A stretch of DNA of 64,000 nt from Eledone cirrhosa. Its lineage: Eukaryota. Below the pieces are notes generated by a model that was not told the origin of the DNA, searched no databases, and saw nothing but the letters and a program-made list of their open reading frames with translations. Positions 1 to 64,000 of this stretch are shown one piece after another. The stretch is from NCBI GenBank assembly GCA_964016885.1, contig OZ024752.1, forward strand, positions 20,212,001 to 20,276,000. Reading direction: 5' to 3'. How positions within the stretch are numbered: position 1 is the first letter of the stretch; every line of letters begins with the position of its first letter. Both the position numbers and the translations under genes were made by a program.

Positions 1-65
1 TGTCTGGTTTAGACAGTCAACATTGCTGTGTCTGGTTTAGACAGTCAACATTGCTGTGTCTGGTT
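1..65. repeat. 28-bp tandem repeat, cut by the window edge
   Basis: tgtctggtttagacagtcaacattgctg, about 2.3 copies. Confidence 0.85.
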
Positions 66-417
66 GTTTGTCTGTATGTTTCCGCTAATTTGTGCTTCAC
101 ACTATAAACTCCTTTGTCTGGACAAAAGAAACAACACCTCAGCTGTGAAAGCAGTCATGTTTCAAGCAGACAGAAGTCATTATGTTAGAAACTATTGTTA
201 TTATCATTGTTATTTTCTCTGAGTCTCAGTCATTGATGTTATTTAACTGGAAAGTTTGTTCAAATGAACATCAAGCCTCTACCTGCTGCCTCAGATTTTC
301 AGGACGTATCAGAGGGTTCTTGCAGTTCCCAGCAAGCATGCCTTTTGAAGTGTTCCAAAAAGGGGGCTGGACTAATGTTCTTTAACCACCCTTGGAAACT
401 CTTCGAGATAATTATTA

Positions 418-454
<37 letters not shown>

Positions 455-596
455 GCAAACAGAAATGATTTGGGTGTTTTTGGTTGGGAGCAGGGAAACG
501 AGCAAGACCCTTGAGGAGAACTCCAACTCCTCTATAATATTCCAGTTGGGGAGGAGGAGGGGAATCAACAAGAATGGAAGGGGCCGATACACAGAT

Positions 597-1732
597 TTAA
601 ATGGCTGTCAAACTGTCACTGGTGTTTATACAATCGCTGGGGACTTGCTCTGATTGGCTGGAATTCAGCGAATCACAAGAGCCGATTCTGAAGTGGAGGC
701 TGGGCATGTGTATTGCATTGCTGTCGTTGAGGTTACTATGACAACAGTCGCTGGACGTGCTGCCCACTTGAGACAAAATGGTCGGCCTCTTGTCATCGTC
801 ATCGTTGGCCATGACAATGTCACCCCCGAGTCTGTCAGTGGTGCCACTAACGTTATCACAGATGGCACTGGCCATTTCCATATTGTTGGAGTCAGTGAAG
901 TTGAGGAGAGGCTCACTGGAAATTCTGCCGCAGATCTTCACCGGAGATGGATGCCGCCAGCAAGCAGTGATGTCTTCGGAACTGAATTGAACCTCCTCCT
1001 GCTCAACATCTCCAATCCTCCCCTCTATACCTGACCCACCACCACTGCTACCACCACCACCACCACCACCACTACCACCACTACCACCACTGTTGCTGTT
1101 GTTTCTGCCAACATTACTCTCCACATCTATTTGTCTATTGGCCCTCTCACCTCGGTGTGTTTCATCGCGAGTATCTGACTGCTCAGAATCAGATGACTCA
1201 CTGGGTAGAAGAAGGGTGGCAGTTGATCCTTGCCTATCAAAGTCAGTGTTTGTGCTATTTACAGTGTCGTGTTGGCCATCTATAATTAGAGGAACATCTG
1301 ACCCTTCACAGCCCTCCTCTGTTGTTGGCCTTTCCATTGCCACGACAACAGTGGGATTCTGTTCCACAAGTTCGGCCGTCGTCTGGCTGCTCTCGGTCAA
1401 ACAGCTTCTTGACCGCGAACTGGAATTTGATGAGCGGTGACGGCTACGGTTACTGCGTCTTGAGTGACGTCTGCGTTCCTGGAAGATACGTTGGGCTTCT
1501 TCAAATGGCATTGACGTAATCATTGCTTCACAATAAGAAGGGGGTGCTGGGCGCCTCATAAACTCTGACTGCCAGTGGGTGAGTGGTCCTCCAGGTTCGG
1601 TGAGTCGCAGCCGATGTCTGTCACGGTGGCGCAGAGAGTTCAGTTTACAGGTAAATCCAAGGGCAATGACCAACAAGAGAGCACAGGTGAGGGAACCAAC
1701 TACAGCCACCAATATCACTCTGTTAGAACTGC
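597..1732 (-). CDS. LRP12: Terminal coding exon of LRP12/LRP3/LRP10-like receptor: TM helix and cytoplasmic tail
   Basis: Acceptor tacag|GC at 1733-1734, phase 1. Reads (G)SSNRVILVAVVGSLTCALLLVIALGFTCKL (TM plus the LRP12-like CTCKL motif), then RRPAPPSYCEAM and a Ser/Gly-rich tail; stop at 597-599. Symbol is family-level, orthology not tested. Confidence 0.85.
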
Positions 1733-1764
1733 CTGTAACAAGAAATACATGAGATTGCATCAAT

Positions 1765-1983
1765 AACAGTTTCTGATTTAGGCACAAGATCAACAATTTA
1801 TGAGAAGGGAAAATCGATTAAACAGACCCCAGTGTGTTACTGGTACTATATTTTATCAACCCCGTAAAGGATGAAATACAAAGCTAACTTCGGAAGGATT
1901 TGAACTCAGAATGTAAAGGGCTGTAACTATATGCTACAAAGCATGTTGTTCGACGCTCTACCAATACTGCCAATCCACTGCCT
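1765..1983 (-). mobile_element. tRNA-derived SINE (octopus-type, Meta-domain-like)
   Basis: Minus strand has an A-box-like tggcagtattggtagagcg, B-box gagttcaaatcc, body ttcatcctttacggggttgataaaatatagtaccag and a TTA-like tail; related copies recur in the window. Confidence 0.8.
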
Positions 1984-2000
1984 TTATTGCATTGATAATA

Positions 2001-2112
2001 ATAGTTTTTAATTTAGGGCCAGCAAATAAAGGTCAATTTATTACATTGACTTAACTGGTACTTTATTTTATCAACCCTGAAAGGATGAAAGTAAAGTTGA
2101 CATCCTCAGGGT
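2001..2112 (-). mobile_element. Partial copy of the same SINE
   Basis: actggtactttattttatcaaccctgaaaggatgaaa core. Confidence 0.7.
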
Positions 2113-2747
2113 GAAACACAAATGTCTACCAGAGAAAGAAATATAGAAAGTGTACAAGTGTTGTATATATATATATATATATATATTATAAAGAGTCTGG
2201 AACTAGCTGTTGAAATGGCAAGAGCTCAGAACTCATGCCAAAATATGGAATGTGTGAGCAAGATGTGATTCTTCAACCTTAGTCTTGAACTGTGACAGCC
2301 TGTCCAACTCTGTCAGCATAGAAAACAGAGATATGATGATAATTGGGATATATATATTTATATACACACACGTATAAATATATATATATATATAAACACA
2401 TATACATCATACACACACACATATATATATATACACATATACACACACAATGCATAGATATATATACAGAGGAATCTTGGTCCACAACGCCTCTCATCAT
2501 GAACAATTTTTCTGAACTTTTAGGTTCACGAACGGTGTCTCGAGTAACATGCAAGTCAGCAACAATCTTGGAGTATCGGCAGGAAAGCGTTACTCTCTGT
2601 GTAGTTACATTTCGTATAGGAAAAATAGTTTTAGCTTACAAACATTTCAGGTGAAGAAATGAGGAATGAATTAAGTTTGTGAATCGATGTTTCACTGTAT
2701 TAGCCAGTATTAGTTGAGCTCATCATAGCTATATGTATGTGTATGTA

Positions 2748-4042
2748 CAGGGTGTGGACGATATTTGTTCGCAATTTTCAACTGCTAATTTTATGCAAAT
2801 TTTTTTTACTTCCGTTGTCACTCTTGTCTTCATAAAAACAGTGACTATATTTCCATTATTTATTTTAAGAATAATTGATTATGAATAATTTTGAACCTCC
2901 AAATTTGTGGACGAGACACGGAGTTCTTCTTGGAATCCACGCCGGGAGGACAAATAAGGAAATTTCAGACTTTCTCAGCGTCAGCAGGAGAATGGTGGAA
3001 AAGGTTAGAAAGGAATTGGAAGATTCAGGATTCGACTACGAAGGAACATCAGAGAGGAAAACACATGATCGACGATCTGACGCCTTCAGAACGCCCGAGT
3101 TCGTCGCTGAAGTTCAGGATATCATCAACAATGAACCTAGCAAGTCGGTGCGTGCCATTGCAAGGGAGAAAGGTGTGGATGAAAAGCTCATTAGGCTGGT
3201 GGTACATGAAGACATTCGCTACATTTCATACAAGATGAGGAAAAGACAATTTCTGTCAAAGGGGATGCAAGAAAAGCGACTGAAGCACGCAAAGAAGCTG
3301 ATCAACAAGTTGAAACACCCACTGGAGCCAGACATGCTGTGGTTTTTCTCCGACGAGAAAAACTTCTGCCAAGACCAGAAGATCAACTCCCAGAACAACA
3401 GGTGGCTCACTGTCTCATCCAAAGACGTGCCCAGAGTCATGCAGACAAAGTTTCCAGCGACAACATTGGTCATAGGTGTCGTCATGCCACCTCACTTCTT
3501 CCCTGAGGGCCTGAAGCTGAACACCGATGGCTACATCCGCGTTCTGAGCGAGGTAGTAAAGCCCTGGATCGACCAGGTAGCTGCAGGTAGGCCGTACGTG
3601 TGGCAGCAAGACTCAGCGCCCTGCCATACCAGCCGAAAGACCCAAGCCTGGCTGTCAGAGAACTTCGTCAACCACACTTCACCTGACATCTGGTCTCCCA
3701 GTTCGACTGACTACAACCCCCTTGACTTCTTTGTGTGGGGCGCAGTGGAATGAGACACCAACAGATCTAGCTGCAATACGAAAGACGATCTGAAGACCAG
3801 GATCACAAGTGCCTATAGGGGCCTAAGTTGGGGGGGGGGGACAGTGACGAAGGCCTGTAGCCGGTTCCGAGGCCGCCTTGAGGCCGTCATCAAAGCCAAT
3901 GGCGGGTTTATCGAGTGAGATCGAAAGAACAAGTCATGAAGACAAACTGACCCAAGTTTGATAAATATATCTTAAAAAATAAAACTACTGTGTTATTTTT
4001 TCCTAGACAGTAATCTTGCAAACAAATATCGTCGGCACCGTG
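2748..4042 (+). mobile_element. Tc1/mariner DD37D (maT) DNA transposon, near full length, transposase disrupted
   Basis: TA|CAGGGTGTGGACGATATTTGTT...AACAAATATCGTCGGCACCGTG|TA TIRs with TA TSD. ORF 2875-3753 has FSDEK, WQQDSAPCH and NPLD with 37 residues between the last two Asp; premature TGA. Confidence 0.92.
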
Positions 4043-4062
4043 TATGTGTTAATGCCACTCAC

Positions 4063-4185
4063 CAGGACAGTTCAGTTCATCGCTGTTGTCCCCACAATCA
4101 TCTGTATAGTCACATTTCCAGTTCTCATAGATACAGCGGCTGTTCTTACAGAGGAATGTACCATTGAAGCCACACCGGTCTGGGG
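4063..4185 (-). CDS. LRP12: LDL-receptor class A exon, juxtamembrane
   Basis: ttcag| acceptor and |gtgagt donor; 123 nt, phase 1-1; [40 protein letters not shown]; splices in frame to the 1732 exon (G+GC=Gly). Confidence 0.93.
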
Positions 4186-4376
4186 CTGAAATACAACACA
4201 TAACCATAACATAACCTACTGTCACACATAAACAAACACATACATATATACACACACACACACACACATATATATGTATATATATATATATAGTAATAAT
4301 AATGAATACAAAGACCAAAATCCAGAGAGGACTCAATAAGGGTTGTGTGTGTGTAAATATATATATATATATATAT

Positions 4377-5545
4377 AAGGAAACTAGGGGTAGAGGAATG
4401 GCTTGTTAGGACAGTGCAAGCTATGTACAGGGGTACTGTCAGTAAAGTGAGAATAGGAATGGAGTTTAGTGAGGAATTCCAGATACAAGTAGGAGTACAT
4501 CAGGGTTCGGTCCTCAGCCCACTCTTATTCATTATAGTCCTCCAAGCCATAACAGAGGAGTTTAAGACTGGCTGTCCATGGGAACTTCTCTATGCTGACA
4601 ATCTGGTTCTTATAGCAGAATCAGTAGAGGAGCTAGAGAATAAATTCTGGCTATGGAAGCAAGAGGACTGAGAGTGAACCTAGCTAAGACAAAAGTGTTG
4701 ATAAGTAGAAAAGAGGACAAAACTCTGATTCCGTCAGGGAAATGGCCATGTTGGATATGTAGGAAAGGAACTGGCATAAATTCTATAAAATATACACAAT
4801 GCAGATCCTGGGTACACAAGAGATGTAGTGGGATAGCAGGCAAACTAACAGGTAGGGATAAATATGTATGTAGTAGATGTACAGAGAAATTTGACAGTAG
4901 AAGTTGCAGTGAGAGACACATTTTTCAAATGCAGGTAGGGTTCTATAGCAGTGTTTGATAGCTTCCGGTACCTAGGGGATCTGATTAACAAGGGAGAGGG
5001 GTGCTCCAAGGCCATAGAATCTAGAATAAGGATGGGTTGGAAGAAGTTTAGGGAGGTGCTTCTTCTGTTGACAAAGAAGGGTTTCTGCAAACAAAAGGCT
5101 GGTTATATGATGCCTGTGTGAGATGTGCGATGCTGCATGGTAGTGACACATGGGCAGCAACTGAAGAGGATATGCGACGGCTGGAGAGAAATGAAGCAAG
5201 CATGCTCCGTTGGATGTGCAATGTCAATGTGTGTGAACGACCAAGCATAGATGAGTTGAGAGAGAAACTGTATAAGAGGGATAAGTTGTGGTGTGCGGGA
5301 GAGAAGACTGTGATGACATGGACATGTGACTGCAGGGTAAAGAAGTGCCAAGAAGTCCCAGTGGAAGGAAGATGCAGTAGACCACGAAAAACATGGGCGG
5401 AGGTGGTGAGAGCAGACCTCAGATCGCTGAAGCTCACAGCGGAGATGACGAAGGACCGTGACAAGTGAAGAGATACTGTGCTGAATAGGACCTGTCCCAC
5501 CCTTGCAAGTAGGGAAAAGCGGACATAAGATGACGATGATGATAT
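4377..5545 (+). mobile_element. 5'-truncated decayed RTE LINE (family B)
   Basis: [14 protein letters not shown] and ELLYADN motifs, Cys-rich finger, MLHGSDTW, (GAT)n tail running into a TA tract; frameshifted. Confidence 0.9.
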
Positions 5546-6098
5546 ATATATATATAAGTATATATAAACCTGTAGAGCAAATATTTATTATTAACATAGA
5601 TTAAAAGTTTAAGCAAACAATTACTGCTTTCACCCTAAGCTAGATCAGCTATATGTAAAAGTTCCAAAAAGAGTAGTCAGTATTATGAAAATAGAGATAA
5701 ATATTTTGTATTAATGTTGTAAAATATGTTACTTAAAGTTTCAGATAAACTTGAATGTGGAATATATGTTGATTTAATAAAACCATACAGATGCTGAGTG
5801 TAAAATCATGAGAGATAGTTTGACTGTTCATTAACTATTCCATGTAAGGAGGGAAAGGCTTCCTTCCATTTGTGAAGAACATTGGAAGAAAGGTTCATAG
5901 ATTGTTTAATTGCAAAACAAAAGTACAGGGAGAAGACTTTAGCCAGCAGGAGCATTAATAATAAGGAGTTGTGTCCCTTGTTGTGACACCTGAAAATATG
6001 CTGGGCCATAACAACTTGTACATTAAAATAATTAAAATGAAATAAATTAATTTGAATTGAACTCATGAATAGATTAAATTTCTGTTGAGGTAACATAA

Positions 6099-6290
6099 TA
6101 ACTGTTCCTACTTTTGGCACAAGGCCAGCAATTACCCCAGTGCATTACTGCTACTTTATTTTATCAACCCTGTAAGGATGAAAGCAAACTTAGCCTCGGC
6201 GGGATTTGAACTCAGACTGAAAAGGGACATAACTCTATGCGGCAAAGCATGGAGCCCAACTCTCTACCGATACTGCCAATCCAGCGCCAC
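6099..6290 (-). mobile_element. tRNA-derived SINE copy
   Basis: Same core (ttttatcaaccctgtaaggatgaaa...ggatttgaactcag) as 1765-1983. Confidence 0.8.
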
Positions 6291-6319
6291 TCAGCAACAT
6301 AATAATACAGCTCTTGTGT

Positions 6320-7898
6320 GTACTACATATAGGACATACTGTCTGTACTACATATAGGACATACTGTCTGTACTACACATAGGACATACCGTCTGTACTA
6401 CACATAGGACATACCGTCTGTACTACATATAGGACATACCGTCTGTACTACATATAGGACATACCGTCTGTACTACATATAGGACATACCGTCTGTACTA
6501 CACATAGGACATACTGTCTGTACTACACATAGGACATATTGTCTGTACTATATATAGGACATACCGTCTGTACTACACATAGGACATATTGTCTGTACTA
6601 TATATAGGACATACTGTCTGTACTACATATAGGACATACTGCCTGTACTACATATAGGACATACCGTCTGTACTACACATAGGACATATTGTCTGTACTA
6701 CATATAGAACATACTGTCTGTACTACATATAGAACATTGTCTGTACTACACATAGGACATACCGTCTGTACTACACATAGGACATACCGTCTGTACTACA
6801 CATAGGACATACCGTCTGTACTACACATAGGACATACCGTCTGTACTACATATAGGACATACTGTCTGTACTACATATAGGACATACTGTCTGTACTACA
6901 TATAGGACATACCGTCTGTACTACACATAAGACATACCGTCTGTACTACACATAAGACATACCGTCTACTACACATAGGACATACCGTCTGTACTACACA
7001 TAGGACATACCGTCTGTACTACACATAGGACATACCGTCTGTACTACACATAGGACATACCGTCTGTACTACACATAGGACATACCGTCTGTACTACACA
7101 TAGGACATACCGTCTGTACTACACATAGGACATACCGTCTGTACTACACATAGGACATACCGTCTGTACTACACATAGGACATACCGTCTGTACTACATA
7201 TAGGACATACCGTCTGTACTACATATAGGACATACCGTCTGTACTACATATAGGACATACCGTCTGTACTACATATAGGACATACCGTCTGTACTACATA
7301 TAGGACATACCGTCTGTACTACATATAGGACATACCGTCTGTACTACATATAGGACATACCGTCTGTACTACACATAGGACATACCGTCTGTACTACACA
7401 TAGGACATACCGTCTGTACTACACATAGGACATACCGTCTGTACTACACATAGGACATACCGTCTGTACTACACATAGGACATACCGTCTGTACTACACA
7501 TAGGACATACCGTCTGTACTACACATAGGACATACCGTCTGTACTACACATAGGACATACCGTCTGTACTACACATAGGACATACCGTCTGTACTACACA
7601 TAGGACATACCGTCTGTACTACATATAGGACATACCGTCTGTACTACATATAGGACATACCGTCTGTACTACATATAGGACATACTGTCTGTACTACATA
7701 TAGGACATACTGTCTGTACTACATATAGGACATACTGTCTGTACTACATATAGGACATACTGTCTGTACTACATATAGGACATACTGTCTGTACTACATA
7801 TAGGACATACTGTCTGTACTACATATAGGACATACTGTCTGTACTACATATAGGACATACTGTCTGTACTACACATAGGACATACTGTCTGTACTACA
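6320..7898. repeat. 25-bp minisatellite, roughly 60 copies
   Basis: Unit gtactacaYataggacatacYgtct, head to tail, no spacers. Confidence 0.97.
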
Positions 7899-7936
7899 CC
7901 CAAGGTTTAACAGTATGAATTGAATAAATAATATCT

Positions 7937-8032
7937 GAGAGAGAGAGGGAGGAGACACAGAGAGAGAGAGAGGGGGGGAGAGACACAGAGGCATAGAGAG
8001 AGAGAGAGAGAGAGAGAGACACACAGAGGCAT

Positions 8033-8064
<32 letters not shown>

Positions 8065-8130
8065 GGGAGAGACACATAGGCATAGAGTGAGAGAGAGAGA
8101 GGGGGAGGAGACAGAGAGAGAGGGGGGGGG
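7937..8130. repeat. (GA)n-rich microsatellite
   Basis: Interrupted GA repeats next to the exon donor site. Confidence 0.9.
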
Positions 8131-8177
8131 AAGAAGAAGTAGAAAAGATGTGGTGAGAAATAGAAGGTAGAACTTAC

Positions 8178-8294
8178 TACATGTTAGTTCATCTGCAGCA
8201 TTAGAACAGCGACTGACTCCATCACATCTCTCCTCATCAGTGTAACAGAGACTGGTTGATGTGCCACAAGAGAATGTATTGAAAGAACAAGCAT
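8178..8294 (-). CDS. LRP12: LDL-receptor class A exon (not in ORF track)
   Basis: ttatag| acceptor and |gtaagt donor; 117 nt, phase 1-1; (D)ACSFNTFSCGTSTSLCYTDEERCDGVSRCSNAADELTC, six Cys and the DE motif. Confidence 0.92.
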
Positions 8295-8409
8295 CTATAA
8301 TGGAGAGAGGGTGGAGGGAGAGAAGAGCAGGTGATATAGAAACAACAAAACAATGTTCTTTACAGTGAAATAAAGGATCATAAACATCATTGTCCTCACT
8401 GTCACCACT

Positions 8410-8920
8410 ACAACTTTATCACTATAACCCCCACAATCAACTTCCTTACTATCACTCTCACCATCAACATCACCCCCACCATCAACATCACCCCCACAAT
8501 CAACTTCCTTACTATCACTCTCACCATCAACATCACCCCCACCATCAACATCACCCCCACCATCAACTTCCTTACTATCACCCCCACCATCAACATCACC
8601 CCCACCATCAACTTCCTTACTATCACTCTCACCATCAACATCACCCCCACCATCAACATCACCCCCACAATCAACATCACCCCCACCATCAACTTCCTTA
8701 CTATCACTCTCACCATCAACATCTCCCCCACCATCAACATCACCCCCACCATCAACTTCCTTACTATCACTCTCACCATCAACATCACCCCCACAATCAA
8801 CATCACCATCACCCCCACCATCAACTTCCTTACTATCACCCCCCACCATCAACTTCCTTACTATCACCCTCACCATCACCCCCACCATTGTCATCACTAT
8901 TACCATCATTATCACCACCA
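8410..8920. repeat. CCATCA-rich compound minisatellite
   Basis: Units ccatcaacatcaccccca interleaved with acttccttactatcactctca; explains the His/Pro and Gly/Asp pseudo-ORFs. Confidence 0.9.
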
Positions 8921-9054
8921 AAACTTCACTATCATTGCTACAATTTACTTTACATTTCATATTTCAACTTTATTATCTTACGTGGGCAAAAAAGAGAATT
9001 GTCATTTAAAATAGTTTATAAGAGCTTACAATGTCAGCAATGATAATATCTAAA

Positions 9055-9637
9055 TCTATAATATAATAAAGGGAGGAGTGCGGGACAGCGTCCATTTTAT
9101 ATTTTTTTATCCCATTAGTAACATAAAATAAGTTGGATTACTTTGAATAAATATTGAATGAATATTATGTAATTTATCTACCAAATTTTGTAGCTCTTGA
9201 TTAAACATAAATCTTCTTATAAAGTATTGCTTATTTTAAGATTCACTTCTTTAAAATTTTCAAATGTCAATACTTCTGGTCAGCATCCGTTATATTATAA
9301 CACTTATTACATTGCTTATATAAACGTTTGTATATTTGCATTGTTATATAAGGTTTATATTTAGGTCGCTAATTTTCTCCTTTTTTGTTTTCATAACATT
9401 TTAGTTTATTATATATGCAGTTTATATATAATATTGTCTTTTTTTTAATGTATCATGGATTACGTTACTGATTACAGAAGACAGTGTAACACAGATTTTG
9501 TTCACTTTCTGTGCATATTGTCAATTATGATTTCATTTGATGTATCATATCTACATGCATGTATATTTGCTTACAATATCAATATACACACTACACATGC
9601 TAGCAGAAAACCACTCGAAGGGTAGTTTTTCTGCTAG
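9055..9637 (+). mobile_element. Possible non-autonomous Helitron
   Basis: A|TCTATAATATAATAAA at the 5' end and ...CTAG|T at the 3' end, with a subterminal hairpin at 9600-9637; single copy in this window. Confidence 0.4.
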
Positions 9638-10108
9638 TTTCTTTTAATAATATTTATATAATCTTTTTTGATAATTTTCACAATTAATCAATATTTTCAT
9701 ATTTCTCTTCCTTATTTAAAATAGCTTATAATAGCTTACAATATCAACACTGTCTGAATCATAAACATTTCCCCACACTCTCTCCCCCACTCATCACAAC
9801 AACACAAATAAAAGCACAGGTTTAGAGCAACTCAAGACTGTCAGGCAAGTTTCAACATAATTATTAAGGCCAGTTACTACAAGGTCACTATACCGGGTCA
9901 TTTTCATTGGCACAGGGTGAAAAATCTGGTCCTTACGACCAACGAAACATACATACCTGGTATGGCGCCATTGTAGTAACTGGCCTTAATAAGGATATAT
10001 ATATATATATATTATATATATATATTACATATATATATTACATATATATACATACATATATTACATATATATACATACATATATTACATATATATATATA
10101 CATACATA

Positions 10109-10440
10109 TGGTGGCTGCCAACTCGTTTTCGAATACGGCCACTACTTTATATCCATGTAGGAGAACCCCTACCGATGCGCTGAACGAGTGTGACTTTTTA
10201 GTCCAGCCAGCGACTTGAAAACTCTGGTACAAACACTACACTTGTGACAATTATTGACGCATAGTGCTGGGCCCATGGTACCATGTGACGACAAGTGCAG
10301 AGAAATCTCCAGATATAAAGCAATCCCTGTGCCGTGAAGCTTTTATAGTGAGCAAAGGCACTGCACAAAGCCAGTCACACTCTCTTAACCAAGATGATAT
10401 TTACCAAAGAAGAGAACAAGTCAACATCATTGGATACCAT
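10109..10440 (-). mobile_element. 5'-truncated copy of bipartite non-autonomous RTE derivative
   Basis: Closely matches 24700-25031; carries a C2H2 remnant CSVCTRVFKSLAGLKSHTRSAH and an RTE 3' end. Confidence 0.8.
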
Positions 10441-10441
10441 C

Positions 10442-10509
<68 letters not shown>

Positions 10510-11160
10510 ACATATATACACATACATACATATATATACATATACATACATATATATATATACATATATACACATATATATATATATACATATATACACA
10601 TATATATATATATACATATATACACATATATATATATACATATATACACACATATATATATACATATATACACATATATATATATACATATATACATATA
10701 TATATATATACATATATACATACATATATATATACATATATACACATATATATATATACATATATACACATATATATATATACATATATACACATATATA
10801 TATATACATATATACACATATATATATATACATATATATATATACATATATACACATATATATATACATACATATAGATATATATATACATACATACATA
10901 TACATATATATACATACATACATATACATATATATACATACATACATACACATACATATACATACATACATATATATACATACATACATATATATACATA
11001 CATATACATACATACATATACATACATATACATATATATACATATATATACATATACATATATATACACACATATATATACATACATACATATATATATA
11101 TATACATACATATATATATATACATACATACATACACACACACATACATACATACATACA

Positions 11161-11190
<30 letters not shown>
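10441..11190. repeat. Degenerate (TA)n/(TACA)n microsatellite
   Basis: Only TA and CA steps. Confidence 0.97.
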
Positions 11191-11191
<1 letters not shown>

Positions 11192-11239
11192 GATGGCTGC
11201 CCCCTCGTTATAGAGTATGGCCATTGCACAAGAAAAAAA

Positions 11240-11275
<36 letters not shown>

Positions 11276-14200
11276 AAAAAAAAGAAGAAAAAAGAAAAGA
11301 AAAAAAGAAATATATATATATATATATACATACATATATACACACACATACATACACATACACATATACACACACATACATTAATAACAATAACAATAAT
11401 AATAATAGCAATAATAATAATAACGACAACAACAATAATAATATACATATTAATATATATATACACACACACGCACGCACATAAGCATATCTACACACAC
11501 ACACACACACACACGATAGCAACTAACAGTGCTGCGATCGAATGTGGCTTTTTAGCCCAGCCAATGATCTAAAATGTCTTGCACAGAGTCGGCAACCAAA
11601 ACATTCACTGGGAATAGTCGGCTGTGGTGTCAGCAGAGATGTTAGTGTCTTTCAAAGAGGCTTTCAATGAATCCTTATACCTCTTTTTTGGTTTAGGTGG
11701 CAGTCGTTTTCCTTTAACCAACTCTCCATAGAAGAGTTGTTTTGGTATTCTAGAATCCTTCATCCTGGCAAGGTGACCACTCCAACGGAGTCGTTGCTTA
11801 AGCACAAGAGCTTCTATACTGTCACACATAGAGCTTTCCAAAATCTCGACATCACTGATGTGGTCCCTCCAGTGAACGCCATGGATCCGTCTGAGACACA
11901 TCTGATGGAAACGCTCCAATTGCTTAAGGTGGCGTCGATATGTGACCCAGGTCTCGCAGGCATAAAGAAGACAAGAGAGTACACATGCCCTGTACACCTT
12001 TACCTTTGTCCTCCTGCATATGTCTCGCCGACCCCAGAGTCGCCTTTCTAGCTTTCCGAAAGCATCACTTGCTTTCCTAATCCTAAGTGAGATTTCACTG
12101 TCACGGTTGCCGTATCGATTGACAGTGCTTCCCAGGTAGACAAACTGATCAACCACTCCAAGTCGTTTGCCATACACATAGATGTTTGGTTCAGTGTACT
12201 GCTTACTAGGGGCAGGTTGGTACATGACGACGGTTTTCTTGAGACTGACAGTCAAACCCAGGGCAGTGCAAGCGTCAGAAAATGCATTCAAAATGTGCTG
12301 CATATCACTCTCTGTGTGCGCTACAAGATCGCAATCATCTGCATACAAGAGGTCTCTTATGACTGATGTAAATACTTTTGTCTTCGCAGCAAAGCGCCTG
12401 ATGTTAAATATGCTGCCTGAGGTTCGATATCGGATGTAAACACCATGCTCGCAATTCCTGAATGCAATACAGAAAACCATTGCAAAGTATATGGCAAACA
12501 GGGTCGGTGCTGGAATATCCCCCTGTTTCACTCCATTTTTTACTGAGATAGGCTCCGACATGTTACCTCCGACATTAACCCAAGCCTTCATGTCGTCATG
12601 GAAAGACCTAACTAAAGCAAGGAACTTATCAGGGCAACCAAGTTTCTGGAGAACCTTCCATAATGCATCTCTGTTGACAGTATCGAAAGCCTTTGTCAGA
12701 TCGACAAAAACCTGATACAGATCCAAGCCTTGTTCAATGCACTTCTCCTGGAGCTGTCTAGCTGAGAAGATCATATCAGTAGTGCCGCGTCCAGCACGAA
12801 AACCAGATTGACTTTCAGGAAGGACACAATCTGCAATGTGTGTCAGCAGACGGTCCAGAAGCACCCTACATAAAACTTTCCCTATGACAGAAAGCAATGA
12901 TATACCTCTGTAGTTCCCACAATCATTGCTGTTACCCTTTCCCTTGTACAAGACCACCATTACTGCATCTCTCCAGTCCTCAGGCACGGATTCATTAGCC
13001 CATATCCTTCCAAACAAAGAGTGAAGATGTTGCAGGAGTCTCTCACCACCATATTGTAGGAGCTCAGCATGTATGCCATCCATACCTGGAGATCTTCCAC
13101 TGTTCAGCTTCGAAATAGCCACTGCAACCTCCACAAGCGTCGGAGGTTCTGTGAGAGCTACTTTCACAGGACTTTCCGGAATGAGATTGAGGAAATCTTC
13201 ACTGACGACAGACGGCTGATTCAAAAGATCATCAAAGTGCTCTCGCCACCTTCGTAGAATTCCCTGTGAGTCACGAAGAAGTTCTTTGCCATCCTTGCTG
13301 CGAATCGGTGTCACCAGAGAAGAAGACGGTCCATAAATCTCACGCAAGAGACTGTACAACAGCTTTGTGTTATTGCAATCAGACGCAGTTTGTATCTCAC
13401 CAGCCTTCTCACTCCACCACTTATCCTTCATCTGAGAAAGACTCCGCCTAACACGTGATTTTACATCCCTGAGCTCCTCATGCAACGTATTCCTCTCCTG
13501 TGGTTTTGTCGTCAAATAGCGTGACAGAGCACGCCTCTTATCAGCCAACAAGTCTTCTATATGTACATCATTCTCATTAAACCAGTCCTGATGTTTTCTC
13601 TGCACCAATCCCAGAACACGTCTGCCTACATCATAAACCAACTTTTTAAGGGTCGGCCAATCCTCACCAAGATCTGCAGCCTGCATCTCTTCTTCCAATG
13701 TCCTCTTCACATTTTTATCCTTAAGACGAGCAGCATTCAATCTTTTGGGCAGGGTAACACCAGGAGCCCGGATTTTACGTTTGGTGATTAGATTCACTTT
13801 TGCGCGTACCAGGTGGTGGTCCGTCCAGCACTCAGCTCCACAAAGAACACGAACACACTGCACATCCTGTCTGTCACGCATCCTGACTAGGACGTAGTCC
13901 AAAAGATGCCATTCCTTAGATGCAGGATGCATCCATGTGGTCTTGAATTTGTTCTTTTGTTGGAACATGGTGTTGGTAACACACAGATCCAGCTCCTCAC
14001 ACATCTGCAGCAGGAGCATACCATTGTTGTTACACTTTCCCACCCCATGCCTTCTGATTACATTCCATGTGTTAAAATCCCTACCCACTCTAGCATTAAA
14101 GTCACCAAGCACGATGACTTTGTCTGCCTGAGGGATATTTCTTAGAACACCTTTCAAGGCATGGTAAAAGGACAGTTTTTCTTCATCGACAGAATTCATA

Positions 14201-15045
14201 GTTGGAGCATACACACTCACCAGGGTAGCATATCTTCCCTTGTCCAGCGGAACTCTCATGGACATAAGACGCTCACTAATCCCTACTGGGAATTCTTCTA
14301 ATTTGTTCACAAGTACAGTCTTAACAGCAAATCCTACCCCAGCCTCTCTTCTGGTTCCTTCATCTCTTCCTTTCCAGAAGAATGTATATTCTCCACAAAA
14401 TTCCGTAAGATGACCATCTCCAGCTAACCTCGTCTCAGATAAAGCCACGATGTCAAGATCGTAACGTCGAAGCTCCTTTGCAACAAGAGCGGTCCTTCGT
14501 TCAGGACGCTCCAAAGAATCCCTGTCAAGCAGCGTCCGTACGTTCCAGCAGCCAAGACTAAATGCCCTGTTTGGCTCTATTACAATGGCACGATGACGGG
14601 CGGGCCCAGGTTGTGATAACTTGGGGCCCCTGCCCTTATTGCCAATGATCTTTTTTGTTCCAGAACCTAAATTGGCAATTATCTCGTTTACATTGTTCTG
14701 GAACATCATTGAATTGGTAAAAAAAAAAAAAAAAAAAAAAAGTAATAATAATAGTAATAATAATAATAATAGTACACTATTAATAATTATTAATGCACTC
14801 GTGCAATGCCTGTGCGTGACGAATATTTTTAAAGTGAGGAAAGACTGTGCACTGAATCAATCCCACTCTCTGAGCGACAGTAGCTATAACCCGAAAAGAA
14901 GAAAAGATCAACATCATCGGTAACTACTGAGCCGCAGGTTTTATATCGGAGTTAACCCAGTTTCCTGAGATGCCTTCTCCTAGAAGAATGCCCTGACAAG
15001 GGCTAGGGGTTCTTCACTCCCAGTGGTTTAACTGCGCGATCGAGC
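11191..15045 (-). mobile_element. Near full-length RTE-BovB-like LINE
   Basis: ORF 11605-14709 with APE (WNVRTL, LSETR, GDFNA, TDH) and RT (DLTKAFD, GVKQG, LYADD); out-of-frame C-terminal C2H2 at about 11525-11600; 3' end 11191-11230 before an (ATGT)n tail; 5' UTR-like block 14770-15045. Confidence 0.9.
11605..14709 (-). CDS. RTE ORF: AP endonuclease plus reverse transcriptase, about 1030 aa, C-terminus lost by frameshifting deletion
   Basis: Uninterrupted frame with the APE and RT motifs listed for the element. Confidence 0.88.
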   Translation of the reverse strand: MMFQNNVNEIIANLGSGTKKIIGNKGRGPKLSQPGPARHRAIVIEPNRAFSLGCWNVRTLLDRDSLERPERRTALVAKELRRYDLDIVALSETRLAGDGHLTEFCGEYTFFWKGRDEGTRREAGVGFAVKTVLVNKLEEFPVGISERLMSMRVPLDKGRYATLVSVYAPTMNSVDEEKLSFYHALKGVLRNIPQADKVIVLGDFNARVGRDFNTWNVIRRHGVGKCNNNGMLLLQMCEELDLCVTNTMFQQKNKFKTTWMHPASKEWHLLDYVLVRMRDRQDVQCVRVLCGAECWTDHHLVRAKVNLITKRKIRAPGVTLPKRLNAARLKDKNVKRTLEEEMQAADLGEDWPTLKKLVYDVGRRVLGLVQRKHQDWFNENDVHIEDLLADKRRALSRYLTTKPQERNTLHEELRDVKSRVRRSLSQMKDKWWSEKAGEIQTASDCNNTKLLYSLLREIYGPSSSLVTPIRSKDGKELLRDSQGILRRWREHFDDLLNQPSVVSEDFLNLIPESPVKVALTEPPTLVEVAVAISKLNSGRSPGMDGIHAELLQYGGERLLQHLHSLFGRIWANESVPEDWRDAVMVVLYKGKGNSNDCGNYRGISLLSVIGKVLCRVLLDRLLTHIADCVLPESQSGFRAGRGTTDMIFSARQLQEKCIEQGLDLYQVFVDLTKAFDTVNRDALWKVLQKLGCPDKFLALVRSFHDDMKAWVNVGGNMSEPISVKNGVKQGDIPAPTLFAIYFAMVFCIAFRNCEHGVYIRYRTSGSIFNIRRFAAKTKVFTSVIRDLLYADDCDLVAHTESDMQHILNAFSDACTALGLTVSLKKTVVMYQPAPSKQYTEPNIYVYGKRLGVVDQFVYLGSTVNRYGNRDSEISLRIRKASDAFGKLERRLWGRRDICRRTKVKVYRACVLSCLLYACETWVTYRRHLKQLERFHQMCLRRIHGVHWRDHISDVEILESSMCDSIEALVLKQRLRWSGHLARMKDSRIPKQLFYGELVKGKRLPPKPKKRYKDSLKASLKDTNISADTTADYSQ

Positions 15046-15073
15046 ATACATACATATACATACATACATACAT

Positions 15074-15104
<31 letters not shown>

Positions 15105-15119
15105 CATACATATATATAA

Positions 15120-18100
15120 AATAACCTTCCTGCTCCCTACTATTCTTCACCCCCCTCCCCTATACATCGTATACGCGCCTGCTGGCTCTCTCTCAATCCC
15201 ATCCCTCTTCAAACATAAAATAAACTTGTTGCGGGGTGCGAAACTCAGAATTTGTCGACCCCTATTCTTGGCTACATCGCTCGCTCTTCTGTGTAATGTA
15301 ATGTACGAATCCTATTTTTCTTGTCTCTCCATCTTCACCGGTCCATTCATCTATCTGTATCACCAATCTTTTCTTTTTCAATGCTATTCGATAATTCTGT
15401 CTGATCGTTTAAAATAATCTTCATGTAATTTAAAATCCCATAATTCTTCTCTTATTACAGTTATATGCTCGTTCGATTATGGCCAAAATTTGTGGATTTT
15501 ATTTTATAACCTTCTCACTAACTACCCCAGATCCCTGAATGTAGGCACCTTAAAAGGCCGCTCTAACGAGGTTGTAGAAATGCTTGAATGTAAGGAGGTT
15601 GATGTTTGCTGTATTCAAGAAACCAGGTGGAGGGATGGGTCTGCTAGATTCATTGTGGGTAAAAAACGATGTTATAAGCTTTTCTGGGTGGAAAATGACA
15701 ATGGGCTGGGTGGATAGGAATCATGGTAGCAGAAAAGTGGGCAGATAAGATAATAGACGTAAATAGAGTGAACGACAGACTAATTAAAATAAGACTTGTC
15801 CTCAATAGAACTGCGTATGCACCCCAATCCGGACTGCCTGGCGTTATAAAAGACGGATTCTATGAGTCGTTTATGCTCATTACCTCCCAAATAACCAACA
15901 GTGACTATATAATTATTGCTGGCGACCTCAATAGTCACGTTGGACAACACTGTGATGGCTATGACGGAATCCATGGAGGCTATGGGTTTGGTACTAGAAA
16001 TGAGGAAGGCTCCAGAATCCTGGAATTCTGTGACGCAAATAACCTAACTATCTGTAACACTAACTTCAAAAAACGAGACAATCACTAGATCAGGGGAACA
16101 CGCCAGTCAGATAGATTATATCCTTACCAGAAGACGTGACAGAGTGTATGTCGTAAACACTAAATCCCTCCCCCATGAAGAATGCACCTCCCAACATAGC
16201 CTCATAGTTAGCGACCTCATAGTCAGGACGAGACATACCTGACAACAGAGGAGGACTGTCCTCAGGAGAAAAATATGGAAGTTAAAGGATGCTTTTGACA
16301 GTAAGGAAGAGCAATTAGAGTTGTACAATATAGAGGAATTCCTGAAAGCTAACCTGCTGAAGGCCACAGATGAAATCTGTGGCTGGAGCAGACCTATAGG
16401 CAGGAGGAGAGTAACATGGTGGTGGAATAGTAAGGTGGAGGAGTCGATCAAGGCCAAAAAGCAGGCTTGGAAAGTATGACAGGATGGGGGAAGTAGAGAA
16501 GACTATCAAGTGGCCAGGGGGGAAGCTAGGAGACAAGTGTACCTTGCAAGAAGGGAAGCAGAGGAAAGAAAGTTCAAGCATGTTCTACAACGCGAGGACC
16601 AAAAACGTGAGGTGTTCAGGATTGCTAGGCAATGTGTCAAGGAAAAATGATATTGTCGGGGAGAAGTGTGGAGATGATGGTGTACTGGCCATCACTGACG
16701 CTGATAAGAAGGTAGCTCGGAAGTGTCACTACGAAAGGCTACTAAATTAGAAGAATAAATGTGAGAAAGAAAGTCTCTCCCACATCGATCCAATAGAGGG
16801 ACCAGCAGTGCTAGTTGAAGGTAGTATAATAAGTAAGGCAATGAAAGATATGAAGACGGTGGGACACACTATGGTCACCCGGATAGTAAACCAAGTCATA
16901 CAGAATGGGGTCGTACCAAAGGACTGGCATAGCATCATCATCATTAACTGCTACAAGGGTAAAGGAGATGCCCTAGATAGGGGAAACTATAGAGGCATTA
17001 AATTAATTGACCAGGTCATGAAGGTCACAGAAAAAGTAATAGCGCAACTAATCAGAGAGCGAATTGATCTAGATGAAATGCAGTTTGGGTTTGTGTCAGG
17101 TAAAAGTATCACAGACGCTCTTTTCATTGTACGACAACTACAGGAGAAGTACCTAGCTAAAAGTAAACCTCTATACTTAGATTTCATTGACTTGGAGAAA
17201 GCCTTTGACCATTATCTGGTGGGCCCTTAGAAAACTAGGGTTGATGAATGGCTTGTGAGAGCTATACAAGCCATGTATAAAGAAACAGTCAGCAAGGTTA
17301 GAATTAACAACGAATATAGTAAAGAGTTTAGCGTAAAAGTTGGTGTTCATCAGGGCTCCGTCCTTAGCCCCCTCCTATTTATTATCGCCCTCCAAGCTAT
17401 AACGGAGGAGTTCAAGACCGGCTGTCCATGGGAATTTCTATACGCAGATGATCTAACGCTTATAACCGAATCAATGGCCGAACTAGAGAAGAAATTCCAA
17501 ACATGGAAGCATGGCCTAGAATCAAAAGGCCTTAAAATTAACTTGTCTAAGACTAAAGTTCTAATATGTAGAAAGGAGAATAGGGCACTGGTCCCATCTG
17601 GGAAATGGCCATGCTCAGTGTGTAGGAAAGGAGTAGGCAGAAACTCCATTTTATGTCCCAAATGTAAAGTATGGGTACATAAAAGATGTAGTGGGATCAC
17701 AGGTAAGCTAACTAAGAACATAGATTTTATCTGTGGCCGGTGCTCTGGTGCAATAAGTAACAGCAAATGCCCACAGAATACTAGCTCATTCCATTGCCCA
17801 GTTGATTTTATAGAAATAGTGGACACCTTCCGTTACCTGGATGACAAAATCAGCAGTGGTGTAAGGTGCTCCGAAAGTACTGTAGCTAGAGTCAGAATGG
17901 GATGGAAAAAGTTCAGAGAGCATATACCACTATTGGCCGCTAAAGGTTTCTCTCTAAAAATGAAAGGCAGGCTGTATGATGCCTGCATATGAACAGCGAT
18001 GTTACATGGCAGTGAGACATGGGCCTTGTGTGCAGAGGATCTATGCAGACTGGAGAGGAACGAAGCTTGCATGCTCCGTTGGATGTGTAATAGTAATATA

Positions 18101-18755
18101 CGTGAACGGCAAAGCATAAATGAACTAAGTGAGAAATTAGGAATAAGAGGGATCAGATGCTGTTTACTCGAGAGAAGACTATGTTGGTATGGTCACGTGA
18201 TGCGCATGAAAGACGACAGCTGTATAAAAAAGTGCAGGGCAATCAAAATAGACCGTAGCTACGGAGTAGGCAGACCTAGAAAAACCGCGGACAACTTGAT
18301 AAAATCCGACCTCACACACTTACACCTCCCCAAGACAATGTCACTGGACCGAGATCTTTGGCGCTACGCAGTAATACAGAAGACCCACCTTGCCTAAGTA
18401 CAAAGCGAAACCTAGTCAGTAGGCACCTCTTAACCAAAATACATCCCCGTCCCACTACCCCTACCCCCACCACCTCTTTCGATGTAAAGCTATGTTGGTA
18501 CCACAACATCCAGTCCTAAATAAATGAGGTCGTGTAGGTGTCACGACAAAAAAACACACAGTCCACGCTGTAATGTGGCCGTGTAGGTAACATGGTAAAA
18601 ACCTCCCAGTCCACACTGTAAACGTGGTTGGTGTTAGGAAGGGCATCCAGCCATAGAAAACCTGCCAGACAGTTCCGAGCAAGACAACCAATCTTGCCTC
18701 AAGTGGAATAATTCCCGTCCAGACCCATGCTAGCGTGGAAGATGGACGTTAAATT
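15120..18755 (+). mobile_element. Decayed RTE LINE (family A, PHD-containing) with 5' and 3' UTR
   Basis: APE and RT fragments with many stops and frameshifts; 5' UTR similar to the reverse complement of 47040-47230; 3' UTR similar to 55570-55850. Confidence 0.9.
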
Positions 18756-19883
18756 GCAATAATAATATTCAGAATAATAGTACCGTTCCAAACAACAACT
18801 CCAGAAAATGTAACTGTAGAATTAAATCAAACTGCCCTTTACAAAATAATTGCTTAGACAAAAACATAATTTATAAATGCACAGTTAAAACTAGGGACAA
18901 AGTATTTAACTATATTGGTGCCACTTCTACAAAATTCAAAGAACGCTGGTATAACCATAAACACGCATTTAAGAAATCCGATAAAAATCTTCCACTTCAC
19001 TTTCACATTTAATTTGGAACTTAAAAGACAACAATATAGACTATTCAATATCTTGGAGAACGATTTCGAAAGCAGCTGCATACTGAAATATGGCTTTCTC
19101 GAGATTCTGTAACTTGTGTATCGAGGAAATTTTTTATATAATTAATTGTCAAAACTCTATTAATCTTAAAACAGAATTATTTTCTTCTTGCAGCCATCGC
19201 CAAAATTCCACTTTCAGAAGTATTTTTAATTTATGATCCTATTTTCTTTAAAACTTAAATGTAAATTTTTTTTTAAATGATCTTCCTTCTTAATTTTTCT
19301 ACTTTTTTTAATATTTCTACTATTTTTACCTTTTGACATTAATTGTTTACTTTTTTTTAATATAAAATTTTTTTTTAATATATATATTTTTTTATATTTT
19401 TTACTTCTGACATTTTTTTAGATGTAGTTTGATAATCTTTAATTGATATTCTGAAAATTTATCTCTTTACGAGAGTTCTTCGAAATGCACATTACGTTTT
19501 TCCTCTCAAACTTTTACACATCTTTCGACTAAAATAATTAATGTCACACAAAATAATATATAATTTTCTCTATATATTTTCTGAATAAATCATTCATCAA
19601 ATTTAATGGTTAACAAACAAGATTGGAATTATCTTTCCCTTTTCAATTGTGCAAACATAAACATGATATAATAATATGTATGATAAACTATATAACTTTG
19701 CTAAATTAACAATATTCTGAAAACATTTTCAATGTTGGAACAAAATATTTGAATCTACAAATTGTTCTCCTCTTACAACTTGAATCACCTGTTTTTTTTA
19801 TGTAAAATGCAATATCAACATCCTTCGTAACTCATATTAAAAATATAAACAACTAATAATTGTAAACTATTTCTATTTCAATA

Positions 19884-20265
19884 ATCATCATCATCATTCG
19901 TTGACTACTGTCGAGATGATGGATCTCACTCTCATGCCCCAGAATTCCCTGTCCCCCATCGCTGCCCCCAGGTCCTGTCTACTGATTCCCGTATCCCTGG
20001 AGATAACGTCAGGGAATGACAGCCTCCTACTCCTAGTCAGGCTGGAGTCAGGATTCCAGAGCAAGAGAGCGGATATGATTTCATTGCTGGCACGGTGACA
20101 GTGGCCAGCAAATTGAGCTCTCTGGGATTTTAGAAGGGCAGAGGCTCGAGGGAGTTTGCCATAGATTTTAGACAAGGTGGGATGTCGTTTCCAGGATAGG
20201 TTTTGCACTCTCATTAAGAGGCGGGTATATGTGCCATCCAATCTCCTCTCAAGTTGTGATTTCAA
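19884..20265 (-). mobile_element. 3' fragment of an RTE-type LINE nested in the Penelope 3' region
   Basis: RRLDGTYTRLLMRVQNLSWKRHPT...FAGHCHR; (GAT)n tail at 19884-19896. Confidence 0.85.
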
Positions 20266-20727
20266 TAATACTTATACTTGCACAATTATTAATCTATATA
20301 GATATTTATATACTTATAACCTGTTGTAAGGTAATAAGATAAAATATACTTACAACCATAATTCTTCATATAATATAATTGATTATATATACAATATTAT
20401 AACTCATAATATAGGTAAATAAAAATAAATTCTGGAATAATATTCCAACATTCACCCAAATTGTTAATTCCTTTTAAATTAACGTAAATACAAGCTCTTC
20501 TTCCTTTTTCTTCTTCCTACATACATATATCCTAATTATTTAAATTCTGCATAGCATCTAAAATAACGGGGTTTTTTTCAGCCCTATACCTCAACCTCAT
20601 TTGCATACTCATCTTAATAATTTGAAATATCTGACTTTTCTTCTCTTATCCCTTCACTATCCAAGGAAAAGTTGAACCGTTAAGGTATCTTTCCTTGGTT
20701 ATGTCAAAATTTATAAAACAAACTTTG

Positions 20728-20788
20728 TATTTTATCTGATGAAAGTGTACCAAAGTTTTGGTACCCTTGAAATATATATAATAGAATA
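20728..20788 (+). ncRNA. Type I hammerhead ribozyme motif (family 1)
   Basis: tattttat-CTGATGA-aagtgtaccaa/ttggtaccctt-GAAA-tatata-TA-atagaata. Confidence 0.75.
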
Positions 20789-21378
20789 AATATGGTTTTA
20801 TAAATATAGTTTCCATTTATTTAATATCATTGTATATATATATATATATATATATAACGAAGGAAATGTGGTAAGGAACCAGGTGGACCATAACGCACCA
20901 AAGTACTCAATACTTAGGGTAGTAGAGTGGGTAATAGGAACGAGTAGGACCCCGACGGCTGAGCTCAAGCCGTCGAAACGGCTTGAGCTCAGCCGTCGGG
21001 GTCCTACTCGTTCCTATATATATATATATTTATATATACATACATACATATACATATATATCTATATATATATACATATATATATACATACATACATACA
21101 TATACATATATATCTATATATATATACATATATATATACATACATACATATACATATATATTTATATATATACATACATACATATACATATATATATACA
21201 TACATACATACATACATATACATATATATATATACATACATACATATATATATTTATATATATATACATACATACATATACATATTTATATATATATACA
21301 TACATACACATATTTATATATATATACATACATACATATACATATACATCTCTCTATATATATACATACATACATATA

Positions 21379-22254
21379 CAGGGTGCGGACGATATTTGTT
21401 CACAAGATTACTGTCTAGGAAAATATAACACAGTAGTTTTATTTTTTAAGATATATTTATCAAACTTCGGTCAGTTTGTCTTCATGACTTGTTCTTTCGA
21501 TCTCACTCAATAAACCCGCCATTGGCTTTGATGACGGCCTGAAGATGGCAGGGAACTGGCTACAGGTCTTCGTCATGGTCCCCCGACTTAGGCCTCTAAA
21601 GACACTTGTGATCCTGGCCTTCAGATCGTTTTTCGTATTGCAGCTAGATCTGTTGGTGTCTCGTTCCACTGCGACCCACACAAAGAAATCGAGGGGATTG
21701 CAGTCAGGCGAGCTGGGAGGCCAGATGTCAGGTGAAGTATGGTCGACGAAGTTCTCTGACAGCCAGGCTTGGGTCTTTCGGCTGGTATGGCAGGGCGATG
21801 AGTCTTGCTGCCACACGTACGGCCTACCTGCAGCTACCTGGTCGATCCAAACCTTTACTACTTCGCTCAGAACGCGGTGTTCAGCTTGAGGCCCCCAGGG
21901 AAGAAGTGAGGTGGCATGATGTCACCTTGACTACTGACGACACACAAGACCAATGTTGTCGCTGGAAACTGTCTGCCTGACTCTGGGCACGTCTTTGGAT
22001 GAGACAGCGAGCCACCTTTTGTTCTGTGAGTTGATCTTCTGGTCTTATTTGTCCTCCCGGCACGGATTCCAAGAAGAACTCCGTGTCTCTTCCACAAATT
22101 TGGAGGTTCAACATTTTTCATAATCAATTATTGTGAAAATAAATAATGGAAATATAGTCACTGTTTTTATGAAGACAAGAGTGACAACAGAAGTAAAAAA
22201 TATTTGCATAAACTTTGCAGTTGAAAATTGCGAACAAATATCGTCCACACCCTG
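21379..22254 (-). mobile_element. Internally deleted DD37D/maT transposon, same family as 2748-4042
   Basis: Same TIRs and TA TSD; WQQDSSPCH and WPPSSPDCNPLD. Confidence 0.92.
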
Positions 22255-22553
22255 TACATATCTATATATATACATACATATACATATATATATATATTCA
22301 TATATATATATATATACATATATATATAAACATACACATATATATATACATATACACATACACATATATATATACACATACACATATATATATATACACA
22401 TACACATATATATATACATATAAGTAGAAGTATTTAAATTGTTGGAAGTCCGACAAACAAATGTTTATAACTGATTTAGAGCACTCAACAGTTTACTTGA
22501 GTAAATATTCAATGATATTAAATAAATGGAAACTATATTTATAAAACCATATT

Positions 22554-22618
22554 TATTTTATTATATATATTTCAAGGGCAACCAAGACAACATTGGAACG
22601 CTTTCATCAGATAAAATA
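22554..22618 (-). ncRNA. Hammerhead motif (family 1, inverted copy)
   Basis: Near-exact reverse complement of 22694-22758; CTGATGA and GAAA intact. Confidence 0.72.
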
Positions 22619-22693
22619 CAAACTATCCAGTGAATATCCAACCAATAAAGTATGATTTTCATGGGTACATCTCTATTTATAAAAAAAACTTTG

Positions 22694-22758
22694 TATTTTA
22701 TCTGATGAAAGCGTACCAATGTTGTCTTGGTTGCCCTTGAAATATATATAATAAAATA
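22694..22758 (+). ncRNA. Hammerhead motif (family 1)
   Basis: tattttat-CTGATGA-stem II-GAAA-tatata-TA-ataaaata; perfect 8-bp stem I. Confidence 0.75.
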
Positions 22759-22802
22759 AATATGGTTTTATAAATATAGTTTCCATTTATTTAATATCAT
22801 TG

Positions 22803-24271
<1,469 letters not shown>

Positions 24272-24457
24272 TAATAAGAGGAATTCCAACTTTGTCTGAT
24301 TTACTCGTTTTATTTACAATCCTTTAAAATATATAATGGTATTATAATGAAATAGTATGATAGAATATTAAATTCTAAGTGTTAATTGAACAAGTACTTT
24401 CATGCTTTCGCATTTTCAACTGTGAAAATTGCAAACTCGACTGTCACCACATATTAT

Positions 24458-24494
24458 GAACCTGAAGATTGCGAAAGCATGAAAGTACTTGTTC
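24458..24494 (+). ncRNA. Hammerhead motif (family 2)
   Basis: gaac-CTGAAGA-t tgc gaaa gca t-GAAA-gtac-TT-gttc; palindromic aagtactt stem III. Confidence 0.65.
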
Positions 24495-24665
24495 AATTAA
24501 TACTTAGAATTTAATATTCTATCATACTATTTCATTATAATACCATTATATATTTTAAAGGATTGTAAATAAAACGAGTAAATCAGACAAAGTTGGAATT
24601 CCTCTTATTAATATAATCTTCTATACACAATCATACACACCCGTGTATATTTACCTATCTATATC

Positions 24666-24699
<34 letters not shown>

Positions 24700-25310
24700 T
24701 GGTGGCTGCCAACTCGTTTTCGAGGACGGCCACTACTTTATATCCATGTAGGAGAACCCCTACCGATGCGCTGAACGAGTGTGATTTTTTAGTCCAGCCA
24801 GCGACTTGAAAACTCTGGTACAAACACTACACTTGCGACAATTATTGACACATAGTGCTGGGCCCATGGTACCATGTGATGACAAGTGCAGAGAGATCTC
24901 CAGATATAAAGCAATGCCTGTGCCGTGAAGCTTTTATAGTGAGCAAAGGCACTGCACAAAGCCAGTCCCACTCTCTTAACCAAGATGATATTTACCAAAA
25001 AGAAGAACAAGTCAACATCATTGGATACCATCAGGGTTGCAGGTGTTATATCAGAGTTTTCCTTCTCCTAGAATTCTGCCTTGCCAACGGCTAAGGGGTC
25101 ATTTCTCCCAGTGATTTTGGATGGCCATTGACTTTAAGAGCTCCTTTGCCCTTTGACAGGTTTTGTTTTTAGTCCTGCAGGATGTCCAAAGTCACCCTCC
25201 TCACCAAGAAACCTTGGTGGGGTTGCTAGTTTAGTCGCCAACGACCCGATCATGGGACAGGTTGTACTGGGATACATGTTACCAGTAGCAACAACTGGTG
25301 ACCTGACATA
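24700..25310 (-). mobile_element. Bipartite non-autonomous RTE derivative (5' UTR fused to 3' end), about 610 bp
   Basis: 24910-25120 resembles the RTE 5' UTR at 14790-15030; 24700-24840 resembles the RTE C2H2 region and 3' UTR; no RT sequence. Confidence 0.75.
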
Positions 25311-25341
25311 AACATATATACATACATACATATATGCATAC

Positions 25342-25386
25342 ATGATGGCTGCCCCTTCGTTATCGAGTATGGCCATTGCACGATAT
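25342..25386 (-). mobile_element. About 45-bp extreme 3' end of the BovB-like RTE
   Basis: Matches 11191-11230; (ATGT)n tail. Confidence 0.65.
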
Positions 25387-25399
25387 ACCATTATTAATA

Positions 25400-25465
25400 A
25401 TCTGAGGGTGGTGGTTTGGCAGTATCGGTAGAGGGTCGGACAACATGCTTTGTAGCACAGAGTTA
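25400..25465 (+). mobile_element. SINE tRNA-head fragment
   Basis: tggcagtatcggtagagggtcggacaacatgctttgtagca is the reverse complement of the SINE head seen at 1930-1980. Confidence 0.6.
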
Positions 25466-25706
25466 CCTCCACCCATCCCAATCCCCACCCTCTCCCACCG
25501 CCAGAAAAGAAAAGATATCAATAAAGATTTCTCACGAATGAAACAGTTCTAGTCCTGTAGAAGCTCTTCTATATTAAAATATATATATATATACTTTATA
25601 CAATAACTAAACATATGTACACCTTATAGAGCAACTAAACATATATATACACCTTATATATATACGTATACAAAGTAAATAGTATGACAGTAGAGAACAG
25701 ACTTAC

Positions 25707-25823
25707 CACAGCCTCTTTCATCACCACCATGTTTCTTACAATCCCAGACACCATCACATCGTTGGTGCGGTGAATAACAAGCATTCTCTGCAAAGCCACA
25801 AGGTGTGTGACCAGGATAACAGC
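25707..25823 (-). CDS. LRP12: LDL-receptor class A exon
   Basis: ttccag| acceptor and |gtaagt donor; 117 nt, phase 1-1; CYPGHTPCGFAENACYSPHQRCDGVWDCKKHGGDERGC. Confidence 0.92.
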
Positions 25824-25917
25824 CTGGAAATGACAACAACAATACAAATAACAAGAATACTGGTTGTTTACCCCAGCTATTGTTTATAATATTTATAAAT
25901 AATAACTCATTGTAATA

Positions 25918-26356
25918 CTAGTTTCTGGTTTAGGCACAAGGCCAGCAATTTGAAGGGAGGAGAAAGTTGATTAAATCAACCCCAGTGCATTACTGGTACT
26001 TTATTTTATCAACTCCGCATAGATGAAAGGCAAAGTTAACCTTGGCAGGATTTAAACTCAGAAAGTTAAGGGATGTAGTGGTATGCCACAAAGCATGTTG
26101 TATGACACTAACAACATTGCCATTCCACTGCCCTCATTGTAATAACAGTTTCTCATTTTGGCAACATGGGTAGCAAATGGAAGGGCTGATTATATCAACC
26201 CCCAGTATTTGACTGGTACTTTATTTTATCAACCTCAGAAGGGAAAAAGGCAAAGTTGACCTCAGTAAGATTGGGAACCAGAACATAATAAGGACTGTAA
26301 TGAAATATGGTACTCCTTTCATTGGATGCATTAATGATTCTGCCAATCCAATGCCC
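25918..26356 (-). mobile_element. Two tandem tRNA-derived SINE copies (25918-26132, 26144-26356)
   Basis: Each has the ccccagt...actggtactttattttatcaac...aaaggcaaagtt core. Confidence 0.8.
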
Positions 26357-26374
26357 TAATCATTGGAATAACAA

Positions 26375-26930
26375 TCAAGTATTTTTCTCATCAGAGTGAA
26401 ACCAAAACATTCCAGGCTCTTAATATTTCAACTTCCTCAAATAGCACTTTGTGTGGAACAACTGGTTATCTTTTGTCTTCGCAGACATGAATTGACCTCT
26501 CAGCATGAAATATGACTTGTATCGAAGGTCCTCAAGCACAATTCTTTCGATAGTGTGTCTTGAAACCTTGATCTGCTTAGCAATGGGTCTAATTGACTTT
26601 CTGTACTTTTTGTACAAATATGGTTGTCCTGATGGCATTAGGACCATTAGCAGGTGTTTTACATTTGGCTACTGCTGTACAATTCTTAGCAGCAGGTTGC
26701 ACCTCTTTGCCAACTTTGGTAACAAACGACTGTGCAACTTTCAGAGAAAACGAGCAATCTCTAAATCACTCTGGTCTGCCCTTAAAGCAACAATGACAGC
26801 ATGCCTCTTTATTTGCTATTACAGCGTACCTTTCAATAATGACATCATTATTGATCTGAAAAAAAAATGATAATTAAAACTGTTTAGAAAAAAGTTGAAG
26901 CTATTAAAAGACGTCCTCAGCTGAACGCCA
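26375..26930 (-). mobile_element. Old Tc1/mariner (maT-like) remnant
   Basis: KSIRPIAKQIKVSRHTIERIVLEDLRYKSY...GQFMS, then EPGMFWFHSDEK after a stop. Confidence 0.7.
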
Positions 26931-27203
26931 CTGTAAATTTAATTCTCCTTATACTCCACTTTTCTCTCAGATCACATGAGGTCTGTCAGTTATACACATT
27001 AACATGTCATGCTAGGTTCACTTAGTTTCAAATGTTAGATCATTATAACTTTGATTATTGAAATAAAAATAACATGCAGCTAGCAATCAAATAAATTTGT
27101 AAACCGAGGGACTACTTCTCTGAATAGAATGTTCCAATAGAAGCTAGTTGGTAAAGCATGCAATGTTCTAAAAATTTGATATCAAAATAACAATTTTACA
27201 TTA

Positions 27204-27252
<49 letters not shown>

Positions 27253-27699
27253 TGCATACATATAAATATATACAAATGTAGATATACATATACATAGGTA
27301 GATACATATATATACAGTATAAAAGAGAAAACACAGGTAAGCATTAAGAGAAGGATTTTATCCAGGTATTTACGACCGTTTCATTGGTAAGTGCAACCTT
27401 ATATTGCTATACTGCAAATAGCAGCCACTTGAAACCATCCACGAAACTGGCTTTCTTAACCACGAACTGGATCACAAAAAGCAATTTTCTGCTTCCCTAA
27501 CTATATATATATACATGTATATACATACATATACATATATATATATACATCTAGTGCTGGTGGCTTGAATAAAAGCACACAGTCCATGCTGTAAAGTGGT
27601 GCTGGTGGTAGGAAGGGCATCCAACCGGTATATATATTAATGCCAAAAGTTATGAGCACAACAAATAAGATAAGTATTGCAATAACTGCGTAAACAGCA

Positions 27700-28495
27700 A
27701 TAACACTAACCATGTTAGGGCTGCAGTGGGGTAGTGGGGTGGGTGGCGCGGCCATGTGTGAGACCGTCATCAAGCAATCGCACTACAAGAACATGAAGAT
27801 GTCGCATCTCAGAGTAGCCACACTTAATGTTGGCACTGCGACAGGTAGATCTGGTGAGATAGTGTAGATGCTAGAGAGTAGACGTGGATGTGTGCTGCGT
27901 GCAAGAGGTGAGATGGAGAGGTGCCTCTGCGAGACTAATCGTAGATGTACAGGGAAATTTGACAGTAGAAGTGGCAGTGATAGACACATTTTTCAAATGC
28001 ATGTAGGTTCTATAGAAGTGGTTGATAGCTTACGGGACCTAGGTGATCAGATTAGCATGGGAGGGGGTGTTCCAAGGCCACAGTATCTAGGATAAGGACT
28101 GGTTGGGAGAAGTTTAAGGAGCTGCTTCCTCTGCTGACAAAGAAGGTTTTCTCCCTGCATACGAAAGGCCAGTTATATGATGCCTGTGTGAGATGCATGA
28201 TGCTGCATGGTAGTGAGACATGGGCAGCAACTGCAGAGGATATGCAACGGCTGGAGAGAAATGAAGCAAGCATGCCTCGTTGGAGGTGCAATGTTGATGT
28301 ACGTGAATGACCCAGCATAGATAAGTTGAGAGTGGAACTGTATAAGAGGGATAAGTTGTAGGGCTGACATCAGATTGCTGAAACTTACGGAGGAGATGAC
28401 GAAGGACTGTGACAAGTGGAGAGATGCTGTGCTGAATAGGATCCATCCCACTCTTGCAAGCAGGGAAAAGCAGACGTAAAATGATGATGATGATG
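27700..28495 (+). mobile_element. Internally deleted RTE (family B)
   Basis: APE start ([10 protein letters not shown]) joined at about 27940 to the post-RT region; (GAT)n tail. Confidence 0.8.
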
Positions 28496-28534
28496 TATAT
28501 GTATGTATATATATATATATATATACAGTCTTTA

Positions 28535-28578
<44 letters not shown>

Positions 28579-28789
28579 ACTATACAGAGCATTTTATCAT
28601 AAGTTAAGGTTCTATTGATTTTTCCCTGGATCTCACTAAATTCTGTGGATGAATCTATATCCTGATTCTCTTTGAGATGAGTTTGAATAATTTTTCCCAC
28701 ATCTTACGTTAACTATTTTTCCCATGTTGACGCTATAGTCACTTATATATTATGGAATACTGTTGGCTTTTCGCTGCAATGTTTTCATT

Positions 28790-29428
<639 letters not shown>

Positions 29429-29429
29429 A

Positions 29430-30255
29430 CACTGGGAGCAAAAAAACCCAAGTAATGTGCAAGTTTTTCAAGAACGGGACATGCTGGCATGGAGAGACAG
29501 GGATGGGATGCAGATTCGCCCACCCTAGGTCTCAAACGAACTATGCCCATCATACTCGCGCAACATGCCCCAGCCAAAGCCGAAATAAGCCGCTCCAGAA
29601 GTATGCTGATGTCGCGCGTGCTGCACCAACAAGGAGAAGGCACGCACATGCCGACGAGATACAGATGGCAGCAGCAGAGCAGAAAATTTTTTTAGTGATG
29701 GCAGAGAAGATTGTGGGACAGCTGACCTGGCTGCATCGTCTCCAGCGCCAGGGTCATCCACATCCACACCAGCACTCGAGACCACCACAGTTAAGGGACC
29801 CAGAATGGCCGCCGCTGACAGCAGACCAGGTGTCATACCGACAGCAATTACTGGCACCCCAAAAGTCACACCAGTGCTGCTGCTGAATGTCAGAGGCCTG
29901 GTGAAACTCAGTAACATGAGTAAAATTTCCTACCTGGGAGACTTAGCCACAAGCAATCAAGCACTATGCATGGCACTAACCGAAACGCACCTGACAAGCA
30001 GTATAGCAGATGCAGAAATACATATACCGAAATATACTGTATTTCGTTCGGACAGGAAGGAGAGAGCTCATGGTGGGGTTGCTCTGTATATCCGTGAAGA
30101 TGTCACACCAATTGTACTGTTGACACATTCAAACTCAGGCTGTGACACACTGATAATACATATGAAGCAACTACAGACAGTAATATGTGTCACATATTGG
30201 CCGCCCGATGCTCCCAGTCATGAGGGTAAATTTGAGGATAGCCTAAGTAGGATAC
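29430..30255 (+). mobile_element. 5' fragment of a CR1/Jockey-like LINE: ORF1 CCCH finger overlapping the ORF2 AP endonuclease start
   Basis: [23 protein letters not shown]; LLNVRGL, LTETHL, DRKERAHGGVALYIRE, YWPP. Confidence 0.75.
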
Positions 30256-30383
30256 ATATGTATATATAGTGTATTTTGCAATACACTTTATGCTTAATTA
30301 AAAGCATTTTGAAGACCGTAAGCTATTGATTTTTAGAGTAGTGACAAATTCACTTACTTTGATCTCAGCAAACAGGGGAGATA

Positions 30384-30428
30384 AGCCAACAAGGCCTTGT
30401 TTCGCTTTTGTTGAAGCTTGTCAAGGCT
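30384..30428 (-). ncRNA. Hammerhead motif (family 3, U3:A8 variant, inverted copy)
   Basis: Reverse complement agcc-TTGACAA-gctt/aagc-GAAA-caaggcctt-GTT-ggct. Confidence 0.65.
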
Positions 30429-30705
30429 AACTACTCCCCTGTTTGCTGAAATCAAAGTAAGTGAATTTGTCACTACTCTAAAAAACAATAGCTTACGGTC
30501 TTCAAAATGTTTTTAATTAAGCATAAAGTGTATTGCAAAATACACTATATAAACATCCATATATATATTGCTATTTCAGAGCTCCAATTCTAATTTTTAA
30601 TTTCTGCCTGACCAACAACCGCTCTGCATAATCAGCTCCTGATTATTTACTAGAATTCTATAAGAATATAACATCAGTGATCTCGGTAGACAGGTGGGAG
30701 TAGTT

Positions 30706-30750
30706 AGCCTTGATAAGCTTCAACAAAAGCGAAACAAGGCCTTGTCGGCT
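30706..30750 (+). ncRNA. Hammerhead motif (family 3, U3:A8 variant)
   Basis: agcc-TTGATAA-gctt/aagc-GAAA-caaggcctt-GTC-ggct; stem I extends through gggag/ctccc. Confidence 0.78.
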
Positions 30751-30918
30751 TATCTCCCCTGTTTGCTGAGATCAAAGTAATTGAATTGGTCACTACTCTA
30801 AAAAACAATAGCTTACGGTCTTCAAAATGCTTTTAATTAAGCATAAAGTGTATTGCAAAATACACTTTATATACATCCATATATATATTGCTATTTCAGA
30901 GCTCCAATTCTAATTTTT

Positions 30919-38995
<8,077 letters not shown>

Positions 38996-39304
38996 CAAAA
39001 TTAAGATAATCAATATTATGGGTGTCATGCCAGAAAGACATGCGCCATATCACCCACAAAATAAGCTCTAGGATTCTAACGAGTAGGTCCGAGCATTTTA
39101 TAATAACTAGAAATTGATTAACATATAAATAAACATGAATAATCATAGGAGATAATTTTTACAAGTGTGTAAGCACACATAGCTAGGTAGGTAACTAAAT
39201 AAAGTTGACCAGAACTTCTAAAATAGATACCTTATAAAAAAGATATAAAAATTATCTCCTGTGATTATTCATGTTTATTTATGCCTTAATCAATTTCTAG
39301 TTAT

Positions 39305-39483
39305 TATATACATACATATATATATATGTATATATATATATATACATACATATGTGTATATATATATATATGCATACATATATATATACATACATATATA
39401 TATACATACATATATATATACATACATATATATATACATACATATATATATACATACATACATACATATATATACATACATAC

Positions 39484-39532
<49 letters not shown>

Positions 39533-39849
39533 CATACATACACATATATATGTATATATATATATACATACATACATATATATATGTATATATATATATA
39601 CATACATATATATATGTATATATATGTATATAAATATATACATACATATATATATGTATATATATATATACATACATACATATATATATGTATATATATA
39701 TATACATACATACATACATATATATATGTATATATATATATACATACATATATATATATATATATATACATACATACATATATATATATGTATATATATA
39801 TATACATACATACATATATATATATGTATATATATATATACATACATAC

Positions 39850-39882
<33 letters not shown>

Positions 39883-40030
39883 TACATACATATATATATG
39901 TATATATATATACATACATACATATATATATATATGTATATATATATACATACATACATATATATATATATGTATATATATATACATACATACATATATA
40001 TATATATGTATATATATATACAATACATAC

Positions 40031-40061
<31 letters not shown>

Positions 40062-40130
40062 CATACATATATATATATATGTATATATATATATACATAC
40101 ATACATATATATATATATGTATATACATAT

Positions 40131-40165
<35 letters not shown>

Positions 40166-40208
40166 CATACATACATATATATATATATGTATATATATAT
40201 ATACATAC

Positions 40209-40240
<32 letters not shown>

Positions 40241-40264
40241 GTATATATATATATACATACATAC

Positions 40265-40296
<32 letters not shown>

Positions 40297-40320
40297 GTAT
40301 ATATATATATACATACATAC

Positions 40321-40369
<49 letters not shown>

Positions 40370-40418
40370 ATTATATATATACATATATATACATATATAT
40401 ATATATACATATATATAC

Positions 40419-40500
<82 letters not shown>

Positions 40501-40656
40501 CATATATATATATATATACATATATGTATATATACACATATATACATATATATACATATATACATATATGTATATATACACATATATACATATATATACA
40601 TATATACATATATATACATATATATATATATACATATATATATGTATATATATACA

Positions 40657-40691
<35 letters not shown>

Positions 40692-40694
40692 ACA

Positions 40695-40732
<38 letters not shown>

Positions 40733-40810
40733 CATATATACATATACACATATATATATGTATATATATACATATATACATATACACATATATATATGTA
40801 TATATATACA

Positions 40811-40845
<35 letters not shown>

Positions 40846-41421
40846 ACATATATACATATACACATATACATATATATATACATATACACATATACATATA
40901 TATACATATATATACATATACACATATACATATATATACATATACACACATATATATATACATATATATACATATATATACATATACACATATATACATA
41001 TACACATATATATATATATACATATATATACATATACATATATATATGTATATATATACATATACGTATATATATACATATACGTATATATATACATATA
41101 TGTATATATATACATATATATATATATATATGTATATATATACATATATATATATGTATATATATACATATATATATGTATATATATATACATATATATA
41201 TGTATATATATACATATATATATATGTATATATATACATATATATGTATATATATACATATATACATATACATATATATATATACATATATGTATATATA
41301 TACATATATATATATATATGTATATATATACATCTATAAATATATATATACTTATATACATATACCTATATACATATATATATATATAAATATATATACT
41401 TATATACATACTTATATACAT

Positions 41422-41485
<64 letters not shown>

Positions 41486-41510
41486 GTATATACATATATA
41501 TATACATAAA
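39305..41510. repeat. About 2.2-kb degenerate TA tract
   Basis: Direct inspection. Confidence 0.97.
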
Positions 41511-41519
41511 AGGATAAAA

Positions 41520-44267
41520 AAAAATATGAAGACGTAGCATCTCAGAGTTGCAACACTTAATGTTGGCACTCTAACAGGTAGATCTGGTGAAATAGCGGAG
41601 ATGCTGGAGAGAAGGCAGGTGGATGTGTGCTGCGTGCAAGAGGTGAGATGGAGAGGTGCCTCTGCGAGACTAGTCGCAGGCAAACATCTTAGCTATAAGC
41701 TTTCCTGGGTAGGTAAGGTTGATGGGTTGAGGGGTGTAGGCATTTTCCTGGCTGAGAGATGGATCAATAAGACAATAGAGGTAGTTTGAGTTAATAATCG
41801 AATAATTAAGCTTAGATTAGTTGTAGGCAGGAGACTAGTGACAATCATCTCTGCCTATGCTCCCCAAGCAGGCCTTAGTAAAGAAGAGAAAGACTGCTTT
41901 TACGAGCAACTTTTACAGACAGTCACAATGACAGAGGATAGAGACATCGTTATGCTAGCAGGGGACTTCAATGGTCATGTTGGACAGCTCCAGGATGGTT
42001 ACACTGGGGTACATTGTGGGCACGGTTACAGCTCAAGAAATGAAGAAGGACTGAGACTTCTTGAATTTTGTGATGCAAATGCACTAACCATTTGCAACAC
42101 TAACTTCCAGATGCCTACCAACCACCTAATAACCTACAAATCAGGCGAGCACATAAGCCAGATTGACTTCTTACTAGTTAGGCAGCGGGACAGGCAGATG
42201 GTGTCAAATACTAAGGCATACTCTGGGGAAGAATGTACCCCACAGCATAGGTTAGTCGTTAGTGATATCTCAGTAAGCAAGAGATGGAATGAGACATACA
42301 GGAAGGTGTGGAGAAGAAAGGTCAAATTTCGGAAAGCCCTTCAAGATGTGTATGGCGAAAAAGAAGAAGATTTAGAAACGTATGACATAGATAATAACTG
42401 GAATTTCTTATGTGACAAGTTACTGCAGGCTACTGATGAAACTTGTGGCTGGAGCAGAGCTTCAACCAGACAGAGATTGACTTGGTGGTGGAACAGCACA
42501 GTAGATAGGGCCATGAGAGACAAAAGACTAGCATGGAAGGCTTAGAAAAAGGTTGGGAGTAGAGAAGGATATACAGCCACTAAGAGAGAGGCTAGACGTC
42601 AGGTGTACTTAGCACACAGGGAGGCTGAGAGTAGGAGGTTTGCCAATGTTCTGCAACGGGAAGATCAAAGGCGTGCGGTGTTCCACATTGCAAGGCAGTG
42701 TGTCAATGCAAATCAGGACGTTGTTGGAGATAAATGTGTCCGGAATGATGCCGGTGTACTTAGTGTCACGAATGATCAGAAAAAGGAGGCCTGGAAATGT
42801 CATTATGAGAGACTCATGAATGTGGAGAACGAATGGGAGAGAGAAAAATTACCCTCAGTAGATCTGACAGAGGGACCAGCTATTGAGACTGACGAATATA
42901 GGGTCCAAGAGGTAATTAAGGAAATGAAAAATGGTAAGGCTGCTAGACCGTCAGGGATAGTTGCTGAGATGCTGAAGGCATCAGGGGACGTAGGCACTAA
43001 ACTGGTTGCATGCATCATCAATCAGGCTATATATGACGGTGTCATACCCAAAGACTGGTGCAGCAGTATTCTCATAAATTGCTATAAATGTAAAGGGGAT
43101 GCTCTGGAGAGGAGCAATTATAGGGGTATAAAATTGATGGATCAGGTTATGACAGGTTATGAGGAATGGCTTGTGAGGACAGTGCAGACTTTGTACAGAG
43201 GTGCTGTCAGTAAAGTCAGGGTAGGAATGGAGTTTAGTGAGGAATTCCAGATACAAATAGGAATACATCAAGGTTTGGTCCTCAGCTCGCTCTTGTTCAC
43301 TATAGTCTTCCAAGCCATAACAGAGGAGTTTAAGACTGGCTGTCAATGGGAACTTCTCTATGCTGACGATCTGGTTCTTATAGCAGAATCAGTAGAGGAG
43401 CTAGAGAATAAATTCTAGCTATGGAAACAGCAGTTGGAATTAAGAGGACTGAGAGTGAACCTAGCTAAGACAAAAGTATTGATGAGTAGAAAAGAGGACA
43501 AAACTCTGATTCCGTCAGGGAAATGGCCATGTTCAATATGCAGAAAAGGAACTGGCATAAATCCTATAAAATGCACACAGTGCAGATCCTGGGTACACAA
43601 GAGATATAGTGTGATAGCAGGCAAACTAACAGGTAGGGAGAAATACGTATGCAGTAGATGCACATGGAAATTAGACAGTAGAAGTCGCATTGATAGACAC
43701 ACTTTTCAAATGCAGGTGGGTGCTATAGAAGTGGTGGATAGCTTCCGGTACCTAGGAGATCAGATTAGCATGGGAGAGGGGTGTTCCGAGGCCTTAGTAT
43801 CTAGAATAAGGACTGGCTGGAAGAAGTTTAGGGAGCTGCTTTTTCTGCTGACAAATAAGGGTTTCTCCCTGCATACGAAAGGCCGGTTATATGATGCCTG
43901 TGTGAGGTGTGCGATGCTGAATGGTAGTGAGACATGGGTGCCAACTGCAGAGGATATGCGATGGCTGGAGAGAAATGAGGCAAGCATGCTCCGTTGGATG
44001 TGCAGTGTCAATGTGCGTGAACGATCCAGCATGAATGTGTTGAGAGATAAACTGTGTCTGAGAGGGATAGAATGTAGTGTACGGGAGAGGAGACTGAGGT
44101 GATATGGACATGTGATAGCATGGAGGATGACCGATGGGTGAAGAAGTGCAAGGAATAGCCAGTTGAAGGAAGACGTGGTAGAGGTAGACCACAAAAAACA
44201 TGGGCGGAGGTAGTGAGAACAGACCTCAGATTGCTGAAGCTCATGGTGGAGATGACGCAGGACCGTG
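41520..44267 (+). mobile_element. Decayed RTE (family B), extreme 3' end missing
   Basis: APE (GDFNGHVG), RT (ELLYADD) and Cys-rich finger; stops and an internal deletion. Confidence 0.9.
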
Positions 44268-47230
44268 CTGATTTTGTCACCCAAGTAACGGAAGGTGTCC
44301 ATTATTTCTATAGAACCATCTGTGCAATGGAATGAGCTAGTATTCTGTGGGCACTTGCTGCTACTTATTGCACCAGAGCACCGGACACATATAAAATCTA
44401 TATTCTTAATTAGCTTACCTGTGATCCCACTACATCTTTTATGCACCCATACTTTGCATTTGGGACATAAAATGGAGTTCCTGCCTACTCCTTTCCTACA
44501 CACTGAGCATGGCCATTTCCCGGATGGGACCGGTGCCCTATTTTCCTTCCTACAAACCAGAAGTTTAGTCTTAGACAGGTTAATTTTAAGGCATTTTGAT
44601 TCTAGGCCATGCTTCCATGTTTGGAATTTCTTCTCTAGTTCAGCCATTGATTCAGCTATGAGCGTTAGATCATCTGCGTATAGGAGTTCCCATGGGCAGC
44701 CGGTCTTGAACTCCACTGTTATAGCCTGAAAGGCAATAATAAATAGTAGGGGGCTAAGAACGGAGCCCTGATGAACATCAACTTTTACGCTAAACTCTTC
44801 ACTATATTCGTTGTTAATTCTAACCTTGCTGACTGTTTCTTTATACATGGCTTGTATAGCTCTCACAAGCCATTCATCAACACCTAGTTTTCTAAGAGCC
44901 CACCAGATAATGGAACGGGGGACTCTGTCAAAGGCTTTCTCCAAGTCGACAAAAGCTAAGTATAGGTGTTTACTTTTAGCTAGGTACTTCTCCTGTCGTT
45001 GTCGTACAATGAAAAGAGCGTATGTGATACTTTTACCTGACACAAACCCAAACTGCATTTCATCTAGATCAATTCGCTCTCTGATTAGTTGTGCTATTAC
45101 TTTTTCTGTGACCTTCATGACCTGGTCAATTAATTTAATGCCTCTATAGTTTCCCCTATCTAGGGCATCTCCTTTACCCTTGTAGCAGTTAATGATGATG
45201 CTGCTACGCCAGTCCTTCGGAACAACCCCATTCTGTATGACTTGGTTTACTATCCGGGTGACCATGGTGTGTCCCACCGTTCCAGAAGCTTTCAGCATTT
45301 CAATAACTATTTCCGAAGGCTCAGCCGCCTTACCCATCTTCATATCTTTGATTGCCTTACTTATTATACTACCTTCGACTAACACTGCTGGTCCCTCTAT
45401 TAGATCGATGTGGGGGAGACTGTCTTTCTCCCATTTATTCTCCTCATTTAGTAGCCTTTCGTAGTGACACTTCCAAGCTACCTTTTTATCAGCATCAGTG
45501 ATAGCAAATACACCATCATCATTAAGGACACACTTCTCCCCGACAATATCACAGTTTTCCTTGACACATTGCCTAGCAATCCTGAACACCTCACGTTTTT
45601 GGTCCTCGCGTTGTAGAACATGCTTGAACTTTCTTTCCTCTGATTCCCTTCTTGCGAAGTACACTTGTCTCCTAGCTTCCCTCATGGCCACTTGATAGTC
45701 TTCTCTACTTCTCCCATCCCGCCATACTTTCCAAGCCTGCTTTTTGGCCTTAATTGACTCCTCCACCTTACTGTTCCACCACCATGTCACTCTCCTCCTG
45801 CCTATAGGCCTGCTCCAGCCACAGACTTCATCTGCCGCCATCAGCAGGTTTGCTTTCAGGAATTCCCACTGTTCCTCTATATTGTACGACTCTAATTGCT
45901 CTTCCTTACTGTCGAAAGCATCAAGTAATATGCTTTTAAATTCATTACTGGCTGTGGGGTCCTTTAGCTTCCATATTTTTCTCCTGAGGATAGTCCTCTT
46001 CTGTTGTCGAGTACGTCTCGTCCTGACTATGAGGTGGCTAATTATGAGTCTATGTTGGGAAGTGCATTCTTCATGGGGGAGGGATTTAGTGTTTACAACA
46101 GACACTCTGTCACGTCTTCTGGTAAGGATATAATCTACCTGGCTGGTATGTTCCCCTGATCTGTAGGTGATCAAGTGATTGTCTCGTTTTTTGAAGTTAG
46201 TGTTACTGATAGTTAGGTTATTTGCGTCACAGAATTCCAGGATTCTGGAGCCTTCTTCATTTCTAGTACTAAACCCATAGCCTCCATGGATTCCGTCATA
46301 GCCATCACAATGTTGTCCAACATGACCATTTAGGTCGCCAGCAATAATTATATAGTCACTGTCGGTTATTTGGGAGGTAGTGAGCATCAGTGTCTCATAG
46401 AATCTGTCTTTTATAGCGCCAGGCAGTCCGGATTGGGGTGCGTACACAGATATTACTGTCACAGTAGTTCTATTTAGAACAAGTCTTATTTTAATTATTC
46501 TGTCATTCACTCTATTTACGTCTATTATCTTATCCACCCATTTTTCTGCTAACATGATTCCTACCCCACACAGCCCATTGCCATTTCCCACCCAGTAAAG
46601 CTTATAGCATCGTTTTTTACCCACAATGAATCTAGCCGACCCGCCCCTCCACCTGGTCTCTTGGATACAGCAAACATCAACCTCCTTACGTTCAAGCATT
46701 TCTACAACCTCGTTAGAGTGGCCTTTTAAGGTGCCTACATTCATGGTACCAACTCTGAAGTTTTGGATTGTGTTTGGTGGGTGGGGTGCGGGGAGGGGGG
46801 AGGGGGATGGGGTTGGGATTATGTTGGCCATACGCGGCCGAAACAAAGCAGCATGAGGTGAATTTGTCGTTATCTTTGGCATTGTCTCCGAGTGTCCAGA
46901 TTCTTCAGACTCTCCAGAAATTCCTTAGTCCATCCATCATATCCATAAAAGCAACCAGGATAAGTGATAGCATAGGCCGCTGACTTATGATTGGTCCAAA
47001 TAATAATGGTGGAGAGTGGGGGCGGGTGGGAGGGGTATGGGGTAGTTAGCGAGGAGAAGGTTTTAAATAAAGCATATAACAGTAACAAGCGATATACTGG
47101 GATTTTAAAATACACAATATTATTTAGAACAGCCAGACAGAATTATAGAATAGCATTGAGAAAGTAGGATTGGATTCTGGGCGATTATACAGATATATGG
47201 ATGAATGGGGAGACAAGAAGAAAATGGTAT
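44268..47230 (-). mobile_element. RTE (family A) with open APE-RT-PHD frame, 3'-truncated
   Basis: ORF from 46882 open through FRYLGDKIS, then running into the antisense of the neighbouring element; 5' UTR to about 47230. Confidence 0.9.
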
Positions 47231-47339
47231 TTTTTATATATATATATAGATATATATATATATACATACATATATATATATATACATAGATAAATAAATA
47301 AATTAGACAATTATCAAAGTTGTGTTCAAATCATTTAAT

Positions 47340-47385
47340 AGCTGACAATTGTTTCTTCCAAACTCTCGTTAGGAGTCATCGGAAC
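47340..47385 (-). ncRNA. Hammerhead-like motif with CCGAUGA core
   Basis: Reverse complement gtt-CCGATGA-ctcctaac gaga gtttggaa-GAAA-caatt-GTC-agc. Confidence 0.55.
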
Positions 47386-48000
47386 ATTATCAATGTTTGT
47401 ACATGTAATTAACCTCCTATTCAACTGAACAATAATATAGATACATATATATTGATGTTGTGAGCTACGGTTTCGTATTTACAGGGTGGAATGGATGCGA
47501 CATATATTATACGAGAATTGTACAAAAATTCAAATTAAAATTAAAAGCACAGAGTGGAATACATGCGACAGATAATACAAGAGAATAGTCTAATAATTAA
47601 AGAGGCACTGAGACAGAAGCATTGAGAAAGAAAGAGTACATTAGCAATACATATGCAAGCGTGTAGAAAGTGCACATGCGTTAGTCATATCAATGAGAAG
47701 GAGATAAGCAAAGGTATTATGCATATATAGATACTGTATGTTAAGCAAATATGTTAATGTATTAAAATCTTTGGTGGATGTAGTATGTTGATAGTGTTTG
47801 AATAAAACAAAGTTATTGCAGTCTTTTCCATTACATATGTTGAATAATATTTTAGTTAATGTTTATATTGAATATTTTAAGTTAGTTAAAGCAATGGATT
47901 GTAAATTAGTCTTATTGTATTCTTATTCATGGACTATAGTTGTTCAACAGGTAGTTTTTCCAACGGTTAATTTCCGTATACATATATATATACATATATA

Positions 48001-48195
48001 TTAATAAAAGGAATTCCAACTTTGTCTGATTTACTCGTTTTATTTACAATCCTTTAAAATGTATAATGGTATTAGAATGAAATAGTATGGTAGAATATTA
48101 AATGTTAAGTGTTAATTGAACAAGTACTTTCATGCTTTCGCAATCTTCAGGTTCATATTCTGTGGTGACAGTCAAGTTTGCAATTTTCAACTGTA
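48001..48195 (-). mobile_element. Second copy of the family-2 hammerhead element (motif at 48118-48154)
   Basis: Closely matches 24271-24412 and continues through the full CTGAAGA core. Confidence 0.75.
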
Positions 48196-48589
48196 ATGAG
48201 ATGGCTAAAAACTGTGCCCTATATACAGTGAAAAGCGGCTACAGGATGCTAAATTTTGCAAACTGTATTTCGACCAATCGGTGTGTAGTTTCACTGGATT
48301 ACTAAAGCTGATTGGTTTAGGCGTCACAGTTGGTTGAGCATGTCTAATGACTACTAATTGACCCTATCCAAAGCATCAATTGTTTTGCTATTTTTAGAAA
48401 TGATGAAAATAGCATTTTCTAGTAATCATCACCATCAACATCACTTTTATTATTATTATTATTGTTGTTGTTGTTAGTGGTGGTAGTCAACATCACATGG
48501 TGGTAGTCATAGTCATAGTAGGAGTAATACCCCATTATTATTGTTCATTTAGCTTGGGTTGGAATTTATCAATAAAATTCTTAGAGCCA

Positions 48590-50842
48590 CAGGGAGGGCC
48601 AGTGGATGATGGATCAGCTGTCTCTGAGACAAATATAAAGAATGCAGTTTTGTCCTGCAGAAGAGCCATCAAAATGGGCACTTTGAATGTGAGGACTATT
48701 CGGACGCTGGAGAAGAGAGAGGAGTTGGGACATCTGTTCGAGGAGAGTGGTATACAGATACTTGCGATCCAAGAACACAGGATCCTACACGATGAGCCTG
48801 TGAGGAGTGTGATGATTGGGGAGAGGAGCCAGCTCATCACCACATCGGCAGTGAGGAACATGACCAATGCTGCAGTGGGAGGAGTGGGTTTTGTTTTCAG
48901 CACAAAAACCAGTCTATTGGTGAGGGAAATAATACCTGTCTCCCCGTGAGTGTTGAGGGTGACCTTCAATGGAAACCCAAGACTGACAGTCATCTCAGCC
49001 TATAGTCCAACCGAGGGAGACAGTGATGTGAGTGCAGAAGAGTTCCATGAGGAGGTGTGTAGAGCTGTCAACACCACACAAGCATACAACATCCTGCTTG
49101 TTTTGGGGGACTTCAATGCACATCTGAGTAAGGAGGTCAGTGAAGATCCTTGCTGGTACTTTCATAACACCAACCGAAATGGAAGACTACTGAGAGACAC
49201 CCTGCTGGAGGCGAACTTGATAGCGACCAACCTAAGGTTTAGGAAGAATCCGGGGAAGATGTGGACCTACATCTCAGATATGCACCTGTCCAAGTCCCAG
49301 ATTGATTTCATTCTGGTGAGGAGAAAGTAGCGGAATAGTGTTCTGAACACAGAATCATACAACTATTTCAGTACACTGGGAGTGACCACCGGCTTGTTAT
49401 GAGTGAGGTTCGGGTGAGCTTAAGAAAGAGCACGGCTCAGCTCCGGAGAGCAATCTATGACTGGGGAGCTTTCAAGGAAGATGATAAGCTACAGGAGAGG
49501 TTCACAGTGGAAGTGGTTCAGTGGTTGACAGGAACAGGTTCAGTGCACTGTGTGGAGAGACAGATGAGAGAGAGATTGGATGGACTGAGGAGAGTGTGAC
49601 GAGGAGGTACGGGTACTTCACCAGTGCAGTGGCAGAAGCAAGTGAGACCCTGGTGCCGAGGAGAAAGAACAAAAGGAAGCACGTCAGCTTTGCAGAGCCA
49701 AAAGTGTGTAGCCAGAGAACACCTGAAAGCTGCTAAGGACCAATTCTATGCTTATCCTACGGAGGAGAGGATGGAGACTGTGGAGATGATGAGGGAAGAA
49801 CTCTGTACCGCTTACACTGAGGCCAGGGAGGAGGCACTGATGGAGAAGAGCAGAAGTGTAGAGAGAGCGGTTGACAGGTCTGGATGTAAGGAGAGCTGGA
49901 TGATCATCAACAAGATCACAGGGAGGAAGAAATGGTGTTCGAGTCAGATCCAGGGAACAGGGCTTGAGGATAGGAAGATGAAATGGCTAGACCCTTTTAG
50001 GACCCTACTAGGAGAGCCGCCCTCCACAGCCCAGAGCACTGGGGAGATCAGGCGGCTGTTTGAAGAACTGGATATTGAAACAGAGCCCTTCACCAGAGAG
50101 GAGCTTCAGAGAGCGATGAAGAAGATCAAGGAGGGCAAGGCTCATGGAGAAGATGGAGTGGCATCAGAGGTGATGAAGAGGTGTTATTTTGATGATATCA
50201 TCCTGGGGTTCTGTAACCAGGCACTGGAGAAAGGAGTTGTTCCGAATCAGTGGAGGATCAGTAACATCGTCCCAGTGCCAAAGAAGGGAGATCTCTCTAA
50301 CACCAACAACTACAGGGGGATCTCACTGACGTCACTTGTGGCAAAGACCCTCAACAGGATGATTCTTAACAGGAGCCAGCCTGAGATGGAGAAGAAGCTC
50401 AGGGACAACCAGAACGGCTTCAGAGAGGGAAGATCAACCACCAGTCAATTCCTGATGTCGAGAAGGATATTAGAGGGAGCAGAGCTAAGTGGCTTCCTGC
50501 GGTCATGGTTTTCATTGACTTTAGGAAGGCCTTTGATTCTGTGGACCGTCACTGCCTGATGAAGATCTTACAGGCTTATGGAATCCCCAAGAAGATAGTG
50601 GACCTGATATCACTGCTCTACACCAACACCAAAGCCCAAGTCATTACACCTGATGGGATGACAGAGTTCTTTGAGATACTGGCTGGAGTGCTCCAGGGAG
50701 ATACATTGGCTCCCTACCTTTTTATCATCGTAGTGGACTAGTGTATGCGCCTTGCACTGGAGAAACACCAGGACTCTGGCTTTACTGTAGCACCGGCTCA
50801 GAGCAGGAGAGTTAAGGCGAAAAAGAAATCGGATGCTGAATT
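48590..50842 (+). mobile_element. Decayed RTE-type LINE (family C), cut just before the catalytic ADD
   Basis: GTLNVRT, IQEHR, GDFNAH, NYRGISL, DFRKAFDS, GVLQGD; stops and frameshifts. Confidence 0.88.
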
Positions 50843-52085
50843 TGTTAACAAAAAACAAATCCTCCATTCCCATTATGCCAAACCCATGACTTCCAAATAT
50901 CTGATCCACCGAAACTCAGCTGTTTCGGATCACACCAAAATCAACATACTGATTGCAGATTTGGTACGAGTGATGAGAAACGTGTCCTGCATGTGCAACC
51001 CCAAAGAACTAGAGAGACACATACAACACTTCATCCACTGTATGCAGTTCTCTGGTTACAATAAGAGAGATAAAATCAGAGTATATAGAGGAGCCAGAAC
51101 CAAATGGGAAAAAATGGTAAATAATGATACAATTGGGACCTGCCCCTTGTATAGGAGCAAATTTTGGAATAGAATAGAAAGAACTAGGAATAAGGTTAAT
51201 AGAATAAACTCATGGTATGATAGCAATAAATACCAGAGTGTAATGTTCACCCCTAGAGGTGAATTAGCTTACAAATTTAGAAGGGCCCGAGATAAACATA
51301 AACTTAATATTAAGATAGTAGAAAGACCAGGTACCTCCATAAAAACACTTATTAGCAATACATACCCTTTTCAAAGACCTCCCTGTATAGATAAGAAATG
51401 TATAATCTGTAAACTAAGCCCCCATATTAACTGTAAAACTAGAAACATAGTATATAGCATAAGATGTACTTAAGGACAATGTAGAGATAAGAATATAGGT
51501 GAGACAGCTCGTAGTATAGGAGAACAGTTAAATGAACACTGGCGAGAGCTTCAAGATAGAAAAGAACCATCTGTACTCCACCAACATGCTAAAATAGAAC
51601 ATAAGGGCAAATTAGAGAAAATACAAATAAAAATAGAATCTACACACAGAAAAGACGCAATGTTTAGGCAATAAACATAAATGAACTCTAAACCCAAATT
51701 AAATAGAAAACATGAATGGAATGGCAAACATCACAACTTACAATTAAGGACAAAATCAAAACACACACACACACATAGAACAAACAACCAACCAGTAAAA
51801 TGTAAATAAACAAATAAACAAATATAAACACACACAGACACCCGGATGTAACACATGCGCAAACTAAGCACACAACACACACAAAAACAAAGAAAAGAAT
51901 CCCCAGTCACTGATAAGGTCACAGAATGTGTGACGAAAGAACTTTGAAACTATATGAACAACCGTCCGGTTATGTAACCAACCAACCAACCGGAAATTTA
52001 TAAATTCTTAAATTTATAATAAATTGGAGTGAAAGCAACTGGTGCGTGTGTTTCTTATTGCAACATGACCCTCCCAAAGCATAAC
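50843..52085 (+). mobile_element. Penelope-like element 3' part (RT thumb, Cys linker, GIY-YIG)
   Basis: YAKPM...SGY...PLYR...IVERPG...CIDKKCIIC...IVYSIRC*...IGETARS; degenerate hammerhead (CTGATAA...GAAA) at 51907-51947; ends at a TA tract. Confidence 0.8.
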
Positions 52086-52851
<766 letters not shown>

Positions 52852-53010
52852 CATCATCATCATCATCATCGTTTAACGTCCATGTTCCACGCTTGCATGG
52901 GTTTGGACGGGAGTATTCCCACTTGAGGCAAGAGTGGTTGTCTTGCTCGCATAGGACTGTCTGGCGGGTTTTCTACAGCTAGATGCCCTTCCTAACACCA
53001 ACCACATTTA
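52852..53010 (-). mobile_element. About 160-bp 3' end of RTE family A
   Basis: Reverse complement of the 55705-55870 region with (GAT)n tail. Confidence 0.85.
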
Positions 53011-53217
53011 CACATATACATACATATACATATATATACATATACATATATATACATATATATAGATATACATACATATACATATATACAAATATATATA
53101 TATATATACATATATATACATATACATATATATACATATACATATACATATTCATATATATTCATATATACATACATATATATTCATATTTATACATATA
53201 TACATACATATATATAC

Positions 53218-53251
<34 letters not shown>

Positions 53252-53727
53252 TCATATATATTCATATATATATATACATACATATATTCATATATATTCA
53301 TATATATACATATATTCATATATATTCATATATATACATATATACATACATATACATATATACATACATATACATACATATATACATATACATATATATA
53401 TACATATATATATACATATATATATACATATATATTCATATATATACATACATATATATACATATATATACATATACATATATATACATATAGATATATA
53501 TACATATACATATATATACATATACATATATATACATATACATATATATACATATATACATATATATATACATATATATATACATATATATATATACATA
53601 TATATATACATATATATATATACATATATATATATACATATATATATATACATATATATATACATATATATATATATACATATATATATACATATATATA
53701 TACATATATATATACATATATATATAC

Positions 53728-53758
<31 letters not shown>

Positions 53759-53759
53759 C

Positions 53760-53792
<33 letters not shown>

Positions 53793-53868
53793 CATATATA
53801 TATACATATATATAGATATATATATATATACATATATATACATATATATATACATATATATCTATATA
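53011..53868. repeat. Degenerate TA tract
   Basis: Direct inspection. Confidence 0.95.
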
Positions 53869-53869
53869 C

Positions 53870-55870
53870 GGGCCTTCGGAAATAGTTGCTGAGATGCTGA
53901 AGGCATCTGGCACGGTGGGACACACCATGGTCACCCGCATAGTTAACCAAGTCGTACAGAATGGGGTTGTTCCGAAGGACTGGCATAGCAGCATCATCGT
54001 TAACTGTTATAAGGGTAAAGGAGACGCCCTAGATAGGAGTAACTATAGAGGCATTAAATTAATCGACCAGGTCATGAAGGTCACGGAAAAAGTAATAGCG
54101 CAACTAATCAGAGAGAGAATTGATCTAGATGAAATGCAGTTCGGGTTTGTGTCAGGCAAAAGTACCACAGACGCTCTTTTCATTGTACGACAACTACAGG
54201 AGAAGTACCTAGCTAAAGGTAAACCCCTCTACTTAGCTTTTGTCGACTTGGAGAAAGCCTTCGACAGAGTCCCCCGTTCCATTATCTGGTGGGCCCTTAG
54301 AAAACTAGGTGTCGACGAATGGCTTGTGAGAGCTATACAAGCCATGTATAAAGAAACAGTCAGCAAGGTTAGAATTAACAACGAATATAGTGAAGAGTTT
54401 AGCGTAAAAGCTGGCGTCCATCAGGGCTCTGTTCTCAGCCCCCTACTATTTATTATTGCCCTTCAGGCTATAACAGAGGAGTTCAAGACCGGCTGCCCAT
54501 GGGAACTCCTATACGCAGACGACCTGACACTCATAGCTGAATCAATGGCCGAGCTAGAGAAGAAATTCCAAACATGGAAGCACGGCCTAGAATCAAAAGG
54601 CCTTAAAATTAACCTGGCTAAGACTAAAGTTCTAGTTTGTAGGAAAGAAAATAAGGCGGCAGTCCCTTCTGGCAAATGGTCGTGCTCAGTGTGTAGGAAA
54701 GGCGTAGGTAGAAACTCCATTTTATGTCCTAAATGCAAAGTATGGGTGCATAAAAGATGTAGTGGGAACACAGGTAAGCTAACTAAGAACATAGATTTTA
54801 CATGTGGCCCGTGCTCTGGTGCAATAAGTAGCAGCAAGTGCCCACAAAATACTAGCTCTTTCAATTGCGCAGAGGGTTCTATAGAAATAGTGGACAGTTT
54901 CCGTTACCTGGGTGATAAAATCAGCAGTGGGGGAGGGTGCTCTGAAAGTACAGTAGCTAGAGTCAGAACTGGTTGGAAAAAGTTCAGAGAGCTTATACCA
55001 CTATTAGCTGCTAAAGGGTTCTCCCTAAAAATGAAAGGCAGGTTGTACGATGCCTGCATACGAACAGCAATGTTGCATGGCAGTGAGACCTGGGCATTGT
55101 GTGCAGAGGATATACGCAGACTAGAGAGGAACGAAGCTTGCATGCTCCGCTGGATGTGTAACAGTAATATACGTGAACGGCAACGCATAAACGAACTAAG
55201 GAAAAAATTAGAAATAAGAGGGATCAGATGTTGTTTACTCGAGAGAAGGCTACGTTGGTATGGACACGTGATGCGCATGAAAGTCGATAGCTGTATAACA
55301 AAGTGCAGGGCAATAAAGATAGACGGTAGCCACGGAATAGGCAGACCTAGAAAAACCTGGGACGAGCTGATAAACTCCGACCTTACACACTTACACCTCT
55401 CCAAGACAATGTCACTGGACCGAGACCTTTGGCGGTACTCAGTAACAGAGAAGACCCGCCTTACCTAAATACATAGTAAAACCTACTACAGCCAGTAGGC
55501 ATCTCTAACAAAATACCCCCCCCCCCCCCCGTCCCACCACCCCCACCCCATCCACGCCACCCCGTTCTATGTAAAGTTGTGTTGGTGCCACACCATCCAG
55601 GCCGAAACAAATGAGATCGTGTAGGTGTCACGAAAAAAAAACACACAGTCCACGCTGTAATGTGGCCGTGTAGGCAACACGGTAAAAACCTCCCAGACCC
55701 ACACTGTAAATGTGGTTGGTGTTAGGAAGGGCATCCAACTGTAGAAAACCTGCCAGACAGTCCTATGCGAGCAAGACAATCACTCTTGCCTCAAGTGGGA
55801 CTACACCCGTCCAAACCCATGCAAGCGTGGAACACGGACGTTAAACGTTGATGATGATGATGATGATGAT
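53870..55870 (+). mobile_element. Young 5'-truncated RTE family A (ORF 53894-55468 open)
   Basis: RT motifs, PHD finger, 3' UTR and (GAT)n tail; flanked by TA tracts. Confidence 0.93.
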
Positions 55871-56917
<1,047 letters not shown>

Positions 56918-58757
56918 TTAACTGTTATAAGGGTAAAGGAGACGCCCTAGATAGGAGTAACTATAGAGGCATTAAATTAATCGACCAGGTCATGAAGGTC
57001 ACGGAAAAAGTAATAGCGCAACTAATCAGAGAGAGAATTGACCTAGATGAAATGCAGTTCGGGTTTGTGTCAGGCAAAAGCACCACAGACGCTCTTTTCA
57101 TAGTACGACAACTACAGGAGAAGTACCTAGCTAATGGTAAACCCCTCTACTTAGCTTTTGTCGACCTGGAGAAAGCCTTCGACAGAGTCCCCCGCTCCAT
57201 TATCTGGTGGGCTCTTAGAAAACTAGGCGTTGACGAATGGCTTGTGAGGGCTATACAAGCCATGTATAAAGAAACAGTCAGCAAGGTTAGAATTAACAAC
57301 GAATATAGTGAAGAGTTTAGCGTAAAAGTTGGCGTCCATCAGGGCTCTGTTCTCAGCCCCCTACTATTTATTATTGCCCTTCAGGCTATAACAGAGGAGT
57401 TCAAGACAGGCTGCCCATGGGAACTCCTATACGCAGACGACCTGACACTCATAGCGGAATCAATGGCCGAGCTAGAGAAGAAATTCCAAACATGGAAGCA
57501 CGGCCTAGAGTCAAAAGGACTTAAAATTAACCTGGCTAAGACCAAAGTTCTAGTTTGTAGGAAAGAAAACAAGGCGGCGGTCCCTTCTGGGAAATGGTCG
57601 TGCTCGGTATGTAGGAAAGGCGTAGGTAGAAACTCCATCTTATGTCCTAAATGCAAAGTATGGGTGCATAAAAGATGTAGTGGGATCACAGGTAAGCTAA
57701 CTAAGAACATAGACTTTACATGTGGCCGGTGTTCTGGTGCAATAAGTAGCAGCAAGTGCCCACAAAATACTAGCTCTTTCAATTGCGCAGAGGGTTCTAT
57801 AGAAATAGTGGACAGCTTCCGTTACCTGGGCGATAAAATCAGCAGTGGGGGAGGGTGCTCTGAAAGTACTGTAGCTAGAGTCAGAACTGGTTGGAAAAAG
57901 TTCAGAGAGCTTATACCACTATTAGCTGCTAAAGGGTTCTCCCTAAAAATGAAAGGCAGGTTGTACGATGCCTGCATACGAACAGCAATGTTGCATGGTA
58001 GTGAGACCTGGGCATTGTGTGCAGAGGATATACGCAGACTAGAGAGGAACGAAGCTTGCATGCTCCGCTGGATGTGTAACAGTAATATACGTGAACGGCA
58101 AAGCATAAACGAACTAAGGAAAAAATTAGAGATAAGAGGGATCAGATGTTGTTTACTCGAGAGAAGGCTGCGTTGGTATGGACACGTGATGCGCATGAAA
58201 GTCGATAGCTGTATTACAAAGTGCAGGGCAATAAAGATAGACGGTAGCCACGGAATAGGCAGACCTAGAAAAACATGGGATGAGCTGATAAACTCCGACC
58301 TCACACACTTACACCTCTCCAAGACAATGTCACTGGACCGAGACCTTTGGCGGTACTCAGTAACAGAGAAGACCCGCCTTGCCAGTAGGCATCTCTATCA
58401 AAATACACCCCGTCCCGCCACCACCCCCACCCCATCCACACCAACCCGTTCTATGTAAAGTTATGTTGGTGCCGCGCCATCCAGGCCGAAACAAATGAGA
58501 TCGTGTAGGTGTCACGACAAAAAAACACACAGTCCACGCTGTAATGTGGCCGTGTAGGCAACACGGTAAAAACCTCCCAGACCCACACTGTAAATGTGGT
58601 TGGTGTTAGGAAGGGCATCCAACTGTAGAAAACCTGCCAGACAGTCCTATGCGAGCAAGACAATCACTCTTGCCTCAAGTGGGACTACCCCCGTCCAAAC
58701 CCATGCAAGCGTGGAACACGGACGTTAAACGTTGATGATGATGATGATGATGATGAT
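56918..58757 (+). mobile_element. Young 5'-truncated RTE family A (ORF 56992-58458 open)
   Basis: Highly similar to 53870-55870, with a different 5' truncation point and scattered substitutions. Confidence 0.93.
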
Positions 58758-58897
58758 ATATATATACACATATATATATACATATATATATACATATATA
58801 TATACATATATATATACATATATATACATATATATATATATATATACATATATATATACATATATATATACATATATATATACATATATATATATAC

Positions 58898-58928
<31 letters not shown>

Positions 58929-59273
58929 TATATATCTACATATATATACATATATATATACATATATATACATATATATATATACATATATATATACATA
59001 TATATAAAAACAAATAACGAAACGAAATTAAATTTCGTTTCGCTTCTAACTCACTTTTGTATGACAGACGCTTAAACAATTAAGTTAAAGTGTACATCTA
59101 CATATGTATACGGAAGTATTAGTATGCATATAAATACACACATGTATCCATATGTACATGTACTGAGTTTTTCACTAGACACTTTACAGTGAGTGTCAGC
59201 TAGTCTGTATGTAACCACACAGACGGACCGGGTTTTAGAGTCATACGAGTTTTCAAGGAAACACATTTCCTCT

Positions 59274-59369
59274 ATTCTCCAGAGGGCCAGACAGGAATAT
59301 TGGACTAGTTTCGATGTTATTACATCTCATCAGCAATATTTACCCATCTTCCGGCTTCTCTGGAGAATT
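59274..59369 (-). ncRNA. Canonical type I hammerhead ribozyme with long extended stem I
   Basis: Reverse complement aatattg-CTGATGA-gatgt aata acatc-GAAA-cta-GTC-caatatt, closed distally by attctccagag/ctctggagaat. Confidence 0.88.
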
Positions 59370-59467
59370 GTAAATACATATATATATATATATACAAATA
59401 TATATATATACAAATATACATATATATATACATATATATACATATATATACATATACATATATATAC

Positions 59468-59514
<47 letters not shown>

Positions 59515-59695
59515 CATATACATACATATACATATACATACATATACATATATATACATACATATACATATACATACATATACATATACATATATATACA
59601 TACATATATATATACATATATATACATATACATATATATACATATATATACATATATATATACATATAGACATATATATACATATATATATACAT

Positions 59696-59766
59696 CTCAA
59701 GTGGGAAAACCCCCGTCCAAACCCATGCAAGCGTGGAACACGGACGCTAAACCTGATGATGATGAT
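59696..59766 (+). mobile_element. About 70-bp 3' tip of RTE family A
   Basis: ctcaagtggg...aacccatgcaagcgtggaacacggacg followed by (GAT)n. Confidence 0.85.
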
Positions 59767-59878
59767 ATATACATATATATATATATACATATATATATAC
59801 ATATATATATACATATATATATACATATATATATACATATATACATATATATACATATATATATATATATACATATAT

Positions 59879-59913
<35 letters not shown>

Positions 59914-59949
59914 CATATATACATATATATATATATACATATATATAGT

Positions 59950-62045
59950 ATTAGTTATACTATTTATGGTTATGTAAACACAAAACCTTAAGCAGTTGTA
60001 AGTATTTTACACACACCCTAAATAGTGGTAGGCAGTAATGTATTACTACCTTATTACCAGTAAGTTAAGTAGCTCAATGTAAAAACATCAGATGATTTAC
60101 AGAGCAGTTATATGAAATATAAGAATCAAAGAACTGTTCAAAACATTATTGTGCTTACAGCTGTTTCCTCCAAACCGAGGTTTGGATTCTTCGGAGCAAT
60201 TTATTAATGCATGGACAGTTATATGACCTCCTTTTCAGCCGAGAGACATACCAATACATATTCAAACATTGATACATATTCAAACATTGTGGGTCAACAT
60301 TCATTACAGAATTTAGAGTGGCAGTACACACTTCGAGATTACATTTATATTAATAGGTACAATCAAAAATCAAAGATATAGGTTAAAGTACATCATGAAG
60401 ATAAGTGGTTATATAGTGCAAATGTTATATGTGTGGCACGCATGTGCGTCTTGTTTATATAGTGTGGCAGAGAGATATTTGTGGTAGAGGCACTTAGGTA
60501 GGTAAATAAGAGTGTTAGGTTGGTAGATCTGGTGGCAAAGTCTTTATATGATTGATATAGTCTGTGTGTGGAGAAATATTATAAGCATTAAAGATAGTGC
60601 AAGCATTAAAAGTGTTATAAGTATTGGAGATGCACAGCGCAGGGATGTCAAGTAATTCATGTACTTCGGCATTTTCATGGTCAAGGGAGTGTATATTTCG
60701 ATTATATGCCTTTCACATAATCCACGACAATCCAGTTAGAGATCGTAGTCTGGTGTTCTTTAGTTCGATACAGGAGGTTGTTACGTTTCGAGAAACGCCA
60801 TTGAATACCGGAAGTGTGTGTGTGGCTAAGGGGAGTTAATGCATGCGGGGAGGTAACTCTGGGGTTTCTATATCTAGCCATTAAAATGTGTCCCAATATA
60901 GACCCTAAATTCTATGGTGAGGTGCACCTTCCAAGAGAGACTTTTAAAGCATAAAGTGTACTAACTATAGAGTAGTTTAACTAAATTATGCTGAAGGTGA
61001 TCATATTATTATTAAGGTGGATTAACCCATCTTAAGGTGCTACAAATGGAAATTATAGATGATGAGCGAGGATTCTAAATTAATGATCTCTGTGGTTGTA
61101 GTCTGCTCATATGACCAGGCGCGGTGATTGCAGGATTGCTTCAGGACCCAATGATCTCTGGTAAGATCTGGGTCATCGCTTGCTACATTGGATGTCGAAA
61201 GATAATCGTCCCCAGGCAGGCCAAAGGTCAATCCGCAGTCCTCGCGACCCCTCTCTGACCGTCAGATCATCCGTATACGTACAACCCGCACGGCAGTTGC
61301 ATTGCATTCACTCACTGCGCTCAGCAGCCCGGTCCTACTGGTCAACAGCGCTACTCGATTAAATCATTTTACATCTGTCTAAGGAAGGTGTTTCCTCTGC
61401 CCAACACCATCCAACCGATCAATTCATGCTCAAATTACCCTTAGAGCGGTGTAGTGCCGTCCAAGTGGGTGGATGTTGTCACACCTGCCGTAGAGGTATA
61501 AATGGGTATTTTCCCTGCGAAGGGTTCCAGAGGGATGTCGTTGTTTGTGTTATAATGGATCAGCTAGTGTTGGGTATGTAGTATAGGGTGTGTCTCTGGT
61601 GTTTGATGCTAGATGTGGTGTTAGGTTCCAGTCCGACATTGCTATATATAGGGCTTAAAGTTTTGGAAGGAATGTCTGAGGCGGTGCTGGCAAGTTGCAA
61701 ACACCTCAGATTTTTTGTTAAGTAGGTTACGGTTGGAGAAGATAATATTGTGTGTCTCTAGTATACAGAGGTTACAGAATTTATTAGGTGGTTTGTACGA
61801 GGTCGCGCTGCCTACCACTTCCCATTTGAGTGTGTATGGTTTATTTTTAGATTTTAGATAGTGTATGTAGCTAGAAAGTGAGGTGGAGTTGGCTAGGCTG
61901 TGCTTTTTGAACGAGTGGATGTGCGAGTTATATCTGATTTTGAAGCAGTTAGAAGTGGAGCCTACATAGGTTTCTGAAGAGTTATTAGTCGTGACTGTGC
62001 ATGAGTATATGACATCCTTGGTTAGGCATTTTTTATCTATATTTC
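59950..62045 (-). mobile_element. Penelope-like (Naiad-type) 3' part: open GIY-YIG frame at 61642-62040, about 1.5-kb 3' region, hammerhead
   Basis: Manual translation IDKKCLTKDVIYSCTV...TYVGSTSNCFKIRYNSH...KWEVV...FCNLCILE...LLNKKSEVFATCQHR; hammerhead at 60152-60198. Confidence 0.8.
60152..60198 (-). ncRNA. Hammerhead motif with CCGAAGA core
   Basis: Reverse complement tgct-CCGAAGA-a tccaaacc tc ggtttgga g-GAAA-cagct-GTA-agca. Confidence 0.62.
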
Positions 62046-62049
62046 ATAC

Positions 62050-62082
<33 letters not shown>

Positions 62083-62213
62083 AAAGAGAAAATTGAGAGT
62101 GTATAACACTCAACTTATCAGATAGGCAGTATATGGTTAGCTCAATGTCTGAAGACAGAGCCGTAATACAATTAACAACAAAGAGCGCTTAGAACATAGG
62201 TATATCTTTAATT

Positions 62214-62257
62214 GCTGACAATGTTTCGTCCACACTAAAAGTGGGACTCTTCAGAGC
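62214..62257 (-). ncRNA. Hammerhead motif
   Basis: Reverse complement gct-CTGAAGA-gtcc cac tttta gtg t ggac-GAAA-catt-GTC-agc. Confidence 0.72.
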
Positions 62258-62596
62258 TTAAAGAGTAGATACAGAGTATAGAAGCATTAACAAATCCAAA
62301 ACAGAAGAATATAATGTGGGGATATCATAAGGTGGGAGGAATTTAAAGTATATTTCATGTACAAGATAAGGAATAAAGGATAAAAAATAAAAGATAAAAA
62401 ATAAAAAATAAAAAATAAAATCAAGCAAAGGTAGGGTTAGCCCAGAGACAGTATATATATATATATATATACACACATATATACACATACACACACACGC
62501 ACATAACACCGGTCACCCAAAATCCGCACTATATCCGCGTAAATTTTGGGTGACCGGTGTTATGTGTGTGTGTGTGTGTGTGTATGTGTATATATT

Positions 62597-62655
<59 letters not shown>

Positions 62656-64000
62656 TGTCTCTGGGCTAACCCTACCTGTATTCTTGTGATACCAGATACC
62701 AGCGACGTTACTCAGTGTTGTGATTTTGAGAGGTTATTGGCTCTGAAAGCTATTTGCTATGCACGTTGTTGAGTGTTAAATTTGCCACTTGTATTTTGTA
62801 TTTAGTATTTTATATTAAGTGGTATGCATAATAATAACCTGCTTCACCTAACCGTATGGAACCATCTGCTTTTGCCTGCTTTTATTCACTGATATGCACC
62901 TCAATTGTTTGCCCTTTGATGTTCGCATTGCTATATAAGAATTTGCCTGCAACCTTCCCAGCATATGTTCCTGCTTGAGATATGTTTATGGATACATCTT
63001 GTCAACCAATGATTTTTGCCTGAGTACTCAACTTTATGAATGCACATCCGCGGATTGAACTTTGAAGTATGAACTTTTGGGATTGTCTAACCTAGGATGT
63101 CTCCATTATATTGTAATAGTCCACTCATCTAGTGTGGACATCGCATCTGCTTATAAAGGTCTCATTCGAACACTCTATTGTTTGACTGCTGCTAATTGCA
63201 ACACCTAAAATTTTCTTGTATTCCTGATATATTCCTTATATCACCATGAATCAATATTAGTGTCACCTTATAATTTCTAAATTTTCTTAAAACATTATGA
63301 GTACTTTATATTAGTATTTAACAAAATTTTTATTTTTATTTTAATTTTATTTTATTAACTCAATTTACTGACATTATTTCCAATATTAGGAAACTAGCAC
63401 CTATACTACTATTATCATTACATGCCTTCATTATCATCCATATTATCCTTATTACCTTATTTACCCCCAGTTATTTTTATAAATATGTATTATTTTGACT
63501 GATATATATATATATCCTTATATATATGTTTCTTTTATATATTTTATATATTTTACGTATATCACTTGTTGCACATAGCTTGATAACTTATACCTTTGCC
63601 AGTCTCATCTTTATTCTCACCTTCCTTTATGGTGTATATTTTACTTTATTTTTTATCTAGTTTTTATCTATTTTTATCTCTTAACTTTTTTTAAAAAAAA
63701 TTTTTTTACCATGCATTTTATACTTTTTATATTCTTATTCCTTTATTGTTTATTTCTCATCCATTACGGTGTACTCCTTATGAGTTTCCTACCATGTATG
63801 TTCCTTCCGTTATTTGTCCTTATGTTCCCATATTTTTATATGTTTTTATAATTTATTATATCTCTTTATATTGTACTCCTCCATGTTATATGTCATCGTT
63901 TCTACTGTTATTGCTATATTTTGTCACAGTATGGAGTATGTGCCCATCCGTTTTTGATATGTTATTTGTATTAGTGTATACTTTCTGTATTGCTTATGGG

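What the first reader, a model, noticed from the sequence alone, without database searches (positions are those of the whole stretch)
30263..30918. 320-bp tandem unit plus inverted copy carrying a U3:A8 variant hammerhead
Seen: 30434-30598 repeats at 30754-30918 (period 320) with the ribozyme between, and 30263-30438 is an inverted copy that switches strand at the ctcccc base of stem I. Both ribozyme copies read UUGANAA instead of CUGANGA. Established: C3:G8 is a tertiary pair, and U3:A8 is a compensatory change. Inference: the double change suggests selection for catalysis. About 1.5 monomers plus an inversion fits reverse transcription of a circular or multimeric RNA by a Penelope-type RT, and the 8-kb TA tract starts right at its end.
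Basis: partly seen in the sequence, partly recalled or inferred. Interest (0 to 1): 0.75.

Follow-up and report, generated by a model that had tools for sequence, protein, structure and literature searches.

The report
Penelope-spread retrozyme with U3:A8 hammerhead
This is one copy of an abundant 320-base non-coding repeat carrying a known variant of a self-cutting RNA motif; its mirror-image insertions bear the end pattern of Penelope-type jumping genes, which likely copy it from both sides of a break in TA repeats, so it is a new family of a known kind of mobile element.

Summary
Observation confirmed, with corrections: the TA tract is 10.6 kb, and the inverted ribozyme has GUU, not GUC, at the cut site. 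The unit is a dispersed, non-coding, hammerhead-bearing tandem repeat (non-LTR retrozyme). U3:A8 is fixed in the family (1828 pattern matches; 0 with C3:G8). Sister families about 80% alike keep C3:G8, and helices covary across 23 variants (18 of 28 pairs change on both sides), so the fold is likely selected. In 48 systematically sampled loci, 34 are head-to-head arms. All 29 with two standard ends pair one short with one long end, the Penelope 'tail' pattern. 5' ends are scattered, none at the cut site, so the stem I strand switch is local microhomology. Coding Neptune-like elements in this genome show the same layout, and two families also carry U3:A8. No coding parent was found; two chimeric loci point weakly to one helper family. 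U3:A8, the inversion, the tail and TA bias are all in print. Cleavage, expression and a circular template are untested. The scan noted this pattern before, in this genome and others.

The parts
30258..30438 (-). Inverted arm, 0.56 unit, 5'-truncated inside stem I; 3' end at about u123-126 (short-type end), joined to a LINE remnant
30376..30438 (-). Type I hammerhead, U3 at 30424, A8 at 30419, core UUGACAA, cut-site triplet GUU (position 17 at 30388)
30434..30438 (.). CTCCC microhomology at the head-to-head junction (the two strands of distal stem I); specific to this locus
30434..30918 (+). Direct arm, 1.5 units of the 320-bp monomer (u1 = 30434; 34% GC); 3' end at u161-166 (long-type end, ..TTCTAAT) followed by (TA)n
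30457..30579 (+). Putative retained intron (GTAAGT donor to TTTCAG acceptor, 123 nt); the donor is mutated in the second copy; splicing is inferred
   Evidence: sequence; GT(A/G)AG donor in 123 of 133 and TTTCAG in 111 of 118 sampled family copies; no spliced copy found
30559..30594 (+). The two fixed family end sites within the unit: short (internal (AT)5, u126-135) and long (TTCTAAT, u161), 26-35 nt apart, equal to a PLE 'tail'
30616..30667 (+). Most conserved block between families (92% A vs B): 8-bp hairpin or palindrome plus a TATA-like box; candidate promoter or protein-binding site (inferred)
30678..30774 (+). 17-bp stem (30678-30694 with 30758-30774) predicted to extend helix I and enclose the ribozyme; covaries across families
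   Evidence: (z -6.1)
30696..30758 (+). Type I hammerhead of canonical architecture: U3 30710, A8 30715, helix II 30717-30730, GAAA 30731-30734, 4-bp helix III in a 12-nt palindrome, predicted cut after C30746
30919..41508 (.). (TA)n/TACA microsatellite, 10.6 kb; the likely target on the long-end side
29433..30254 (+). Neighbour, not part of the element: LINE AP-endonuclease fragment cut off at the left junction; other copies continue differently

Best explanation
It is a young copy of a non-coding, hammerhead-bearing tandem repeat (a non-LTR retrozyme) that is likely copied into (TA)n tracts by the reverse transcriptase and GIY-YIG nuclease of a Neptune-type Penelope-like element acting in trans. 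SHOWN: a 316-320-nt unit without a long ORF; dispersed copies in permuted head-to-tail arms; head-to-head arm pairs; two fixed 3' ends, one on each arm; TA flanks; scattered 5' ends with short overlaps; read-through of intact ribozyme sites; a U3:A8 core fixed in one branch of a clan whose other branches have C3:G8; compensatory changes in all helices. INFERRED: (1) units are transcribed and the hammerhead cuts (about 0.7). (2) The PLE protein nicks both strands of a TA tract and starts two cDNAs at two internal sites, short on one strand and long on the other (about 0.75). (3) The two cDNAs run back through one or more units and are joined at microhomologies; in this copy the join used the complementarity of stem I. 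(4) The template is an RNA circle (about 0.5) or an uncut multimer (about 0.4); a cut linear monomer does not fit. (5) The helper is the L105-type Neptune family (about 0.35).
For: Counts in a fixed context: U3:A8 1828, U3:G8 2, non-U3 9, C3:G8 0. Sister subfamily D: 1747 U3:A8 vs 0 C3:G8, with three compensated helix II versions. Families B and C have C3:G8 and share 79-92% of the non-ribozyme module. In 23 variants 93.4% of cells pair, 18 of 28 pairs change on both sides, and the 3-8 pair is UA 13, CG 9, UG 1; slid controls pair 38-48%. Within family A, helix III switches AAG..CTT to ATG..CAT in 21 or more of 116 copies. In 48 systematic loci, 34 are two-armed and 29 of 29 with two standard ends are short+long (p 4e-9); 0 of 81 5' ends lie within u310-318; 70 of 75 arms cross a cut site and 29 cross two or more. 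64 of 75 standard ends are followed by (TA)3 or more, and 22 of 34 junctions overlap by 2 nt or more. Family B: 11 short+long, 2 short+short, 0 long+long in 29 loci. The coding Neptune-like family L102 (RT + GIY-YIG, CxxC linker) has U3:A8 in 37 of 37 matches, ends at TTTCTAAT|ATAT, and has a short-end partner arm in 7 loci. Two loci join a U3:A8 retrozyme arm directly to L105-type PLE sequence (L230, L250). The PLE features are in PMC8557442, PMC3846280 and PMC11167929.
Against: There is no evidence of cleavage or expression here. The catalytic fold is predicted about 7 kcal/mol above an alternative fold in which U3-U4-G5 pair with the helix III strand; the gap is similar in family B (5.9) and in the coding PLE (7.1), and the model lacks tertiary contacts. 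A preprint saw cleavage in only 1 of 9 Xenopus retrozyme dimers (10.64898/2026.07.22.740005). No coding element with a homologous pLTR was found. Both chimeras can also be read as insertions into a PLE's TA flank with target deletion. Units within arms are not uniform: 13 rare variants are shared by units of one arm only and 3 are in register across arms, which a single monomer circle does not predict. Exceptions to short+long: L005 among 16 similarity-picked loci and 2 family B loci.
Confidence: 0.85

Rival explanations
1. Same element and same PLE helper, but the template is an uncut linear multimer from a genomic array, and the ribozyme is weak or dispensable for insertion.
For: Unit heterogeneity in register across both arms in L038 and L234 (9 in-register, 3 mixed and 2 arm-specific sites, several uninformative). 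13 variants confined to one arm. A 33-kb array exists as a possible source. In PMC11167929 ribozyme mutants did not affect insertion in vitro, and unprocessed RNA was the main substrate. An alternative fold is predicted.
Against: Compensatory changes in every helix and at the 3-8 pair imply that the ribozyme fold matters at some step. 14 rare variants are shared by all units of a locus. In-register (2.0%) and off-register (2.6%) divergence differ little.
Confidence: 0.4
2. A 5'-truncated, inverted pLTR remnant of a coding Penelope-like element.
For: The inverted copy, tail at one end, retained intron-like signals, U3:A8 hammerhead and TA target are all PLE traits (PMC8557442, PMC4209133).
Against: In the arms each ribozyme is preceded by the previous unit at a 316-320 period, up to 6.5 units in dispersed copies. 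Only 1 of 48 loci has PLE coding sequence joined upstream, at an internal ORF position; 12 of the 48 had only 1.5-kb flanks. No pLTR of the examined PLE families resembles the unit.
Confidence: 0.05
3. A DNA-level satellite with fold-back rearrangement; the ribozyme is a passenger.
For: One 33-kb array with a six-unit higher-order pattern shows that DNA-level amplification happens. Long TA tracts are unstable (established knowledge).
Against: Copies lie on many chromosomes. Two fixed outer ends are paired 29 of 29, the inner junctions are free, the same ends occur in families 20% diverged, and RNA pairs covary.
Confidence: 0.03

Closest known systems
Metazoan non-LTR retrozymes (Cervera and de la Pena 2020, PMC7229834, passages and Discussion read; Li, Clavereau and Pollet 2026 preprint 10.64898/2026.07.22.740005, parts 1-3 of 5 read)
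   Same: 150-450-bp low-GC tandem units with a type I hammerhead, no protein, many dispersed copies, PLEs proposed as helpers.
   Different: U3:A8 core. The passages read do not describe head-to-head arms with paired short and long ends or TA targeting ('inverted' and 'microsatellite' occur 0 times in PMC7229834). Expression and circles are not shown here, and no homologous pLTR was found.
Endonuclease-bearing Penelope-like elements, Neptune clade (PMC8557442 and PMC3846280, passages read; PMC11167929, parts 1-2 of 4 read)
   Same: Inverted 5'-truncated copy, 30-40-bp tail at one end only, two internal RT start sites, microsatellite bias, hammerhead, intron-like signals kept.
   Different: No ORF; the whole element is the repeat unit. 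PMC11167929 saw no difference in start site between strands in vitro, whereas these insertions pair one short with one long end.
U3-A8 hammerheads (Schistosoma PLE minimal hammerheads, about 1300 hits, PMC4209133 parts 1-2 of 4 read; natural variants in PMC3088659, passages read)
   Same: The same compensatory change at the 3-8 pair; PMC3088659 states it was shown active in vitro (the primary paper was not held).
   Different: Here it sits in a canonical-architecture hammerhead (4-bp helix II, 6-nt loop 2, 4-bp helix III, internal loop in helix I) of a non-coding repeat, with C3:G8 sister families in the same genome.

Membership tests
Non-LTR retrozyme | Tandem unit of 150-450 bp with GC below 50% | tested here: met
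   316-320 bp, 34% GC, arms up to 6.5 units, one 33-kb array
Non-LTR retrozyme | Type I hammerhead in each unit | tested here: met
   109 of 116 sampled cores are TTGATAA and 105 of 116 have GAAAC..GTC; covariation
Non-LTR retrozyme | No protein-coding capacity | tested here: met
   ATG ORFs within the element are at most 29 aa
Non-LTR retrozyme | Self-cleavage of the transcript | not testable with these tools
   Folding predictions only
Non-LTR retrozyme | Expression as linear and circular monomer RNA | not testable with these tools
   Needs RNA reads of this organism
Non-LTR retrozyme | Target-site duplication when present; no PBS or PPT | not tested
   Ends lie in (TA)n, where duplications cannot be read; PBS and PPT were not searched
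Type I hammerhead (Rfam clan CL00010) | Conserved core with a paired 3-8 position and three helices | tested here: met
   3-8 pair formed in 23 of 23 variants
Type I hammerhead (Rfam clan CL00010) | Score above a family gathering threshold | tested here: not met
   HH9 22.2 bits vs 52
PLE-type insertion | Inverted 5'-truncated copy, head to head | tested here: met
   34 of 48 loci
PLE-type insertion | 30-40-bp tail at one end only | tested here: met
   End sites 26-35 nt apart; 29 of 29 short+long
PLE-type insertion | Microsatellite bias | tested here: met
   64 of 75 ends followed by (TA)3 or more; no genome-wide null was computed
Autonomous PLE (pLTR of a coding element) | RT + GIY-YIG ORF flanked by this repeat | tested here: not met
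   0 of 48 family loci in that arrangement; 1 joined inside an ORF. No pLTR-position hit in 110 PLE-centred loci, only neighbouring insertions, nor in 30 more

The most novel reading that the evidence does not exclude
A clan of retrozymes records a lineage-wide C3:G8 to U3:A8 switch that damps self-cleavage so that RNA circles last. A dimer of one identifiable Neptune protein (L105 type) copies them from two different start sites, one per strand of a TA break, and sometimes jumps onto its own RNA. That would give a named helper-parasite pair and a strand-specific start-site rule not seen in vitro.
Probability: 0.2. Interest if true: 0.68.

Novelty: new member of a known kind. Interest (0 to 1): 0.4.

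Why it matters
Each part is known: retrozymes, U3:A8, and PLE inversions and tails. The value lies in the combination. A young non-coding family shows the PLE insertion footprint in 29 of 29 scorable loci, which is genomic support for the proposed but undemonstrated mobilisation of animal retrozymes by PLEs. Sister families with C3:G8 and U3:A8 cores on a shared module make a natural test set for how the 3-8 pair tunes cleavage. Resident young Neptune families supply candidate proteins for an in vitro assay. The scan has noted the same pattern in several other families of this genome, so this locus is one more example.

Tried and rejected
RNA evidence: no RNA holder listed, so expression, cut ends and circle junctions were not examined. 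Logan contigs of one sample did not bridge the left or the inversion junction, so this locus has no independent confirmation. Contigs from three other organisms (X4-X6) cover the ribozyme and list changes in helix I, loop 2 and loop 3 but none at 30710 or 30715; this rests on 1-14 contigs per run and is only a hint. Rfam hits over the TA tracts are low-complexity noise. Strand switch tied to stem I or the cut site: rejected. Stronger conservation of core than free positions within the family: not seen (position 3: 9 matches; position 8: 2; position 7: 15 matches at 6 loci). Coding parent: not found in GIY-YIG loci (50 of 150 listed, 10,596 candidates), in three PLE families or in 30 module-bearing loci. 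The unit has no significant likeness to the L102 pLTR (241 of 300 shuffles as high) or the L105-type pLTR (10 of 200, driven by TA). Spliced copies: 0 matches. Circle vs multimer: inconclusive. Searches used a mis-spaced pattern and were redone as 98-99. The 'active' energy used wrong coordinates and was redone. The motif-based end caller was noisy and was replaced. The module tree puts 13 U3:A8 rows on one side of a branch at only 88/83 support, and one decayed family B copy (L177) also has U3:A8, so a single origin is not shown. Paper searches; none listed a paper on U3:A8 retrozymes or on paired short and long ends in retrozymes. Supplements were not read, and the preprint's are closed; they may hold such cases.

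Full report
OBSERVATION. The repeats are as described. 30434-30601 recurs at 30754-30921 (95.8%, period 320), and 30258-30454 is an inverted copy of 30678-30876 (94%). The two arms meet head to head on CTCCC at 30434-30438, the two strands of distal stem I. The + hammerhead (30696-30758) has core UUGAUAA, helix II GCUU/AAGC with a 6-nt loop, GAAA, a 4-bp helix III inside a 12-nt palindrome, and GUC. The inverted one has UUGACAA and GUU. Rfam HH9 matches both below its gathering score. The TA tract is 10.6 kb. The left end abuts a LINE endonuclease fragment that other copies continue differently. Unit positions below count from u1 = 30434.

FAMILY. The genome is an animal assembly of 3.0 Gb; earlier scan notes call it cephalopod, which I did not test. 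A 261-nt query gave 1509 candidates. In one fixed 29-letter context the counts are U3:A8 1828, U3:G8 2, non-U3 9 and C3:G8 0. These are matches, not loci; about 100 lie in one 33-kb array. Free position 7 varies at a similar rate (15 matches at 6 loci), so these counts show a fixed founder state and not selection among copies. There are 320-bp and 316-bp subfamilies; copies differ by 3.8% between loci. ATG frames inside the element are at most 29 aa.

SELECTION ON THE FOLD. A GIY-YIG search led to sister families that share the non-ribozyme module (79-92% for family A vs B) but only about 53% of the ribozyme region. Families B and C have C3:G8. Family D has U3:A8 (1747 vs 0 matches) with three compensated versions of helix II. 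In 23 hand-picked variants out of 76 distinct ones, 93.4% of cells pair and 18 of 28 pairs change on both sides. The 3-8 pair is UA 13, CG 9 and UG 1; slid controls pair 38-48%. The structure was derived from one of the rows, which favours it over the slid controls. A 17-bp stem is predicted to close the ribozyme (z -6.1) and covaries too. Within family A, helix III shows a double change in at least 21 of 116 copies. A tree on 110 nt outside the ribozyme puts 13 U3:A8 rows on one side at 88/83, with one decayed family B copy also U3:A8, so a single origin is plausible but not shown. Against efficient cleavage: the catalytic fold is about 7 kcal/mol above an alternative fold in the nearest-neighbour model, also 5.9 for family B and 7.1 for a coding PLE, but 0.8 for family C.

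INSERTION ANATOMY. I took the first 100 listed matches on contig C1, which make 48 distinct loci after one duplicated locus was dropped. 34 are head-to-head arm pairs. All 29 with two standard ends have one short end (u128-143) and one long end (u160-172); 5 have one non-standard end, and 14 loci are single-armed. The 81 5' ends scatter from u5 to u308 with none at the cut site (u313), 70 of 75 arms cross a cut site and 29 cross two or more. 64 of 75 ends are followed by TA repeats, and 22 of 34 junctions (33 from the sample plus the window's) overlap by 2 nt or more. Family B gives 11 short+long, 2 short+short and 0 long+long in 29 similarity-picked loci. Among 16 other similarity-picked family A loci, L005 is an exception. 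The window copy fits: a long end on the TA tract and a short-type end on the other arm. The switch at stem I is therefore a local microhomology, and a cut linear monomer cannot be the template.

HELPER. The genome holds many GIY-YIG elements (10,596 candidates). Family L102 encodes RT + GIY-YIG with a CxxC linker (the assignment to Neptune follows the linker description in PMC8557442). It has U3:A8 in 37 of 37 matches, ends at TTTCTAAT|ATAT like the long end here, and in 7 loci its opposed arm stops 68 nt earlier; these loci were picked with a query that covers the long end. Its pLTR is not similar to the unit. No PLE-centred locus has the unit in pLTR position. Against a library of 12 PLE stretches, two retrozyme 5' junctions hit PLE sequence, both of the L105 type (L230, L250); L230 joins inside the ORF. 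These may be template switches, or insertions into a PLE flank with deletion, so the helper is a lead only.

CIRCLE OR MULTIMER. Divergence is 2.0% between arms in register, 2.6% off register and 2.3% within arms. 14 rare variants are shared by all units of a locus, 13 by units of one arm only, 3 in register and 2 off register; per-locus alignments gave 9, 3 and 2. This does not decide the question, and it is less tidy than one monomer circle predicts. Earlier scan notes on other families of this genome favour a circle; they are unchecked.

COMPARISON WITH WHAT IS KNOWN. PMC7229834 defines non-LTR retrozymes and names PLEs as strong candidate helpers. A 2026 preprint links Xenopus retrozymes to pLTRs and saw cleavage in 1 of 9 dimers. 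U3-A8 is reported in Schistosoma PLE hammerheads and as a natural variant active in vitro. Inverted 5'-truncated copies, a 30-40-bp tail at one end and TA bias are described for PLEs, and two internal RT start sites explain the tail. My five searches listed no paper on paired ends or U3:A8 in retrozymes; supplements were not seen. My reading was set down before the look-ups, and earlier notes with the same reading exist for other genomes and this one.

VERDICT. A real feature and a new family of a known kind: a non-LTR retrozyme with a known core variant, likely mobilised by a Neptune-type PLE through two-ended target priming (0.85). Cleavage, expression, template form and helper identity are open. 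Interest 0.4.

Noticed in passing
L102 (G000:C1:145870800-145876500, -): Near full-length young Neptune-like PLE with a 938-aa RT + GIY-YIG frame and a U3:A8 hammerhead in both pLTRs. Its predicted cut site overlaps a possible splice donor; its short and long ends are 68 nt apart.
   Followed up: partly
L073, L122-L151 and L119, L120, L086: Further coding PLE families with U3:A8 hammerheads (UUGAUAA or UUGAAAA ... GAAACCGGUA); 4 of 30 loci of one family have a clan retrozyme inserted next to the 3' end.
   Followed up: partly
G000:C1:97365068-97382517 (L230, L315, L316): About four tandem 4185-bp copies of an L105-type PLE, 98.9-99.9% alike, starting and ending within about 35 nt of the same unit position and ending in a family A retrozyme arm.
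   Followed up: partly
L250 (G000:C1:4921785-4924807): Head-to-head structure with one U3:A8 family D retrozyme arm, 31 nt of L105-type pLTR in the same sense, and an opposed L105-type pLTR arm.
   Followed up: partly
G000:C3:114923254-114956510 (L324, L325): 33-kb array of the 316-bp unit with a six-unit higher-order pattern; the middle 20 kb was not fetched.
   Followed up: partly
L152-L181, L248-L277, L141, L225: Sister retrozyme families B (C3:G8, U.U at the base of helix II, mostly GUU cut triplet), C (C3:G8) and D (U3:A8); 5184 matches to their end motif.
   Followed up: yes
window 11605-14856, 16751-17992, 41790-46924, 53900-58458: Several LINE copies (AP endonuclease and/or RT), one family with a PHD finger after the RT domain.
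   Followed up: no
window 6319-7899: 25-bp minisatellite, 63 copies, 96% matches.
   Followed up: no
window 2875-3753: Tc1/mariner-like transposase fragment, weak Pfam hits below cut-off.
   Followed up: no

Follow-up and report, generated by a model that had tools for sequence, protein, structure and literature searches.

Non-LTR retrozymes of corals, mussels and the axolotl consist of non-coding, low-GC tandem units of 150–450 bp, each with one type I hammerhead ribozyme, and both their cleavage and their circular RNAs have been demonstrated (Cervera and de la Pena 2020, PMC7229834). The accessible text of that report proposes the circles as templates for reverse transcription and Penelope elements as helpers. 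It also describes the axolotl motif HHR_Amex1, in which helix III is a single pair with a palindromic loop; a helix III this short gives weak cleavage as a monomer and good cleavage as a dimer. Vertebrate non-LTR retrozymes occur as monomers, dimers and multimers and are linked to Penelope elements through co-occurrence and pLTR homology, and in the available text of the preprint their lone copies are regarded as offspring unable to transpose (Li, Clavereau and Pollet 2026, 10.64898/2026.07.22.740005). The EN+ Penelope-like elements, such as Poseidon of Anolis, use two internal start sites, target AT-rich or (TA)n DNA, leave tandem and inverted 5'-truncated copies and carry a hammerhead in their repeat (PMC11167929; PMC8557442). 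These tandem and inverted copies have a tail (PMC8557442), which is the stretch between the two internal reverse-transcription start sites (PMC11167929) and has a published length of 30–40 nt. For the anole element, the one Penelope element studied in vitro, uncut linear RNA is the main template (PMC11167929). In schistosome Sm-alpha and newt satellite 2, a promoter lies upstream of the hammerhead in each unit, reportedly of the polymerase III kind in the schistosome and of the snRNA-type polymerase II kind in the newt, so that a lone copy can no longer propagate (PMC6765202; PMC2220036).

A repeat family of Eledone cirrhosa resembles the coral, mussel and axolotl retrozymes in its unit composition and its single type I hammerhead, HHR_Amex1 in its helix III, and the vertebrate retrozymes in its monomers, dimers and multimers and in a Penelope link. 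With the Penelope-like elements it has in common two putative internal start sites, the (TA)n targets and the tandem and inverted truncated copies with a hammerhead, and with Sm-alpha and satellite 2 a promoter-like block upstream of the hammerhead in each unit. It differs from the metazoan retrozymes in its slightly longer unit of 469 bp and in features that we did not find described in the accessible text of PMC7229834: two opposed arms with two fixed end sites, putative editing marks and a candidate promoter. Its Penelope link comes from the insertion footprint, with no homologous pLTR found. Compared with the EN+ elements, the unit has no ORF, the tail is ~70 nt long, an arm may run for up to 15 or more rounds, and the template appears to be circular and edited rather than linear. 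Its promoter-like box is of the host U6/MRP type and absent from U1 and U2, in contrast to the schistosome and newt promoters.

The copy studied here, referred to as the island (Table 1), lies in a 64,000-nucleotide stretch of contig OZ024752.1 (assembly GCA_964016885.1, positions 20,212,001 to 20,276,000), the whole of which we call the window. Judged against its relatives, the island is an ordinary clipped member of the retrozyme family: it holds 371 of the 469 bases of the unit, namely positions 398–469 followed by 1–299 (numbered from the cleavage site), and over 367 nt it matches units on another chromosome with 100% identity. TA homology leaves its low end uncertain to within a few bases. 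The 98 bases that it lacks, unit positions 300–397, include a promoter-like box (338–349) and a TATA-like motif (380–387), and only one hammerhead cleavage site is left. An earlier note, made from the letters of the window, had placed a stand-alone, non-coding island of about 370 bp at 59008..59375, with TA tracts on both sides, and had taken it for a single inserted monomer of a non-autonomous ribozyme retroelement. The size, the TA tracts, the non-coding character (no stop-free stretch of the unit exceeds 72 codons) and the membership of a retroelement family hold, whereas the limits needed correction and the copy proved to be part of a tandem unit instead of a whole, free-standing monomer.

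Table 1. Features of the island, of the rest of the window and of related families at other examined loci. Positions are those of the window unless a locus is named.
Feature	Position	Strand	Basis or remark
5'-truncated single-arm retrozyme copy, 0.79 unit	59004..59374	minus	comparison with 469-bp units
Type I hammerhead	59296..59340	minus	motif search, folding; covariation across related families
CUGAUGA core	59333–59327	minus	
GAAA	59312–59309	minus	
GUC	59305–59303	minus	predicted cut between 59303 and 59302
Stem I, 7 bp	59340–59334 with 59302–59296	minus	
Stem I extension	59274..59369	minus	folding; includes 11-bp distal helix 59369–59359 with 59284–59274
'Short' arm-end site, unit 225–231	59072..59078	minus	putative first reverse-transcription start site; internal in island
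~70-nt 'tail' between the two end sites	59004..59077	minus	folding, subfamily comparison
13-bp hairpin of the tail	59046–59014	minus	
T5 run of the tail	59010–59006	minus	
'Long' arm-end site, unit 295–299	59004..59008	minus	3' end of island, running into (TA)n
(TA)n-rich target tract, 3' side	58758..59003		behind (GAT)n end of LINE
(TA)n-rich tract, 5' side	59375..59696		in place of unit positions 300–397
Truncated two-armed insertion of a young Penelope-like family	59945–62043		97–99% identical to L132 (intact, 832-aa)
Separate small element with well-formed hammerhead (core 62254)	62082–62460	minus	ends in (TA)n; unrelated to island
Hammerhead-like core	20736	plus	1.5 kb behind Penelope-like ORF end
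U6-type box, antisense to the hammerhead at 20736	20596–20607	minus	in abundant repeat
Hammerhead-like cores, inverted pair	22610 and 22702	minus and plus	
Hammerhead-like core	24462	plus	
Hammerhead-like core	48150	minus	
LINE family copies	57001–58757, 59697–59767, 53816–55465, 16751–18394, 41790–46924		RT and PHD finger, (GAT)n ends
Transposase-like ORF	2875–3750		by eye
Long low-complexity ORF	600–1817	minus	
25-bp tandem array, 63 copies	6319–7899		
TA-rich tract, 10.6 kb	30919–41508		
Family D	L229, L173, L074, L250		box present
Family E, 310-bp	L067:6100–9300		
Family F	L212, L061, L247		box present
Family G	L232:340–520		box present
Family H	L317		box present

With its single cleavage site, the island is unable to release a circle alone, and since the predicted promoter is lost as well, it is probably a dead end, unless it is read through from the Penelope arm that ends at 59945 and points at it on the same strand; this orientation makes such read-through possible. 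Two consecutive hammerhead units, the mark of an active copy in the available text of the 2026 preprint, are absent from the island and present in many sister arrays. The island had also been proposed as the best candidate for activity in the window. Given the 98 missing bases with the predicted promoter, the single cleavage site and the short helix III, this claim had to be abandoned, and the multi-unit sister arrays would be the candidates instead.

The hammerhead itself is a real motif. The CUGAUGA, GAAA and GUC elements reported from the letters were all located on the minus strand, and folding reproduced the 7-bp stem I, the 11-bp distal helix and the 5-bp stem II, which carries an AAUA loop. 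The island copy has the type I elements, with a CUGANGA core, GAAA, NUH and stems I and II, but the description 'fully canonical' goes too far: helix III consists of one A-U pair and the palindromic loop CUAG, inside the palindrome ACUAGU, and the two or more pairs expected for monomeric cleavage are absent. In Rfam, the HH9 model matched with 31.8 bits (E 2.8e-5), which is under its gathering score of 52, and there were zero matches within the window at the gathering threshold. The island as a whole folded with a z-score of -7.5, its ribozyme region with one of -4.3. Across 13 aligned sequences, taken from subfamilies A–C and the distant families D and F, both sides had changed in 15 of 35 pairs and in 7 of 14 distal-helix pairs, and 90.5% of the alignment cells pair, compared with 36–44% with slid partners, controls that overstate the case somewhat because the aligned sequences are kin to one another and the window sequence was the basis for the structure. 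The predicted energy of the open monomer fold is +0.2 kcal/mol versus -7.2 for an alternative fold, and that of the palindrome self-duplex is -6.2. Since helix III has one pair and a palindromic loop, the hammerhead probably works best as a dimer, by analogy with the axolotl motif.

Sister copies of the island form head-to-tail arrays with a 469-bp period, which were recovered by the genome search for tandem copies that had been recommended as a check. The search returned 1,590 candidates, with 99–100% identity for the top 40 scored. The exact 31-nt core occurs 3,096 times genome-wide (control, 0), 74 further matches have a varied stem II, and the 36 clusters among the first 100 core matches listed give an estimate of ~1,100 insertions. 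Besides the 469-bp unit, there are subfamilies with units of 465 and 467 bp; hammerhead cores are intact in 152 of 157 cases, and A-type units diverge by a mean of 0.7% from their own majority. The unit has a GC content of 36.7%, folds as a circle with a z-score of -8.7 and shows no LTR layout, and no second ribozyme core was found on its antisense strand. The 469-bp repeat is a young, non-coding tandem retrozyme family with one type I hammerhead per unit. Units follow each other without a gap, and the arrays reach at least 21 of them. L211, which has 21 or more units, shows a clean higher-order repeat of 9 units; an array of 30 or more units lies near the start of contig C1 (L321–L343), and at L354:1–930 a tandem U1 snRNA array has an insertion of subfamily B at its border. 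Contigs of four sequencing runs contain the family, and those of about unit length (499 and 497 nt) are explained equally well by circles and by collapsed tandem DNA. A pattern search for related hammerheads returned only one further subfamily and two lone motifs.

Insertion anatomy was tallied in 78 insertions, drawn from 10-kb stretches around the top 40 matches, 20 consecutive loci on one chromosome and 16 subfamily C loci; the window copy lies outside this tally, and L238 and L239 are duplicates of one insertion. Two opposed arms joined at their 5' ends make up 55 of the 78 insertions, and 44 of these 55 have one end at ~225–234 and the other at ~295–303. Outer ends fall at two sites ~70 nt apart (124 of 131) and run into TA-rich DNA (114 of 131). 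The arm junctions mostly show an overlap of 0–4 nt or short fillers. TA sequence also on the 5' side, as in the island, was seen in 9 of 23 single-arm copies. In non-LTR retrozymes, target-site duplications are longer than 4 bp when present; here the ends fall in (TA)n tracts, and at the island one candidate duplication, the LINE-end piece at 59697–59767, differs from 58670–58757 at several bases and was taken as a separate insertion. The tail of ~70 nt, longer than the published Penelope length, is the most conserved stretch among subfamilies A, B and C. The family thus has the layout of Penelope insertions, with tandem and inverted 5'-truncated copies, a tail and an AT-rich target, and a Penelope-type enzyme very probably performs the insertion.

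The young Penelope-like family with an 832-aa protein, intact and autonomous, served as an internal control with the same layout: its two opposed arms stop in (TA)n, at distances of 47 and 211 nt from the hammerhead of that element. Relatives of this protein carry PF26215 and PF01541, which we take to be Penelope domains, and Pfam and PDB searches with the 832-aa protein itself gave no match. The family has many intact ORFs genome-wide, a hammerhead core variant CCGAAGA and a tail of 164 nt. As the possible partner of the island, beside which one copy lies, it was rejected on account of its different ends and its lack of similarity to the unit. At L070:1631–2258, one retrozyme arm ends one base past the cut site, into (TA)n, as if primed on cut RNA. 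At L084:4727–5598, the 5' end of a retrozyme arm adjoins, with no gap, 81 nt of another TA-anchored repeat; this may be a hybrid two-arm insertion and could then hint at a shared enzyme.

As to the template, 65 arms out of 68 run through at least one cleavage site, so a cut linear monomer is not the usual template, and a circle or an uncut multimer has to be considered instead. Variants were sorted in 107 insertions under a strict rule, by which a fixed variant had to occur in every copy within an insertion and in no other insertion. Fixed variants comprised 12 A>G versus 1 T>C, whereas partial variants (13 versus 18) and single variants (35 versus 35) showed no bias. Under a looser rule (fixed throughout an insertion and not shared with any of the six insertions nearest to it), A>G was found at 29 sites in 19 insertions and T>C at 4 sites in 4 insertions (p 0.0014 by insertion), with one insertion supplying 8 of the 29 sites. 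A 5' U or A precedes 25 of these 29 sites, compared with 97 of 147 unit adenosines, and the sites are only slightly more paired than average (0.68 versus 0.59), a difference that tells nothing either way. A-to-I editing by ADAR enzymes leaves A>G changes of this kind, and we read them as its marks. At L243, both full units carry the same 12 A>G changes, and the edited block occurs three times with a 465-nt spacing; the edits destroy the box and the TATA-like motif, which makes this locus an unlikely source array. A>G changes fixed throughout insertions, and the 12 repeated in successive units of L243, suggest that one edited RNA circle served as the template and was copied round, although any fixed variant could instead have been inherited from an unsampled source array.

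The same retrozyme and the same Penelope-type enzyme could also work from an uncut multimeric linear transcript, with arrays growing by re-copying of arrays and unequal DNA exchange and with circles having no role in mobility. This would explain why variants that recur within an insertion without reaching all of its units are frequent (33 versus 1.5 expected) and free of A>G bias, why partial variants stand in register between both arms at L068, L090 and L075, and why L211 contains a clean 9-unit duplication; uncut RNA as the main substrate of the anole element agrees with it (PMC11167929). Higher-order array periods of 9, 6 and 7 units were observed. One monomer circle cannot yield such periods or partial variants, so multimers or later DNA exchange must also act. 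On the other hand, identical A>G sets in successive units of L243 need one molecule read repeatedly, A>G fixed in both arms, as in 10 of the 19 insertions, needs one molecule read more than once, and L243 with its edited promoter region would be a poor source array. We consider the purely linear route unlikely, and the idea that the template is always multimeric was given up after the editing test because of the A>G excess. Copying of an edited circle and the multimer or exchange routes probably both contribute.

A block kept between subfamilies A–C and family D (64% identical) consists of TATGCAAATTAG at unit position 338, followed by the TATA-like motif. The box, with the consensus TATG[CG][AT]AAT[TG]AG, is identical to the -78 element of host U6 and MRP genes, the consensus having been derived from the host genes after the resemblance to the unit was noticed. 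It lies at -77 to -79 in the MRP gene, in the best of 8 U6atac loci and in 12 of the 20 best U6 loci, and was found in none of 12 weaker U6 matches, 24 U1 loci and 20 U2 loci. Shuffled units contained the box in 14 of 20,000 cases. The box followed by CTGANGA occurs 8,804 times, versus 3 in the control, and in at least five sequence families. The distance from box to TATA is 42–44 nt in families A–D, F and H, 48 nt in G and 47–49 nt in the host genes; the full unit therefore has the host box, with the TATA-like motif at the host distance in family G only. Since the spacing is 4–6 nt below that of the host genes except in family G, transcription of the unit by RNA polymerase III is likely. The notion that the long end is simply a polymerase III stop was weakened by family D, whose ends lie 6–8 nt beyond its own T-runs. 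Host U6, U6atac and MRP genes at L271–L273, L291 and L292 have an octamer-like box at -78 and TATA at -30, and no octamer-like box was present within 400 nt of U1 and U2. This layout of a -78 box and TATA could be useful for expression cassettes in Eledone cirrhosa.

These data can be arranged into a cycle of four steps. The U6-type box and TATA-like motif (unit 338–387) would first drive transcription from ~412–416, probably by RNA polymerase III, and leaky T4/T5 stops would yield multimers; each unit has three T-runs, and the need to read through all of them counts against this step, which on balance we still favour by a modest degree. Neighbouring hammerheads would then pair via the palindromic helix III and cut out monomers, which a host ligase would close into circles, some of them A-to-I edited, and we hold this second step with good confidence. 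In the third, a Penelope protein dimer would nick both (TA)n strands, the DNA ends would prime at two RNA sites ~70 nt apart, both copies would travel round the unit (as many as 15 or more turns in the arrays seen), and the two would join 5'-to-5' at 0–4 nt of microhomology. Finally, arrays would be reshaped by DNA exchange, or some may arise from multimeric RNA. At the island, copying would have ended after 371 nt, with the promoter lost and one cut site kept. That the island is a 5'-truncated copy, pasted into (TA)n by a Penelope-like reverse transcriptase-endonuclease and probably derived from circular RNA, seems fairly likely to us. The complete picture, a self-transcribing circular-RNA retroelement with the host's U6-type polymerase III promoter in each unit, an edited circle and a Penelope dimer whose two reverse transcriptases roll round that one circle from the two ends of a (TA)n break, is put forward tentatively, at slightly under even odds. 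If true, the genome would hold a direct record of rolling-circle retrotransposition, common to at least five hammerhead families, and the 469-nt unit would be a cassette for Penelope-driven multi-copy insertion.

The Penelope footprint at the ends could also be expected of a plain pLTR fragment of an ORF-bearing Penelope element, and at L078 and L079 the retrozyme copy directly adjoins an old Penelope ORF at its 3' end and shares its orientation. These two neighbours, however, belong to different families, and L078 represents an insertion into an older element, as shown by the empty homologous site in L242. Units also join each other directly in long arrays. Many copies have Penelope fragments no more than 5 kb away, none of which recurs at a fixed place; no ORF recurs beside the 78 insertions, and an ORF for a reverse transcriptase with GIY-YIG endonuclease is absent from the unit. 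Among 24 other Penelope 3' regions of the examined loci, no shared tail was found, except in two that contain the retrozyme itself, and no Penelope family in these loci has a matching tail or hammerhead. The preference of the earlier note for a retrozyme over a pLTR fragment is borne out by these copies, and the pLTR reading is highly improbable; the unit may nevertheless have descended from a pLTR. A DNA satellite with the hammerhead as a passenger, spread by DNA rolling circles, recombination or the neighbouring LINE family, is just as improbable, since long arrays with higher-order periods and a LINE end 250 bp from the island are outweighed by the fixed ends, the two opposed arms, the strand-biased A>G and the compensatory ribozyme changes, and the LINE ends in (GAT)n, without a two-arm or fixed-end layout here.

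Movement of animal retrozymes by means of a circle and a Penelope enzyme was proposed in PMC7229834, with no demonstration found in its accessible text, and the family described here gives genomic evidence for both halves of this route. It also names exact sites that can be tested, namely two priming positions, the (TA)n target and the promoter box. In the main texts searched, with few subscription journals among them, we found no description of retrozyme insertions with two arms, of arrays with editing marks or of a U6-type retrozyme promoter; the supplements of PMC7229834 and of the 2026 preprint may contain information on the layout and the promoter.

Several other repeats accompany the family. 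The LINE copies of the window, with their reverse transcriptase and PHD finger, presumably belong to an RTE-like family. The examined loci contain at least five further families of hammerhead repeats, D–H, and family D, like the retrozyme, ends at two sites, in its case ~59 nt apart and in (TA)n.
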